Position numbers and translations under genes: made by a program. DNA of 64,000 bases from Octopus vulgaris (lineage: Eukaryota). The notes below the pieces were generated by a model. It saw nothing but the letters and a program-made list of their open reading frames with translations, was not told the origin of the DNA and made no database searches. Position 1 is the first letter of the stretch. Each line of letters begins with the position of its first letter. Of this stretch, positions 1-64,000 are shown piece after piece. The stretch spans positions 148,056,001 through 148,120,000 of the forward strand of contig OX597816.1 of NCBI GenBank assembly GCA_951406725.2, given 5' to 3'.

Positions 1-570
1 TGCCAAAGATGGACAGCAGTAATAGAAACAACAAAAAGAAAAAAACGTTAAAAAATAGCAATAAAAGCAACAACATATATAGCATCAATAACAACACTAA
101 CAATAAGAACAAAGACGGTAATGACGAAGATATGGGGGAGGTGTGTGAGGATGAAGTAGCTGAGAATGCCCAATGAAATAAGATTATGCGTGTGTATGCG
201 AGTGCATATGAGAGTGCGTGTGTATGCGAGTGCATATGAGAGTGCGTGTGTTTGTCTGTGAGTGTGTGTGTGTGTTTGTGACAGTGTGTGTGTGTGCGCG
301 CGCGTATGTTTGCGTATATTGATTTTGTATTTGGTTATAGGCCAAAAAATTTATACAGCAGCCAAATAAGAATTATGTGACCAATAATATACATACAGGA
401 ATAAAAAAGAAGCACAAAAATACATTAATGCTTGTATGGTATGTTAATGTGTATATATATATCAGTCGTAGCCATGGTGGTGATGACGACGATGGGGATG
501 GTGTTGATGATAGAAAGCTTGACGCTTGACAACATCGATGACGTTGACGATGGCCACGGTGATTAAAGCA

Positions 571-603
<33 letters not shown>

Positions 604-632
604 CTGATGATGCAGGTGATGATGATGATGAT
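571..632. repeat. (GAT)n microsatellite
   Basis: Near-perfect gatgatgat run with two interruptions. Confidence 0.95.
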
Positions 633-1112
633 GAATATAACTACTCGGAAGTATTCTGGGGATGGTTGGTTTTATTTATGATGATTGCTTATAATGTTTA
701 ATGAAAGACGTGTATATAAATATTGATGATATACACACACGGAAAAAACATATTTCTTTGTATTATACATATGTATGCGTATAATACACGAACACACACA
801 TATACTTATATGCACATACATATACCCACTTACACAAACACTCGCGTGTGTAGAGAGGTAAAGTCATACACGCATCCCTAAATACTTTTTTTTTACTTGG
901 ATAACGTATAGTTTTACATACGAAAATATATCTCTATTAATGTACCTCAATATGATTGTATGTTATCGCAATATAATCGATATTAGTAGGTAAAAATACA
1001 AAAGTACTAGAACAAAACTATAAATGTGCACCTTAGTGCGTTTCGGGATATTATTGTTAGTATGTTCTTGTGTATGTCTGATTCAGAGCGCGCACACGCG
1101 TGTGTATTTGTG

Positions 1113-1162
<50 letters not shown>

Positions 1163-2174
1163 TACGTGTTGTGTGTGTCTGTACGTGTTTGTGTGTCTGT
1201 ACGTGTTGTGTGATCGTCAGTATTTGCGTATTTTTTTCTCTGTATTTGTCTTCGTATGCCATCAATATTTATATACATGTCTTACATTAATGATCGAAAT
1301 ATATCAATATTTAATCTTTATAAAGGTGATTGAGCGGTGCTTACTTCTACATCTTTATTTGCCATTACGTTCTGTGTTCAAATATCGGGAAGGGTTATCT
1401 TTACTATTTATTATACAACTAATGAATTCACTCATTTTCTGAACTATAATCCTTCCCTATAAAACTGTGGCCTTGTTGCAAATTCAGAAATACATGACCT
1501 TAATTCAATATATATCTTAAAAGTAAAATTTAATGTAGCAGACACATATTCAACTTCGTGTTACCATAGTTAATACGGTGTTACTTAAGACACTGACTAG
1601 GAATAATTTTATACTGAAGACATACCAATATCAAGCCTATGACAGATATTCTAACTTATTTCACTAAGTCGGAGACACAACTCACAACACGTACAGGGCT
1701 AGCTAATATCAATTTTCCAAATTTTATTTTATTATTTAATGAAAGACAAACAAACTATATTAATACTGAAAAGCCCCCACACAAACATATATGCGTACAG
1801 ACGCAACCGTGTAAGTATGTATGCCATTGGCTACTGTCTCTAGAGTCTCTAGTGTATTTGTCTGAGTGGTTCGTGTGACTATGTGAGAGAAATCTTCTAT
1901 GTTATTGTGTGAATGAGAGAGGGTGCTTGAGTTGGGTAAATGGAAAATAATCTTGAAATGTGTACTGTGCATGATTCTAATTTGTTTGCGTGCGTGACTG
2001 GAAAGCGATATGGATTCTATTTCCAGCATCTCGAGTGTATTTGGCTGATTTGCTGTCTGTGCATTTGCATGATATATTTGCGTATTACATGGTATATTTC
2101 TGTATGTAAAAATACGTGAGTTTTTGCAAATGACTCTCTATCTCTATCTCCCTCTCTTTCTCTTCATCTCTCTT

Positions 2175-2217
<43 letters not shown>

Positions 2218-3929
2218 ATCTCTCAGTGTGTATGTTTTAACACCACTCTCTTTGTCCTACTCTCTACCATTCACTTTGGATTTTCTTTTTAATATAGTCT
2301 ATCGTCAATAAAAAAACTATCCTTTTTAATTCTACATGTTAGATGTCAAAACTGATGTTAACAAAAGTAAAATTATTTATTATTTCAGCATGATTTAAGC
2401 ATTTAGTGAACACTGAATCCTTCTTGAGGGGCGAATGCAAGAAAGCGTTTTCATTGCTTGAAAAGATCGTTTCTATTTGGTTCACACCTTTTAATTCTTT
2501 TAATTTTATTCCAATTGATTTCAAATTTGGTGTATTGTAGTTTTTTTTATGTTAAGTATGGAAATGAAATTCATTTTTGCCATAAATTAATACATAAAAA
2601 GTTAATAGCATTTTAACATTTCAAAGTTAGAGTAGCTTTAGCCACTTGACATATGCACAGACATATTGGTGCCTGTTTCTGTAGCAACAAGTGATAGTTT
2701 GCTTCAGCCAATCGAAAGTCACATATTGGTACCTGTTTCCATAACAAGGCAAGGTATAGTCTCCTTTCCAACCATATATTCGTTACCCGTCTGTCCTTTT
2801 ATTATCCTCATTGAGAATTTTACTTTTTATATTGTTTACATACCACACAAAAACCAAAACAAAAAGTCATTACGGAGTTTTCGTTCTCATATTGTTTACA
2901 TACCAGTTCCAACACTCCACATCACTTTCTTCATTAAAAATTATTAAAACTGTTATTGTCGTCCTCGTTGTAATGTTTTGTCTGATGTTGTCATGTTGTC
3001 ATGGACGGCTATCACGCAGAAAGTGCCAGCTTCCAAATCCTGCTTTCTGATTGGGTAAATATATTCAGACTTTAAACCTCTGTAAAATTTTCCTAAAATT
3101 TTTCTGAAACAAATGCATTAGATCAGATTCAGCGTAAAATCTTACATCAATATACAAAAAGTAAATATCCTCACTTAATTTTAAAATTCCAATCAGAGTC
3201 GAATAGAAAATATGCTGTTGAAAAGACAGAGGTAATCAGGATTTTGCTCAGAGAGCTACTAAGTTGATTTTTCTATGCAAAGCCGATATAAATAAATAGG
3301 GGTGTAAGAGGAGATAGAATGTATGTACATTCATGTATATATACACATATACAGCCGCACATACACATAAACACACATAAAGAGAGAGAGAGGGGGGAGA
3401 CGGAGAGCAGAAGGGAAATAATAAAACAAAAAAGGGGAGTTTGTTCATACAATATTTAGTTAATTAGATTTTACGAACAAATTCTCGTACTTTGATTTCT
3501 AGATGAATTCTGTGACCTGTGAATGAAATAAAACTCGGTCTTTAGTATGAGTCATTTTCACCGTTTTCATTTGGATACACAAGAAACACATGGAAATCCC
3601 AACACTGGATATTTCTAGTTCTATTTACATTTAAATCGCACTAATAGTTATTTAGACGCACACACACACACATATATATATAGAGAGAGAGAGACATACA
3701 GACAGACAGAGACACAGAGACAGTCAGCTATATGTACATACATATATACATATAGATATTAGAGGTATAGTAATGTAGCATTTCATGTAATGAGTTCAAA
3801 TCAGCAAAAATATATCGTGAATATATTTATTCATTGAAAATATGATCATCATGCTCAGCAATATTACTTTCTCGTCTCCAAACTAGTTTTATGATACGTC
3901 AGAAAAAGAAAAGAAAGGAAATTAGGTTC

Positions 3930-4700
3930 TTTAGAAGAGAAAAATGTTTGGGATGGAGTTTCAACATCGTTTCCGCTGCTGAATATTTTTCCACTGATAA
4001 AATACTCTAGTGATCAGAAAAAAGAGAAAATCAGAAAGGGCTCGGTCTGGTGAGTGGGGAGAATGAGGTAGAGATTCATATCCTAATGCATTTATCATTT
4101 CTCGGGTTATCTTCGCTGAATGCCGTCTTGCATTCTCATGTTGCAGGATGACACACTTTCTTTTGACTAAACGTGTTTGCGTTTTGAGGACAACTTGGTT
4201 GACACGTTCAAGCTGTTAACAGTAAGTTCTGAGGTGCAGCTTTTCCTTTGTTCCAATAATTCGATGTGGATGATATCTCTTATATTCCACTAAACGCACA
4301 AGGTCTTTGGTTGTAGGTCTAGTTTGGGTATCGAAAGTGGATTTTCATTTGATGACAGCCAATACTTATTTTAGCATAGATTATCCATTTCCCACCACAC
4401 GTAACATTTCGATTAGGAAAAGGGGTTTGGCCATTTTTTCTCGGGAGCCAGTACATATGGTAATCGCCTCCCTACCCTTGCACTTTCCCAATTAGCTTCA
4501 GCTTTCACATTAGACTAAGGTTTATTAAGCCTCCGGGATATGGGCTCGATACCTGCAAATGCTTATTTTCACTACGTCATTATTGAGAACAATTGGTCTC
4601 GTGGTCGATACCCATTCATCTTGGAACAAAATCAATGTTTTTCAATCTGTTAAACCGACTGTGACATTTACGAACTATCACACCACTAGGATATACATAC
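3930..4700 (-). mobile_element. Decayed mariner-family transposase relic
   Basis: Minus-strand hand translation gives VILQHENARRH (cf. LLHDNARPH) near 4120-4155 and ESLPHSPHSPDRALSDFLFF (cf. HPPYSPDLAPSDF) near 4020-4078; broken by stops and frameshifts. Confidence 0.8.
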
Positions 4701-5353
4701 CGTACATACGATTCCCGTTGCACGTGTTGCATTGTTCAATTTACGTAATTCATAATGCATGCAATACCGAACATACAACTCACTAAAGACATGTCCATGG
4801 ACTACCGGAGAGATCATATATTCACACAGGGCCTGTCCACATTTACGTCTGGTCATTAATTTTATACTGATTGGTTAATTGAAGGACATCTTATATATTG
4901 ATCTGTAAATTAGAGGTGTCATGACGTCAGGCTGCTTGCTTGAAATTACGACATTACATTTCCGTACCCCCCAAATATACCGAGTCGTATAAAGATATAT
5001 GTGATATTTATGCCACTTTAAGAACACTTAGATATGGATTCTATACTACAATAGGTATTTATGATTACTTCGATACTTGCATGCATGTGATTTTATCATA
5101 AGCATGGGAGAAGTATCATGGCTTCCTATGTACGGAAAGTTAAATCTGAAGTTAACGGTTGAATAAAATATTGGTTCTTTACAATACTTTCGCTAGAATA
5201 CTTTGACTTTCTACGAAACGTAATTTGTATGTACATTGGATGAAGAAATAGACTCAACTGTACATAAACACAAACATCAATAAGAAAATGAATTCACACA
5301 CACACACATGCATACATATGTGTGTGTGCGTGCACACACACAGGCACACACAC

Positions 5354-5392
<39 letters not shown>

Positions 5393-7739
5393 CATACTAG
5401 TGTACATATGGGTGTGTATAAATCTGTTTGTGCATACGTGAGTATACGTACCTGTGCGTATGTGTGTATGTGTGATTGTGTGTGTGCTTGTGTGTGTATG
5501 TGGTTGTGTGATTTATCCGACTCATAAATGGTGCATGTTTTCTTTAGACGCAAAGTATTTCTATTTATTAAAGATCAAAAGAAATTTAAACTTGTGATAA
5601 GCAAAGTTGCATTGCAGACAAATTAATTACAAAGTCTGTACAATTTATGGCAATAGTAAATTCGATCAAACTCAAAATCCCAAACGCAAATGAAATCCAC
5701 ATAAAGGTTTCTTTAAAGGAATTCAGAAACGATCAGTTCATCAAGCGTACTTTGTATATTCAAATTCTGCTTATGGATGTATTATGTGTCAGAGACAAAG
5801 CAACAAAGTTTAAATGGCATCACCTAATATGTTTATCTCGAAATTTCTTTTCTACGATCCTGATTCTGTCATTAAAACTGCAGTAAATCTTTGAATATTT
5901 GAGAATGTAAAAGGTGACTTTGGTTGTAGGGCATGCTTAGAAGAAAGACGTTCAGTAGAATAGTGGCTAATGAAATACGCGATGCTTATTGAATCATGCA
6001 GATGAGTACACTCTTACGAATACACAGTTATATATACCTCTGTTTATAAATATCATTCTTTGGGCCTTTGAACAAAAGGAGAATCTGTAAGTTAGAAGTT
6101 ATAAATTCATTACACTTTTTTCTTATGTTCTTAAATCTGAAACTTTACACTATATCCGTATTCTTACATATATTCATACACAAACACGCATGCGCACCTT
6201 TCTCACTCTTTACTTTAAGATTCTTCTTGGATTTTTCGAGATCAACAATTTCAGATGAATGTTGTTATGATTTTCGGAGTTTACAAATATGAACATACCT
6301 TACATCTGCAGTTAGAGCTGAACATATCATGCTGAGAATTTACACATCCCTTACAGCCTTACAAGAACGGCCTCGAGAAACTGTAATAATGTTTTAAATA
6401 TACATTAAAAGTACAGAGGAATTTTGAAAGAACACGATTTGGAAGCGATATGACTTTTTAATATTTTTCTTGATACCCCGTCGTGCGTATCCGAATAATG
6501 TAAAATGTTTTGTAAGAATGCCTGGTCTTTTCAAGTAAAAGTCTTTGTAAGGAATTTAAAGTTCACATTTAGTGCATTGTTTCTAACATTAGTTTAGTAG
6601 TAGTTTTTAATTTTTATTTTGCGGGTGGAGGTAAATTTGATACTACGAACTACATGAATTAAGATGTTGTTATTGAGTTCGTCGTGAATTTTGAACGGTT
6701 GGTATTTGAGAAATGTCAAATTTTGGTTAAGTATGAATAACCTTGTAATTATGTTACATTGTTGTATTTGTTTGTATTCCCTGTGTGTGTTACATAAAAC
6801 GCTAACACAACATCCCTATGCATATGAATATATATGCGTATAAATCTGTTTATAGTTGTGTGTACATAAAGACATTCATATATAAGCCCATACCTAGAAA
6901 CACACACACACACACACACACATGCACACATATAGACGTACATAATCATATAGTATGATCCATAAATCGATCCTGGTAAAAACTGTCAGCATCTTGCATA
7001 AAGACGTCTTGTATAGAAAATACGACTGAATCGATGATAGATTAATAAAGATTATTAATCAATCTATCTAATACACTTCCTCTTATATCGAAATTAGACA
7101 GAAAATACTAAGATAACAGATAGTATACGACTCCAGTTAGAAGGCCAAAAATGTTGCTTATTATGCGACAGTCACGTCTTGAAATGAAAGGAATGGGAGA
7201 AGTATTCAAACATTATGGCTGTTTTGAAATGGGCGGTGGATGCATATTATATGATATTGCAAATATTTTATGCATGTCCAATATCGTTTATCATCAGGTG
7301 CATATTCTATTTCGGACATTACTCTTAACTTTCTCAACATCTGTCACCATAGCTCAATCCACCTCCTTTTTATCCCCTCCGTTCTTTACAAACTTTATTC
7401 TCCTACTAGTACCTTGATACCACAGCATCAACCGTATTGAAATCAAATAGTTACTGAAATATTTGAACCGAAGTAGAAAGAGCTACCTGCAATAGACCGA
7501 ATTCTACTTTGGCTACATCTCGTCTCCTTTCTTCCACCTTCTGCCCATAGTAACTCTACATTTTATTCTGAATACTCCAATCCCACTACACTGCTCCACA
7601 TATCTTTCTCCAACCTACTGCTATTCTCGTTTACACCAGCCTATAATCTAGATAAATCCTTCCCTACCCTATGTAATCAACATCGATTCCATTCTAGCTC
7701 ACTATCTCGATTCCCATTCCAGCACCAGCCTTCGCTTCG

Positions 7740-7930
7740 GCCTCAAAACGACCTTTCCATATGATCAAGTCCATCACCTGCACCTACTTTAATGTTACTT
7801 CTTACATTGCACCCGCTACATCTATTTACACACGAAGATTTTCAAACTGCTATACTGCCAGCTGTACGTCATTATGTCTCACCGGACACTCCAGTCGGCA
7901 TCTCTATGTATTCTGCGTAGTTCTAATCAG
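7740..7930 (+). mobile_element. Possible highly decayed Penelope-like GIY-YIG endonuclease relic
   Basis: FHMIKSITCTYFNVTSYI..SIY followed by DTPVG loosely resembles the PLE FTCxSxNVxYxIxC..IYIGET..PVxxHF pattern; weak match. Confidence 0.3.
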
Positions 7931-8439
7931 TATATCATCAAACTAGATTCCAACGTGAAAAGTAACTCACTTTCAGTCATCAAACATTCCAATAAACACT
8001 ACTGCTAAACTGTTTAACTTTAAATTGCATGTCATCTCGCCAGACACAATTCACACATTACGCAAACATACACACACACAAACACACACATACACACACA
8101 AAAATACACACACACTTACACATACACACATGTATATATACATATGAATATATCTGTGTGTACATATATATATATACATATGCAGATATTCTCACATTCA
8201 TGAAAATATACAAACAAATAAACAAACAAAGGCACTAATGTTTTTCCATATCAAAATATACTAACTGTATAAATAGACACAAAATCTCCATAAAAACGCC
8301 TGTCACAATGCACACAAGGCGCGAAGCCAATGAATCTCGCGCTTAAACGGTACGCAAATGTACTCACACACTCGAATATGCATGCAATCATACATACAAG
8401 ATATATCGATCCATAAAAGATGGAACCAAAGTTTAATTG

Positions 8440-9200
8440 CGCAGCATCAGTAAACCGTAAAATTTGTCTTTTAAGGTCTGGTGATGTGAGTTCCAGAGAA
8501 CATTCTATTGAAACTCTCCGTGCAATACACCTATCTGGTTAAATCTCATAAGGGTAGGCATTTTCATTTTCATGATAGGGCGGGGATTCTGTATTTCGCT
8601 GGAAAAAAAATTCATATCTTCAAAGTCCTCTTGAATGCTTGTTATGAGAGATTGGCGCAGCAAGTTCAAGTAAATGGGATCAGTCAGAGTACCCTCAAAA
8701 GCATGTTGCAATTAATCCTTTTGATGTTAAATCAACATATTATTCGCCTGTGATATGTGATTCCCAGATCCCCAACAGATTGAGTTGTAGGTTTTAATAG
8801 ATCCATTTAATTTAAATGTCACCTTATTAATCTAAACAAGCTTTGTTGAAAAGAGTGTACCTTCTACATATGTTGCCAAACACCACAAACAAATCACAAC
8901 TTTTCGGTTCGAATTATTTGCCTGAAGATCATGGACTCTTCTTGAAATGTAACATTTACATTGACATTTTAAAATGCAACGAACATTTTATCATGAAATT
9001 CATATCACACGAGTCGCTTGCCGCACAAATTTTCTTGATATATAGAAATGTTTCTAGTACGTTTTTGCCCATTCTGGAACGTGTCTTGAGAATATTTTGA
9101 GCAGTTCCATCTGATTTAAACTTATCTCTAATTCGAGTGATAGCAAGTAGCACCAGTTGATCAGCTTAAAAACGCCACCTAAAACACGTGTGCACTTCGA
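8440..9200 (-). mobile_element. Decayed CR1-like LINE ORF2 C-terminal relic
   Basis: Minus-strand fragments DLGIT (~8770) and LELAAPI (~8650-8670) resemble CR1 KDLGV and LEYAAPVW motifs; many frameshifts. Confidence 0.4.
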
Positions 9201-9342
9201 CTGCGTTTTCGTTCTTCCTGAAGTACTATAAGATTAAGTTTCAGCGATAAAAGATTTGGAAGTTTCTCTTCTTTATTTGTAATGAGTTAAAAATAAAAAA
9301 TATATGGAAGTAAAGTCATCTGCTCTTAAGATGTGTATAACG

Positions 9343-9400
<58 letters not shown>

Positions 9401-9403
<3 letters not shown>

Positions 9404-9636
9404 AATATAAGAGAGTGTCCACTATGTGGTCGAATCTTGCGCTTCTCAAGGAAACAATTCTTGGTGGTTGAGACCATAGCGGATCTATTTTTAGCGCAAG
9501 AGTCGACCACATAGTAGACACTCTCTTATATTTGTGTATTAATTTTTACTGTATCCCTGGTTTTTATTCGCTAAACCACTTGGTGTTAAATTGATGGTAT
9601 TATTAAATTAATATCCAATTTTGTCACCCTTAATTT

Positions 9637-9640
<4 letters not shown>
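9401..9640 (+). mobile_element. (TA)n-embedded fold-back element, family C (related to 19471-20128)
   Basis: 43-bp inverted arms at 9401-9443 and 9493-9535 (2 mismatches); shares gaccatagcggatcta..ccacatag with 20069-20109; flanked by (TA)n on both sides. Confidence 0.8.
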
Positions 9641-9702
<62 letters not shown>

Positions 9703-9717
9703 GTATGCATGCATGTT

Positions 9718-10290
9718 TTCTGTAAATAATAATAATATTTATAAGTTTATAGCTTATAAGCGATGACCGTTTATTGACTGAAGATAGTGAGTTTTACGAA
9801 AAGAAGCATTTGTTTTACGACGTGGGCTTATACGCCGCAATATTAGACTATTTTCTTTAGTAAATTCACGGTAATCGCTTATAAGCTTTAAGCTTATAAA
9901 TATCATTGTTATTATTTACAGAATTGTCACTCGTCACCACCTCTTCATTTAACACAAAACGCACGTTTGTTTAAAAAACAATTTGCAAGTATGCAAGTAC
10001 TATTGATTTTACTCTTAAGGTATTGGAATTTTATATGTATACCATTCTGCCTTTAAAAATGGATCTACAAATGCAATGTCCCTACACATCTCACATCTAT
10101 TTTCTCTCCTCCACCTCCCTTTCTATTTTGTATCTTATCTAAATTAGCTATTACTTAACCATCCTCTCACACCGTCTCCGGTGAAGGGATATAATAAATA
10201 TCCTGGAAACAGCTGTAAGACCTTCTATCTATAAATGTTCTAAAATCAGTACAGCCTTGGACTTTTATCTCATTACGAAAAAAATTATAT
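9718..10290 (+). mobile_element. Penelope-like/retrozyme-type insertion with 5' inversion and 3' hammerhead
   Basis: Imperfect ~65-bp inverted arms at 9718-9784 and 9854-9923; hammerhead-like motif at 10174-10221; 3' end (acagccttg..tatctcattacg) recurs at ~28436-28470. Confidence 0.6.
10174..10221 (+). ncRNA. Type I minimal hammerhead ribozyme, variant or decayed core
   Basis: Stem I GTCT/AGAC; core CCGGTGA (vs CUGANGA); stem II GGGATAT/ATATCCT; GAAA; palindromic stem III ACAGCTGT; GUA triplet. Confidence 0.7.
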
Positions 10291-10300
10291 ATTTATTTAT

Positions 10301-10345
<45 letters not shown>

Positions 10346-11062
10346 CGCGTCATTGGTTTCTGTGGTATATGAGTATCTATTATACCTGTGTGTACATAAT
10401 GTAAATTTTCATAATTTGTAATAGGGAAAAAGTAAAAGAAATCATAACATTAGTTCATTACTTTTGTTTCATATATTCATTTCTTCCCCCCACCCTACCC
10501 ACACAGATTTATACCCTTTTATACGCAGATATAGACGCGCGTACAAGTGAATGTATTTATCTACGTGAATATATAATCATTAAACATTTCATCACTGAAT
10601 GAAGGCTATGCAAGAAATTTTCAGTGCAAGAATGTAATACATAATTGATTGTAACTCTCAAAGATTGGAAAATCTTCGCAAGACTTAAACAAACGCGATA
10701 GAAGGAAAACTTCTTGGTAAATATATTAAGACAACGAGATGGAAATTATGTTGCTTTGTGCCAGACACATTATGCACCAATGCAATGAATTCGAATTCAT
10801 AATATAGGACGCTTGATGAGACGACTACTTCTGTATTTCTTTACAAGATATCTTTCATGTACACTTAAAGCACGTTTGGGATTTTGGGTATCATTTTATT
10901 TAGTGTGGCTATGAATTTTATAGGTTTTGTAATTAATTTGTTTCCGACCCTACTATTGTTAGCGACAGTTAAACATTCTTTGATCTCAAACAAAGAAATC
11001 GATTTCTGCTTCTTAAGAAAACATGCACCATTTATTACCTTTGCATACATACATACATATAC

Positions 11063-11096
<34 letters not shown>

Positions 11097-11299
11097 GTAT
11101 GTATGCATACATATATATATATATATGTGTGTATACATATATATATATACGAATATATATCTATATGTACAAACACATACATATATATATATACACACAT
11201 ACACGTGTAAATATGAAATGTAGATATATACATATATATATACGTATATATATATACATATATACGTATATGTATATATATACGCCTATATATATGCAT

Positions 11300-11339
<40 letters not shown>

Positions 11340-11369
11340 ATATGTATATATATATATATATATATATCA

Positions 11370-11829
11370 CAATCAGAAGATAATATTCACACTAGAAATA
11401 ACAGAAAAGCTTTAACGCAAAATAACATCAATTCTGTAAACCAGGAGAAAATTAAAAACATTTGTATAGACGATGCACCGTTTCATCTACCGTTTAATAT
11501 ATAAATTAAATATCTATATAGATTATATATAGTATGAATTCATGTGCGAATGCCTCGTGAAAAATCTGTTCCGACCTACTCTGATGAATCTAGTATAATG
11601 ATTTAATTTAATCAGGTTAGTTTACCATTAAACGGTAGATGAAACGGTGCATCGTCTAGAATATAAATTTTTTAATCTCCTGGTTTATGATTATTTCATT
11701 CTGTTATTCTATTGAATATATCCGTTCTTATGATGTTGAACTTAAAAATGGTTTATGACTATTTAATTTTTCCCACTAGGCCGCTGGTGGCAAAGAATTC
11801 TAAAAATTTTTTTTGCCACCCTATATTGA

Positions 11830-11840
<11 letters not shown>
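11370..11840 (+). mobile_element. (TA)n-embedded hammerhead element with inverted partial copy
   Basis: Perfect 32-bp inverted repeat 11467-11498 vs 11627-11658 with weaker extension; (TA)n on both sides. Confidence 0.75.
11576..11660 (+). ncRNA. Type I hammerhead-like motif with long stem II loop
   Basis: CTGATGA 11581-11587; stem II ATCTA/TAGAT; GAAA at 11641; near-palindromic stem III ACGGTGCATCGT; GUC ending 11656; stem I pairs poorly. Confidence 0.6.
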
Positions 11841-11872
<32 letters not shown>

Positions 11873-12662
11873 TGTATGTTTTTACGTATTATTTAAAAAA
11901 CAATACGCAACTATGTATGTATGTCCATATATATGTGTGTGTTGTGTGTATGTTTGTATTCATAAATATTTATGTGTGTATATATATATATATATTTGTT
12001 ATTGCCTGTATGCGTATGTTGGTGTATGTTCTTAAATTGTTCTAAGTATTTGTGTCCGTGTTAATTCCTTTATGCAATAGATAACCAAATTACACTTCAC
12101 AGTATATCAAAGAATTCCGTTGAAGTGATTGTAAGGAACCATCTAATATTTCCTTTGACCGGAAAACTACATTTTCTCCCTTATTCTCAAGAAACCATGT
12201 TATATCTCCCGTGACTCATATGGGTAAAAATCACATGCGCATAGACGTCACAGTATTGGTAAATATATTTCGAAATATAATGCTCATAATAACGCACACA
12301 CATGCACACATACACATACACACACACACAAAAACGTATATATATATATATATATATAAATCACCACTCCTTATTCTTACAAACTGGCCAGCTACTAGCT
12401 AGTTGTTCGCCATACACACATACACACACCCACACACACACAGACACACGTGTCATCATTGCACACATACACACATGCGTGCACCCGCAGACCTCCGCGC
12501 ACGCACACATCCACACACATTTCCTTGTCCTTACCATACTGTCTTTAAAAAACATTATTCTTCCACCTTTCAACTTCCGGTCTTTCAATATGTGACCTCG
12601 TGAGTACCGCCAGCGATTTTTTTTCCTCTGTTTTCCCTTCTCGGGATCTTTCCTTCTCCTAT

Positions 12663-12697
12663 GTTTCCGACGAAGAGCTCCGCTCGAAAGGTTATAC
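12663..12697 (+). ncRNA. Decayed minimal hammerhead (family D) in a (TA)n-terminated element (~12520-12800)
   Basis: GTTT-CCGACGA-A-GAGC tcc GCTC-GAAA-ggtt-atac; downstream sequence homologous to that after 57598-57636. Confidence 0.6.
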
Positions 12698-12795
12698 CCT
12701 CCTTCTTCCATTCTTTCCTGAGCGTCCAATAATACTTTATTTGTTCCACGTCTTCGCATTGCCGTGTTTTTTTTTGTGTTTTCTTGTTTGGATTA

Positions 12796-12851
<56 letters not shown>

Positions 12852-12878
12852 GAGGGAGATACATCCATGCATAGATAA

Positions 12879-12921
<43 letters not shown>

Positions 12922-13022
12922 TGATATAATTTTACATGTATATATACAAACACATACAAACGTGTGTGGGAAGAGAGATGGTGAGAGAGAGTGTGTGCGT
13001 GCGTGTGTGTGTGTATGTGTGT

Positions 13023-13073
<51 letters not shown>

Positions 13074-13281
13074 TAACCAATCACTAAATGTGTTTTATAC
13101 TGATGTGGTATAGGATGAGTTAAAGACAAAGATTGTCCTTTCCATTCATTGCATTTCCGAAACTAATTTTGATTGTGATACACGTTTTTTCAACATTGCT
13201 GATATGCACAGCTAATATAAATACACAAATGCACAAAAACATACATGCATGCATACCTATGTACATATACCATATACATAA

Positions 13282-13375
<94 letters not shown>
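13282..13375. repeat. (TAGA)n microsatellite
   Basis: Perfect tetranucleotide run; similar runs at ~12880, 26670, 27226, 36493 and 61406. Confidence 0.95.
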
Positions 13376-13639
13376 GGGGTTCTCGCTATTTGTAAATAGA
13401 TGTTGAACTGTCGATGCACAGAAACAAATATGTGCATCTAGTAAACTAAAATGTGTTTGATTTTCGGAAAGTCTTACAAATCTTGATTGTGCCACAAATA
13501 CATTGGATTTAGAGAATCCGCTTCATTTTCTTTTGCTGTTTTTCTGTGGAGCCTAAAATTTCAAAGCTTTTGTGCTGATTTTTTGTCACGTAACCTAAAG
13601 CCACAATAAGGATAGGTACAAATGAGAAATCATAATTGG

Positions 13640-14185
13640 GGTACAACAACAATGCAGTTATTCAATATAGATCTTCACCATTTCCTGCTTTTTATTTAGC
13701 ATATACATCCGCAGGTCAGATGACCTCTTCAACAGCGTATAACTTCTTACCCTATCCCAGAGAAGAATATCAGGTCTATTAAATGAGAGTTGGGACAACG
13801 ATGTAACCCTGCTTGACACCATTCTCTACTGGAATGGATATCGCCATGCTACCACCAACTTTTACCCAAGCCTCCATCCCATCATGAAATGATTTACTTA
13901 TAGATAAAAAGTGGTCTGGACATCCAAGTTTGCCCAGACACTATTCACAGTATCAAAGTCCTTGGTTAAATCAATGAATACCTGGACAAGATTCATATTC
14001 TGCTGATAACACATCTCCTGCATCTGTCTTGCTGTGAAAATCACATCCATTGTACCTCTACCAAATCGGAAGTTAATTTGCGATTCGGATAGGATATCAT
14101 TTACGAGACACCAATTCAGGTGATAGTAGAGCAATACCTCTGTAATTTCCACACATTATTCCGACTCCTTTTCCTTTATATAAAT
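13640..14185 (-). mobile_element. RTE-clade LINE reverse transcriptase fragment
   Basis: LYKGKG..CGNYRGIALL; QINFRFGRGTMDVIFTARQMQE..FIDLTKDFDTVN; HDGM..NGVKQG motifs. Confidence 0.92.
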
Positions 14186-14499
<314 letters not shown>

Positions 14500-14586
14500 C
14501 ATACATACATATATATATATATATACATATAGATAGATAGATAGATATACATATATATAATACGTTTAAATATTTGTTGTGCAAGA

Positions 14587-14669
<83 letters not shown>

Positions 14670-14670
<1 letters not shown>

Positions 14671-15484
14671 GGGAAATTCTGTATCTGGAGTTGTTAGCTA
14701 ACTCCTCCTACATCTTTTTATAAATTTTCATGAAACTTGACACATGAGTAGAACTCATGTCTGGAAACCTCATGACATACTCAGATTGTTGAAAAAAATT
14801 GATAATAGGAACATTGGAAGGGGTCCTTATAAATAGCCAACGGAAATAACCCATCAATTTTCCTAAATTATTTGGTAAAAATGAAATTATTTCTCAGTAC
14901 TTGAACTGCTACAGATATTTTCGCAATTAATCCAGTACAACCCGTAAACAACTAAATAGTATTTTTTCCCAATCAATATATCCATTTATTTCGGTTAGTG
15001 TCTTATTCACAAATATGCCAACACTGGCGCCCCTAAAGGTAATATTCTCTGGGAACGTACAAAAGCTTTTTTCACAGTTATTTACTTTGAATTGCTATTA
15101 TTTCATATCTGATTAGCCTCTTATTACAGAACATGCTTCGCTATTTTACTACACATACGTTATTAGTATTTCCACCTATATTCTATATACTCTGGGAACG
15201 TATTAAAACCATTTTCGGGACTAATTTATTTGAATTCTTACTATCGGGTAACTAATTTCATGTTATTACATAACTGACTTCACAATTTGGGTAGTTATAA
15301 TTTATTGAGAATTACTAAAACCAAGATCCTGTGTAAGACAGTTCAGTATTCTCTGTAAATGCACAAAAACCGTTTTAAGGGCTACATACTTTGTATTGTT
15401 GTTATTAGATTAGCGAAACAATTATGAGAACGGAACCAATGGATAAGCCCCGCTTTCCCGCGAATTATCGGGTACGGCAGCTAG
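14670..15484 (+). mobile_element. Non-autonomous Helitron-like element
   Basis: Ends in a GC-rich subterminal hairpin (cccg..cggg) then CTAG|T at 15481-15485; internally deleted homolog at 49824-50153 on the minus strand. Confidence 0.6.
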
Positions 15485-16249
15485 TATACATATATAGATA
15501 TACATCCGTGTGTGTTTGAGCGTCTGTGTATGTTTTACTTATACACACACATACATACATATGTCGTTTTTCTTAAGTGTCAAAAATTCATAGCTAATTA
15601 TAGGAAAAGAAACATTAATTAAATTTCATTGACAATGTCAATTGGAGAGTGAAATGTAATTGTCTGCCACTGGAACTATTCCAAAACATCAAATTAAAAA
15701 AATGGGCCGCTTTTGACCAAACAGACCCAACTGTTTCATTTGTTCGCAACACGTTTGGGAATCGGGTCCCCGTGTATTGTTTATGGTCGTATTAAATAAA
15801 CCATATCGATTTGCTTCACTTTGATTATATGAAAACGAAGTTTGAAGAGGTGTCTGGCTTTATAATTAGATTCTACACTAGCAATACGATTAACCTATGA
15901 GATACCCTTAAAATTAATGCCAATGCAAAGTTGGTTGGGTTGATTGAATCAATACTCCAACGAACGAAATTCATTGCAATACTTCGATATAACCTTTAAT
16001 ATTCTCATTTCAAACCTATACTAACTTCGCCTTTCACTTTTCCAGCGATGTTATAATAAGCACTTTCCGGGTACTGGGTTTTACCGTATATACCTTTTCA
16101 CCACTATGATATATATTCAGCACTTCCCATTGTTAGTAACATATGGCCTTGGCATTGTAAGTAACAAAGAATGAACAAGTAAACAACAGGTAACGGTTGC
16201 AGTTGTTTGCCCGTTCGTAATTTCTTTCTACTGTATGCTCACACATTAT

Positions 16250-16482
16250 TATGGCTGTCCCCTCGTTATCGAGTATGGCCATTGCACGAAGCAATGTTAC
16301 TGGTGCTGTGATCGAATGTGACTTTTTAACCCAGCTAAAGATCTACAATGTATTGTACAGAATTGGCAACTAATATCTTTACCGGTGATAGCCGGCTGTA
16401 GTTGTAACTGGGCTTTATGTACCTTTGCATGTCGTTTAAGTCCTCCTGTCGAATTATACTCTCTTCCACATGCCCGACAGAT
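16250..16482 (-). mobile_element. RTE LINE 3' end with two C2H2 zinc fingers and 3' UTR
   Basis: CRACGREYNSTGGLKRHAKVH..CQFCTIHCRSLAGLKSHIRSQHQ*; tail gcaatggccatactcgataacgagggg shared with 32754-32787. Confidence 0.75.
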
Positions 16483-17035
16483 ATGATACATACATACATG
16501 CATACATACATACATACATACATACATACATACATACATGCATACATGCATACATACATACATACATACATACATACATACATACATACATACATACATA
16601 CATACACGCACTCACACACAGGCTCCCTTAGCAACCGATATAATAACAGGCAGCTACTTAAATAAAACTTCGACGAAATATATAGTTTTATGAAATATTC
16701 TTTTCCTGTCTTTTTCCCAAATACTTTCCACAGTTTTCGAGATTTAACGAAGAAACAAAAGTATGATTGACTTAATATCAGTAAACGTAGCTATTTGTTC
16801 TATGTTTCGGAATAAATTGCTGGTTACTTACTTGTTTGATATTTCGAGAAAATCATTTATGTTTACATCAATTGTTGACTCTAGAATTTCACCCTAAGCT
16901 AATACCACAGCCTAGATGCCAGTTTTCACTGACTTCTATAATTGCTTTCAGTTCACTGTCTTGTTTGATGTCTTATAAGCCACTTTAACTAATTTGTGCC
17001 CAGGCGCACACACACAAACACACACACACACACAT

Positions 17036-17576
<541 letters not shown>

Positions 17577-17769
17577 TATAAAGTGATTGGGTTTAATGAC
17601 TATCCAGTAGTAGATGCAAATCATAGCCACATAGGAACACGATGCAGTCATGGGTCCCTTCGAAACGCGCCATGTCCAACCTACCATCCAGCAGGGATGC
17701 TAGGTCAGACGAATATAAATTATTGCTTGGCAAACTACACGTACAGTATTAATATTTTTTTTCGGCTAA

Positions 17770-17985
17770 AGGCTGTGAGCTGGAAGGTCGTTAGCACGCC
17801 CGGAAAAATGCTTAACGGTATTTTGTCCGTCTTTTATGTTTTGAATTCAAATTCTGCTGAGGTTCAGTTTGTATTTCATCCTTTCGCAATCGATAAAATT
17901 AAGTACCAATTGAGCACTGGGGTGGCTATAATCAACTTATCCCCAACACCGAAATTGCTGGCCTTGTACCAAAATTTGAAACCTA
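17770..17985 (+). mobile_element. SINE (family 2, Nin-domain-like centre)
   Basis: gaattcaaattc B-box-like motif then tttcatcctttc..tcgataaaattaagtacca; decayed homologs at ~29380-29560 (-), ~50940-51140 (-) and ~1340-1490 (+). Confidence 0.65.
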
Positions 17986-19470
17986 TATTATATTTCATGT
18001 TATATTCTTTCCTTTTTTTTTAATATAGAAATATCGAGCAACACGTTATTAAGATAGCTTCCTATCATTTCTTGTGTTCGTTCCCCATGTCGCAGTTATT
18101 AAAGAGCTCGAACAATGAAATATAGCGCGACTGTCAATTAGTTTTAATCTATTGCTTTCAATAATTTTCCACTTGCCCTTTTAAATATAATCGACAAATT
18201 CTGAACGATAGATAGTTTTGTCTGTGTTTTATTGCTTTTATTTTTTTTTTTTTGAGAAATAATCTTTAATTTTATTTTGTATTTGTTGCAGCTTCTTTAT
18301 AATTCGTTCAACTGTCTGACTTTATACGCATTTAATGAACAATATGTACCGATGCCAACGAAAGTATTGTGGAGAAGCAAATTAAATAACGACTAAGTTA
18401 TATCAATTTAATCGCAAAAAAAAATACGAAAGTGGAAGAAACTCCAAAGCAATGAAAAACAAAAGGAAAGGAAACGTAATCACAAATACAGAAAAAATCA
18501 CAAGAGAAGAATAACATACACAACGATAAAGGAACAAAAAAAAATCTATAAAAAAAAACAGTCTCAAAGCAAATTTTCACATGAACATATCTTTTCCTTT
18601 TAGACGTCAGCGTCTTAAAAAAGAGGAAAAAGGAAAAATACACAAAAAAAGGAGAAACACGAAAAAGATAGAGACGAGTAGCAACAGCAACAACACCAAC
18701 AACACAATGACTAGTTCGAATATGAATCGATATTCGTCAATCAAGAAATTACTATTAAAGAAAACAAGTATTAATTTTTTTCTCTCACAAAAAGTAATTT
18801 TAAAAAACAAATAGAAAAATGAAATTACAAATAGAGTAATTAAATTGTTTCTCTTTACATGCAACATATTGTTTTTGAATATTGAACTTCTTTTTCTTTC
18901 GTGTGAAATCAATGATGTAACTTATATGAAATAAAGAGGAGGGAAAGGAAAATAAAATACAGAAAACTCTGAACTCTAATGGCTGACTGATCAAAGATGA
19001 CTGAATAACACTTAAGATAAAGCGTTTGTGCGAAGGGCTCATTTAAATATTTAATGAATAAAAAAAAAAGGAATTTAAGCGTATGAATGATATTTTTCTG
19101 CTTCTTTTGTGAGGTGGTAGAGTATGATGACTTCTTTGTACATGATATATTCAACGTTTAATCGACTTTGACACACCAGCCACAAAAGTAAAGTCAAAGA
19201 ATAATCATAGCCTGAACAAGCTAAACAACATAATTGGTGTATTTTCCATGAAATCCGGGAAATAGGTCGCTACCATTGGCTTTCTCTGACTCGACGCAAT
19301 TAAACATCTAAAGCGAAGAGGACGCTCTTTGACTGTATTTTACCCATTTGTCATTAACAGTCAGATCGGTCCACTCCATGTTACCAGTAGATAGATACAT
19401 GAAATAGTCTGTTAGAAAGTCAAGGTTCTAGACATGAACAGGCAGGTATAAATAAAATTGTATTATATAC

Positions 19471-20118
19471 ATATGAGAGGATGTTTGGTTGTTTGCTGAA
19501 TTTTTCATGAGAACATTTCTTAGTGGTAAAACTATAGCGGATCTACTTCTAGCATAAGGGTGTCCATATAGTGGTTATCCCTCTCCTATGTATATAATAC
19601 AATTTTACTGAACCTTTAGTTTTTTTATTTGCTAGACCACTAGTGTGAAACTGATGTTAATTAAATTAATATCAAATTTCTCACCCTCATTTTCAATTTA
19701 ATTTTTAATTCATACGTTCTTTAACCGGCAAAGGCCACTGCAGTACATTATTTTCTGCAGTATCATTTTTTCCGATAATTTAGCGCGCCAAAACGAGGAC
19801 ATTTGAATAGTAACCACGAGCGTAATGAGTAGAACTATTTACAGATCTGACTTTTGCGGACGTCCTAGTATACAGTTCTGCAAATTATATTCATTTGGAC
19901 GGTCACACCAAAGATCTACAGACATCTTACGTAAGTAAAATTACGTAATATGGCAATAGTGAAACATGTATGTGAATAATCCATATTTTTATTGCTTTCC
20001 TTTTGTCTTGCTCGATTACATTTTGGTTGTTTGCTGAATTTTTCATGAGAACATTTCTTAGTGGTAAGACCATAGCGGATCTACTTCTAGCATAAGGGTG
20101 TCCACATAGCGGTTATCC

Positions 20119-20128
<10 letters not shown>
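19471..20128 (+). mobile_element. Family C hammerhead element, partial tandem (pseudo-LTR) with 538-bp period
   Basis: ~102-bp direct repeat starting at 19484 and 20022; 5' ~12 bp is an inverted copy of the 3' end; decayed hammerhead at 19903-19975; ends in (TA)n. Confidence 0.8.
19903..19975 (+). ncRNA. Decayed type I hammerhead
   Basis: Stem I TCACA/TGTGA; core CCAAAGA (G5 lost); stem II CTA/TAG with internal TTACGTAA hairpin; GAAA; palindromic stem III ACATGT; GUA. Confidence 0.6.
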
Positions 20129-20159
<31 letters not shown>

Positions 20160-20298
20160 TGTGTTACGAAATACAATGCAGAGCTCGTACCAGTTCACGA
20201 TACCAGATTACTTGAATCTACTTTTTACGGCTATTTATATTTCCTTATTTTAAATAATTTTAACGATTTGCAGAGAACTACGCTCTCTATACGTATTG

Positions 20299-20354
<56 letters not shown>

Positions 20355-20359
<5 letters not shown>

Positions 20360-20570
20360 TGGATCTCTTCCTGTCAGATGTCCCAGATGAACCAACTTCA
20401 CGGCAGGAGGTGCAGATTAGGGCAGCTGCATCGAACTCTCTCATGCACCAAATGGCAATTGCTAAAAAGCATTCGTGAAGTAAAATCATGTAGCAACACC
20501 AAATGGCGGTGCCCCAGCACGGCCACGGCTCGTGAGCTGAAACTAGATAAAATAAAATAAATAAAATAAA
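20355..20570 (+). mobile_element. CR1-like LINE 3' terminus (5'-truncated)
   Basis: KLDLFLSDVPDEPT..RAAASNSL C-terminal motif, short 3' UTR, (AAAAT)n tail. Confidence 0.75.
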
Positions 20571-21432
20571 ATATTCATATATATATGGTTGTGCAATATC
20601 ACGGTATACACCGCCTAGATTCTACGACTAGGAATACCTCCTTCAATCATATAATAATTAAACTAACTGATATCCCTTTCAACGACATCAAGTCAAAATA
20701 TAAGCATCCATTTTAGTCATAAACTGTTGGGTTCCTGCACTTGTACCGGTCACTTGACTGGAAACCGTTTCTAATCTGCTGATTGCTTGTTATACAAAGA
20801 TAAAAATATTTCATAATGAAAATATAAAATAAATTCATGATTATGAAGTTTGCAGAGAATCAGTGTAAATATCTCTAACTCGAGACTGAATGATGGACTG
20901 CTCTCTGTGTTGTAATGAGCAATACAGTCATCTCCCAAGAGATAGATGCTTAGTAACAAACCAATCTTTTGTCCTGCTTTCCTTTCTCTTTCAAATTAGT
21001 ATATATAATATATATCAACATTTTATGTTGAAAATTCATATCAAAGTAAACATTGATATGGAGTTTAGGATGCCTTGCAATGATGTGTATGTTACTCACT
21101 AATTTTGTATTGAGATGAAACAAAATAGCAGTCAAAATAAACGACGGCACGTGACCAAGTGGTTAGGATGTTGACTCACAATCGTAACATAGGATTTAAT
21201 TTCCAGTTTATACATATATATAACCCACAAGTTACGTGTAGGATTGAAGCAGCAGTTGAACAATCATAAAAAGCAAGCGCAATATTGAGCCATAATTGAA
21301 ATGAGACATTGCTGCAGTATTTACGATCAGCTCCTCAAATGTGTGTCATTTAAGATATCAAGCTAGAACACAGCACTGATGGGTACAAGATGCCAAGCTC
21401 TGCAAGAGCCATCTTGTATATGTATGTATTCG

Positions 21433-21470
<38 letters not shown>

Positions 21471-21929
21471 ATGAAAGGTTACTCTAGTGTGGTGATGGAA
21501 CAAGTTGGATAACTGGTTTTTTAGAAGAATATAGCCGTGTTGATCCAACATTATAATCTCCAACACCAATAACAAAAATATTGAACGTTATCTTAGAAAT
21601 ATTTAATTAGCACTGATAGTTCAACTGAAATATCCTATTCAATACGTTAAGAAAAAGAGCAAGTAATTCGTCCGCGAGATAAGCATGGTATGGTCTGTCA
21701 AGTTAACGGAAATATATGTCTCTTACTTCTCGCTTAACAGGCTTATTTTAGTCGAGATTTTTGCAGTAATTTAATTTTCATAATCCGATATTTCAATATT
21801 TTGCTATTTAGAATTCAATATGTACTGTTCTAGCTTTCTGTAGCATATTGACAGTATCTATGTATGTGTGTGTATATGTAGAGAGAGAGAGAGAGAGAGA
21901 GTGAGATTGAAAGATGTGCACGAGTGTGT

Positions 21930-21972
<43 letters not shown>

Positions 21973-23289
21973 TGGATATAAGAAAAGGAAAACTGTGTGG
22001 TTAAGATGCTTGTTTTGGAACTACGCGGTTTTGGGTTTAGTCCTATTAGTCTTAAGAGCAGTACGTGCAGCACCCACATATTTCAAAGGTGAAGGCATCC
22101 TGTATTGTGACCTGGTCTTGTGCCCTTGTTGATCGAGAAGGAAATGTTTGTCTGCTCAGGGACAGATTTCCCTGGCCTTCGGATGAGTGAAACGCGTACC
22201 ACTCACATTAGACTTGTCTACGTGCATCCTTTGCATAAAACGTGAAGATCATTTTAGCATTGTTTTTTTTTTTCAGAATTTTGTTTTGTGAGTTCTACTT
22301 CTTTTTGTTTCTGCACTCACTTTGAACTTATGGCCTTCTTCTGGTTGCTTACTTCCTTGTGTCTTCATCTTTGGTGTATTCTGTATTTCTTGTTGGACAT
22401 TTGCTTTGCTGCTATTGATCTCGTTTGGCTCACAGTTATCCAGAATGATGATATCTATTTTATTGTTTATCTCATACTAAGTTACCTTGATCCTTCTTGG
22501 ATTCCATTGAGTTAGTTGAGAGCGTGTCACTGGTTTCGTTCTCTTTTTTTTTATTGTTTAATCCTCCTCTTTGAATATAGTGTGTAACAACTTAAAGTGA
22601 GGTTTAATTAAGACATACGAACGAATGAATTCTTTTTTTTTTCCTTTCGATTTGAGCCATAGTTCGGTGAAAACCAAAGTTCTTCAGGAACTCTGCAATT
22701 ATGGAAGGCCATAAACTCAAGTATTTGGTGGTGACCCTTCTGCTAAGTTCCATTCAAGAGGTATTGTTTTTATTTTCTAAAACTGCCAGTTTCTTTGTAT
22801 TTTAAATGTAATGCAGTCTCTGGTGTAGTTGGCTTTGATGAGGTCCATGAAGATGAGATAAGGATGAAGAAGTAGAGTTAGATATGCAGAGAGAGGGGTA
22901 GAAAGAGAGAAGGACGTAAAGGTAGTCAAGTAAAGCGGAGAGAGGAGAGAGAGAGAGAAGAACCTAAACTGAGATGAAGGGCCAGAGAGAAAAATGAGGA
23001 GAGAAGGACTTAAAGGTAATCAGGAAATGTAGAGGTAGAAGTTGAGATAAAGAGAGTGAGAGATCGATGGGAATGGAAATGCAGAAACAGCAAGCGAGAA
23101 AATGTGGAGATGAAACAAACAGAGAAGTAAATCGACATAATAAAAAATACAGAAATAGAGGGTTCCATATCAATAAGGAGTGGTCAATGTAGATATAAAT
23201 GAAGACGTATAAAAAGAGGGGGAGATGGGGAGATAAAAAATACTGAGAAGGGTAAAGAAATATATCAATATAATATATTGGTATGTAGA

Positions 23290-23580
23290 GGCGCAATGAC
23301 CCAGTTGTTAGGGTAGCGGTCTCGTGGTCGGAGGATCGCGGTTTCGATTCCCATACCGGGCGCTGTGTGTGTTATTGAGCAAAAACGCCTAAAAGCTCCG
23401 CGAGGCTCCGGCAGGGGGTGGTGGCGACCCTTGTTGTACTCTTTCGCCACAACTTTCTCTCTTCCTGTTTCTTGAGTAACGCTGCGATGGACTGGCGTGC
23501 CGTCCAGCTGGAGGGAAAAGATACGCCACAGAAACCGGGAGACCGGGCCCATGAGTCTGGTTAGGCATGAGAAGGGCGAC
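23290..23580 (+). mobile_element. tRNA-derived SINE (family 3)
   Basis: A-box-like tgacccagttg and B box gtttcgattcc; conserved SINE-type block gcgatggactggcgtgccgtccag..gaaaccggga. Confidence 0.8.
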
Positions 23581-24150
23581 GAGAAATGTATTGGTATAGA
23601 GACTGCAATAAAAATTCAATCCAACCTTAAATGCGTGATAATGAAAAAAAGAATTCATCAGCATGTCTCCAAGAAGACAGTGAAAAGAGAGAATGTGTAA
23701 TTGGCCAGCTTAAATTATCTTACCCACGTTATTTGTTATAGAAAATGTAAACAAACATCAGATTTCAGAAATTCTTGAATTTGATATTCGAGTAATCTAC
23801 AAAATTGCATTGGTTCATATACTTCGATTCTTACGACTGTAATTTCTCAGAGAAAAATACGATTAACGTAGATATTAAGTGGTATTTATTCAAGTGCGTA
23901 GTGAGTCGGCCTTAATCTTCCAACATCGAAAAATTACTTTCAGCTGCGTAAAGATTGAACGAATTAAAATATTTTTTTAATTATGGTATAATGGCATATT
24001 GGTAGTAATGTATTTAAACCAGAAACCAATTTGATATCAGTTCAATTAGACCTAATTGGAGTCTTTCAAGGTTTCTCAGAGGCTTAACTTCACACGTTTT
24101 AACAAGCAGGCGCCATGTTTATTTATGCATATACATACACACACACACGT

Positions 24151-24215
<65 letters not shown>

Positions 24216-24368
24216 TACATACATGCATACATATATATATTACATAAATATATATTATATACACATATATGTATATATTATAAATATATATATATGTGTA
24301 TATATGTATAGATATATATATATATATGTGGGGGGGTGTATGTATATATATATATATATATATATATA

Positions 24369-24503
24369 GGTGCAAGAATGCCTGTGAGGTAAGAAGCTTG
24401 CAGTCCTGCTGTGTGGAACCTTGGGCAAGTGTCTTCTGATAAAACCTCAGTCCGAACAAAACTTTGTGAGTGGCTTTGGTAGACGGAAACTGAAACAAAT
24501 CCG

Positions 24504-24554
<51 letters not shown>

Positions 24555-24755
24555 GTTTGTGTCTGATTTGTCCCCTACTATCGCTTGACAACCGACGTTG
24601 ATGTGTTTACATTCCCGTCAGTTAGCAATTTGGCAAAAAGCGACCGATTGAATAAGTACTGGACTTACAAAAAATAATTCTTGGGGTCGATTTATTCGAC
24701 TAAAAGGTGGTGTTCCAGCATGGCCGCACTCAAATGACTGAAACTAGTAAAAGAG
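24369..24755 (+). mobile_element. tRNA-derived SINE (family 1), head partly deleted
   Basis: ccttgggcaagtgtcttct core, internal (GT)n, ccagcatggccgca..actgaaactagtaaaaga tail. Confidence 0.85.
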
Positions 24756-24763
24756 CGGAGTAT

Positions 24764-24795
<32 letters not shown>

Positions 24796-24796
24796 G

Positions 24797-24840
<44 letters not shown>

Positions 24841-24842
<2 letters not shown>

Positions 24843-25175
24843 GGTTGTATACTGTCAATCTAACAAGAACGTGACAGTAGGGGGTACACCACCGTTATAT
24901 AGCCCTAGGAGGCATCGAACGCCTCCTGACAGCTTCGACACATTTTATCCTGTGTCCTTATATACACATACGAAGGGGAGACAAACACCCCCAACCGCCG
25001 GAACTGCATATAGGGACACCGTGTTTCAGGAGCTGTTAGGAGGCGTTCGATGCCTCCTAGGGCTATATAACGGTGGTGTACCCCCTACTGTCACGTTCTT
25101 GTTAGATTGACAGTATACAACCATTATATCGCTCCACCACCGTACACCTCTCTACGAGAGATTTAGAAACTCAAT

Positions 25176-25180
<5 letters not shown>
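24841..25180. mobile_element. Subfamily A retrozyme-like element as a fold-back in (TA)n
   Basis: 94-bp inverted arms at 24841-24934 and 25031-25124 (1 mismatch); 3' half of a hammerhead (GAAA-CACGGTG-TC) on the minus strand at ~25009-25030; homologous to 35362-36120. Confidence 0.85.
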
Positions 25181-25244
<64 letters not shown>

Positions 25245-26573
25245 TATACCTACATACATACACACAAGCAAAAATACCCTGTTGTTGATGTTGAAATTCT
25301 TCCAGTGAAGGAGGTTAGAAACCGATTCTTATATATGTATGTACACGTATGTATGTATGCATGTATGTATGTGCAGATTTGTATGTTTTATGTTTGTGTT
25401 CTCATGCATATAGTTGCATATCTAGACATCCTCATATATATGGTTTTACAGATTTTTACAGTTCTAGTGATGGATTGCATCAGTTGACTTCGAATTAGCT
25501 TTCTCCTTTCTGGTTTTCAGAAGCCTAATTTCTCAAAATTGGTATTAAGGCGGTATGTTACATATATAGCACGTCCCCAATAATTACAGGTATAAACCTG
25601 AACTTCTAATCTGGATAGAGTAACTGCAGATTTCTCAATAGTTCAGGATAGATGTTCTCTTTTTCACGGATCTTCAGCTTTATATTAACATCCGCTGGGC
25701 AGCTAATTTCCACAATTGTGATCAGTTTTGGAATTTCAACATCAACAACAGGGTATTTTTGTATGCATGCATGTGTGCATGTATGTATGTATGTGGAGAT
25801 TTGTATGTCTTATGTAAGTATTCTTATGCATAAAGTTGTATATCTAGACATGCATGTATGCATGCATGCACGTATGTATGTATGTATATGTGAAGGTATA
25901 TCTCTTCTGTTTTTAATTATTTAAATTCATCCTCTGAAGAAGGAGACGGTTTCGAACAAAGATACAAAGCTCCATTTTCGGAATGTCACATTTGAAACCT
26001 GAGAAAAGTGTTGCATAATTTTACAATCCCGCTTACAGATTGTATTTGTAATGTGCAAATCGGTTGGTTTCTTTTTTCTGACAATCTATGCTTCTCTAGA
26101 ATGTTGGTTAAGCACATACTTACAAAACCAAGTGCTCCAATTATTTGTGATATAAATGTAAATGTGTAACCCGGATATCTGTATGCGTATGTGTGCGTGT
26201 GTCTGTGTTCAACAAATGAAATCAAGCAACATAACTCTAGAACGCAATTATTCTATAAAGAATAGGAGGAACTGAGTTATCCGATGGAGATGGTCTCTTC
26301 AAAGGATATGTTGCTAATAGTAAACAGCATTGACCAGTATTTACTTTGCGATGATATATCATTGATAGCAGAATCTATATTAACCATTTTCTACTTTAGC
26401 TTTATTGATGGGGTGGATACTTATGATCCATTGCTTGCATTCAACTTACATTTTCAGCAAGCCACGACCCTCAAAACATTGAAGCCGCTGTCAATAAAAC
26501 TATATTGAACATTAGATATATTACACATTTCATGTTCTTCATGCAGGCAAAGTTCTTTAGGAAACAATTTCAA

Positions 26574-26717
<144 letters not shown>

Positions 26718-27225
26718 ATGTGTGTGTGCGTATGCATTTATGTATATAATATATGTATCCCCCTCTTTTTCACTATGTACACACGCACAAACACACATGT
26801 ATATATATATATATATGCGTACATACTACTCACTTTCTATTCCTTCCTCTCTCTATAAATAAATATGAATATAACATTGTGTGTGTGTGTTTGGGTATAT
26901 ACATATGTATGTATGCATGTATGTATACTATCCTTTATGCCCGATACGATCCGTATTTGTTATTAAAAACAAGGTGTTCAACGCATTGTGTATATACAAA
27001 TATATATATGCCCTTACATTTACGTTGCATACATATATTTGTAAATGCTTATATGTAGTCATATAGATCCATACATAACACATAAATATATGCGTATATG
27101 TATACAAGTATCAATGCATATATACACACAAACACACACGCTCACACACATACACACTCATACATAAATACCCACTCACACGCACAAAAATTCATAGTGA
27201 GAGAGGTAGACAGACAGCTAAGTAA

Positions 27226-27291
<66 letters not shown>

Positions 27292-28151
27292 GTATACATA
27301 TGTGCATACAACAGACACACATACACATATATATATACGCATATAAGTATGTATGTATGTATGTATGTATGTATGTATGTATGTATGTATGTATGTATAT
27401 ACGTATGTATGTATGTATGTATGCATGCATGTATGTGCATTTCGGAGAGGCAGACGTACAAATAATCACAAAAAATACATATACAAAGAATCGTTGTAGA
27501 TGTAAATGCTACTTGCACTGAATAGCCCTTTCTGTGTACGACCTGGTCAATTCTAATTGCAATGGAATTTGATCAAAGACATGGTAACCACAAAATGGCG
27601 GCTATGAAACACACTCGAGCACATCTTATATAGAATTTTATTGAACTTTACATTCCAACTAGAGATGGATGTTGTTGGTATCGCATAGCTTTGTGAAATG
27701 GAGGTTCATCAGTCGGTATTTAGTCATACTGATACACATATTTTTTTCTAACAAATCTTTTTATATTTCTCTCGTTCAATTTTGTTATCTTTCTATTACG
27801 TACATAGAGTGTCTCGGTTTTTTCTGCATTTCTTGCTCTCGCTTTCCTCTCCTTCGTACATTTTCCTGTAATCATCTCTTTCCCTCTCTCCGCTCCTCTT
27901 CGATTTTTTTACTGTTTTCGTTAAACATGATCTTACTGTTACTTCAGGTTTATCGACTAATCTATTAATCTGCCAATCTAAGTATTTGTATCGCTAACTG
28001 TCTGTCTGTATATATGCGCCAGTTTCAATGAATGTATGTATATATGTATATATATATATACACATATGTATATATACATATGTATGCACGCATGTATATT
28101 CGTGTATGTGTGTGTGTTTCTATGTATATATAAATATATATACACGCACAC

Positions 28152-28183
<32 letters not shown>

Positions 28184-28256
28184 ACATGTATGTGTATATG
28201 TCCATATGTATACGTTATATATATATCCATACATGTATATAGGTGTGTATATATGC

Positions 28257-28288
<32 letters not shown>

Positions 28289-28470
28289 TATATATATATA
28301 TATATACAGTCATATATATACATATATACACATAATATTTATATCTATAGATATATAGATAGATAGATAGATACATACATACATATATACATATATATCT
28401 ATATTTATCTATCTATACGTAAATCTAATATCTACACAGCCTTGTTTTTTTATCTCATTACGCAAAAAAT

Positions 28471-28506
<36 letters not shown>

Positions 28507-30357
28507 GTATGTAACAATGTATATATGTATATATCATTTTCCCAACTACTTAGTTATTTGTCTACTTTCACTATTCTATGTAAATCCATTTCTATGAATC
28601 TATTTTCCTGTTTCTCTTCGCAGTCTATCTCAGACTTAACATACCCGCATACACATACGCACATGCAAGCGCACACGTATGCAAACACGCAAAGATAAAC
28701 ATATACACACACACACACATATACACACACTCACATATACACACACACACGCACATATGCATGTAAATGTGATCAATTTACCTTTCACTTTACCATCTAT
28801 CTGTATATATTTCTAAATTTCTATCTCTTTTTACCTTTTATCAATTATTTTTTCTTTTTTCGTATGCTTGTCTGTCTGCTATATTTCGTTTTCTTATTTT
28901 GCCTTTTAGATGCTTTGTTATACGCAGGCATTATTCTTGAACGCTGAATAACACCAGCCCTAGGCTATCAATTATAATTACACTGACTACAATGCCGAAT
29001 AAAAAGACACACTTCCACCCTCAATATGGAAGTAATGGGAATCGAGTAAAATAAAATTTCGTGTGTGCGCTATTGTTGTTGCATATGTAAGATTATATGC
29101 GTATGCATATATGTATTTATATCTGAGAGTGAGAGAGTAAATGTGGGATTTAAATTTTCCTATTTTCAATAGATATTCGTTGCTGAACGAAACTTATCAC
29201 GATCGTTACGGAAGGTAAATACTAAATCTTGATCGCTATCTGTAGACATTTTATTTTTACCTATTTGCATTGAAAGCAACTTAGAGACAATAGAATTTCT
29301 TTTCCTGTGAAATATATCATATTATTTTCCTATGAAAAAAAAGCAAGTATTATTCATACCACTAATAATATTTTTAGTTCTGATTTAGGTAAGAGGCCAA
29401 TACTTTTGTTACTCGTTACAATCCAATAAAGTATTTATCGAACTGGAAAGGATGAATGGTAAATTTGACGCCGGCGTGATTTGAACTCAGAAACTAAAGT
29501 AATGGAATAAATACTACAAGTGATTTTCTAGGCGTTCTAACGATTCTGATTATCTGCCAAACTAATGCCAACTCTTGAATGATTGCATTCACAATAACTG
29601 CAAAATACTCAACTGAGTGCATTTCATTATTTCGTTTCTCATTTTTCTCGAATGATAATCACTAGTGATACCCTTCCGTTACATCTCATTGCACTTCTCT
29701 ACATGTCCTCCTCTTTAAAAACAAATTAATGAATAACGTTTTCTTACTCCAGTATAAGAGGAGATGATTTAAAATACTTTGATTGGTTCTATAATTTGAA
29801 TGTTTATCTCCGTTAAATTTAGAGTTACAAACATTTCTAAATTGCGTTTGTAGATTTTATTAATGGGAAGATACCAAGTCAACAAATTGACATATTACAG
29901 ATAGGAATATCATCTTTTTGTATTCTCTATGATACATATTTATATACATAACTATAATTGGATTGAACTTGGGCTATCGACAAAACTTAATACATTTCTT
30001 TGATTTATCCATATACCGCTTATACTGCATTGGGTTGCAGAAGTTGAAATTCCACTGGAAAAGATGTGCGGTAAAATCGTAATGTATTATTGGGGACTTG
30101 ACCATTCCATGTTTATAAATATTCTTAGTTCTCTACTGATGCATATTTTTATAACTATACATAACATTGCTTCATTACGGTAAACGCTTTGATTATGTGT
30201 TCGATTTAGGTCCACACTTACGATCGTTTAAGCTTATATTTAGAGTACACGAAAGTTGTAGCAGGTAGGTCAATATTATAGACACCAAAGAGCAATTATA
30301 TATAACTTCGAGATGTATTTTACCGAATCTCTTGCAGCGAGAAACAAGCCTCAACCA

Positions 30358-30415
<58 letters not shown>

Positions 30416-30624
30416 GTACTATGTATATATAGATATGTGCATATATATATCTATATATATATCTATATATATTTATATACATATATATGAATATATATAT
30501 GTATTTATATATATATATGTATGTAACATGTACATATATATATGTGCATATATATATGTACTAGCATTATGACCCGTCGTTGCCGGGTCATAGTGCTAGT
30601 GCATGTATATATGTCTATATATAT

Positions 30625-30896
30625 AACCGGTGATTACCGTACGTTGACAAGAGGCAAATACCTCGAAACTGCAGTCCGTGCGTATCACTTAGGCTTACGA
30701 GAGAGGGATGACCTCCCTTTGCAAATACCATAAGGGCACAGAAAGTGTGCCTAAAGCCAGCTGGAGACGATGAACTCCTGGGGTTAAAAGCTACAGTAAC
30801 ACCCACTCTTAGTGGTTAGCCATATTGAGATGGCTAGTATAATTTACGTTGTCGAGCGGTTACTGTTTACATCTCGTTCAGAGATTTATTATTGCT
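30625..30896 (+). mobile_element. Subfamily B retrozyme-like element (partial monomer)
   Basis: TA-flanked; homologous to 33850-34855 and 48388-48646; contains the hammerhead at 30638-30682. Confidence 0.85.
30638..30682 (+). ncRNA. Type I minimal hammerhead ribozyme, U3-A8 variant
   Basis: Stem I CGTACG/CGTGCG; core TTGACAA; stem II GAGG/CCTC; GAAA; palindromic stem III ACTGCAGT; GUC with predicted cut after 30676. Confidence 0.8.
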
Positions 30897-32238
30897 ATAT
30901 ATATACATCTACACATAAAATACAAAATGCAAAGTTATATCTTGATATCGCTAGTGATAACAATACTCAAAATATATAACAGACTGGAATTGTAAGCCCG
31001 TCTCTTGCAATTTTGATCAATTGTATCTTGTCCTCCCTCTTGTATAGAAGTGTGGCTACAATCCAGCCTACCTCTACTGCTATTGGGGGAGGGGGCATTT
31101 TTAATTTTTATCCGGGACGTCCTACGTTCCAGATATAAAGGTAAAAATAATATATTTCCACTTTGCAAGTTCGAGTCGAGTGCTCCCTTGCATGCTCCGT
31201 TGACTCGAACCTTGCTTCTATTGTGGCGAATTTACCGCATCTGGTTAGATATCTTTCATAGTCGCACCAAGACACTTTTCGGTGGTGCTTTCCTTCAGGT
31301 GTTTAAATCTTTTTTCTCTACATTGTATACTTTATACACAATACTCTTTTCTTTAATTTAATATTTTGTTATCCATCTGGACTATTCCATTTCTGCACGC
31401 TAATTTTATTTTTAATTTATTCCCATTCATGTGAAACCACTTATTCAAGTTCGAGTCATTGATGCAATTTTATACCAATTGCTATTTTTACTTTTAATTG
31501 TTATGTTACAATTTAATTTAATTTGATTTTAATCATTACTTACTACATATAATTGAATTGTTATTATTATTTTTATTGTTAAAGTGAAAGTATCTGACAT
31601 AAAATAGAGAAATGTTTTTTTTTTTCACTTTTAATACATAATACTGAAATAGTGGAGAAGATATGATATTGCTATGGGCCGCTCAAGGCAAGGGGTTGAA
31701 CATTTTTTTTTGCCCATGAAACTACATGGACCCTAACTAAGGCGTGTGTAAAATTTGAATGAAATTGGTTGTGCAGCTCTCAAGTTTTAGGGAATCATAT
31801 AGGAGAAGATATGATATTGCTGTGGGCTCGCCCTAGGCAAAAAGTTAATGATTTTCTTTGGCGATGACACTTCCCGGACCCCAAGTAAGGCATGTGTAAA
31901 ATTTGAATGAAATTGGTTGTGTAGTTCTCAGGTTTTAGGGAAACACACAGACAGACAGATAGACAGATACACATTCTCTGTTTTATATAGAGAGAGATAT
32001 TTCTATATATATAATTGATAATATCAGGGAAATAAAGATTTTAGAAATTTTACTAACAGTGGCCTAGCGTATAGAAAGATTAGTCAGTAGACTATATATT
32101 ATTCATATAAACTACAGAGTATATTTAAACACATTAAGAGATTTATATATACATATATTTCCATATATTTCTATATATATACATATATATGAATATATAC
32201 ATGTATATATATGTGTGTATGTATGTATGTATGTATGT

Positions 32239-32790
32239 CAAGTCACTTTCGAGTGCTACTGGTAACATGTAACCCAGTACTACCTGTTGCATGGTCGGAT
32301 CGTCGGTGACTAAACCGGCAACCCCACCAAGCTTGCTTGGTGCTGATGGTGTTTATTGGTCACCCTGCGGGATGAAAAACAAAACCCGTCAAAGGGCGGA
32401 GGAACTCTTGAGAGTCAACGGCCGTCCAATAAGTGTCTTAAGGCTGTATCATGTGCGGGGACATAGAAATAATCGGACTGAATACCCGATCGCGCGGTTA
32501 AACCATTGGGAGTGAAGGACACCTAGCCTTTGTTAGGGTATCCTTCTAGGAGAAGGTAACTCGGGTAATTGGGATAACTCCGACATAAAACCTGCAGCTC
32601 AGTGGTTACCGATGATGTTGACTTGTTCTTCTTTTCGGATTATGGCTGCTGTTGCTTAGTGAGTGGGATTGACTCAGTGCACAGCCTTTCCTCACTTTAA
32701 AAAAAGTCTTCTTTCACAGGCATTGCACGATAACAACATTGATTAAGCTTCATGCAATGGCCATACTCGATAACGAGGGGGCAGCCACCA
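32239..32790 (+). mobile_element. Non-coding RTE-derived non-autonomous retroelement
   Basis: RTE-5'UTR-like ctaggagaaggtaactc motif; 3' 34 nt nearly identical to the tail of the RTE fragment at 16250; flanked by (TATG)n. Confidence 0.7.
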
Positions 32791-32872
32791 TGTATGTATG
32801 TATGTATGTATGTATGTATGTATGTATGTATGTATGTATGTATGTATGTATGTATATAAATATATATATATA

Positions 32873-33035
32873 GGCGAGAGCGTGGCTGTGTGCTAAGAAG
32901 CTTCCTCTCCAACAACATGGTTCTAGGTTCAGTCGCTCTGCGTGGCATCTTCGGCAAATGACTTCTACTATAACCTTCGGCTGACCAAAGCCATGTCCGT
33001 GGATTTGGTTGACGGAATCTTTAAGAAGTCTGTCC

Positions 33036-33084
<49 letters not shown>

Positions 33085-33292
33085 ATTCGTGTCTGTGTTT
33101 GTTCCCTCCCATCATCGCTCAGAAACCAATGTTGGTGTTTTTACATCCCAGTAACCTAGCAATTGGGCAGAAAGTATCGATAGGTTAAGCACCAGGTTTA
33201 CAAAGAATAAGTCCAGGAGACGATTTCTCCAAGTAAAAGGCGGTACTCCAGCATGGCCACACTCAGTTGACTGAAACAAGTAACAGAGTAAA
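32873..33292 (+). mobile_element. tRNA-derived SINE (family 1), near full length
   Basis: cgtggctgtgtgctaagaag..ggttctaggttcagtc head, core, internal (TA)/(GT) repeat, ccagcatggccac tail. Confidence 0.88.
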
Positions 33293-33313
33293 TGAATAAT
33301 AATTATAATAATG

Positions 33314-33378
<65 letters not shown>

Positions 33379-33379
<1 letters not shown>

Positions 33380-33787
33380 GCCCTGATGCAGTACCAGGCA
33401 GTGACTCTCATGGCTTCTGATCTTAACTGATTGGAAGTGTTATCATGTACATTGTTTTGTCTTGGTATAAAAGATGGGCTACAGCAAATATTCTGCTCAA
33501 TACCACAGATTTACTTGTCAGTTGTTTGACCTTAACCAGTTGAGCATGTCCCTTAGTGGCTGACGATATGTGCATCTCTGATCACGAGCAGAAGTAGTGG
33601 GGGAGCATCATAGCCGTGTGTTGAGAAGGATTCTTTGGGGTTTGAATAATTCACCTCTGGAAACATGGGTGGTTCGTTCAATGTCCTTAAACAACCCTTA
33701 TTCAGGGACCGTTTGAGCGGGATGGATACTGGGCTTCGTATATTTTACCCCAGTGTCACTTTGATGGCATGCTCTGCTCGCTCACTC

Positions 33788-33790
<3 letters not shown>
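33379..33790. mobile_element. Unclassified interspersed-repeat-like segment bounded by (AAT)n
   Basis: Sharp GC rise between two (AAT)n tracts (33295-33378 and 33788-33816); no ORF. Confidence 0.5.
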
Positions 33791-33818
<28 letters not shown>

Positions 33819-34020
33819 TATAGGGATATATCTGTATATCTAATCTATATATCACGAAGTATATTTGCCACTTAAATATGGCTAACCCTTAAAGGTTGAT
33901 GCTACTGTAGCTTGTAGCCCCAGAAACACATCTCCTCCAGCTGACTATTGACACACTTTCTGAGCCCTATCAGTATTTGTAAAGAGAAGTCATCATTCCC
34001 ATCTCCAGCCTCACGTGATA

Positions 34021-34065
34021 CACACAGACCCGGGTTCCTGAGTAGTGACCCGTAATCAGTTTGTG
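34021..34065 (-). ncRNA. Decayed hammerhead (subfamily B)
   Basis: Minus strand: cacaaa-CTGATTA-cgggt cact actca-GGAA-CCCGGG-TC-tgtgtg; G8 and A13 mutated. Confidence 0.7.
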
Positions 34066-34108
34066 ATAACAAACAGTTGTCTATGTGAAGTGGTTCCTAA
34101 TGCAAATA

Positions 34109-34434
34109 AAAAGACTCCGCCGGTTACGACGACGAGGGTCCCAGCTGATACGATCAACGGAACAGCTTGCTCGTGAAATTCACGTGCAAATGGCTGAGCA
34201 TTCCACAGACACGTGTACCCTTAACGTAGTTCTCGGGGATAATCAGCGTGACACAGAGAGTGACAAGGCTGACCCTTTGAAATACAAGTACAACTCATTT
34301 TTGCCAGCTGAGTGGACTGGAGCAACGTGAAATAAAGTGTCTTGCTCAAGGACACAACGCGTCGCCGGGAATCGAACTCACAACCTTACGATCATGAGCC
34401 GAATGCCCTAACCACTAAGCCACGCGCCCTCACC
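34109..34434 (-). mobile_element. Well-preserved full-length tRNA-derived SINE (family 4) with 10-bp TSD
   Basis: Head gcgtggcttagtggttag..gagttcgattccc (A/B boxes), gtgtccttgagcaagacac core; TSD aatgcaaata at 34099-34108 and 34435-34444. Confidence 0.92.
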
Positions 34435-34790
34435 AATGCAAATATATATATATATATATATCCTTTTTCCAGTGATGAAAAGTTATTGATCTCGAAAATG
34501 GCGGAAACAAGCAATAATAAATCTCTGAGCGAGGTATAAACAGTAGCTGCATGACATCGTGAAGTATACTTGTCACTTAAATGTGGCTACCTCTTAAGAG
34601 TTGAAGCTACTGTAGCTTGTAGCCTCAGGAAGGCATCTCACAATGTCGTGTAGCTACTGTTTACACCTCGCTCAGGGATTTATTATTGCTTGTTTCCATC
34701 TTTTTCGAGATCAGTAACTATTCGTCACTGGAAAAAGGATATAAATATATTTGCATTGGGACCCACTTCACATCGCCAGCCGGTGGCTGT

Positions 34791-34835
34791 CGCACGCTGA
34801 TGATGTGTCAATACTCAGAAACCCGGGTCTGTGTG
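34791..34835 (+). ncRNA. Type I minimal hammerhead ribozyme, canonical core
   Basis: Stem I CGCACG/TGTGTG; CTGATGA; stem II TGTGT/ACTCA (1 mismatch); GAAA; palindromic stem III ACCCGGGT; GUC with predicted cut after 34829. Confidence 0.9.
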
Positions 34836-35059
34836 TATCACGTCAGGCTGGAGAAATATTTACTTTGACAAGACAAGAGATAGAAAAGAGAGATAGTCCT
34901 GAAAGAAAAGGAAGATGATCGCGTGAGAAAAAGGAAGACGGAGGATGGTCACGTATGAGCAACGAGAGAGAGAAAAGGAGAAAGAGGTGGAGAGAGACAG
35001 ATAGAAATGGTGAAAGGGAGACAAAAGGGAATTAGAGAAAGAATGAGAGAGAAAACTAC

Positions 35060-35340
35060 TCTCCATGTTTGTTTTCGCTCTGTTTCCTTGTATTCTCCAT
35101 TGTCCTGTTTTTATTCCCAATTTTGAACGTCCGTAAATCCCAAATTTTTATTTTGGTACTTATGGGAGTAACTGTCTTCGAAGACTTATATTGTCGTTCA
35201 ATGCTCGAAATGAAGATATCCGACAATTGATGAATGGTCGTTACTCGTCCACTTTTTCATTTGTTTCTCTCGTTGTTTGCGTATTGAACTCATTTTGTTC
35301 GTAATATATGTTGTTTACTGTTGGTGACGTCCTGTTCCCA
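35060..35340 (+). mobile_element. (TA)n-terminated element (family E), homologous to 57835-58210 (-)
   Basis: Shared blocks gggagYaactgt, aatgctcgaaat, tgatgRatggtcgtt and gtcctgt; possible hammerhead relic (tcgaaga..gctcgaaa). Confidence 0.6.
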
Positions 35341-35361
35341 TATATATATATATATATATAT

Positions 35362-36120
35362 ATCAGAAATATTAAATTTCTAAATATCTCATAGAGATAT
35401 GTACGGTGGTGGGGCGATAGAATGGTTGTATACTGTCAACTTAACGTGACAGTAGGGGATTACACCACCGCTGTTTAGCCCTAGGAAGCATCGACGTTTC
35501 CTGATGGCTTCGACACATTTTTCTTTCCTGTGTCCTTATATATTTACGAAGGGGAGACAAATATCCTGAAACATGCGTGTCTCTAGATGCAGGCCTGGCT
35601 GCTGGGGATATTTGTCTCTCCTTCGTAAATATATAAGGACACAGGAAAAAAACAATAAATGTGTCGAAGCCATCAAGAAGCGTCGATACTTCCTAGGGCT
35701 AAACAGCGGTGGTGTAATCCCCTACTGTCACGTTAAATTGACAGTATACAACCATTCTATCGCCCCACCACCGTACATATCTCTATGAGATATTTAGAAA
35801 TTTAATATTTCTGATTTTGGTAATCAGTGAATAAACTTCACTGGAAATTAGATATACATATTTACGAAGTCGGGACAGGTATCTGCAGTTGGCAGGCTTC
35901 TGCTACTCTAGACCGATGATGGACAAAGATCCGAAAACATGCGTGTCTTTAGATGCAGGCCTGGCTGCTGGGGGTATTTGTCTCCCCTTCGTAAATATAT
36001 AAGGACACAGGAAAAAAAAGATGTGTCGAAGCCATCAGGAAGTCTCGATGCCTCCTAGGGCTAAACAGCGGTGGTGTAATCCCCTACTGTCACGTTAAAT
36101 TGACAGCATACAACCATTCT
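35362..36120. mobile_element. Subfamily A retrozyme-like element: inverted partial copy plus ~1.5 plus-strand monomers (366-bp period)
   Basis: ~205-bp inverted arms at 35362-35566 and 35606-35815; acatgcgtgtc recurs at 35571 and 35937; (TA)n at both ends. Confidence 0.9.
35907..35953 (+). ncRNA. Type I minimal hammerhead, C4 variant
   Basis: Stem I TCTAGA/TTTAGA; core CCGATGA; stem II GGA/TCC; GAAA(A); near-palindromic stem III ACATGCGTGT; GUC ending 35947. Confidence 0.75.
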
Positions 36121-36139
36121 ATATATATATATATATATT

Positions 36140-36582
<443 letters not shown>

Positions 36583-36782
36583 TGTTATCCACATACTTTC
36601 AAGTCATAATTTTGTCACGTGATATATACAGTCTCTCCAGTATGTTTATTCCTTTTATTTATATATATATATATATATACCGGAGTAAACACATAAATGT
36701 GAAACAAGGTGGAAAAAGAGTACTCAAATACCAGTGGTAGAGTAATATGCTTTATTTTAAGCAGCAGAAAATTCAACAAAAT

Positions 36783-36820
36783 CTGTTACTCTGAGTTTCT
36801 CGTTGCTGTTCATCAGACAG
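36783..36820 (-). ncRNA. Type I minimal hammerhead ribozyme in a TA-flanked element (36680-36832)
   Basis: Minus strand: CTGT-CTGATGA-acagcaacga-GAAA-CTCAGAG-TA-ACAG; stem III ACTC/GAGT; GUA; stem II weak. Confidence 0.8.
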
Positions 36821-36943
36821 TTTTTGCTAGAATATATATATATATATATGTATTGATAAAAATGGTAAGACAACAAAAGAATGAAAGAGACCTCGATATT
36901 ACTATTAATCTGTAAATATATGTGACAATTATTCGGTAGCCAT

Positions 36944-37004
36944 GATAAAACTCCGAGTTTCGGATGCCTAGGTGAAAATCCACGCCGCCGTCTCTTCAGT
37001 TATC
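36944..37004 (-). ncRNA. Type I hammerhead ribozyme in a TA-bounded element (~36850-37150)
   Basis: Minus strand: GATAA-CTGAAGA-long imperfect stem II-GAAA-CTCGGAG-TT-TTATC; stem I GATAA/TTATC; GUU triplet. Confidence 0.75.
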
Positions 37005-38558
37005 TGGCCGTCGGAAAAAATGCAATGGAAATGACCGTTATACAAAGGGAAATTACTGTGTGATTGGCCGTTATTAAGACAAAAGAGCAAATTGAATGAC
37101 CGCTAAGTGAGGGGAGGGAGTAAAAGTAAGGGGGTAAAAAGGTTCATAGTATTCCCGTAAGCGCGCATGTCCATACCTATACATGCACCCCCGCACATCT
37201 ACGTACATGCGCCTAAATGTATACACTCATCCACCCTCACTTGCAACGTTCACATTCTCACCTGCACCATTCATTTGCTTCAGAGAAACGTTTTAGTCGA
37301 GTACAATTTACGTAACGAGCGGTTATATAAATGACGAATTCACTACATAATTTTTTTCCTTGCCAGTTATATAATTCGTTATGTATGTAAGTGAACTTGA
37401 AGAATTCGTTACACTTTTTCTCTGGCAAAAGACACCGAGTATACTATCGGTTATCGTAATTCACAAGTAATTTTGTATTTTCGCAAATAAATATGAATAG
37501 GTTGTGTTAATCATATCTCAGTTTCAAAGCACTTAATATTACGTCGTACACTTAATTTCCAATTTGTGGTACGTATTTTTTCTTTTGTTCTAAAGATACT
37601 ATTCTTTTCACCAGGTAATTAAACAAATGTTCTGAATGTTTATGATCAAAATACAGTTCCGAACCCGCTGAGATTAAACAGAAATTATACAATCTAGCAA
37701 GATTGTCAATTTTTGGTTCTTGATATTTAACCTAATCATTGACCTCTTCCAGTAAATTCTAGTAATAAAGAGAGGTTTAGAAACTTAACATTTCCTGTTT
37801 TATTGGTTAGACATTCTGTGTCCCATAGCGTATGCTATTGCCTATGAGAGTGTATGTATACATAGTTATGTAAATGTGTATATACATATATGTGTGTGTA
37901 TGTGTGTGTGTGTGTGTGTCGGTGTGTGTGTGTGTAAGCATGTATGTCTGTATGTATGTACATGAATATATATATAATTGCATACATGTTTACATACAAA
38001 TATGTGTGCGTGTGTATCAGAGAGAGAAAGAGAGAGAGAAACAGTGAGAGGGAGGCCGGATAGAGAGGGATAGGTCGGAGAGAGAGGGAGATGTCAGAGA
38101 GAGAGAGGAAGAGGTCGAGGAGAGAGGGAGAGATCGGATAGCGAGGATGGAAGAGAAAGAGAGTAGTTGATACGTTTATTATATTGGAGATGGCGAAATG
38201 ATTGCTCTGTTTAAGTCGAACACAATTTATGTATACGTGATCATTCTTTGACCGGAAATACTGCACAATAGAGTCGGCTTTACTATACACAGTAGTGACG
38301 GAGTAATTTATATCTCACACACCGGATACGCAATGAAGTTTACAGAAGTGTAAATATTACAATGAAATAAATAATGAAAATATATTTGCATAGTTTGTAT
38401 AGGGGATACGTCCACATGAAATAATTTGACCTTTAGATATTTCTATATTTTAGAGATGTAACGAATACAGTTCACGTTTCGTCAATACTAATATGATATT
38501 TAAATGAATTGTTGGATATACAATAAACGAATTCATTCAGATACATGCCACGCAGACC

Positions 38559-38716
38559 CATACATACATACATACATACATACATACATACATACATACA
38601 TACATACATACATACATACATACATGCATGCATGCATGCATACATACATACATACATACTTACATATATACATGCATACATACATACATATATACATGCA
38701 CACATACATACATACA

Positions 38717-38750
<34 letters not shown>

Positions 38751-38812
38751 CATGCATACATACATACATACATACATACATACATACATACACACATACA
38801 TACATACATACA

Positions 38813-38874
<62 letters not shown>

Positions 38875-38924
38875 CATACATACATACATACATACATACA
38901 TACATACATACATACATACATACA

Positions 38925-38958
<34 letters not shown>

Positions 38959-38970
38959 CATGCATACATA
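38559..38970. repeat. ~410-bp (ATAC)n microsatellite
   Basis: Long tetranucleotide array with occasional ATGC/ATAT variants. Confidence 0.97.
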
Positions 38971-40888
38971 ATACCTTTAATTGATATGCATATCATATTT
39001 ATTTATGCATGAATACGTTGAAGAATCTGTGTGTATAATGTTTAGATTTGTCGAAGTTTGTATATTCATGTAGTCTCTTGAAAATATGTTCCAGCATGTA
39101 TATATTATCGTGTGTGTGCGTGTGTTTGTGTAGATATACAGACACACATACAGACAAATAGAAAGATATGTGTATCTGTCTTTTTGAGTATATATGTGAG
39201 CACGTACGTTTGTGTCTGAGAATGTATATGCCCAGGGACAAAGAGAGAGAGAGAGAGAGACCTATGCCAATACAGACATTCATTTATTCATATGTAGATA
39301 TATAGCATGAGAGGAAAAGAGATGGATAATATTATAAATGCATATATGCGTCTGTTTATGCACATCTGAAGATATACACCAACACCTCCTTCACACACAC
39401 ACACAGATGCAGACACACACGCAGGACCCCCACACACACAGACAAGCTTTCAAGCCCAAGTATTTTCGTACACACAATTTCAGTCACATGTAATTAGTCT
39501 ATAATCTGCGTAAAGCATGCACAAGTAAAGAAGACAATTGTCAATACTAAGATAGAATATATTTATATTTCATGTCAAGGAATTCAACGTCACGTACTCG
39601 TTACTCATTAAATATACATGAACAAATATACTGAACTCTGTTTGACGTACACACGTGTGCATTATATTCCAAATGCTCTTGCGGAAATGTAATTATAGCA
39701 AGAGGAGTCGATTAACAACATGGATATTAACATGAATAAGCATTGGATTTACACCAGCGTGAGAGAAAAGCCAGGTCATACATGTAATAAAATTAATTCT
39801 TAGATATGGATGCACTCAACTATCTCAGTGCAGTGAGAACAGAATCAGAAAGGTAGGTGTAAGTGCCAGGACACTTCTCCCGTGATCGGTAAAAAGAATC
39901 TATGATTGATATTCAACTGGATCAATGAATTCTAAGTTCAAACTAGTGTTCACGTTAAGCGAGTTAATCATGAGTTTATATTTTGGTGCTTACGCTTTAT
40001 CGAGGAAAAAATTCAATTCACTTAATTCAGATAACAATGCCTCTGTGTGTACGTATGTGTGTGGGTGTTTTTATGAGATGTTTATAAAATATATATAATA
40101 CATGCACTCACACACGCGCGCACACGTATGATATATATTATACAACCAGGTATTTACATGCTATTAATCATAGCCTATCTGTTTCAAGGGTCAATGTTAA
40201 AAAAAACATTTTCATCTCAAGTCTATAAATATACATATGTGTGTATAAGCATATGTGCGTATATGCATATGTGTATGTGAGTGTATGTGTATGTGTGATG
40301 TTTGTCAGGCTATGTGGGATGCATATATATTACCAGTCAACTTGGAGCAACAGTTTTACATAGCTATTGTCTGAGGCTTCGACGTTTACTGTTAGCCTGA
40401 TGATCATGCTTGCCTGTCCATCCTCTGTTTACTGCCCTATTACTACGACATTCCACTCCTAATGAAATCTTTACACACCACTTCCTTCCTCAGTCCTAAG
40501 CCACAATCGACGTTCGCGTTCCATCCAACTTCCCCAGAGAACCGTGATCTCTGCAATCAAGAATTCTTTTCTAGTTGCTCTTCATTATTATAACAATAAT
40601 AATATGGTTAGACCGCTCCCTTTGTATACATTTCCCCCATTCGTTCATTGTCAACATGCAGGTGTTTGAGCTTCGGTTTTCCTTTGTTTCAGATTCTACA
40701 TAGTCCTTTCTAACTTACTGCGGAAAACAGCAGGGTGAAACTTGATCCTCGTGGTTTTAGAGTATCAGCGATGATACTTAAGTCATGTTTATGCTGTTAG
40801 ATGTGCTCACCAACGAATGACTCACACACGGGCACAATCACTGCTCTGAAAATAATCAGCAGTGCCAGACCGGCTCCACCGCCTATTA

Positions 40889-41900
40889 CACTGGACAACA
40901 AAGATGTTGCTACTGGGGTAAAAGCACGTGTTTTAGACTAAATTGAGGATGTTACACCCAGAATTGTTCTAGCACTTCAGGATTTTGAGTTATGAGCATG
41001 CACAAGATTATAACTATACTTTCGGCTAGATATAGGCCGTATTATAAAATTTACTAAAATGAAAGAGGCCTTAATTCAAACTTAATGAAATAAGTGCAAT
41101 AAAACAAGCCATGAGAATGTTCATTATTTAGTTTGGCAATAGATAGCGATGAAGTATTGTGTACAAGCGCCAAATACGTCAGTTTGTTCTTGGTAACTCT
41201 GTGCCGTTTGTGCTGTTGTCACGTGTTTTATGTGTATCTCTTGCTCTGCAGGATTGCTGTTTTAACAGTGTTCATTGTGTTAGATCATGAATAGGAGAGA
41301 CTGTGTGAATCATCCAGACCACTGTTGTTATGTCTGTAGAAAATTTGCTCCCTGTGACCAACGGAATAACATTGCCACCAAATTAAAAATTGGCTATAAA
41401 TATTATTTCGGGTGCAAAGTTGGGGAACAAGACAAGAGATGTGTACCTTATATATGCTGCACCGTGTGTTACTCAGGGCTACTCAGTGGCTGAATGGAAA
41501 ACGGAAGGGAATGCTTTTTGCTGTACGAATGGTATGGCGTGAGCCAACAAATCATGCCTCTTATTTTAAGTCGGCTCTCAAACTGGTCCCACATGACTTC
41601 GAGAACTCTGTCCAAGTTCCCCTCTCACATGATTCACTTGAAGACCTTGACATGTCGCACGATGAACCCCCTGATTCTCCTATCAACGAAGAGTACGTAG
41701 TTAATTCTAAGAAAAATGAGCCAGGCTTGTTTAATCAAGATTTGAGCGATTTAGTAAGAGACTTATATCTGTCAAAGAAGAAAACAGAAGTTTTGGGAAC
41801 CAGACAACAGCAACAGAATCTTCTACAGCAAGCTACGAAAATTTCCATTTTCCGTTCTCCCCATTAAGGCTTATCTGTCTTTTTCAAGCAAGAAAACAAT
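40889..41900 (+). mobile_element. Decayed DNA-transposon N-terminal region, Chapaev3-like (CMC superfamily)
   Basis: CVNHPDHCCYVC..YYFGCKVGEQDK..C..C and WLNGK..VWREPTNH, frameshifted; candidate CACTG left end at ~40889; family assignment rests on recalled motif similarity. Confidence 0.6.
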
Positions 41901-42018
41901 GCTTGTTTCTATACTGACGTTAATGCATGTGGTTAACGAATCGAGATTTTTGTTGTTGCCCAGTGTTATTCACGCATTGCAAAAGCACACGCACACACAT
42001 ACTCGTGTGTGTGTGTAT

Positions 42019-42103
<85 letters not shown>

Positions 42104-45100
42104 TAAATAAATGGAGTTTAACGCAGGTGTAATCAAATATTTTTACTTTCGACACATATTTCGAAAATTCCACTGATACTATTCAAAAGAATAAATGGTA
42201 TAAACAATGCAATCTTCTCCTCAGGAAAGTTAGAAAAACGAAACTCGTCAATAAGACATTTTAGCAAAAAATGATGGATTTGTATAGCGATTGACAGAAC
42301 GCTATTAATATTGTTTAAAAAAAACGTTATATGATATAACGTCATAAGTAGCTAACAGAAAGAGTAGGGATATTAATAGTGAATGTTAAATATAAAGGAA
42401 ATTAAAGTTTAAATCATATATAATGATAGAGACTACTTATATGCACTAAATGTATGTTTTTGCCAATGCTTACATCTATATATATACATATATATATGTA
42501 TATATACACACACATATATATATATATATGTACACACTAAAATAAACCCTATCCTCAAGTATACATCATCAATAATGTATTGTAATTGGAATGTCATTAT
42601 CATAAAGTCATGATGTTATTTAATCTGTTTCTTTCAACCTTAATAGCATACTATATTCATGAACTGTGTTTATGATCACATCACCTAATTTTCAGTCACC
42701 CACCTCCTTCGTTTATATTTGTCATGCAAACCTTCAATTGTTGTAGCGTTAATACAATAACTAAATAGGGCTTTATCATATTGCGATAATGAGCTAAATT
42801 CCTATCATGGATATTGCTTGAAGTCGCATTTCATTAATATCAGAGCAGTACAAACCGCCATTCTGTTTGATGTATCTTATGTAAATCAATATATAACAAT
42901 TCCATAAGTAAATTAACAGCTCTCTCGTCTAACTCCATTTTATGATTCCTCCAGGTTAGCCTCTTTCTCTTAGACACAAGAGTACAGGATGCTACATTGG
43001 TTTAACCATGTTTAATCCTATCCAATAATTGTACATATTATGTAAAATTGCTTTCAATCAGTTCCCTGCATCGCGCAAAGGACTTACTGAAACTTTCTTC
43101 TAACAACATGGTGCACGCCAAGATTTCAGCAAGCAATTATCTTCATAAATATTCACAAATCAGAACTGTCATTAAAGCATAAGAAACATTTATCACAATT
43201 ATCTGATTTGTGAAGTAGAGAATTGAAAGAAAATTCAATATTGGGTCTAATACCTCACACCATTCAAATCGTTGCCCCACACGAGTCAATAGAATAAATT
43301 CTAGTTTATCCAATAATCAATAACAGTATCAATAGTATAAATTCAATTAGTATGAATAATACATTCGATCGCATTGACGTGCTACTTTCCTAGAAATATT
43401 GCTCTCGTGTCTTAATTAGAAAGAAATCTATTTGAGGTTTGGATTACTAAACGGTTCCCGTCAGCCAAGACACACATATCCAATAGTTTAGGGCAAGAAG
43501 TAAATCAATTGGTGTGCAAGAAACTGTGCTAATGGAGGCGAACCATTTGAAAGAGAAATAGTGAAACATTACTGTGACCTTAACTTTTCAGGAATTTGCT
43601 TCTTCCTTTACTGTGCACAACACTAAAAGATACTGCTTGTTTCTGCTCAGAACTATGGTCAGTACGTAGCAATTAAAACGAAATAGTTCATGTTACAACA
43701 ATTTTTGCCTTACATAACACGTTGATGTTACTGATCTAATACGTTGCATAACAAAATTAGACTTTCGGTGATCTGAAATATTCATGGAATTTCTAGGACA
43801 TATGCCTGTTAAAACAATTCTCGTTTTCTTCCACATGCTAAGCAAAAATTACGGAAGCTTTCAGTGCATCGTTCACATTAGTTGCAAAAACAAATAATTA
43901 CATTATGATTCTCATTGACCAGCTGTAACACCAAGGAGACAAAGTTCACTCAATTTGAATTATTAAGTATCTGGAATAACACCAAGAGGAAATTTGCTGT
44001 TAACTTCTTTGATAAGAGCAAAAGAAGTGAAATAACTACAATTAAATACGAAACATGCCCGGAGAAACGCTTACGCAAGAGTTACTCAGCAGTTCGTAGC
44101 TTATTTTCTGAGAAACATACTTTGGGAAAAAGCAATTCATGCAAATCTATTCCTCGTGCGTCATAAACTGTGCTTTACGCAATATCTGAATTATTTATAA
44201 ACATCCTAAGAATCCTACAGCAAACAACTTCTCATATCCGTTTTACTATACCATCAAATGTCATCAAACGAATTTTCAAAGTTCTTTTCTGTGTTTTTCT
44301 CCTGAAACTAGCGAATCTCATTTATTCAGAAAGAGAGAAACTTCATATCATTTTTCTATCATATTTTGATTATAAAGGTGATCATGCATAAAAAAAATTA
44401 TTTTCCTATACTATGTTACTCTGCATCAAATCCTCTACTGATGAAAAGAAAATACTTTACTTTCATATTAAAATGATGTTCATTTAAATTATATAAATTT
44501 AGTATTATGCATGACGATAGAGGAAACGCTAGCCACAATTAGAATGTGCTTTCCTCACGTGGAAAACATTAAAAAAATATTAGATAACCATTTTCTAAAC
44601 GGCGATGTTATATAGAACCACTTAGTATTTTATCCGAAGTATGCAATATTTTATAACTTTACACATACGTATTGTAGACGAGAGCAGAATGAACTACCTT
44701 ACATGGAAGAATTCGACTATAGCATACCCCCCCCCCCACCAAATCCTTGATTAATTGAAAAACATCTATCGCTACGCAAACTAGTAAATTATAGCAACTT
44801 TAAATACTTATTTAAAGCTAAATTGACTTCGCTCTTAAGTGATAAACACTTAACGAGTAAGTGAACACAGTGGCAGTGACAGGATACGAACGTGATTTCT
44901 CGACTGAAGCCTCCTATAAATTCTCGAATTTCATGACATGCACGCAGATTAAATTCGATTTCGATATTTAGCAACATTCTGCGTACAGCGCGATTGAACA
45001 CACACATACACAAACATGCACACGCACAAACACACATACAAACACACACACAAGCACACACACACATAGACACACGCACACACACACATATATATGTATG

Positions 45101-45125
45101 TATGTATGTATGTTTATATTCTAAT

Positions 45126-45174
<49 letters not shown>

Positions 45175-45409
45175 GTGGTGTATATATGCACTACCTCATG
45201 TACCTACGCCTAAGCACTGTCATGGCATCTGCTGTGGCTGTGGCTTTTTAAACAAGACAATGTCCTGAAAAGACACCCACATAAATTGCACATCCGATTT
45301 GGCCCACCAAGAGTTGTAGATAAGTTCTGATCTTCATGGATCTTAAAATGTTTTTGAGGCATCCGTTATATTTGCGAACCTGGCATACACTGCATTCAAG
45401 GGTGTGCAC

Positions 45410-45915
45410 AAGCATATAGGCAGAATAGTGGGTGGAGATTCGTTTTCCACGGGTTTTGAGATTTGAGCCCAGTAAATGACAGGCATGGTCTGTCACAAAA
45501 TGTGCACTCAAAAACATCATTGTTATTTACATTCTCGATCGTAACATTCTTCCTTAAATCTCTATTGATTTTTACATGCGTTATCTTGGCCTCCTCAAAT
45601 GCTTTCACTCCACTCCACCCTTTTTTTTTCGCCATCCAACTTGATCCGAAGCATGGATTTCTAAGTCTTCTGGAACCATTCCAAGTGACTTCATAATAGT
45701 CCTTATGCCGTCCTTAAACCTTTTTTTAGGTTTACACCGATAGCATTTCCCCTCTGCAAGTTCACCAAAAATAGATGTTTTGGCATGCGTTCATCCGCCA
45801 TTCGAACAATAAGGCCACACAATCTCATTTGGTTCCTCAAAATCATAGCATTAATTGAGGTGGTGCCTGCAGATGCAAGGATATCTGCGTTTGGAGTAAA
45901 AGTATAATCTTTCAT
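45410..45915 (-). mobile_element. RTE LINE ORF C-terminal fragment
   Basis: [52 protein letters not shown], a typical RTE C-terminus with zinc finger. Confidence 0.88.
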
Positions 45916-45967
45916 TACCTATGTATATGCATACACACACACACACACACACGTATATATATATAGG

Positions 45968-46039
<72 letters not shown>

Positions 46040-46055
46040 ACATATATATACATAT

Positions 46056-46139
<84 letters not shown>

Positions 46140-46190
46140 TATACATATATACATATATATATACATATATATACATATATACAACCACAT

Positions 46191-46308
46191 GGCCTGCTCG
46201 CTTAGCCAGCGGGTTGGCGTCATTTGAAGGCTAAAACAATGCGAACGCATTGTGACCAGAGATGTGTAACTACATCTGATAGCCTGGTCGGTCATGGTGA
46301 TCACGGTG
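46191..46308 (+). mobile_element. Short 5'-truncated retroposon with 14-bp target-site duplication
   Basis: atatacaaccacat on both sides (46177-46190 and 46309-46322); short repetitive 3' end ggtgatcacggtg. Confidence 0.75.
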
Positions 46309-46794
46309 ATATACAACCACATATTTATATATACACACATACACACATCATTTTATTTATGCAAGCTGGACTCTGTAATGTATGCATTATGCTTATCCAT
46401 TTTATACAATATTGTAACAGAATCATTCATTTTACTGGAACACTGAAAAGATTCTTTTCAGTTAGATACCAGTGTACAATAACTTCAGGATTTGATTTAA
46501 TAATTTCTTTCACATAGATAAAAAAATATATATACATAGCGTAAAAAAACAGAATCAGCATATATGTATACTCTTCATTCACCACTGTAAATCCTTTCCA
46601 TAGCCATATATAATTAAATTTATTTGCAGAGAAGTGTGGAATATATTGCCATCATTCTTTTTGCAAATGCGGAAACCAAAAACATGGGGGACATGATAAA
46701 TATAGAAATAAGTAAAATAAGCGGAGAAGAAAGATAATGAAGTGGTGGAGGAGGAGGAGGGAGGAGGAGGGAGAATTGGTGGTGGTAGTGGTGG

Positions 46795-46803
46795 TGGTAG
46801 TAA

Positions 46804-46862
<59 letters not shown>

Positions 46863-46863
46863 A

Positions 46864-46918
<55 letters not shown>
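46795..46918. repeat. (TAG)n microsatellite
   Basis: Near-perfect agt run. Confidence 0.97.
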
Positions 46919-46919
<1 letters not shown>

Positions 46920-47475
46920 AACCAAGCAGATGGAGAATAGGAGGAAAAATACATTTTTCACTCTGACCAAACACATTCATTTAGGCGTAAGTTTGTTTCT
47001 CTCCAACACAATGTCTCTTTTCCATTCCAATGTATAATCCGAGCCTAAAGTTTCATTGAATTATGGACCTACCGGGTAGAATGGCTGCTCGCCAAAGACT
47101 GTCATGAAACAGGAACGCATCCAAGCACAGCATTGTACATCAGATAAATGACTCGACTGAAGACAGCCATGTCCAGCTCTTTTGTTATATAGCCAGTGAA
47201 CGTATTCGCTTATCTTTTGTATTTATTCTAGTCAGTCATATAAATCGTTGTCAAACTACGAGTACCACAAAGGCCATTCCCGGAAGCAGTTTAAACCGAG
47301 ACAGAAGGTAAGATAGGGAGAGGAAAGGAGAGTTAGAAATAAATAATTCGATGGAAGAGAATAAGAAATGGAAGACGAGAAAGTGATTATAATGCATTGA
47401 AAGTAGTTGAAATGTAATGCCATTTTCTTCGTTCGAATAACAACTGCCTAAACAGAGAGTGAATATCGTTGACGT

Positions 47476-47529
<54 letters not shown>

Positions 47530-47759
47530 TATAATATAATATAAATTAGAGATAAAACCATTATTATGCAACTCAAACAATGATAGACATAAACCAAAAC
47601 ATAAATAACAAATATATATTTTTATAAAACATATAACTAGACCTCAAAAAGTATAAAAATGAATTATCAATATATGATAAGTAAAAAAATTACGTACGCT
47701 TCATGGCTACAGTTAAATTCGCATTACAATTAAGTTTAAATTCAATTGAAATAAATGTG

Positions 47760-47855
<96 letters not shown>

Positions 47856-47932
47856 ATGTAGGATAAATTTGTTTCGAAAAAAAATTTTATCAATGGCCAG
47901 CATATTAAAAAATGCCTTTAAATAATATATAA

Positions 47933-47996
<64 letters not shown>

Positions 47997-48064
47997 GATA
48001 AGAAAATGGAGAAATACATCTAAATCAAATATCATGCATTTACAACCACAATCTCAATTTATAA

Positions 48065-48135
<71 letters not shown>

Positions 48136-48284
48136 TTATTTCTTTTGGCCGGGAAAGTCTTCACTGTTGTACATTGTTTTCGGCTTTAATAAATAGGATA
48201 TTACTCCAGCTTTGGTATTATTTTTACCGCCGTCTTCTATATCTATGGGCTTACTTATAATAAATTATATAAATTTTTATAGAC

Positions 48285-48390
48285 GCAGGGGTGCCTATGT
48301 TGTAAGTAGCGTGCTTACCAATCACATGGTTCCTAGTTCAGTCCCACTGCGAGGCAACTTGGGCAGGTGTCTTCTACTATAGCCTCGGGC
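48285..48390 (+). mobile_element. SINE family 1 head and core fragment
   Basis: ggttcctagttcagtcccactgcg..ttgggcaggtgtcttctactatagcctcggg. Confidence 0.75.
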
Positions 48391-48646
48391 TACAGTAGCA
48401 TCCACCCTTAAGGGTTAGCCACATTTAAGTGACAAATATACTTCATGATGTCGTACAGCAACTGTTTATACCTCGTTCAGAGATTTATTATTACTTGTTT
48501 ACACTTTTTCGAGATCAGTGACTTTTCGTCACTGGAAAAATATATGTATATATATTTGCATTGGGGACCTCTTTCGTCACTGGAAAAAGGATATATATAT
48601 ATATTTGCATTGAGGACCTCTTCACATCGCCAACCGGTGATTGTCA
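48388..48646 (+). mobile_element. Subfamily B retrozyme-like fragment, ending at the hammerhead stem I
   Basis: gctacagtagcatccacccttaagggttagccac..cagtgacttttcgtcactggaaaaa..tatttgcattg; internal ~49-bp duplication. Confidence 0.85.
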
Positions 48647-48819
48647 CTTTTTGTTGCTTTTTGAAAGTGTAATCGAATTTGCTGGGAGGCAGCCTTGTTG
48701 GGCGGAATTGAAAAGACTGAAAAATGAAGAGTTACGCGGAAGCTGCTGGAGTGCGAGATGATGTGAACCCACATCTTCTGAAGTAGGATGAGCTGGATTG
48801 GGATGAGAAGAAGTTGAGG

Positions 48820-49440
48820 AAATATCACAGCATGATAAAGAAGGAAGGCACTAACACCAGAGTGATTATGCCAGAGGAGGAAAAAAGAAAATACATGAAC
48901 AAAATGATATTCAGAACCTTCTCTATCGAAAACAGAAGAATAGAAAGACCGTCACAAGAAGAGATTGAAGAAATGTTACTGAGTTACATAGGTGAAGGAA
49001 TAATTTTCTTCACAAGAGGAAAATATATGGTACGATAGCGGTTTCATTTGCTACAGAAGAGGAGGCAATATTGAACGATGGAGAGACAAGAGGAGAAAAT
49101 GGATGTTAATACCAGACACCCCAGAAAAAAGAATTGTCAAAGTAAGAGTGGAAAGAATCCCACCTATGACAGACCCAGAATGGGTAATAATGGCAATTTT
49201 TGACTCTAATCTATGGAGGGGGATCAAGAAGCTGGTGATTCATTCAGTAAACAGAACTGAAAATATGAATTTGGGGGGATATTGTGTGGAGGTGATTTGC
49301 GCCGTAACCCAGGAGTATTACAAAGAATTGCCGGAAACGGTAGAATTGCCAACAGGCGAAAGACTGGAGGTAATGTCGGCGGGGATATCCCCAAAATGTT
49401 ACAAACGCGGCGGAAGAGGACACCTGAATAGCGATAGCGA
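48820..49440 (+). pseudogene. Decayed non-LTR retrotransposon ORF1 (gag-like) fragment
   Basis: Frameshifted ORFs 48814-49038 and 49103-49480 with an RRM-like VKVRVERIPP segment and a degenerate zinc knuckle CYKRGGRGH. Confidence 0.6.
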
Positions 49441-49560
49441 AACCGGTCGATATATTATGAATTATACTAAAACTATGTAAGTGTGCGTATTTTCCTTTTT
49501 TAATTTCTTATATACATTACAACTCACCACGTGGGGATAATCGAAATTCCTCTTTTCTGT

Positions 49561-49611
<51 letters not shown>

Positions 49612-49783
49612 ACTAATGTAGGATAAAAATTTTTTCGAAAAAAAAATTTTATCAATGGCCAGCATATTAAAAAATACCTTTAAAGGTTAAATTTATAAAC
49701 AATTCATAAATAAGGGCAAACGAATATGTCCAATTTTTCGGCATATTTGGCATTAGAATTTTTTTCGTTTGCCCTTATTTATG

Positions 49784-49823
<40 letters not shown>

Positions 49824-49827
<4 letters not shown>

Positions 49828-50153
49828 ATTCCCGGAAAAGCGGGTCTTATCGCTTGGTTCCGTTCCCATAATTGTTTCGCTAATCCAATAACCACAATAG
49901 AAAGTTCAAATACTAAGAAATAAGCATATTCAATTTGATTTACACCAAATAATATGGGAAAATGATGGGTTATTTTCCTTGGCTGTTAAAATAAAATATA
50001 CTAGTTATATATAAAGATCACTTCCAGGATCCCAATTATCGATTTTTCAACAATGTGACTAAGCCATGAGGTTTTCAGACATGAGTTCTACTCACGTATC
50101 AAGTTTCGTCAAAATTGATAAAACGATGTAGGAGATGTTAGCTAACAACTCCG
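49824..50153 (-). mobile_element. Internally deleted copy of the Helitron-like element at 14670-15484
   Basis: Reverse complement matches both ggagttgttagctaac..gagtagaactcatgtctg and ttagcgaaacaattatg..ggaaccaa. Confidence 0.75.
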
Positions 50154-50868
50154 CAAATAGAATAGATTTTGAAAATTATGCAAACATAATTTGTGCAATA
50201 TTGATGGAATATTTTCCACATAACACAAATCAGGTAGCACTCCTGGCGGCGTTGGAGAGAGTAGATGTGAGTTTTTATAGTCGAACCCAAAAATCAATGC
50301 GTCGCATGCCGTCTATCTTCCTTGTTATTCACACTTTGGAGTGCTTTTACTCTCATAATGAGTTGCTTCGTAAGGGGGGACTACAGTGGGCAACAGTATT
50401 CAAGTTGGGGTCGGGTAAAAGTAAAGTAGAGAAGGATGATGGTGTAGGCATCTCTAGATTGGAAAGTTCTCAGAATCCAGAAGCACATATTTAGTATATA
50501 TATTGTATATATATACATATATATATACATACATACAAAACTCTGTTCAGCCCGAGACACCTGCCCAAGGTTCGGGATTTTTTGAAGAATTAATTGAAAA
50601 ATGACACAAAATTGTATTCAGTTTTGCAAGAAACAACTGGCAGGTCACCTACTTTGCAACCTCGTTGCTCCACCCAAACAATGAACCAAAAATGATAAAT
50701 AAAACTTGGAAAATCAAAAGTTTGTTATTCCTTGGAAAAGGTAGTTTAGGCCAAATTTCTAATTCAAGTGAATTTTGACTTGAAGAAATATAATGCAAGT
50801 GATGTGCAGATTAAAATTATCTTGTTATCCTACGATTTTTATAGTTTTTTTTATATAATAAGATATAA

Positions 50869-50931
<63 letters not shown>

Positions 50932-51150
50932 TTCCTTGTATATGAGTGACGGCTAAAATTAGGGTTGGGTTGAAAACACGTCGATAGCGTTGACTCCAGT
51001 GTTGAACTATTACTTTATCTACCTGACGGAATGAAAAACAAAGTCTCGCTTGGTGAAATTTGAACGCAGAACATGAAGTAAGAACTAATTCAGTCAATCA
51101 TGTTTTCGGGCCTGCTCATTATTTTGCCAGCCTGTAGCCTTCCACATGTA

Positions 51151-51231
<81 letters not shown>

Positions 51232-51656
51232 CAGCAAAACTACTATTAGTCTCAGAGTCAGCGCTTTTTTAAAGCTAATTGAAAACAAGGTATATATTAC
51301 TTTTATGAAGAGGATATATATGTTATCCAAGAAACACTACTCTACAAAACAACGACGCTATCATGCAACTATAGGACTCGTTAGCACATCAGTTTTTCTA
51401 CATCGATTTCACATGCCAACGATCTTTTCCTTAATAGCATGTCAGTTTCGGAAAAAAACCCTCATTTTTGACATTATCTCCTCTTTTCATTTAGACGTGG
51501 TTTCAATTGCTAAAAGGCGCCTCTTTACTGTTATCTCCAAACGGAAGATATTTTCAATAAATCTAGAATTCATCTCAGTTGGTAATTCATGCAACTTACT
51601 CATTTTATTGTTCATATTCGTGCCAACGTGCCGTGAGTTACATCTTTTGGCTCAGA

Positions 51657-51688
<32 letters not shown>

Positions 51689-51699
51689 CATACATACAC

Positions 51700-51730
<31 letters not shown>

Positions 51731-51731
51731 A

Positions 51732-51763
<32 letters not shown>

Positions 51764-51765
51764 AA

Positions 51766-51820
<55 letters not shown>

Positions 51821-51859
51821 CATATATATATATATATATTTATATATACATATATATAT

Positions 51860-51951
<92 letters not shown>

Positions 51952-53051
51952 GTACAAGTATACAATTCTACATGCATTCATACATACATACATTTCAAAA
52001 CAAGGTTCCGAAAAACTCTTGACAAGCAAAACGTGAGTAAGTTTCATAAATATTTTCAGTTTTGATGTTATAATAAAAATAAGGGTATGTTTGCGAAAAT
52101 GATTCTAAAATATGTTATAGATATATTTATTACTCAACCTACTGTGCTATGTATGTAAATAAATATTTAGCAAACATAACAAAATTATTTTTTGCATAAA
52201 GATTTACGATAGAGGCACAATTAAAAATATGAATAAATATTTGTAGTCAGAGCATATTGAAATATAAGTATGCCCAAACCGAAAACACGCTTGGAATATA
52301 ATACTTAAAGATATTCGAACATATGTAAATAAAGATATTTTCATTTGTTTGCTTCAAACTCACATTCATGTCTCTAGCAGTCTCTCATTTGAAATAAACA
52401 ATGGAGCTTTCTCATCAGCAAAAGGTAGAAATGAATATCACAAGAGATAAGTATTCCAGCCAGGAACAACTTGAAAACCGAAAAGGAAAATCTCTAAAGA
52501 TGCAACTCCAACCAAGATGTCAATGAAGATTTTACAATATTTCTATCTCTAAAATACTCTATAAAGTATTGTATAATTCCAAAAGCGATGTACAAATTCA
52601 ACTAAATATATGCATATATAAATGTACATATTTCACTATGTATGGCCAGTTTGTTTCTCCTTCGAGTGAATCTTTGCCATTCTGATTTTATATTTCTGTA
52701 CAACCACTTTAAACACGCATATATTTTCATATTTATTGAGGCTTCTCTCTGCTAAACCACCTTAAACGAAAAAATAATATCTGTGTATTAAGATTTTTAA
52801 TGCTAAGGGCTCTGTTCTGTAAAGCATTTTACAGGCAGATATATCGTAAAGAGTGCTCATCAACATTCCGGTTACATTTACATCTTCCCGTTTTTGCAGC
52901 TCTGGTTTACCACTTTCAGTATTTATCACTTATGGTACTTAGTCTCTGTTCTCAGCTAATTATATGATTTCACATTATATTCGAAAAGTAGGAGTCATAG
53001 TGACATCAATTCGTTTGTAGAGGAAAATGAAATATGTGCATGCGTGACACA

Positions 53052-53315
<264 letters not shown>

Positions 53316-53619
53316 CAATGTGGTGTTGAGCACTCATTTCATCGTTTGACATTTACGTATACACACACACACACACATACAAACATACATACATACATAT
53401 ATATATATATATTTCGCGCAGCAAGAATTAATTCTATTACACTTGCTATAAAATATATTACTTATTACAATAATAGCACAAGGATGAAAAAAAATTCTTT
53501 TCATGGTAGTATGAGAGTTAACAACGCAACTGAGACGAGTGAAACCAGTCGTACTACATAAACAGAAGATATTTTGGGATAGGGGAACTTCGAGATAGAG
53601 ATCGCTGACAGATATTGTT

Positions 53620-54080
53620 ACCGACTCGGACCTCTTTCTGTGCTGAATATTCTTGTAAAGAGAAGGGCCGAGCTATCGTCTGATCACCACCTAGTTTTCT
53701 GCAACGGGAGACAATCGACTGCAAGGATACACCTCAAAACTGTTAAGTACAGAATAAAGTGGGAAATCCTGATGGATAATGGGATCAAAAACATTATTTC
53801 GTTCATATGCACAGTGCTGTAGACAAAAGCGATATGGTGGGGCGCCAGGTTGTACAAAATAAAACAGCTAGGTTTAACCAGGAAGTTAAAGATTTTGTCC
53901 CAACAAAGTGCTAAAGCTTACAAACGTTAGTTTGGCAACGATTCTATCCTTTTGTGCATGCGGCACACTGAGACATGAAAAGTTGCAGCAGAGGCAGCAA
54001 AAACGTTAGAGGTTAAGTCATGGGACGCCCTTGGGGTTAATTTGGACAATAAAGTATTCTGAGAGACCATCCGCTACATG
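53620..54080 (+). mobile_element. RTE/Expander-like LINE fragment (end of APE endonuclease and linker)
   Basis: VKRRAELSSDHHLV (SDH motif) and downstream FNQEVKD. Confidence 0.7.
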
Positions 54081-54665
54081 AAACAGTTATCAGAACTAAG
54101 ATACGATAAAAATTATTGCCAACTTTAAATACAATACACCAATATCACACACAACTTGAAATAGAAATTCATGTTCAAACAAATATCTTACGTAAATAAC
54201 AAATTTACAGTCAGACATAAAACTTACTAATACAAAACAAACCACAATGTCAACAACTAAATATTCTATGGAATAATGACCAGTATCAGTAACAACAACA
54301 TCTATATCATATATTGGGCTCCATTATCTATTTCTGTCTGATAATTATCGTAACAATTCAATTTCGTGACCTACAAAGTGATGGGATATAAATGGAAACA
54401 GAGCTTTTGTTTGTTTTTACAACCGGTAAACATGTCAGCATGACACAGACACTGACACAACAGAACACACTCATACGTATACATATACATATATATATAT
54501 ATATATACGTTTTTCTCCATTAATACATACGTAAATACATTAATACACACACATGCACACGCACACAGATATATGTATGTATGTATGTATGTATGTATCT
54601 ATGTATGTATGTATGTAAGCATGTATGTATGCATGAATATATGTTTAAACACACACAAACACACA

Positions 54666-54765
<100 letters not shown>

Positions 54766-56249
54766 CGTATACATTCATACATTTGTCCGCGTGTGACTGA
54801 TTTCCACAGTCCATTTTCAGTTCCACTCATTTGTGAACTCAATCTGATGGCAGAAGACATTAGCCGGAGATTCCAATCAATAGCATAGAACGCGGGAGCA
54901 TTTGTTTGCGCAGTGAAATTCTGAAAAAATACACCTATACCTGTGTGATGGATAATATACGAGAAGTATTGGTATTTGTTAACCTCTACTTATGTATATT
55001 TTACTACTTTTAAAATCTGATTATTCTTACCTTTTTTGTACGTTACATGACATTTGTCTTTTTCTTATCAGATTCTCAGAAAAATGTTGATGTGAATTTG
55101 TTTTTTCAATATGAATACGACGAATATATCCCTATATTTCGTATCTCCATCATTTCTCTAGTATATAGCCTTTCTCTTTTCGTTTGCTCCACACTAGCCA
55201 ATAAGCGAATATATCGTATGATCAACATTGTCTTACTCTAGCTGATTATATATAAACCTTGAATATTATATTCATGAACTACCCACTGTTCATGGTAATG
55301 AATGCAAGAATCTAGTTTTTGTATCCTAACACATGGAGTTATAAATATGCTGATATGATACGAACTACAGTACTCGATGCTTTTTGCTTGACCATTCGAT
55401 ACTTCAAATGGTGGCTATGCTTTGTCTTTTTTTTTCTTTTATTTATCCAGATTTCATGATCATTATTAAAAACATCACTTGCAGAGACAGAAGAAATCAC
55501 ATTTACCTACGCATTTTATTACAATATAGGCTGTACAGCAACACGTTAATGACTACTGCCAGAAATATTATTGCTACACCTTTAAAAATATCTAAACTGA
55601 GAGTCTAAAAGACAAACAAAATATTGCCCTACATCATTTCCACAAAAGATACAAGTAAATATGAAAATCCGACATAAATAAAATTCTAGTAAATAATAGC
55701 CTGATTGTAAACGCTTTATTATTCTAATGTCAAAAACATTGCACAAAGAAGAAAGAATAGTTAGACAACACATTTATTCAAAGGAGTACAAACAAAAATA
55801 TACACATAAGAAGTGCATTATGGCGGAAGCGAAACAAAAGACACATCACTTTTCTACTTAAGGCTATAACACAGAAAAATATGGCCTACCTGATATCTGT
55901 CTCAAAATTGATGTTTATTTTTGCACTCCTTCCTTACTTCACTTAGTCGGCAAAAACGATGGCAAATCGTCGATTATTAAGTCTGTCAAAAGATTTCCGC
56001 ACATCTGTAGCTAACTATTCAAATTGACTCTAATTTTTTTGATATAGAATTGTGTAAGAATTCAAAAATCCTGTTTTTGTCTTTAAGTCCATTAATACAT
56101 ATGTAAATACATTAATACACACACATACGCACACGCACACAGATATATGTATGTATGTGTGTGTATGTATGTGTGTATGTATGTATGTATGTATGTATGT
56201 ATTTATCTATGTATTTATGTATGTATGTGTGTGTGTATGTATGTATGTA

Positions 56250-56294
<45 letters not shown>

Positions 56295-57212
56295 GCATGA
56301 ATGTATGTATGTATGCATGTATGTATGTATGCATGTATGTATGTATGTATGTATATATGTATGCATGTATGCATGTATGTATGTAAGCATGTATGTATGA
56401 TTGTATGTATGTTTAAATATATATATATAATATGTATATGATTTTTTTTTCCATTTACTTTCGATGAAGAAGATAACGATGATGACGATGACAACGCCGG
56501 CAACGATGATTATCGTGATGATCATGATGATTGTGGTGGTGTTAGTGATTGTAATGATGGCGTTCATAATGATTATAATGATTATAATGGTCTTGATGAT
56601 CAAGATCATGATCATGATCATGGCGACCGTTGAAATAGTAGTGATGATAAAGATGTTGATAATAATGGACATGTTGTTACTATTGTTATTGTGATTTTCT
56701 TTCTAGGTTGTTGATATAAAGAGGCCTGCTTATAGTTTTTATTGATAATAGCTGCACAGTAAATACTTCGTTTGGTTGCTCTTCTTCTATAGTTACTATA
56801 TTCTTATTGTCTTTTCGGATTTATGTTTTTCTAAGTGTTGCATGTATTGTTGGATATTTTTTTGTCGTTTATGTGGTTACCTCTATTGTTCTATTTCTTA
56901 CTTCTACGTGACTTTTAACATTTAGACTTGTCAATTTATCCATTAGTCTTTGTAACGATACATAGTGTCTCTGACTAAAAGCCGTATAAAACCATGAATA
57001 ATAAATTGTATACATACACACACATATAAAATACACTGACACGCGAACACGAAAATGAATACACATGAATCGTGCGTGTGAGTGTGAGTTTGAGCGTGTG
57101 TTTGAGTGAGTATTTGGGTTTGTTTATATTGTGTTAAAATACTGTATGTAACTGAATGCATTTATGTCCTGATGTTAATTGAGTGTATATATATATATTT
57201 ATATATATATAC

Positions 57213-57292
<80 letters not shown>

Positions 57293-57442
57293 GGAGAAGC
57301 ATAGCAATATATATGAAACGAAAACAATTGCACACACACACACACACACACACGAAAATATTTTGACAAATTAAATATATATATATGGCTTATATATATA
57401 TATATATATATATATACATACACATATATATATATATACTTG

Positions 57443-57494
<52 letters not shown>

Positions 57495-57597
57495 TACACA
57501 TTCATGATTTTGAACCGTTAACACCTACACATTCCTTTTCTTTCTCCGTTTTTCCTCTCTCCCTTCTTTTTATTCTTTCTCTGTTTTTTCCTCTTAA

Positions 57598-57636
57598 TCT
57601 TTTCTGTCGAAGAGCGTTGGCTCTAAACGTCAAAGA
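57598..57636 (+). ncRNA. Decayed minimal hammerhead (family D) in a TA-flanked element (~57503-57725)
   Basis: TTT-CTGTCGA-A-GAGC gttg GCTC-tAAA-CG-TC-AAAG; palindromic stem III ACGT; A6 and G12 mutated. Confidence 0.6.
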
Positions 57637-57834
57637 CTTTTCCATTCTTCCCGAGCGTTTAACTAATACACCTGCTTGTTGTTCCCACATCAGTTTTCGT
57701 CTTTTGTTTTCCTGTAGATCTCAACTATATATATATATATATATATATATAACAACAAAGATAATATATATATATATGCATATCTACATACATATATGTG
57801 CATCCTTACATCTACACGCATATATATGCATATG

Positions 57835-58210
57835 TAGGCACAGGACTCATGAAACTTGTACAACAAAAGAGTACGAAGCACGAATACATGGAACATGAAT
57901 TATTCTTTCCAACGACGAAAGACACAAATGGAAAACAAAACAAATATAAAGAACGACCATCCATCAGTTGTTGGCTGTTTCTCTAATCTTATATTTCGAG
58001 CATTTAGCAACAATATACGCATTCGACAGAACAGTTGCTCCCGCAAAGTAAATCAAACATAATTTAGGACTTTAAGACGGGTCAAAATAGGTAACACAAA
58101 CAGGACAGTGAAAACAAACAGGAAGGGCTGCTAAGACTAAACGAGGTTGTAGTGGCGACGATTCGCTAATGAAGTCATTTATGTGCGTTGACTACCGCAT
58201 TAGAGCATTT
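57835..58210 (-). mobile_element. Family E element
   Basis: Reverse complement aligns by eye to 35060-35340. Confidence 0.6.
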
Positions 58211-58580
58211 TAGCTCTTATTTCTAGCAATGTAAATGTTTCTAATGCATTAGTCACATTTAGTGACAATGGTAATTCTCATTTTATTTTTTATTTTATTA
58301 TTATTATTGTTGTTGTTGATGTTGTTGTTGTTTCTATTTGAACAGGTTGAATTGCGTCTTTTCAAGGCAGCGCTCTCAGTGGCCAGTGGAAGTAGTAAAC
58401 ACATTTGACCTCTGATCACCCAAGGGTTGCGAAGATTCTTTTGTCTCTATGGCTAAAAATAGGTAACACAAACAGGACAGTGAAAACAAACAGGAAGGGC
58501 TGCTAAGAATAAACGAGGTTGTAGCGGCGACGATTCGCTAATGAAGTCATTTATGTGCGTAGAGTACCGCATTAGAGCAT
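58084..58580. repeat. 125-bp direct repeat (58084-58208 and 58456-58580)
   Basis: aaaataggtaacacaaacagg..taccgcattagagcat occurs twice with about 5 differences. Confidence 0.9.
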
Positions 58581-59144
58581 CTGCCGAATCTGCCATCTGC
58601 CGAATCTATTTATAGACCTGTAGAATATGATCTATTCACCAATCTGCTACCCAACTAATTCCTCCAACAACCTCATATTTATGATCTCAAGTAGAAGACA
58701 AAAGTTGAAAATAAAGGACATTTAGTAAAATCCTTTAATAATAAATGGAAATAGTAATAATGATAATAATAAATGTAGTGATATTGATAGCGATAATGAT
58801 AAAAATAGAAATAATAATAATATGCTGCAGCTGCTAATGCTAAATACTACTAATACTACAATAATACTACAACTACTACTATTAATATAGCACAGGAATC
58901 TGAGGCCCAACTACCACCCTAACCACTAACCACACCCCTGCTACTATTGCTGTTACTACAACCACTGCTGCTACACATAAAAACAATAATATCAGTGATA
59001 TCAGTGAAGATAATTATAATAATAATGAAAGGAAACGAGTGAAGCCTCCCCATGGGATGATTAATGATACATCTAGTGCTGGTATCACAATAAAAACACT
59101 GGTAACTGCTAAAATTACATATAAATATATTGAAATATTAAAGA

Positions 59145-59356
59145 ATAAATTCATTCTGTATAATTTATTAAACCACGGCCTCCAGACGACTTCGGAATCT
59201 CCTGCAACTCTTCTAGACGCTATCCTTGCTTAAGTTGGTGAATGCCGCCATAATCCTCGCCTTCAGTTCATCTTTGATGTTACAAGGAGTTTCGTTTGTC
59301 TCTCGCTACACTGAGTACCACACGTAATAATCAAGGGGGTTTAAGTGTGGGGAGTC

Positions 59357-59360
<4 letters not shown>
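59145..59360 (-). mobile_element. Tc1/mariner-superfamily transposase C-terminal fragment
   Basis: PDSPHLNPLDYYVW..KDELKARIMAAFTNL..CRRFRSRLEAVV (cf. SPDLNPLDY); truncated by (TA)n. Confidence 0.85.
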
Positions 59361-59409
<49 letters not shown>

Positions 59410-60092
59410 TACTGCAAATACTACATTGTATGACACTCAGGAAATGACGATACATCGCCAACAGATGAGAGAACCGTACAAATAATATTCCCCTGTGTTA
59501 ACATATAGAAAATTGTTAAGTGCAGGCGTTACCAAACAATAAAGAAATATATATCTGATTAACAAATGCAAACTGAACATTAATTCATTATGTTTTAATA
59601 AGCACACAGCACTGACTATATTCCTATATACGTAAAAATAAATGAGTGGATGCTTTGTGGATATAGAAAACTTTTTTTCTGTAACGGCAAAATTAAGTTT
59701 CGTTAGATTTCTATCTGATGACCCACAATTCTATTTTAAAATAATGTCGCCCGTTTCTTCAACCACGTTGTCTAACAATTGTTTTCAAGAAAACATTTTA
59801 ACTTGGAAAAACCGATAACCGCACAATAAGCCAACGAACAAAATAGGTCCTTTATTCATTTTCCTGTAAAACATGAAGCGTTTTTGATTTAGTAGAAATT
59901 TTCCTATGTGATGATTTTTCAGCACAATTCCTTTGCTTTTCCATGCTCAAAACTGACATCGAGAAAACATACAAGAAATTTTAGTGAAAACTTTTACGTG
60001 AAAACGTTTTTATTCATGTAAAAGACAAATGTGTATCCATATTTTAATGCATATACACATACACATACGCACTGCCATATATATATATATAA

Positions 60093-60161
<69 letters not shown>

Positions 60162-61023
60162 CATATATATATACGTATAATATATATATACTTATACATA
60201 TATAATCTGTGTACGCACAAATGCAAAACTTAATATATACGCCAAGATTTTTTGTAATGGCCCAAAAGCAGGTTATCAGTGAGTTCATCTAAACACATCT
60301 GGCGATTATAAGCTGCAGGTTCTGCCTCACTTCAAGATACAATCGTCTATGAGAAAGCCAACTCACATAGGCGTGGCTCATACTGAAATTCTGATATGTT
60401 CGTTGTGCTTGACTGAGAAGTACTTTAACCTGTTCCAGGATACATCCGCATTGAACCGAAAATCTGAGCTTTCGATTAATTGTAGACATCCTTCGAACTT
60501 CTTAATTTCTTGACTATTACAACTAAATGGTTAGGTTTATAGCCTATAAAACCTTTGCCAATAATTATCGCTGTATTTGATTCATTAGTTTAATATAATT
60601 CCGTATATGCTGGATAATTATGCTCTTTTCTTTTACTTTTCCGCAATCTTTTATTTCCAAACGTCGAATTCATTCAATATACTTTTTTTTTACTATATTG
60701 TGTATTCCATATAGCGCGTTTTTTTTCTTTATCTTCTGCATGGTTCCTGATATATGTTGACATATTTGACCATTATTATTTTTATTACGTCTCATATCTA
60801 TTCATTATTGATTATTTTTAGCTATATTTTTAGCTTATTTCATCAGTAACGTCCTATATTTTTAAATGTACGTTTATAATCGCACATAGCTAGATATGTA
60901 CCCATTTTCCTGCTTGAATGTATGTGCATGTGTACATATGGGTATGTATGCGTAATATTTCTATATTTATACAAATACATACATACATACATACATACAT
61001 ACATACATACATACATACATACA

Positions 61024-61059
<36 letters not shown>

Positions 61060-61404
61060 CAATGGTGTGCAAATGTCTTGGGCAATTCCATTTTTTCTTT
61101 GAAATTTGATAATAATTGGAACTTAATGCTGATATATTCATTTTTTAAAGATATGATACTAATTTTGTAATATATTATTTCAATCTTCATTAAAAATTCC
61201 CGGAATCCCCGACAAAAAATTTGGTTTATAGTATTTGACAATGTTGACCAAATTATGAACCAATTAATAAAATTGTTTCATTTCATTAAAATCACACGAA
61301 CTGCTTAAGAATTTTGCACACCAGTGTGTATATGTGTGTGTGCTTGTGTGTGTGTTTGTGCGTGTGTTTGTGTGTGTGTATTCGTGGGTTTATTTAAATG
61401 CATG

Positions 61405-61489
<85 letters not shown>

Positions 61490-62872
61490 TGATAAACTAG
61501 TGAATGCTCGTGTGTGTGTAAGTATATATGTTCAGGTATGTAAGGGTGGATGTGTATATATTGGTATATAGTCATACATTTTTATTTTGAAATTGAATCC
61601 CCTAGCGCAAATTATTTTCGACTATTTATTGCTCTTGTACGACGAATATATTAATTTATGCATTCTTCTCTCTATATATATAAATTTACTTATTTAATCA
61701 TTTACTGTTTTAAATACACAATCGGTCCAATATACATTTTATCTATGAAAATGCCATGGTATGTATTTTATACACTGTATTCAGCTCGCCTTTATTTCGG
61801 TGAGCTTTTCAATGTGTTTACGTGTTCGGTCTTGTTGTTCCTAATTTCACTTTCAATTATACTCTCTCTAATTGGCTAGCATCCCTTCCTCTAAGGCTAT
61901 ATAACTCGAAGCTATATACCTAACATAACATTAGTCACATGTGGATACATACACTCTCGGTATTTTCCCCTTTTTCTTCTCATTTTCTTTTTAGGTTTAT
62001 CTTCTACGTGGGTTCCTCATTCTATATTCTCCCATGCCGCAATTTTCATTACCCTTATCATAAGCTTATTTTTATTTCATGCATTTACTATTTTAAATCA
62101 TTCATTTAGTTTTTGTCTCGGGAGGGTCATTACACTAACAATAATAAACGCACTGTTTAATTTTTTGTAATATTCATCTGCCCTTGTTTTAATTTTAATC
62201 TATATTTTTTTATTTCCATTTAAAATCTGTTTTAAACACTTGCAGAAAATTATATCTTATAAGATCTTTCTTATTATTAATATCCGTTTCCACAAAAATA
62301 GACAATTTTCAAATTTTATTTGACTTCCCTTAATATCTATGTGTTTCCGTTTCGGTCAGTCGCATTCATCAAACAGACTTTTTGTAAAATAATTCCCTAG
62401 CAACATGAAATGTTTATCAAATGAGTTCATAATCATTAATACTTATAAATACTTTTCAACTATCGCATTGTTCTAAATACGACTGCCTGATAAATGGTTA
62501 TGTGAAAATCTAAGCTTCTATAAAATAATACATTCGTCATTCTTTGACACTGATGTACTATTTTAGCCAACTTTGCTTTGCACCTGTATTCACACACACA
62601 CACAAACTCACAAATCCATGTATACATATGTGTGTGTGAGTGTTTGTGCGAGAGAGAGAGAGAGAGTGTGTGTGTGTGTGTGTGTGTGTGTATAATCAAT
62701 TTCCCCTATGATATTGATTGAGCCTGTTAGTCTTTTCTACAACAGATAACACTAAATGTATATGTATATATATATATAACGCGAAATATACGTACATATA
62801 TATATATAAATATGTATGTATATATAAATATGTATGTATGTATATATATATGTACGTATATTTCGCGTTATA

Positions 62873-63836
62873 AGTGAGAAGAAGAAGCGGATGATGTGCA
62901 TTGAATTAAAGAAGGAAATTATCGGAAAATATGATCAAGGTGTAAGTGTAGTCGACATGGTGAGTAGTACGAGCGTAGCACTTCTACGATCTGCATCATA
63001 CTGAAACAGGAGTCGATAAACGCTATAACGCCAGTCAAGGGCTTTAAAATAATTTTTAAAAAAGCGGACGTCTATCCATTAAAATATGGAGAAGCTGCTG
63101 ATGGTGTGGTTGACGGAGAAGCCGCTCGCAGAAGATACCATGACGGAGGCTATAATATGTGAGAATGCACGAGGTATTTACGTTGATCTGCTGCAGCGAA
63201 CCCCAGGCACTTGTACAGACGAAGCATCGGGCGAGACGTTTAAAGCTAGTCGAGACTGGTTCGAGAAATTTAAAAAGAGGACCGGCATTCACGCACTTGT
63301 CAGGTATGGTAAGGCAGCGAGGGAGGATATGAAGATAGCTGAGGATTACGTCAAAAATTTGCCGAAATTATAGCAGCCAAAGTGAGGATGAAACACGTCA
63401 TTGGACAGGATTTTGTCGAAAACTCCTGCAGATTAAAGCGAGGAAAGCGTAGCAAAAAATGGCAAAAATCAGCGAATAAGATTCAGCTATTCAGTTCAGC
63501 ATTCCACCTCCACCTCTGTCAGCATCGTCAAGCCATCTGTTCTCCAAAGTCAATGCTGTATATGATACTTAATACAATCAGTTTATTGCAGTACATTCTA
63601 TTGAACATTCTATTGTTTTTGTTTGTTCTTTTTTACAATATTCGTTATTTATAAGTACCATTTTCTTATTTAAAAACACGTAACAAAAAAATTGCGGTGT
63701 TTTTTCGGGAACCCAGAAGGGATAAATGACATTTCAAATTATTTCAATGGGGAAATTTGATTTGACATAACAGTAATTTTGAGTTTCGATGTCCGTCACG
63801 GGACGAATTAAACTCGTATGTCAAGGTACCACAGTA
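62873..63836 (+). mobile_element. Tigger/pogo DNA transposon, 5'-truncated and internally deleted
   Basis: CENP-B-type HTH residues KKKRMMCIELKKEII and MEKLLMVWL..FKASRDWFEKFKKRTGIH; Tigger-like right end caaggtaccacagTA at ~63822-63836. Confidence 0.88.
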
Positions 63837-64000
63837 TATATATATATTTATACACACACACACACATATAAATTCGTCAGCCGTTACAGTTACGAGAAGC
63901 AAAGTCACATTAATATGCAGTACCGTGCAAAAAGTCTTCGACCACTTTAAACTATTGTAAATTTCTACTAATGGATAACTTGTAAGTGGATGTTTCGCAT

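What the first reader, a model, noticed from the sequence alone, without database searches (positions are those of the whole stretch)
30625..36120. ~370-nt structured RNA monomer conserved by covariation between two diverged subfamilies
Seen: subfamily A (24841, 35362; period 366 bp) and subfamily B (30625, 33850, 48388; period ~369 bp) differ strongly in sequence yet keep collinear helices with compensatory changes. Examples: GACACA/TGTGTC (36004/36022) vs GGCACA/TGTGCC (30735/30746); TACTGTCA/TGACAGTA (35723/35739) vs TAGCCAT/ATGGCTA (30817/30830); CAGTGAA/TTCACTG (35825/35837) vs CAGTGAC/GTCACTG (48516/48528); ATCTC/GAGAT in both. A long-range helix encloses the ribozyme: ATATTTACGAAG/CTTCGTAAATAT (35858/35987) vs TATTTGCA/TGCAAATA (34748/30720, taken from different copies). 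All three hammerhead stems also covary. Inference: selection acts on the fold of the whole RNA, not just the ribozyme. This is a candidate undescribed multi-domain mobile RNA in the viroid/retrozyme size class.
Basis: partly seen in the sequence, partly recalled or inferred. Interest (0 to 1): 0.9.

Follow-up and report, generated by a model that had tools for sequence, protein, structure and literature searches.

The report
Structured ribozyme RNA riding Penelope retrotransposons
A 360-base non-coding repeat with a hammerhead ribozyme motif, at an estimated 55,000 places in this animal genome, keeps one predicted folded shape across ten very different subfamilies; it is likely a circular RNA parasite (a 'retrozyme') that Penelope-type retrotransposons copy into the genome, probably by recognising that shape.

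Summary
The window copies belong to a dispersed repeat with at least ten subfamilies (monomers 342-364 nt, 44-86% identical). Each has a type I hammerhead with a palindromic stem III and folds into a ~45-bp rod ending in a multibranch domain.

Compensatory change outside the ribozyme beats a tree-based null for the rod, P4 and P8. P2 and P6 are only sequence-conserved. Copy-private mutations ignore pairing, while shared variants respect it, so selection acted on the transposing RNA, not on inserted copies.

177 of 182 (TA)n-flanked 3' ends fall at two homologous internal sites, and 52 of 57 scorable head-to-head insertions use one of each. An active Penelope-like element (PLE) in the genome leaves the same two-end signature.

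Verdict: a non-LTR retrozyme, a known class, most likely PLE-mobilised. A conserved whole-RNA fold and fixed internal start sites were not found in my literature searches. Expression, cleavage, circularity and the partner PLE are untested. The scan noted a similar integration pattern for a tRNA-bearing repeat in another genome.

The parts
24836..25031 (-). Subfamily A0 arm (monomer 348->179), 3' end at site E1 next to (TA)n
   Evidence: 99.5% to the A0 monomer
25031..25179 (+). Subfamily A0 head-to-head partner arm (monomer 81->229), 3' end at site E2 next to (TA)n
30625..30896 (+). Subfamily B1 copy (monomer 303->220) crossing the predicted cleavage site, 3' end at E2 into (TA)n
   Evidence: 96.7%
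30638..30682 (+). B1 type I hammerhead motif, core UUGACAA (U3-A8 in place of C3-G8), palindromic stem III; predicted cut after 30676
   Evidence: activity not tested
33856..34108 (-). Subfamily B2 copy (monomer 279->171), 3' end at E1
   Evidence: 89.7%
34433..34639 (-). B2 inverted arm (monomer 93->290)
34638..34854 (+). B2 forward arm (monomer 170->25) with canonical CUGAUGA hammerhead core at 34797; predicted cut after 34829
35362..35561 (-). Subfamily A1 inverted arm (monomer 30->226), 3' end at E2 next to (TA)n at 35340-35361
   Evidence: 97.5%
35556..36122 (+). A1 forward arm, 1.55 units, containing the one complete monomer 35582-35947; 3' end at E1 into (TA)n
35706..35774 (+). Helix P4 (35706-35714 with 35766-35774) enclosing hairpin P5 and site E1; the most strongly covarying helix outside the ribozyme
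   Evidence: sequence; 7 of 8 pairs with double changes
35907..35953 (+). A1 type I hammerhead motif, core CCGAUGA (U4C) at 35913, palindromic stem III
   Evidence: activity not tested
48389..48647 (+). B2 fragment (monomer 116->299) plus a short duplication (251->324)

Best explanation
This is a family of non-coding ~360-nt hammerhead repeats (non-LTR retrozymes) whose whole predicted fold is conserved, likely because a Penelope-like retrotransposon's reverse transcriptase-endonuclease must recognise the folded RNA to copy it into (TA)n microsatellites. Steps: (1) inferred: a locus with two hammerheads is transcribed. (2) Inferred: the palindromic stem III lets two ribozymes pair and cut out a monomer, which a host ligase closes into a circle; a single-hammerhead circle would be slow to re-cut. 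(3) Predicted, with covariation support: the monomer forms a rod plus a multibranch domain. (4) Inferred from mapped ends: the PLE protein nicks (TA)n and starts reverse transcription inside the multibranch domain, at E1 (inside the P4 loop) or E2 (45-60 nt further 3', after P6). (5) Shown at DNA level: copies run back across the cleavage site, giving 0.5 to about 10 units with variable 5' ends. (6) Inferred: in head-to-head insertions the two target strands are primed once each, one at E1 and one at E2, on the same template. (7) Shown: inserted copies then decay without regard to pairing.
For: Fold: z = -5.5 to -11.7 in 8 of 8. The plus strand is more stable than its complement in 10 of 10, with 84 G-U pairs against 9 A-C mismatches. 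Covariation on a sequence-only alignment of 10 consensuses: P4 7 of 8 pairs, rod extension 6 of 6, P8 5 of 6; no helix reached 5 in 60 tree-based null alignments; 39 double-change pairs against a null mean of 11 and maximum of 21. Strand-swap test on 8 subfamilies: own strands pair best for both rod halves and P3 (p=2.5e-5), P4 (3e-4), P8 (4e-4) and P5 (5e-3); 6 of 6 control pairings were not significant. On 12 real copies, 18 of 32 pairs change on both sides, reached by 0 of 500 shuffles. Level of selection, 222 copies: private substitutions 0.0199 at paired and 0.0179 at unpaired sites (p=0.12); pairing kept by 189 of 648 private and 68 of 137 shared variants (p=8e-6). Ends: 177 of 182 (TA)-followed ends (277 of all 336) lie in E1 or E2, and 9 of 9 in unselected chunks. 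52 of 57 inverted pairs with both ends in these zones are E1+E2 (p=6e-11; 99 pairs scored). Head-to-head 100, tail-to-tail 1. 5' ends at the cut site 8 of 357, against 5 expected. An RT+GIY-YIG PLE with 150 of 150 scored matches at 99-100% identity has two 3' ends (26 of 31 at +64 or +97/98) into (TA)n, one of each in 3 of 3 inverted loci. This matches the published PLE tail and internal initiation (PMC11167929, PMC8557442, PMC3846280).
Against: No transcription, cleavage or circle was shown. The one autonomous PLE examined does not share the multibranch body (best nhmmer E=2.9), and no monomer was found as the terminal repeat of a PLE ORF among 287 loci with monomer hits, so the partner is unidentified. 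P2, P5, P6 and inner P3 do not individually exceed the tree null; 'further pair types' did not exceed the shuffles (282 of 500). The E1/E2 zones were drawn after seeing the data, and most loci were selected by queries ending near them. In the two oldest subfamilies (H, I) only 2 (TA)-followed ends were found and neither lay clearly in a zone. 42 of 99 inverted pairs had at least one end outside the zones. Four subfamilies carry U4C, which is reported to lower activity considerably (PMC3088659). The rod could be selected for circle stability or ribozyme folding rather than for RT binding. Uncleaved multimers would give the same 5'-end pattern as circles.
Confidence: 0.72

Rival explanations
1. 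The element is PLE-mobilised, but the conserved fold serves RNA survival and processing (ligation, nuclease resistance, hammerhead folding, evasion of small-RNA defence); the RT recognises only short U/A-rich single-stranded sites.
For: The rod covaries freely at 42-49% identity, so shape rather than sequence is kept. The PLE's own terminal region lacks the domain yet has two ends. E1 and E2 are short U/A-rich stretches ending in T, with microhomology to (TA)n.
Against: The ends stay at homologous positions relative to P4 and P6 although the local sequence differs among 8 subfamilies. A branched domain with fixed helix order is more than stability needs (inference).
Confidence: 0.15
2. The template is a linear, uncleaved multimeric transcript; the hammerhead is dispensable for transposition and no circle is involved.
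For: For the Anolis PLE, ribozyme mutants did not affect insertion in vitro (PMC11167929). 8 of 9 Xenopus retrozyme dimers did not cleave in vitro (10.64898/2026.07.22.740005). 5' ends are not enriched at the cut site.
Against: The core is intact in 10 of 10 subfamilies, with C3-G8/U3-A8 covariation and palindromic stem III. Very young subfamilies hold arrays of many near-identical units. Coral, mussel and axolotl retrozymes accumulate as circles (PMC7229834).
Confidence: 0.08
3. A viroid-like RNA that replicates RNA-to-RNA and is only occasionally retro-inserted; the fold is a replication signal.
For: The size and the rod-plus-branched shape resemble hammerhead viroids (recalled, not tested). 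Selection acts at the RNA stage.
Against: No convincing minus-strand hammerhead in 10 of 10 subfamilies (one stemless motif in D). An estimated 55,000 insertions with the PLE signature explain RNA-stage selection without replication.
Confidence: 0.03
4. A host-domesticated structured ncRNA, or a DNA-level hairpin or satellite artefact.
For: Some tandem arrays exist.
Against: Inserted copies decay equally at paired and unpaired sites. The G-U bias is strand-specific. Subfamilies succeed one another from 12% to under 1% divergence.
Confidence: 0.02

Closest known systems
Non-LTR retrozymes of animals, especially the 350-390-nt mussel retrozyme (Cervera & de la Pena 2020, PMC7229834; sections 13, 14, 17 and passages read; supplement not readable)
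   Same: Type I hammerhead in 150-450-bp repeats, GC below 50%, non-coding, highly self-paired, coexisting with PLEs.
   Different: The sections read give only MFE models and call sequences species-specific; 'covariation' and 'microsatellite' occur 0 times in the main text. Here one architecture is conserved across ten subfamilies at 44-86% identity, with fixed internal 3' ends, (TA)n targets and head-to-head insertions.
Vertebrate retrozymes as non-autonomous PLE derivatives (Li, Clavereau & Pollet 2026, 10.64898/2026.07.22.740005; parts 1-3 of 5 read)
   Same: Proposed PLE mobilisation; monomers, dimers and multimers dispersed through the genome.
   Different: Their evidence is co-occurrence and pLTR similarity in Xenopus, with no mollusc named among the sampled groups. 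Here the evidence is the integration signature, and the one PLE examined is not homologous outside a minimal hammerhead.
Endonuclease-bearing Penelope-like elements: Poseidon_Ac mechanism (Frangieh et al. 2024, PMC11167929; parts 1-2 of 4 read); tail and inverted pLTRs (PMC8557442, PMC3846280; passages)
   Same: Two internal RT start sites giving an optional tail usually at one end only, AT-rich or (TA)n targets, 5' truncation, head-to-head inversions, hammerhead in the repeat.
   Different: No ORF; tail 45-60 nt rather than 30-40; a full-size hammerhead with an extended stem I; a ~300-nt conserved multi-helix body.
Dimeric hammerheads of repeat DNA and core variants (Perreault et al. 2011, PMC3088659; passages)
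   Same: Palindromic stem III allowing dimer cleavage; U4C is a known natural variant.
   Different: Three cores (C3-U4-G8, C3-C4-G8, U3-U4-A8) alternate within one family. That U3-A8 can replace C3-G8 is recalled and was not found in the passages read.
Hammerhead viroids (Avsunviroidae; recalled)
   Same: Size class and branched fold.
   Different: Ribozyme in one polarity only; genome-encoded; spreads by retrotransposition.

Membership tests
Non-LTR retrozyme | Type I hammerhead in each repeat unit | tested here: met
   Core, stems I-III and GUC cut triplet in 10 of 10 subfamily consensuses; Rfam itself gave no hammerhead hit
Non-LTR retrozyme | 150-450-bp unit as monomers to multimers, dispersed | tested here: met
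   342-364 nt (the 342-nt subfamily I consensus is thinly covered); arrays to about 10 units; copies on many chromosomes
Non-LTR retrozyme | Non-coding | tested here: met
   Longest ATG ORFs 25-80 aa, differing among subfamilies; PBS/PPT not searched
Non-LTR retrozyme | Self-cleavage in vitro | not testable with these tools
   Needs a co-transcriptional cleavage assay
Non-LTR retrozyme | Expressed as linear and circular monomer RNA | tested here: inconclusive
   Monomer-length self-closing contigs in 2 of 4 runs laid, but RNA status is a guess and tandem DNA gives the same
Non-LTR retrozyme | Target-site duplication longer than 4 bp when present | not tested
   Insertions sit in (TA)n, where a duplication cannot be delimited
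PLE-mobilised element | Two 3' ends (optional tail), usually at one end of inverted insertions | tested here: met
   177 of 182 ends; 52 of 57 pairs
PLE-mobilised element | Head-to-head 5' inversions and variable 5' truncation | tested here: met
   100 head-to-head against 1 tail-to-tail; 5' ends spread over the unit
PLE-mobilised element | Recently active RT+GIY-YIG PLE with the same target in the genome | tested here: met
PLE-mobilised element | Sequence homology to the partner's pLTR | tested here: inconclusive
   None with the one family examined; other PLE families exist as fragments and their ends were not examined
Autonomous PLE | RT + GIY-YIG ORF | tested here: not met
   no attached ORF
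Hammerhead viroid | Ribozymes in both polarities, no DNA stage | tested here: not met

The most novel reading that the evidence does not exclude
The multibranch domain is a dedicated, telomerase-RNA-like docking and template-positioning module. It presents two start sites to a dimeric PLE reverse transcriptase, so that both target strands are primed from one circular RNA. The family would be a long-lived lineage of circular RNA parasites that kept this module without homology to its helper's own terminal repeat.
Probability: 0.3. Interest if true: 0.8.

Novelty: new variant of a known kind. Interest (0 to 1): 0.58.

Why it matters
How retrozymes are mobilised, and what PLE reverse transcriptases (the closest relatives of telomerase) recognise in their RNA, are open questions. 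This family offers a 360-nt substrate with a covariation-supported fold, two mapped start sites, near-identical young subfamilies and an intact, recently active PLE in the same genome, so an in vitro test is direct. The E1+E2 rule in inverted copies is a quantitative constraint on how PLE inversions and tails form. It also explains an estimated 0.5% of this genome that Rfam misses.

Tried and rejected
Rfam: 0 gathering-level hits in the window. At E<=1 on 5 monomer-bearing loci, 41 hits, none to a ribozyme family and none inside a monomer.

Expression: no RNA holder listed. Contigs of 4 guessed-RNA runs were laid on subfamily D; 2 of 4 gave 390-391-nt self-closing contigs, which tandem DNA also gives, so this is not counted as evidence. 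No DNA-versus-RNA comparison was obtained.

Pseudoknots: a scan of 14 loop and junction segments found no covarying contact. A CC-bulge/GG-loop contact is possible but invariant.

Helper PLE: a search for a monomer fused to a PLE ORF found none; L084 and L324 are separate insertions. Enrichment of 5' ends at the cut site was not found.

RNAalifold on 15 decayed genomic copies recovered only part of the structure (35 pairs). The structure string was off-register and was replaced, whose registers I set from reference rows. No covariance model was built.

Literature: 8 searches listed no paper on a cephalopod retrozyme or a covariation-supported retrozyme fold. An octopus repeat annotation (PMC13282606, passages) has 0 occurrences of 'ribozyme' or 'retrozyme'. 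The supplement of PMC7229834 was unreadable and may list such repeats; bioRxiv supplements, Dfam and Repbase were not available.
Full report
Setting. The window is C3:148056001-148120000 of G000, a 2.8-Gb genome in 227 contigs, AT-rich and dense in microsatellites. From size, about 30 large contigs and composition I take it to be an octopus-like cephalopod; that is recalled knowledge and untested. Rfam finds nothing in the window at gathering scores.

Observation. The window holds six insertions of four subfamilies: A0 (24836-25179), B1 (30625-30896), B2 (33856-34108, 34433-34854, 48389-48647) and A1 (35362-36122). Three are head-to-head inverted pairs. B1 and B2 are distinct (72% identical; periods 355 and 360), as are A0 and A1 (87%; 364 and 358).

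Family. Genome searches gave 976-3292 first-look candidates per query, of which only the best 40 were scored. Following divergent profile hits gave ten subfamilies with monomers of 342-364 nt at 44-86% pairwise identity; the subfamily I consensus is thinly covered near P6. Further divergent single copies were seen but not expanded. Divergence from consensus runs from 0.8% (D) and 1.0% (A0) to 12% (H), which indicates successive waves up to the recent past. In 97 unselected 10-kb chunks, an 8-subfamily profile found 19 insertion loci covering 0.54%, with 0 hits in reversed decoys. That extrapolates to about 55,000 loci, with wide sampling error.

Ribozyme. All 10 consensuses carry a type I hammerhead motif with a GUC cut triplet and a fully or nearly palindromic stem III. 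The cores are CUGA(U/G)GA (B2, H, I), CCGA(U/C)GA (A0, A1, D, F) and UUGA(C/U)AA (B1, C, E), so positions 3 and 8 change together as C-G or U-A. Stem I carries a U opposite UAC/UGU internal loop, and loop II is usually CAA(U/A). These resemble the loop 1-loop 2 tertiary contact of full-size hammerheads (recalled). Palindromic stem III is the published sign of dimeric cleavage, and U4C is a known weaker natural variant (PMC3088659, passages). No subfamily has a convincing minus-strand hammerhead or a shared ORF.

Fold. Each monomer, folded alone, gives a 40-49-bp rod continuing stem I and a multibranch domain: P2, P3 with an internal loop, P4 enclosing P5, P6 and P8. Single MFE models miss some helices, for example P4 in B1 and D. 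Z-scores are -5.5 to -11.7 (8 of 8), the plus strand is more stable in 10 of 10, and G-U pairs outnumber A-C mismatches 84 to 9.

Covariation, three tests. (a) Swapping helix strands among 8 subfamilies: cognate strands win for the proximal and distal rod and P3 (p=2.5e-5, the permutation floor), P4 (3e-4), P8 (4e-4) and P5 (5e-3). They do not win for P2 (0.12), P6 (0.22) or the short stem II (0.42); 6 control pairings gave 0.056-0.67. (b) Helices found on a sequence-only alignment of 10 consensuses: P4 has 7 of 8 pairs with double changes, stem I 6 of 6, the rod extension 6 of 6 and P8 5 of 6. No helix reached 5 in 60 tree-based simulations. P2 (3), inner P3 (3), P5 (1) and P6 (0) lie within the null. 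(c) On 12 real genomic copies, with registers that I set, 85.5% of cells pair and 18 of 32 pairs change on both sides, reached by 0 of 500 shuffles; slid controls pair at 32-49%; pair-type diversity is not above the shuffles.

Where selection acts. In 222 copies of 9 subfamilies, with CpG sites and the ribozyme core left out, private substitutions hit paired and unpaired sites alike (0.0199 against 0.0179, p=0.12) and keep pairing in 189 of 648 cases. Variants shared by 3 or more copies are rarer at paired sites (0.020 against 0.030) and keep pairing in 68 of 137 cases (p=8e-6); some shared variants will be recurrent mutations. The fold is thus filtered while the RNA is being copied, not afterwards by the host.

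Integration signature. Across 8 subfamilies, 277 of 336 free 3' ends, and 177 of the 182 followed by (TA)n, fall in two homologous zones covering 53 of 392 columns. E1 lies on the 3' side of the P4 loop (monomer 166-179) and E2 after P6 (214-237). The zones were drawn post hoc and most loci were query-selected, but 9 of 9 such ends in unselected chunks agree. The two ends found in old subfamilies H and I do not clearly agree. 5' ends are spread, with 8 of 357 at the cut site against 5 expected, so templates are circles or uncleaved multimers rather than cleaved linear monomers. Inverted insertions are head-to-head (100 to 1), mostly with 1-10-nt junction overlap (61 of 100). Of 99 scored pairs (2 at locus edges left out), 57 have both outer ends in a zone and 52 of these are one E1 plus one E2 (p=6e-11). 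Arms of one locus are closer to each other than to other loci in 71 of 92 inverted and 77 of 107 tandem loci, as expected from one template.

Helper. A flanking fragment led to an intact PLE with RT and GIY-YIG domains (Pfam; GIY-YIG just under its cut-off). All 150 scored matches were 99-100% identical, many with a 784-aa open frame. Its 3' ends map to +64 (16) and +97/98 (10) from its own minimal hammerhead, out of 31 mapped, into (TA)n; 3 of 3 inverted loci have one of each. This is the PLE tail, described as often present at only one end (PMC8557442, PMC3846280; passages). It was shown in vitro to arise from two internal RT start sites of a protein that cuts and extends both strands of AT-rich DNA and is predicted to be a dimer (PMC11167929). 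The retrozyme shows the same signature with a 45-60-nt tail. That PLE's terminal region is not homologous to the monomer body, and no monomer was found attached to a PLE ORF, so the actual helper is not identified.

Expression. No holder is on record as RNA. Subfamily D sequence occurs in 20 listed runs of 9 studies under five organism labels. In 2 of 4 runs laid, a 390-391-nt contig closes on itself, which a circle or tandem DNA would both give. This remains open.

Comparison and verdict. It works like a non-autonomous PLE and meets every retrozyme criterion that could be tested computationally; cleavage and circularity are untested. The class and its proposed PLE link are published (PMC7229834; 10.64898/2026.07.22.740005). 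My 8 searches did not find a covariation-supported whole-monomer fold, a separation of RNA-stage from post-insertion selection, or mapped dual start sites for a retrozyme; an unreadable supplement and Dfam/Repbase could change that. An earlier scan note (e1-7810660, another genome, untested here) describes a tRNA-bearing repeat with a similar TA-targeted pattern. Novelty: new variant of a known kind. Interest 0.58.

Noticed in passing
window 36680-36835 (core on - strand at 36816); also L035:3093, L074:982: A second, ~150-nt (TA)n-flanked repeat family with a small type I hammerhead motif, with no detected similarity to the 360-nt monomer; probably another non-autonomous PLE derivative.
   Followed up: no
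L034 (- strand 761), L139 (- strand 1968): A third small hammerhead repeat family with a CCGAUGA core and a long AT-rich stem-loop II.
   Followed up: no
L181:1210-9220, L182: Very young autonomous Penelope-like element, 4.43-kb unit in tandem, with an upstream 428-aa ORF lacking any Pfam hit, a U3-A8 minimal hammerhead motif, and a predicted 8-bp helix enclosing its +98 end.
   Followed up: partly
L126:654-1256 (-): GIY-YIG-like fragment of a different PLE clade (no Pfam hit at E<=0.01), near an A0 insertion; another candidate helper family.
   Followed up: no
window 35619-35623 and 35695-35698 (A1 monomer): An invariant CC bulge on the rod and a conserved GG-rich segment in P3 could form a tertiary contact; there is no covariation to test it.
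   Followed up: partly
window 35850-35865: A TATA-like tract about 70-90 nt upstream of the predicted cut site recurs in most subfamilies and is base-paired in the rod; a possible internal promoter.
   Followed up: no
L328:201-761 (-), L047:2905-3065 (-), L136:1735-2220 (-): Further divergent subfamilies of the 360-nt family that were not expanded; an extra hairpin inside the P4 loop is present in some subfamilies and absent in A, D and I.
   Followed up: partly
window 31654-31942: Two 148-bp tandem copies of an unrelated repeat.
   Followed up: no
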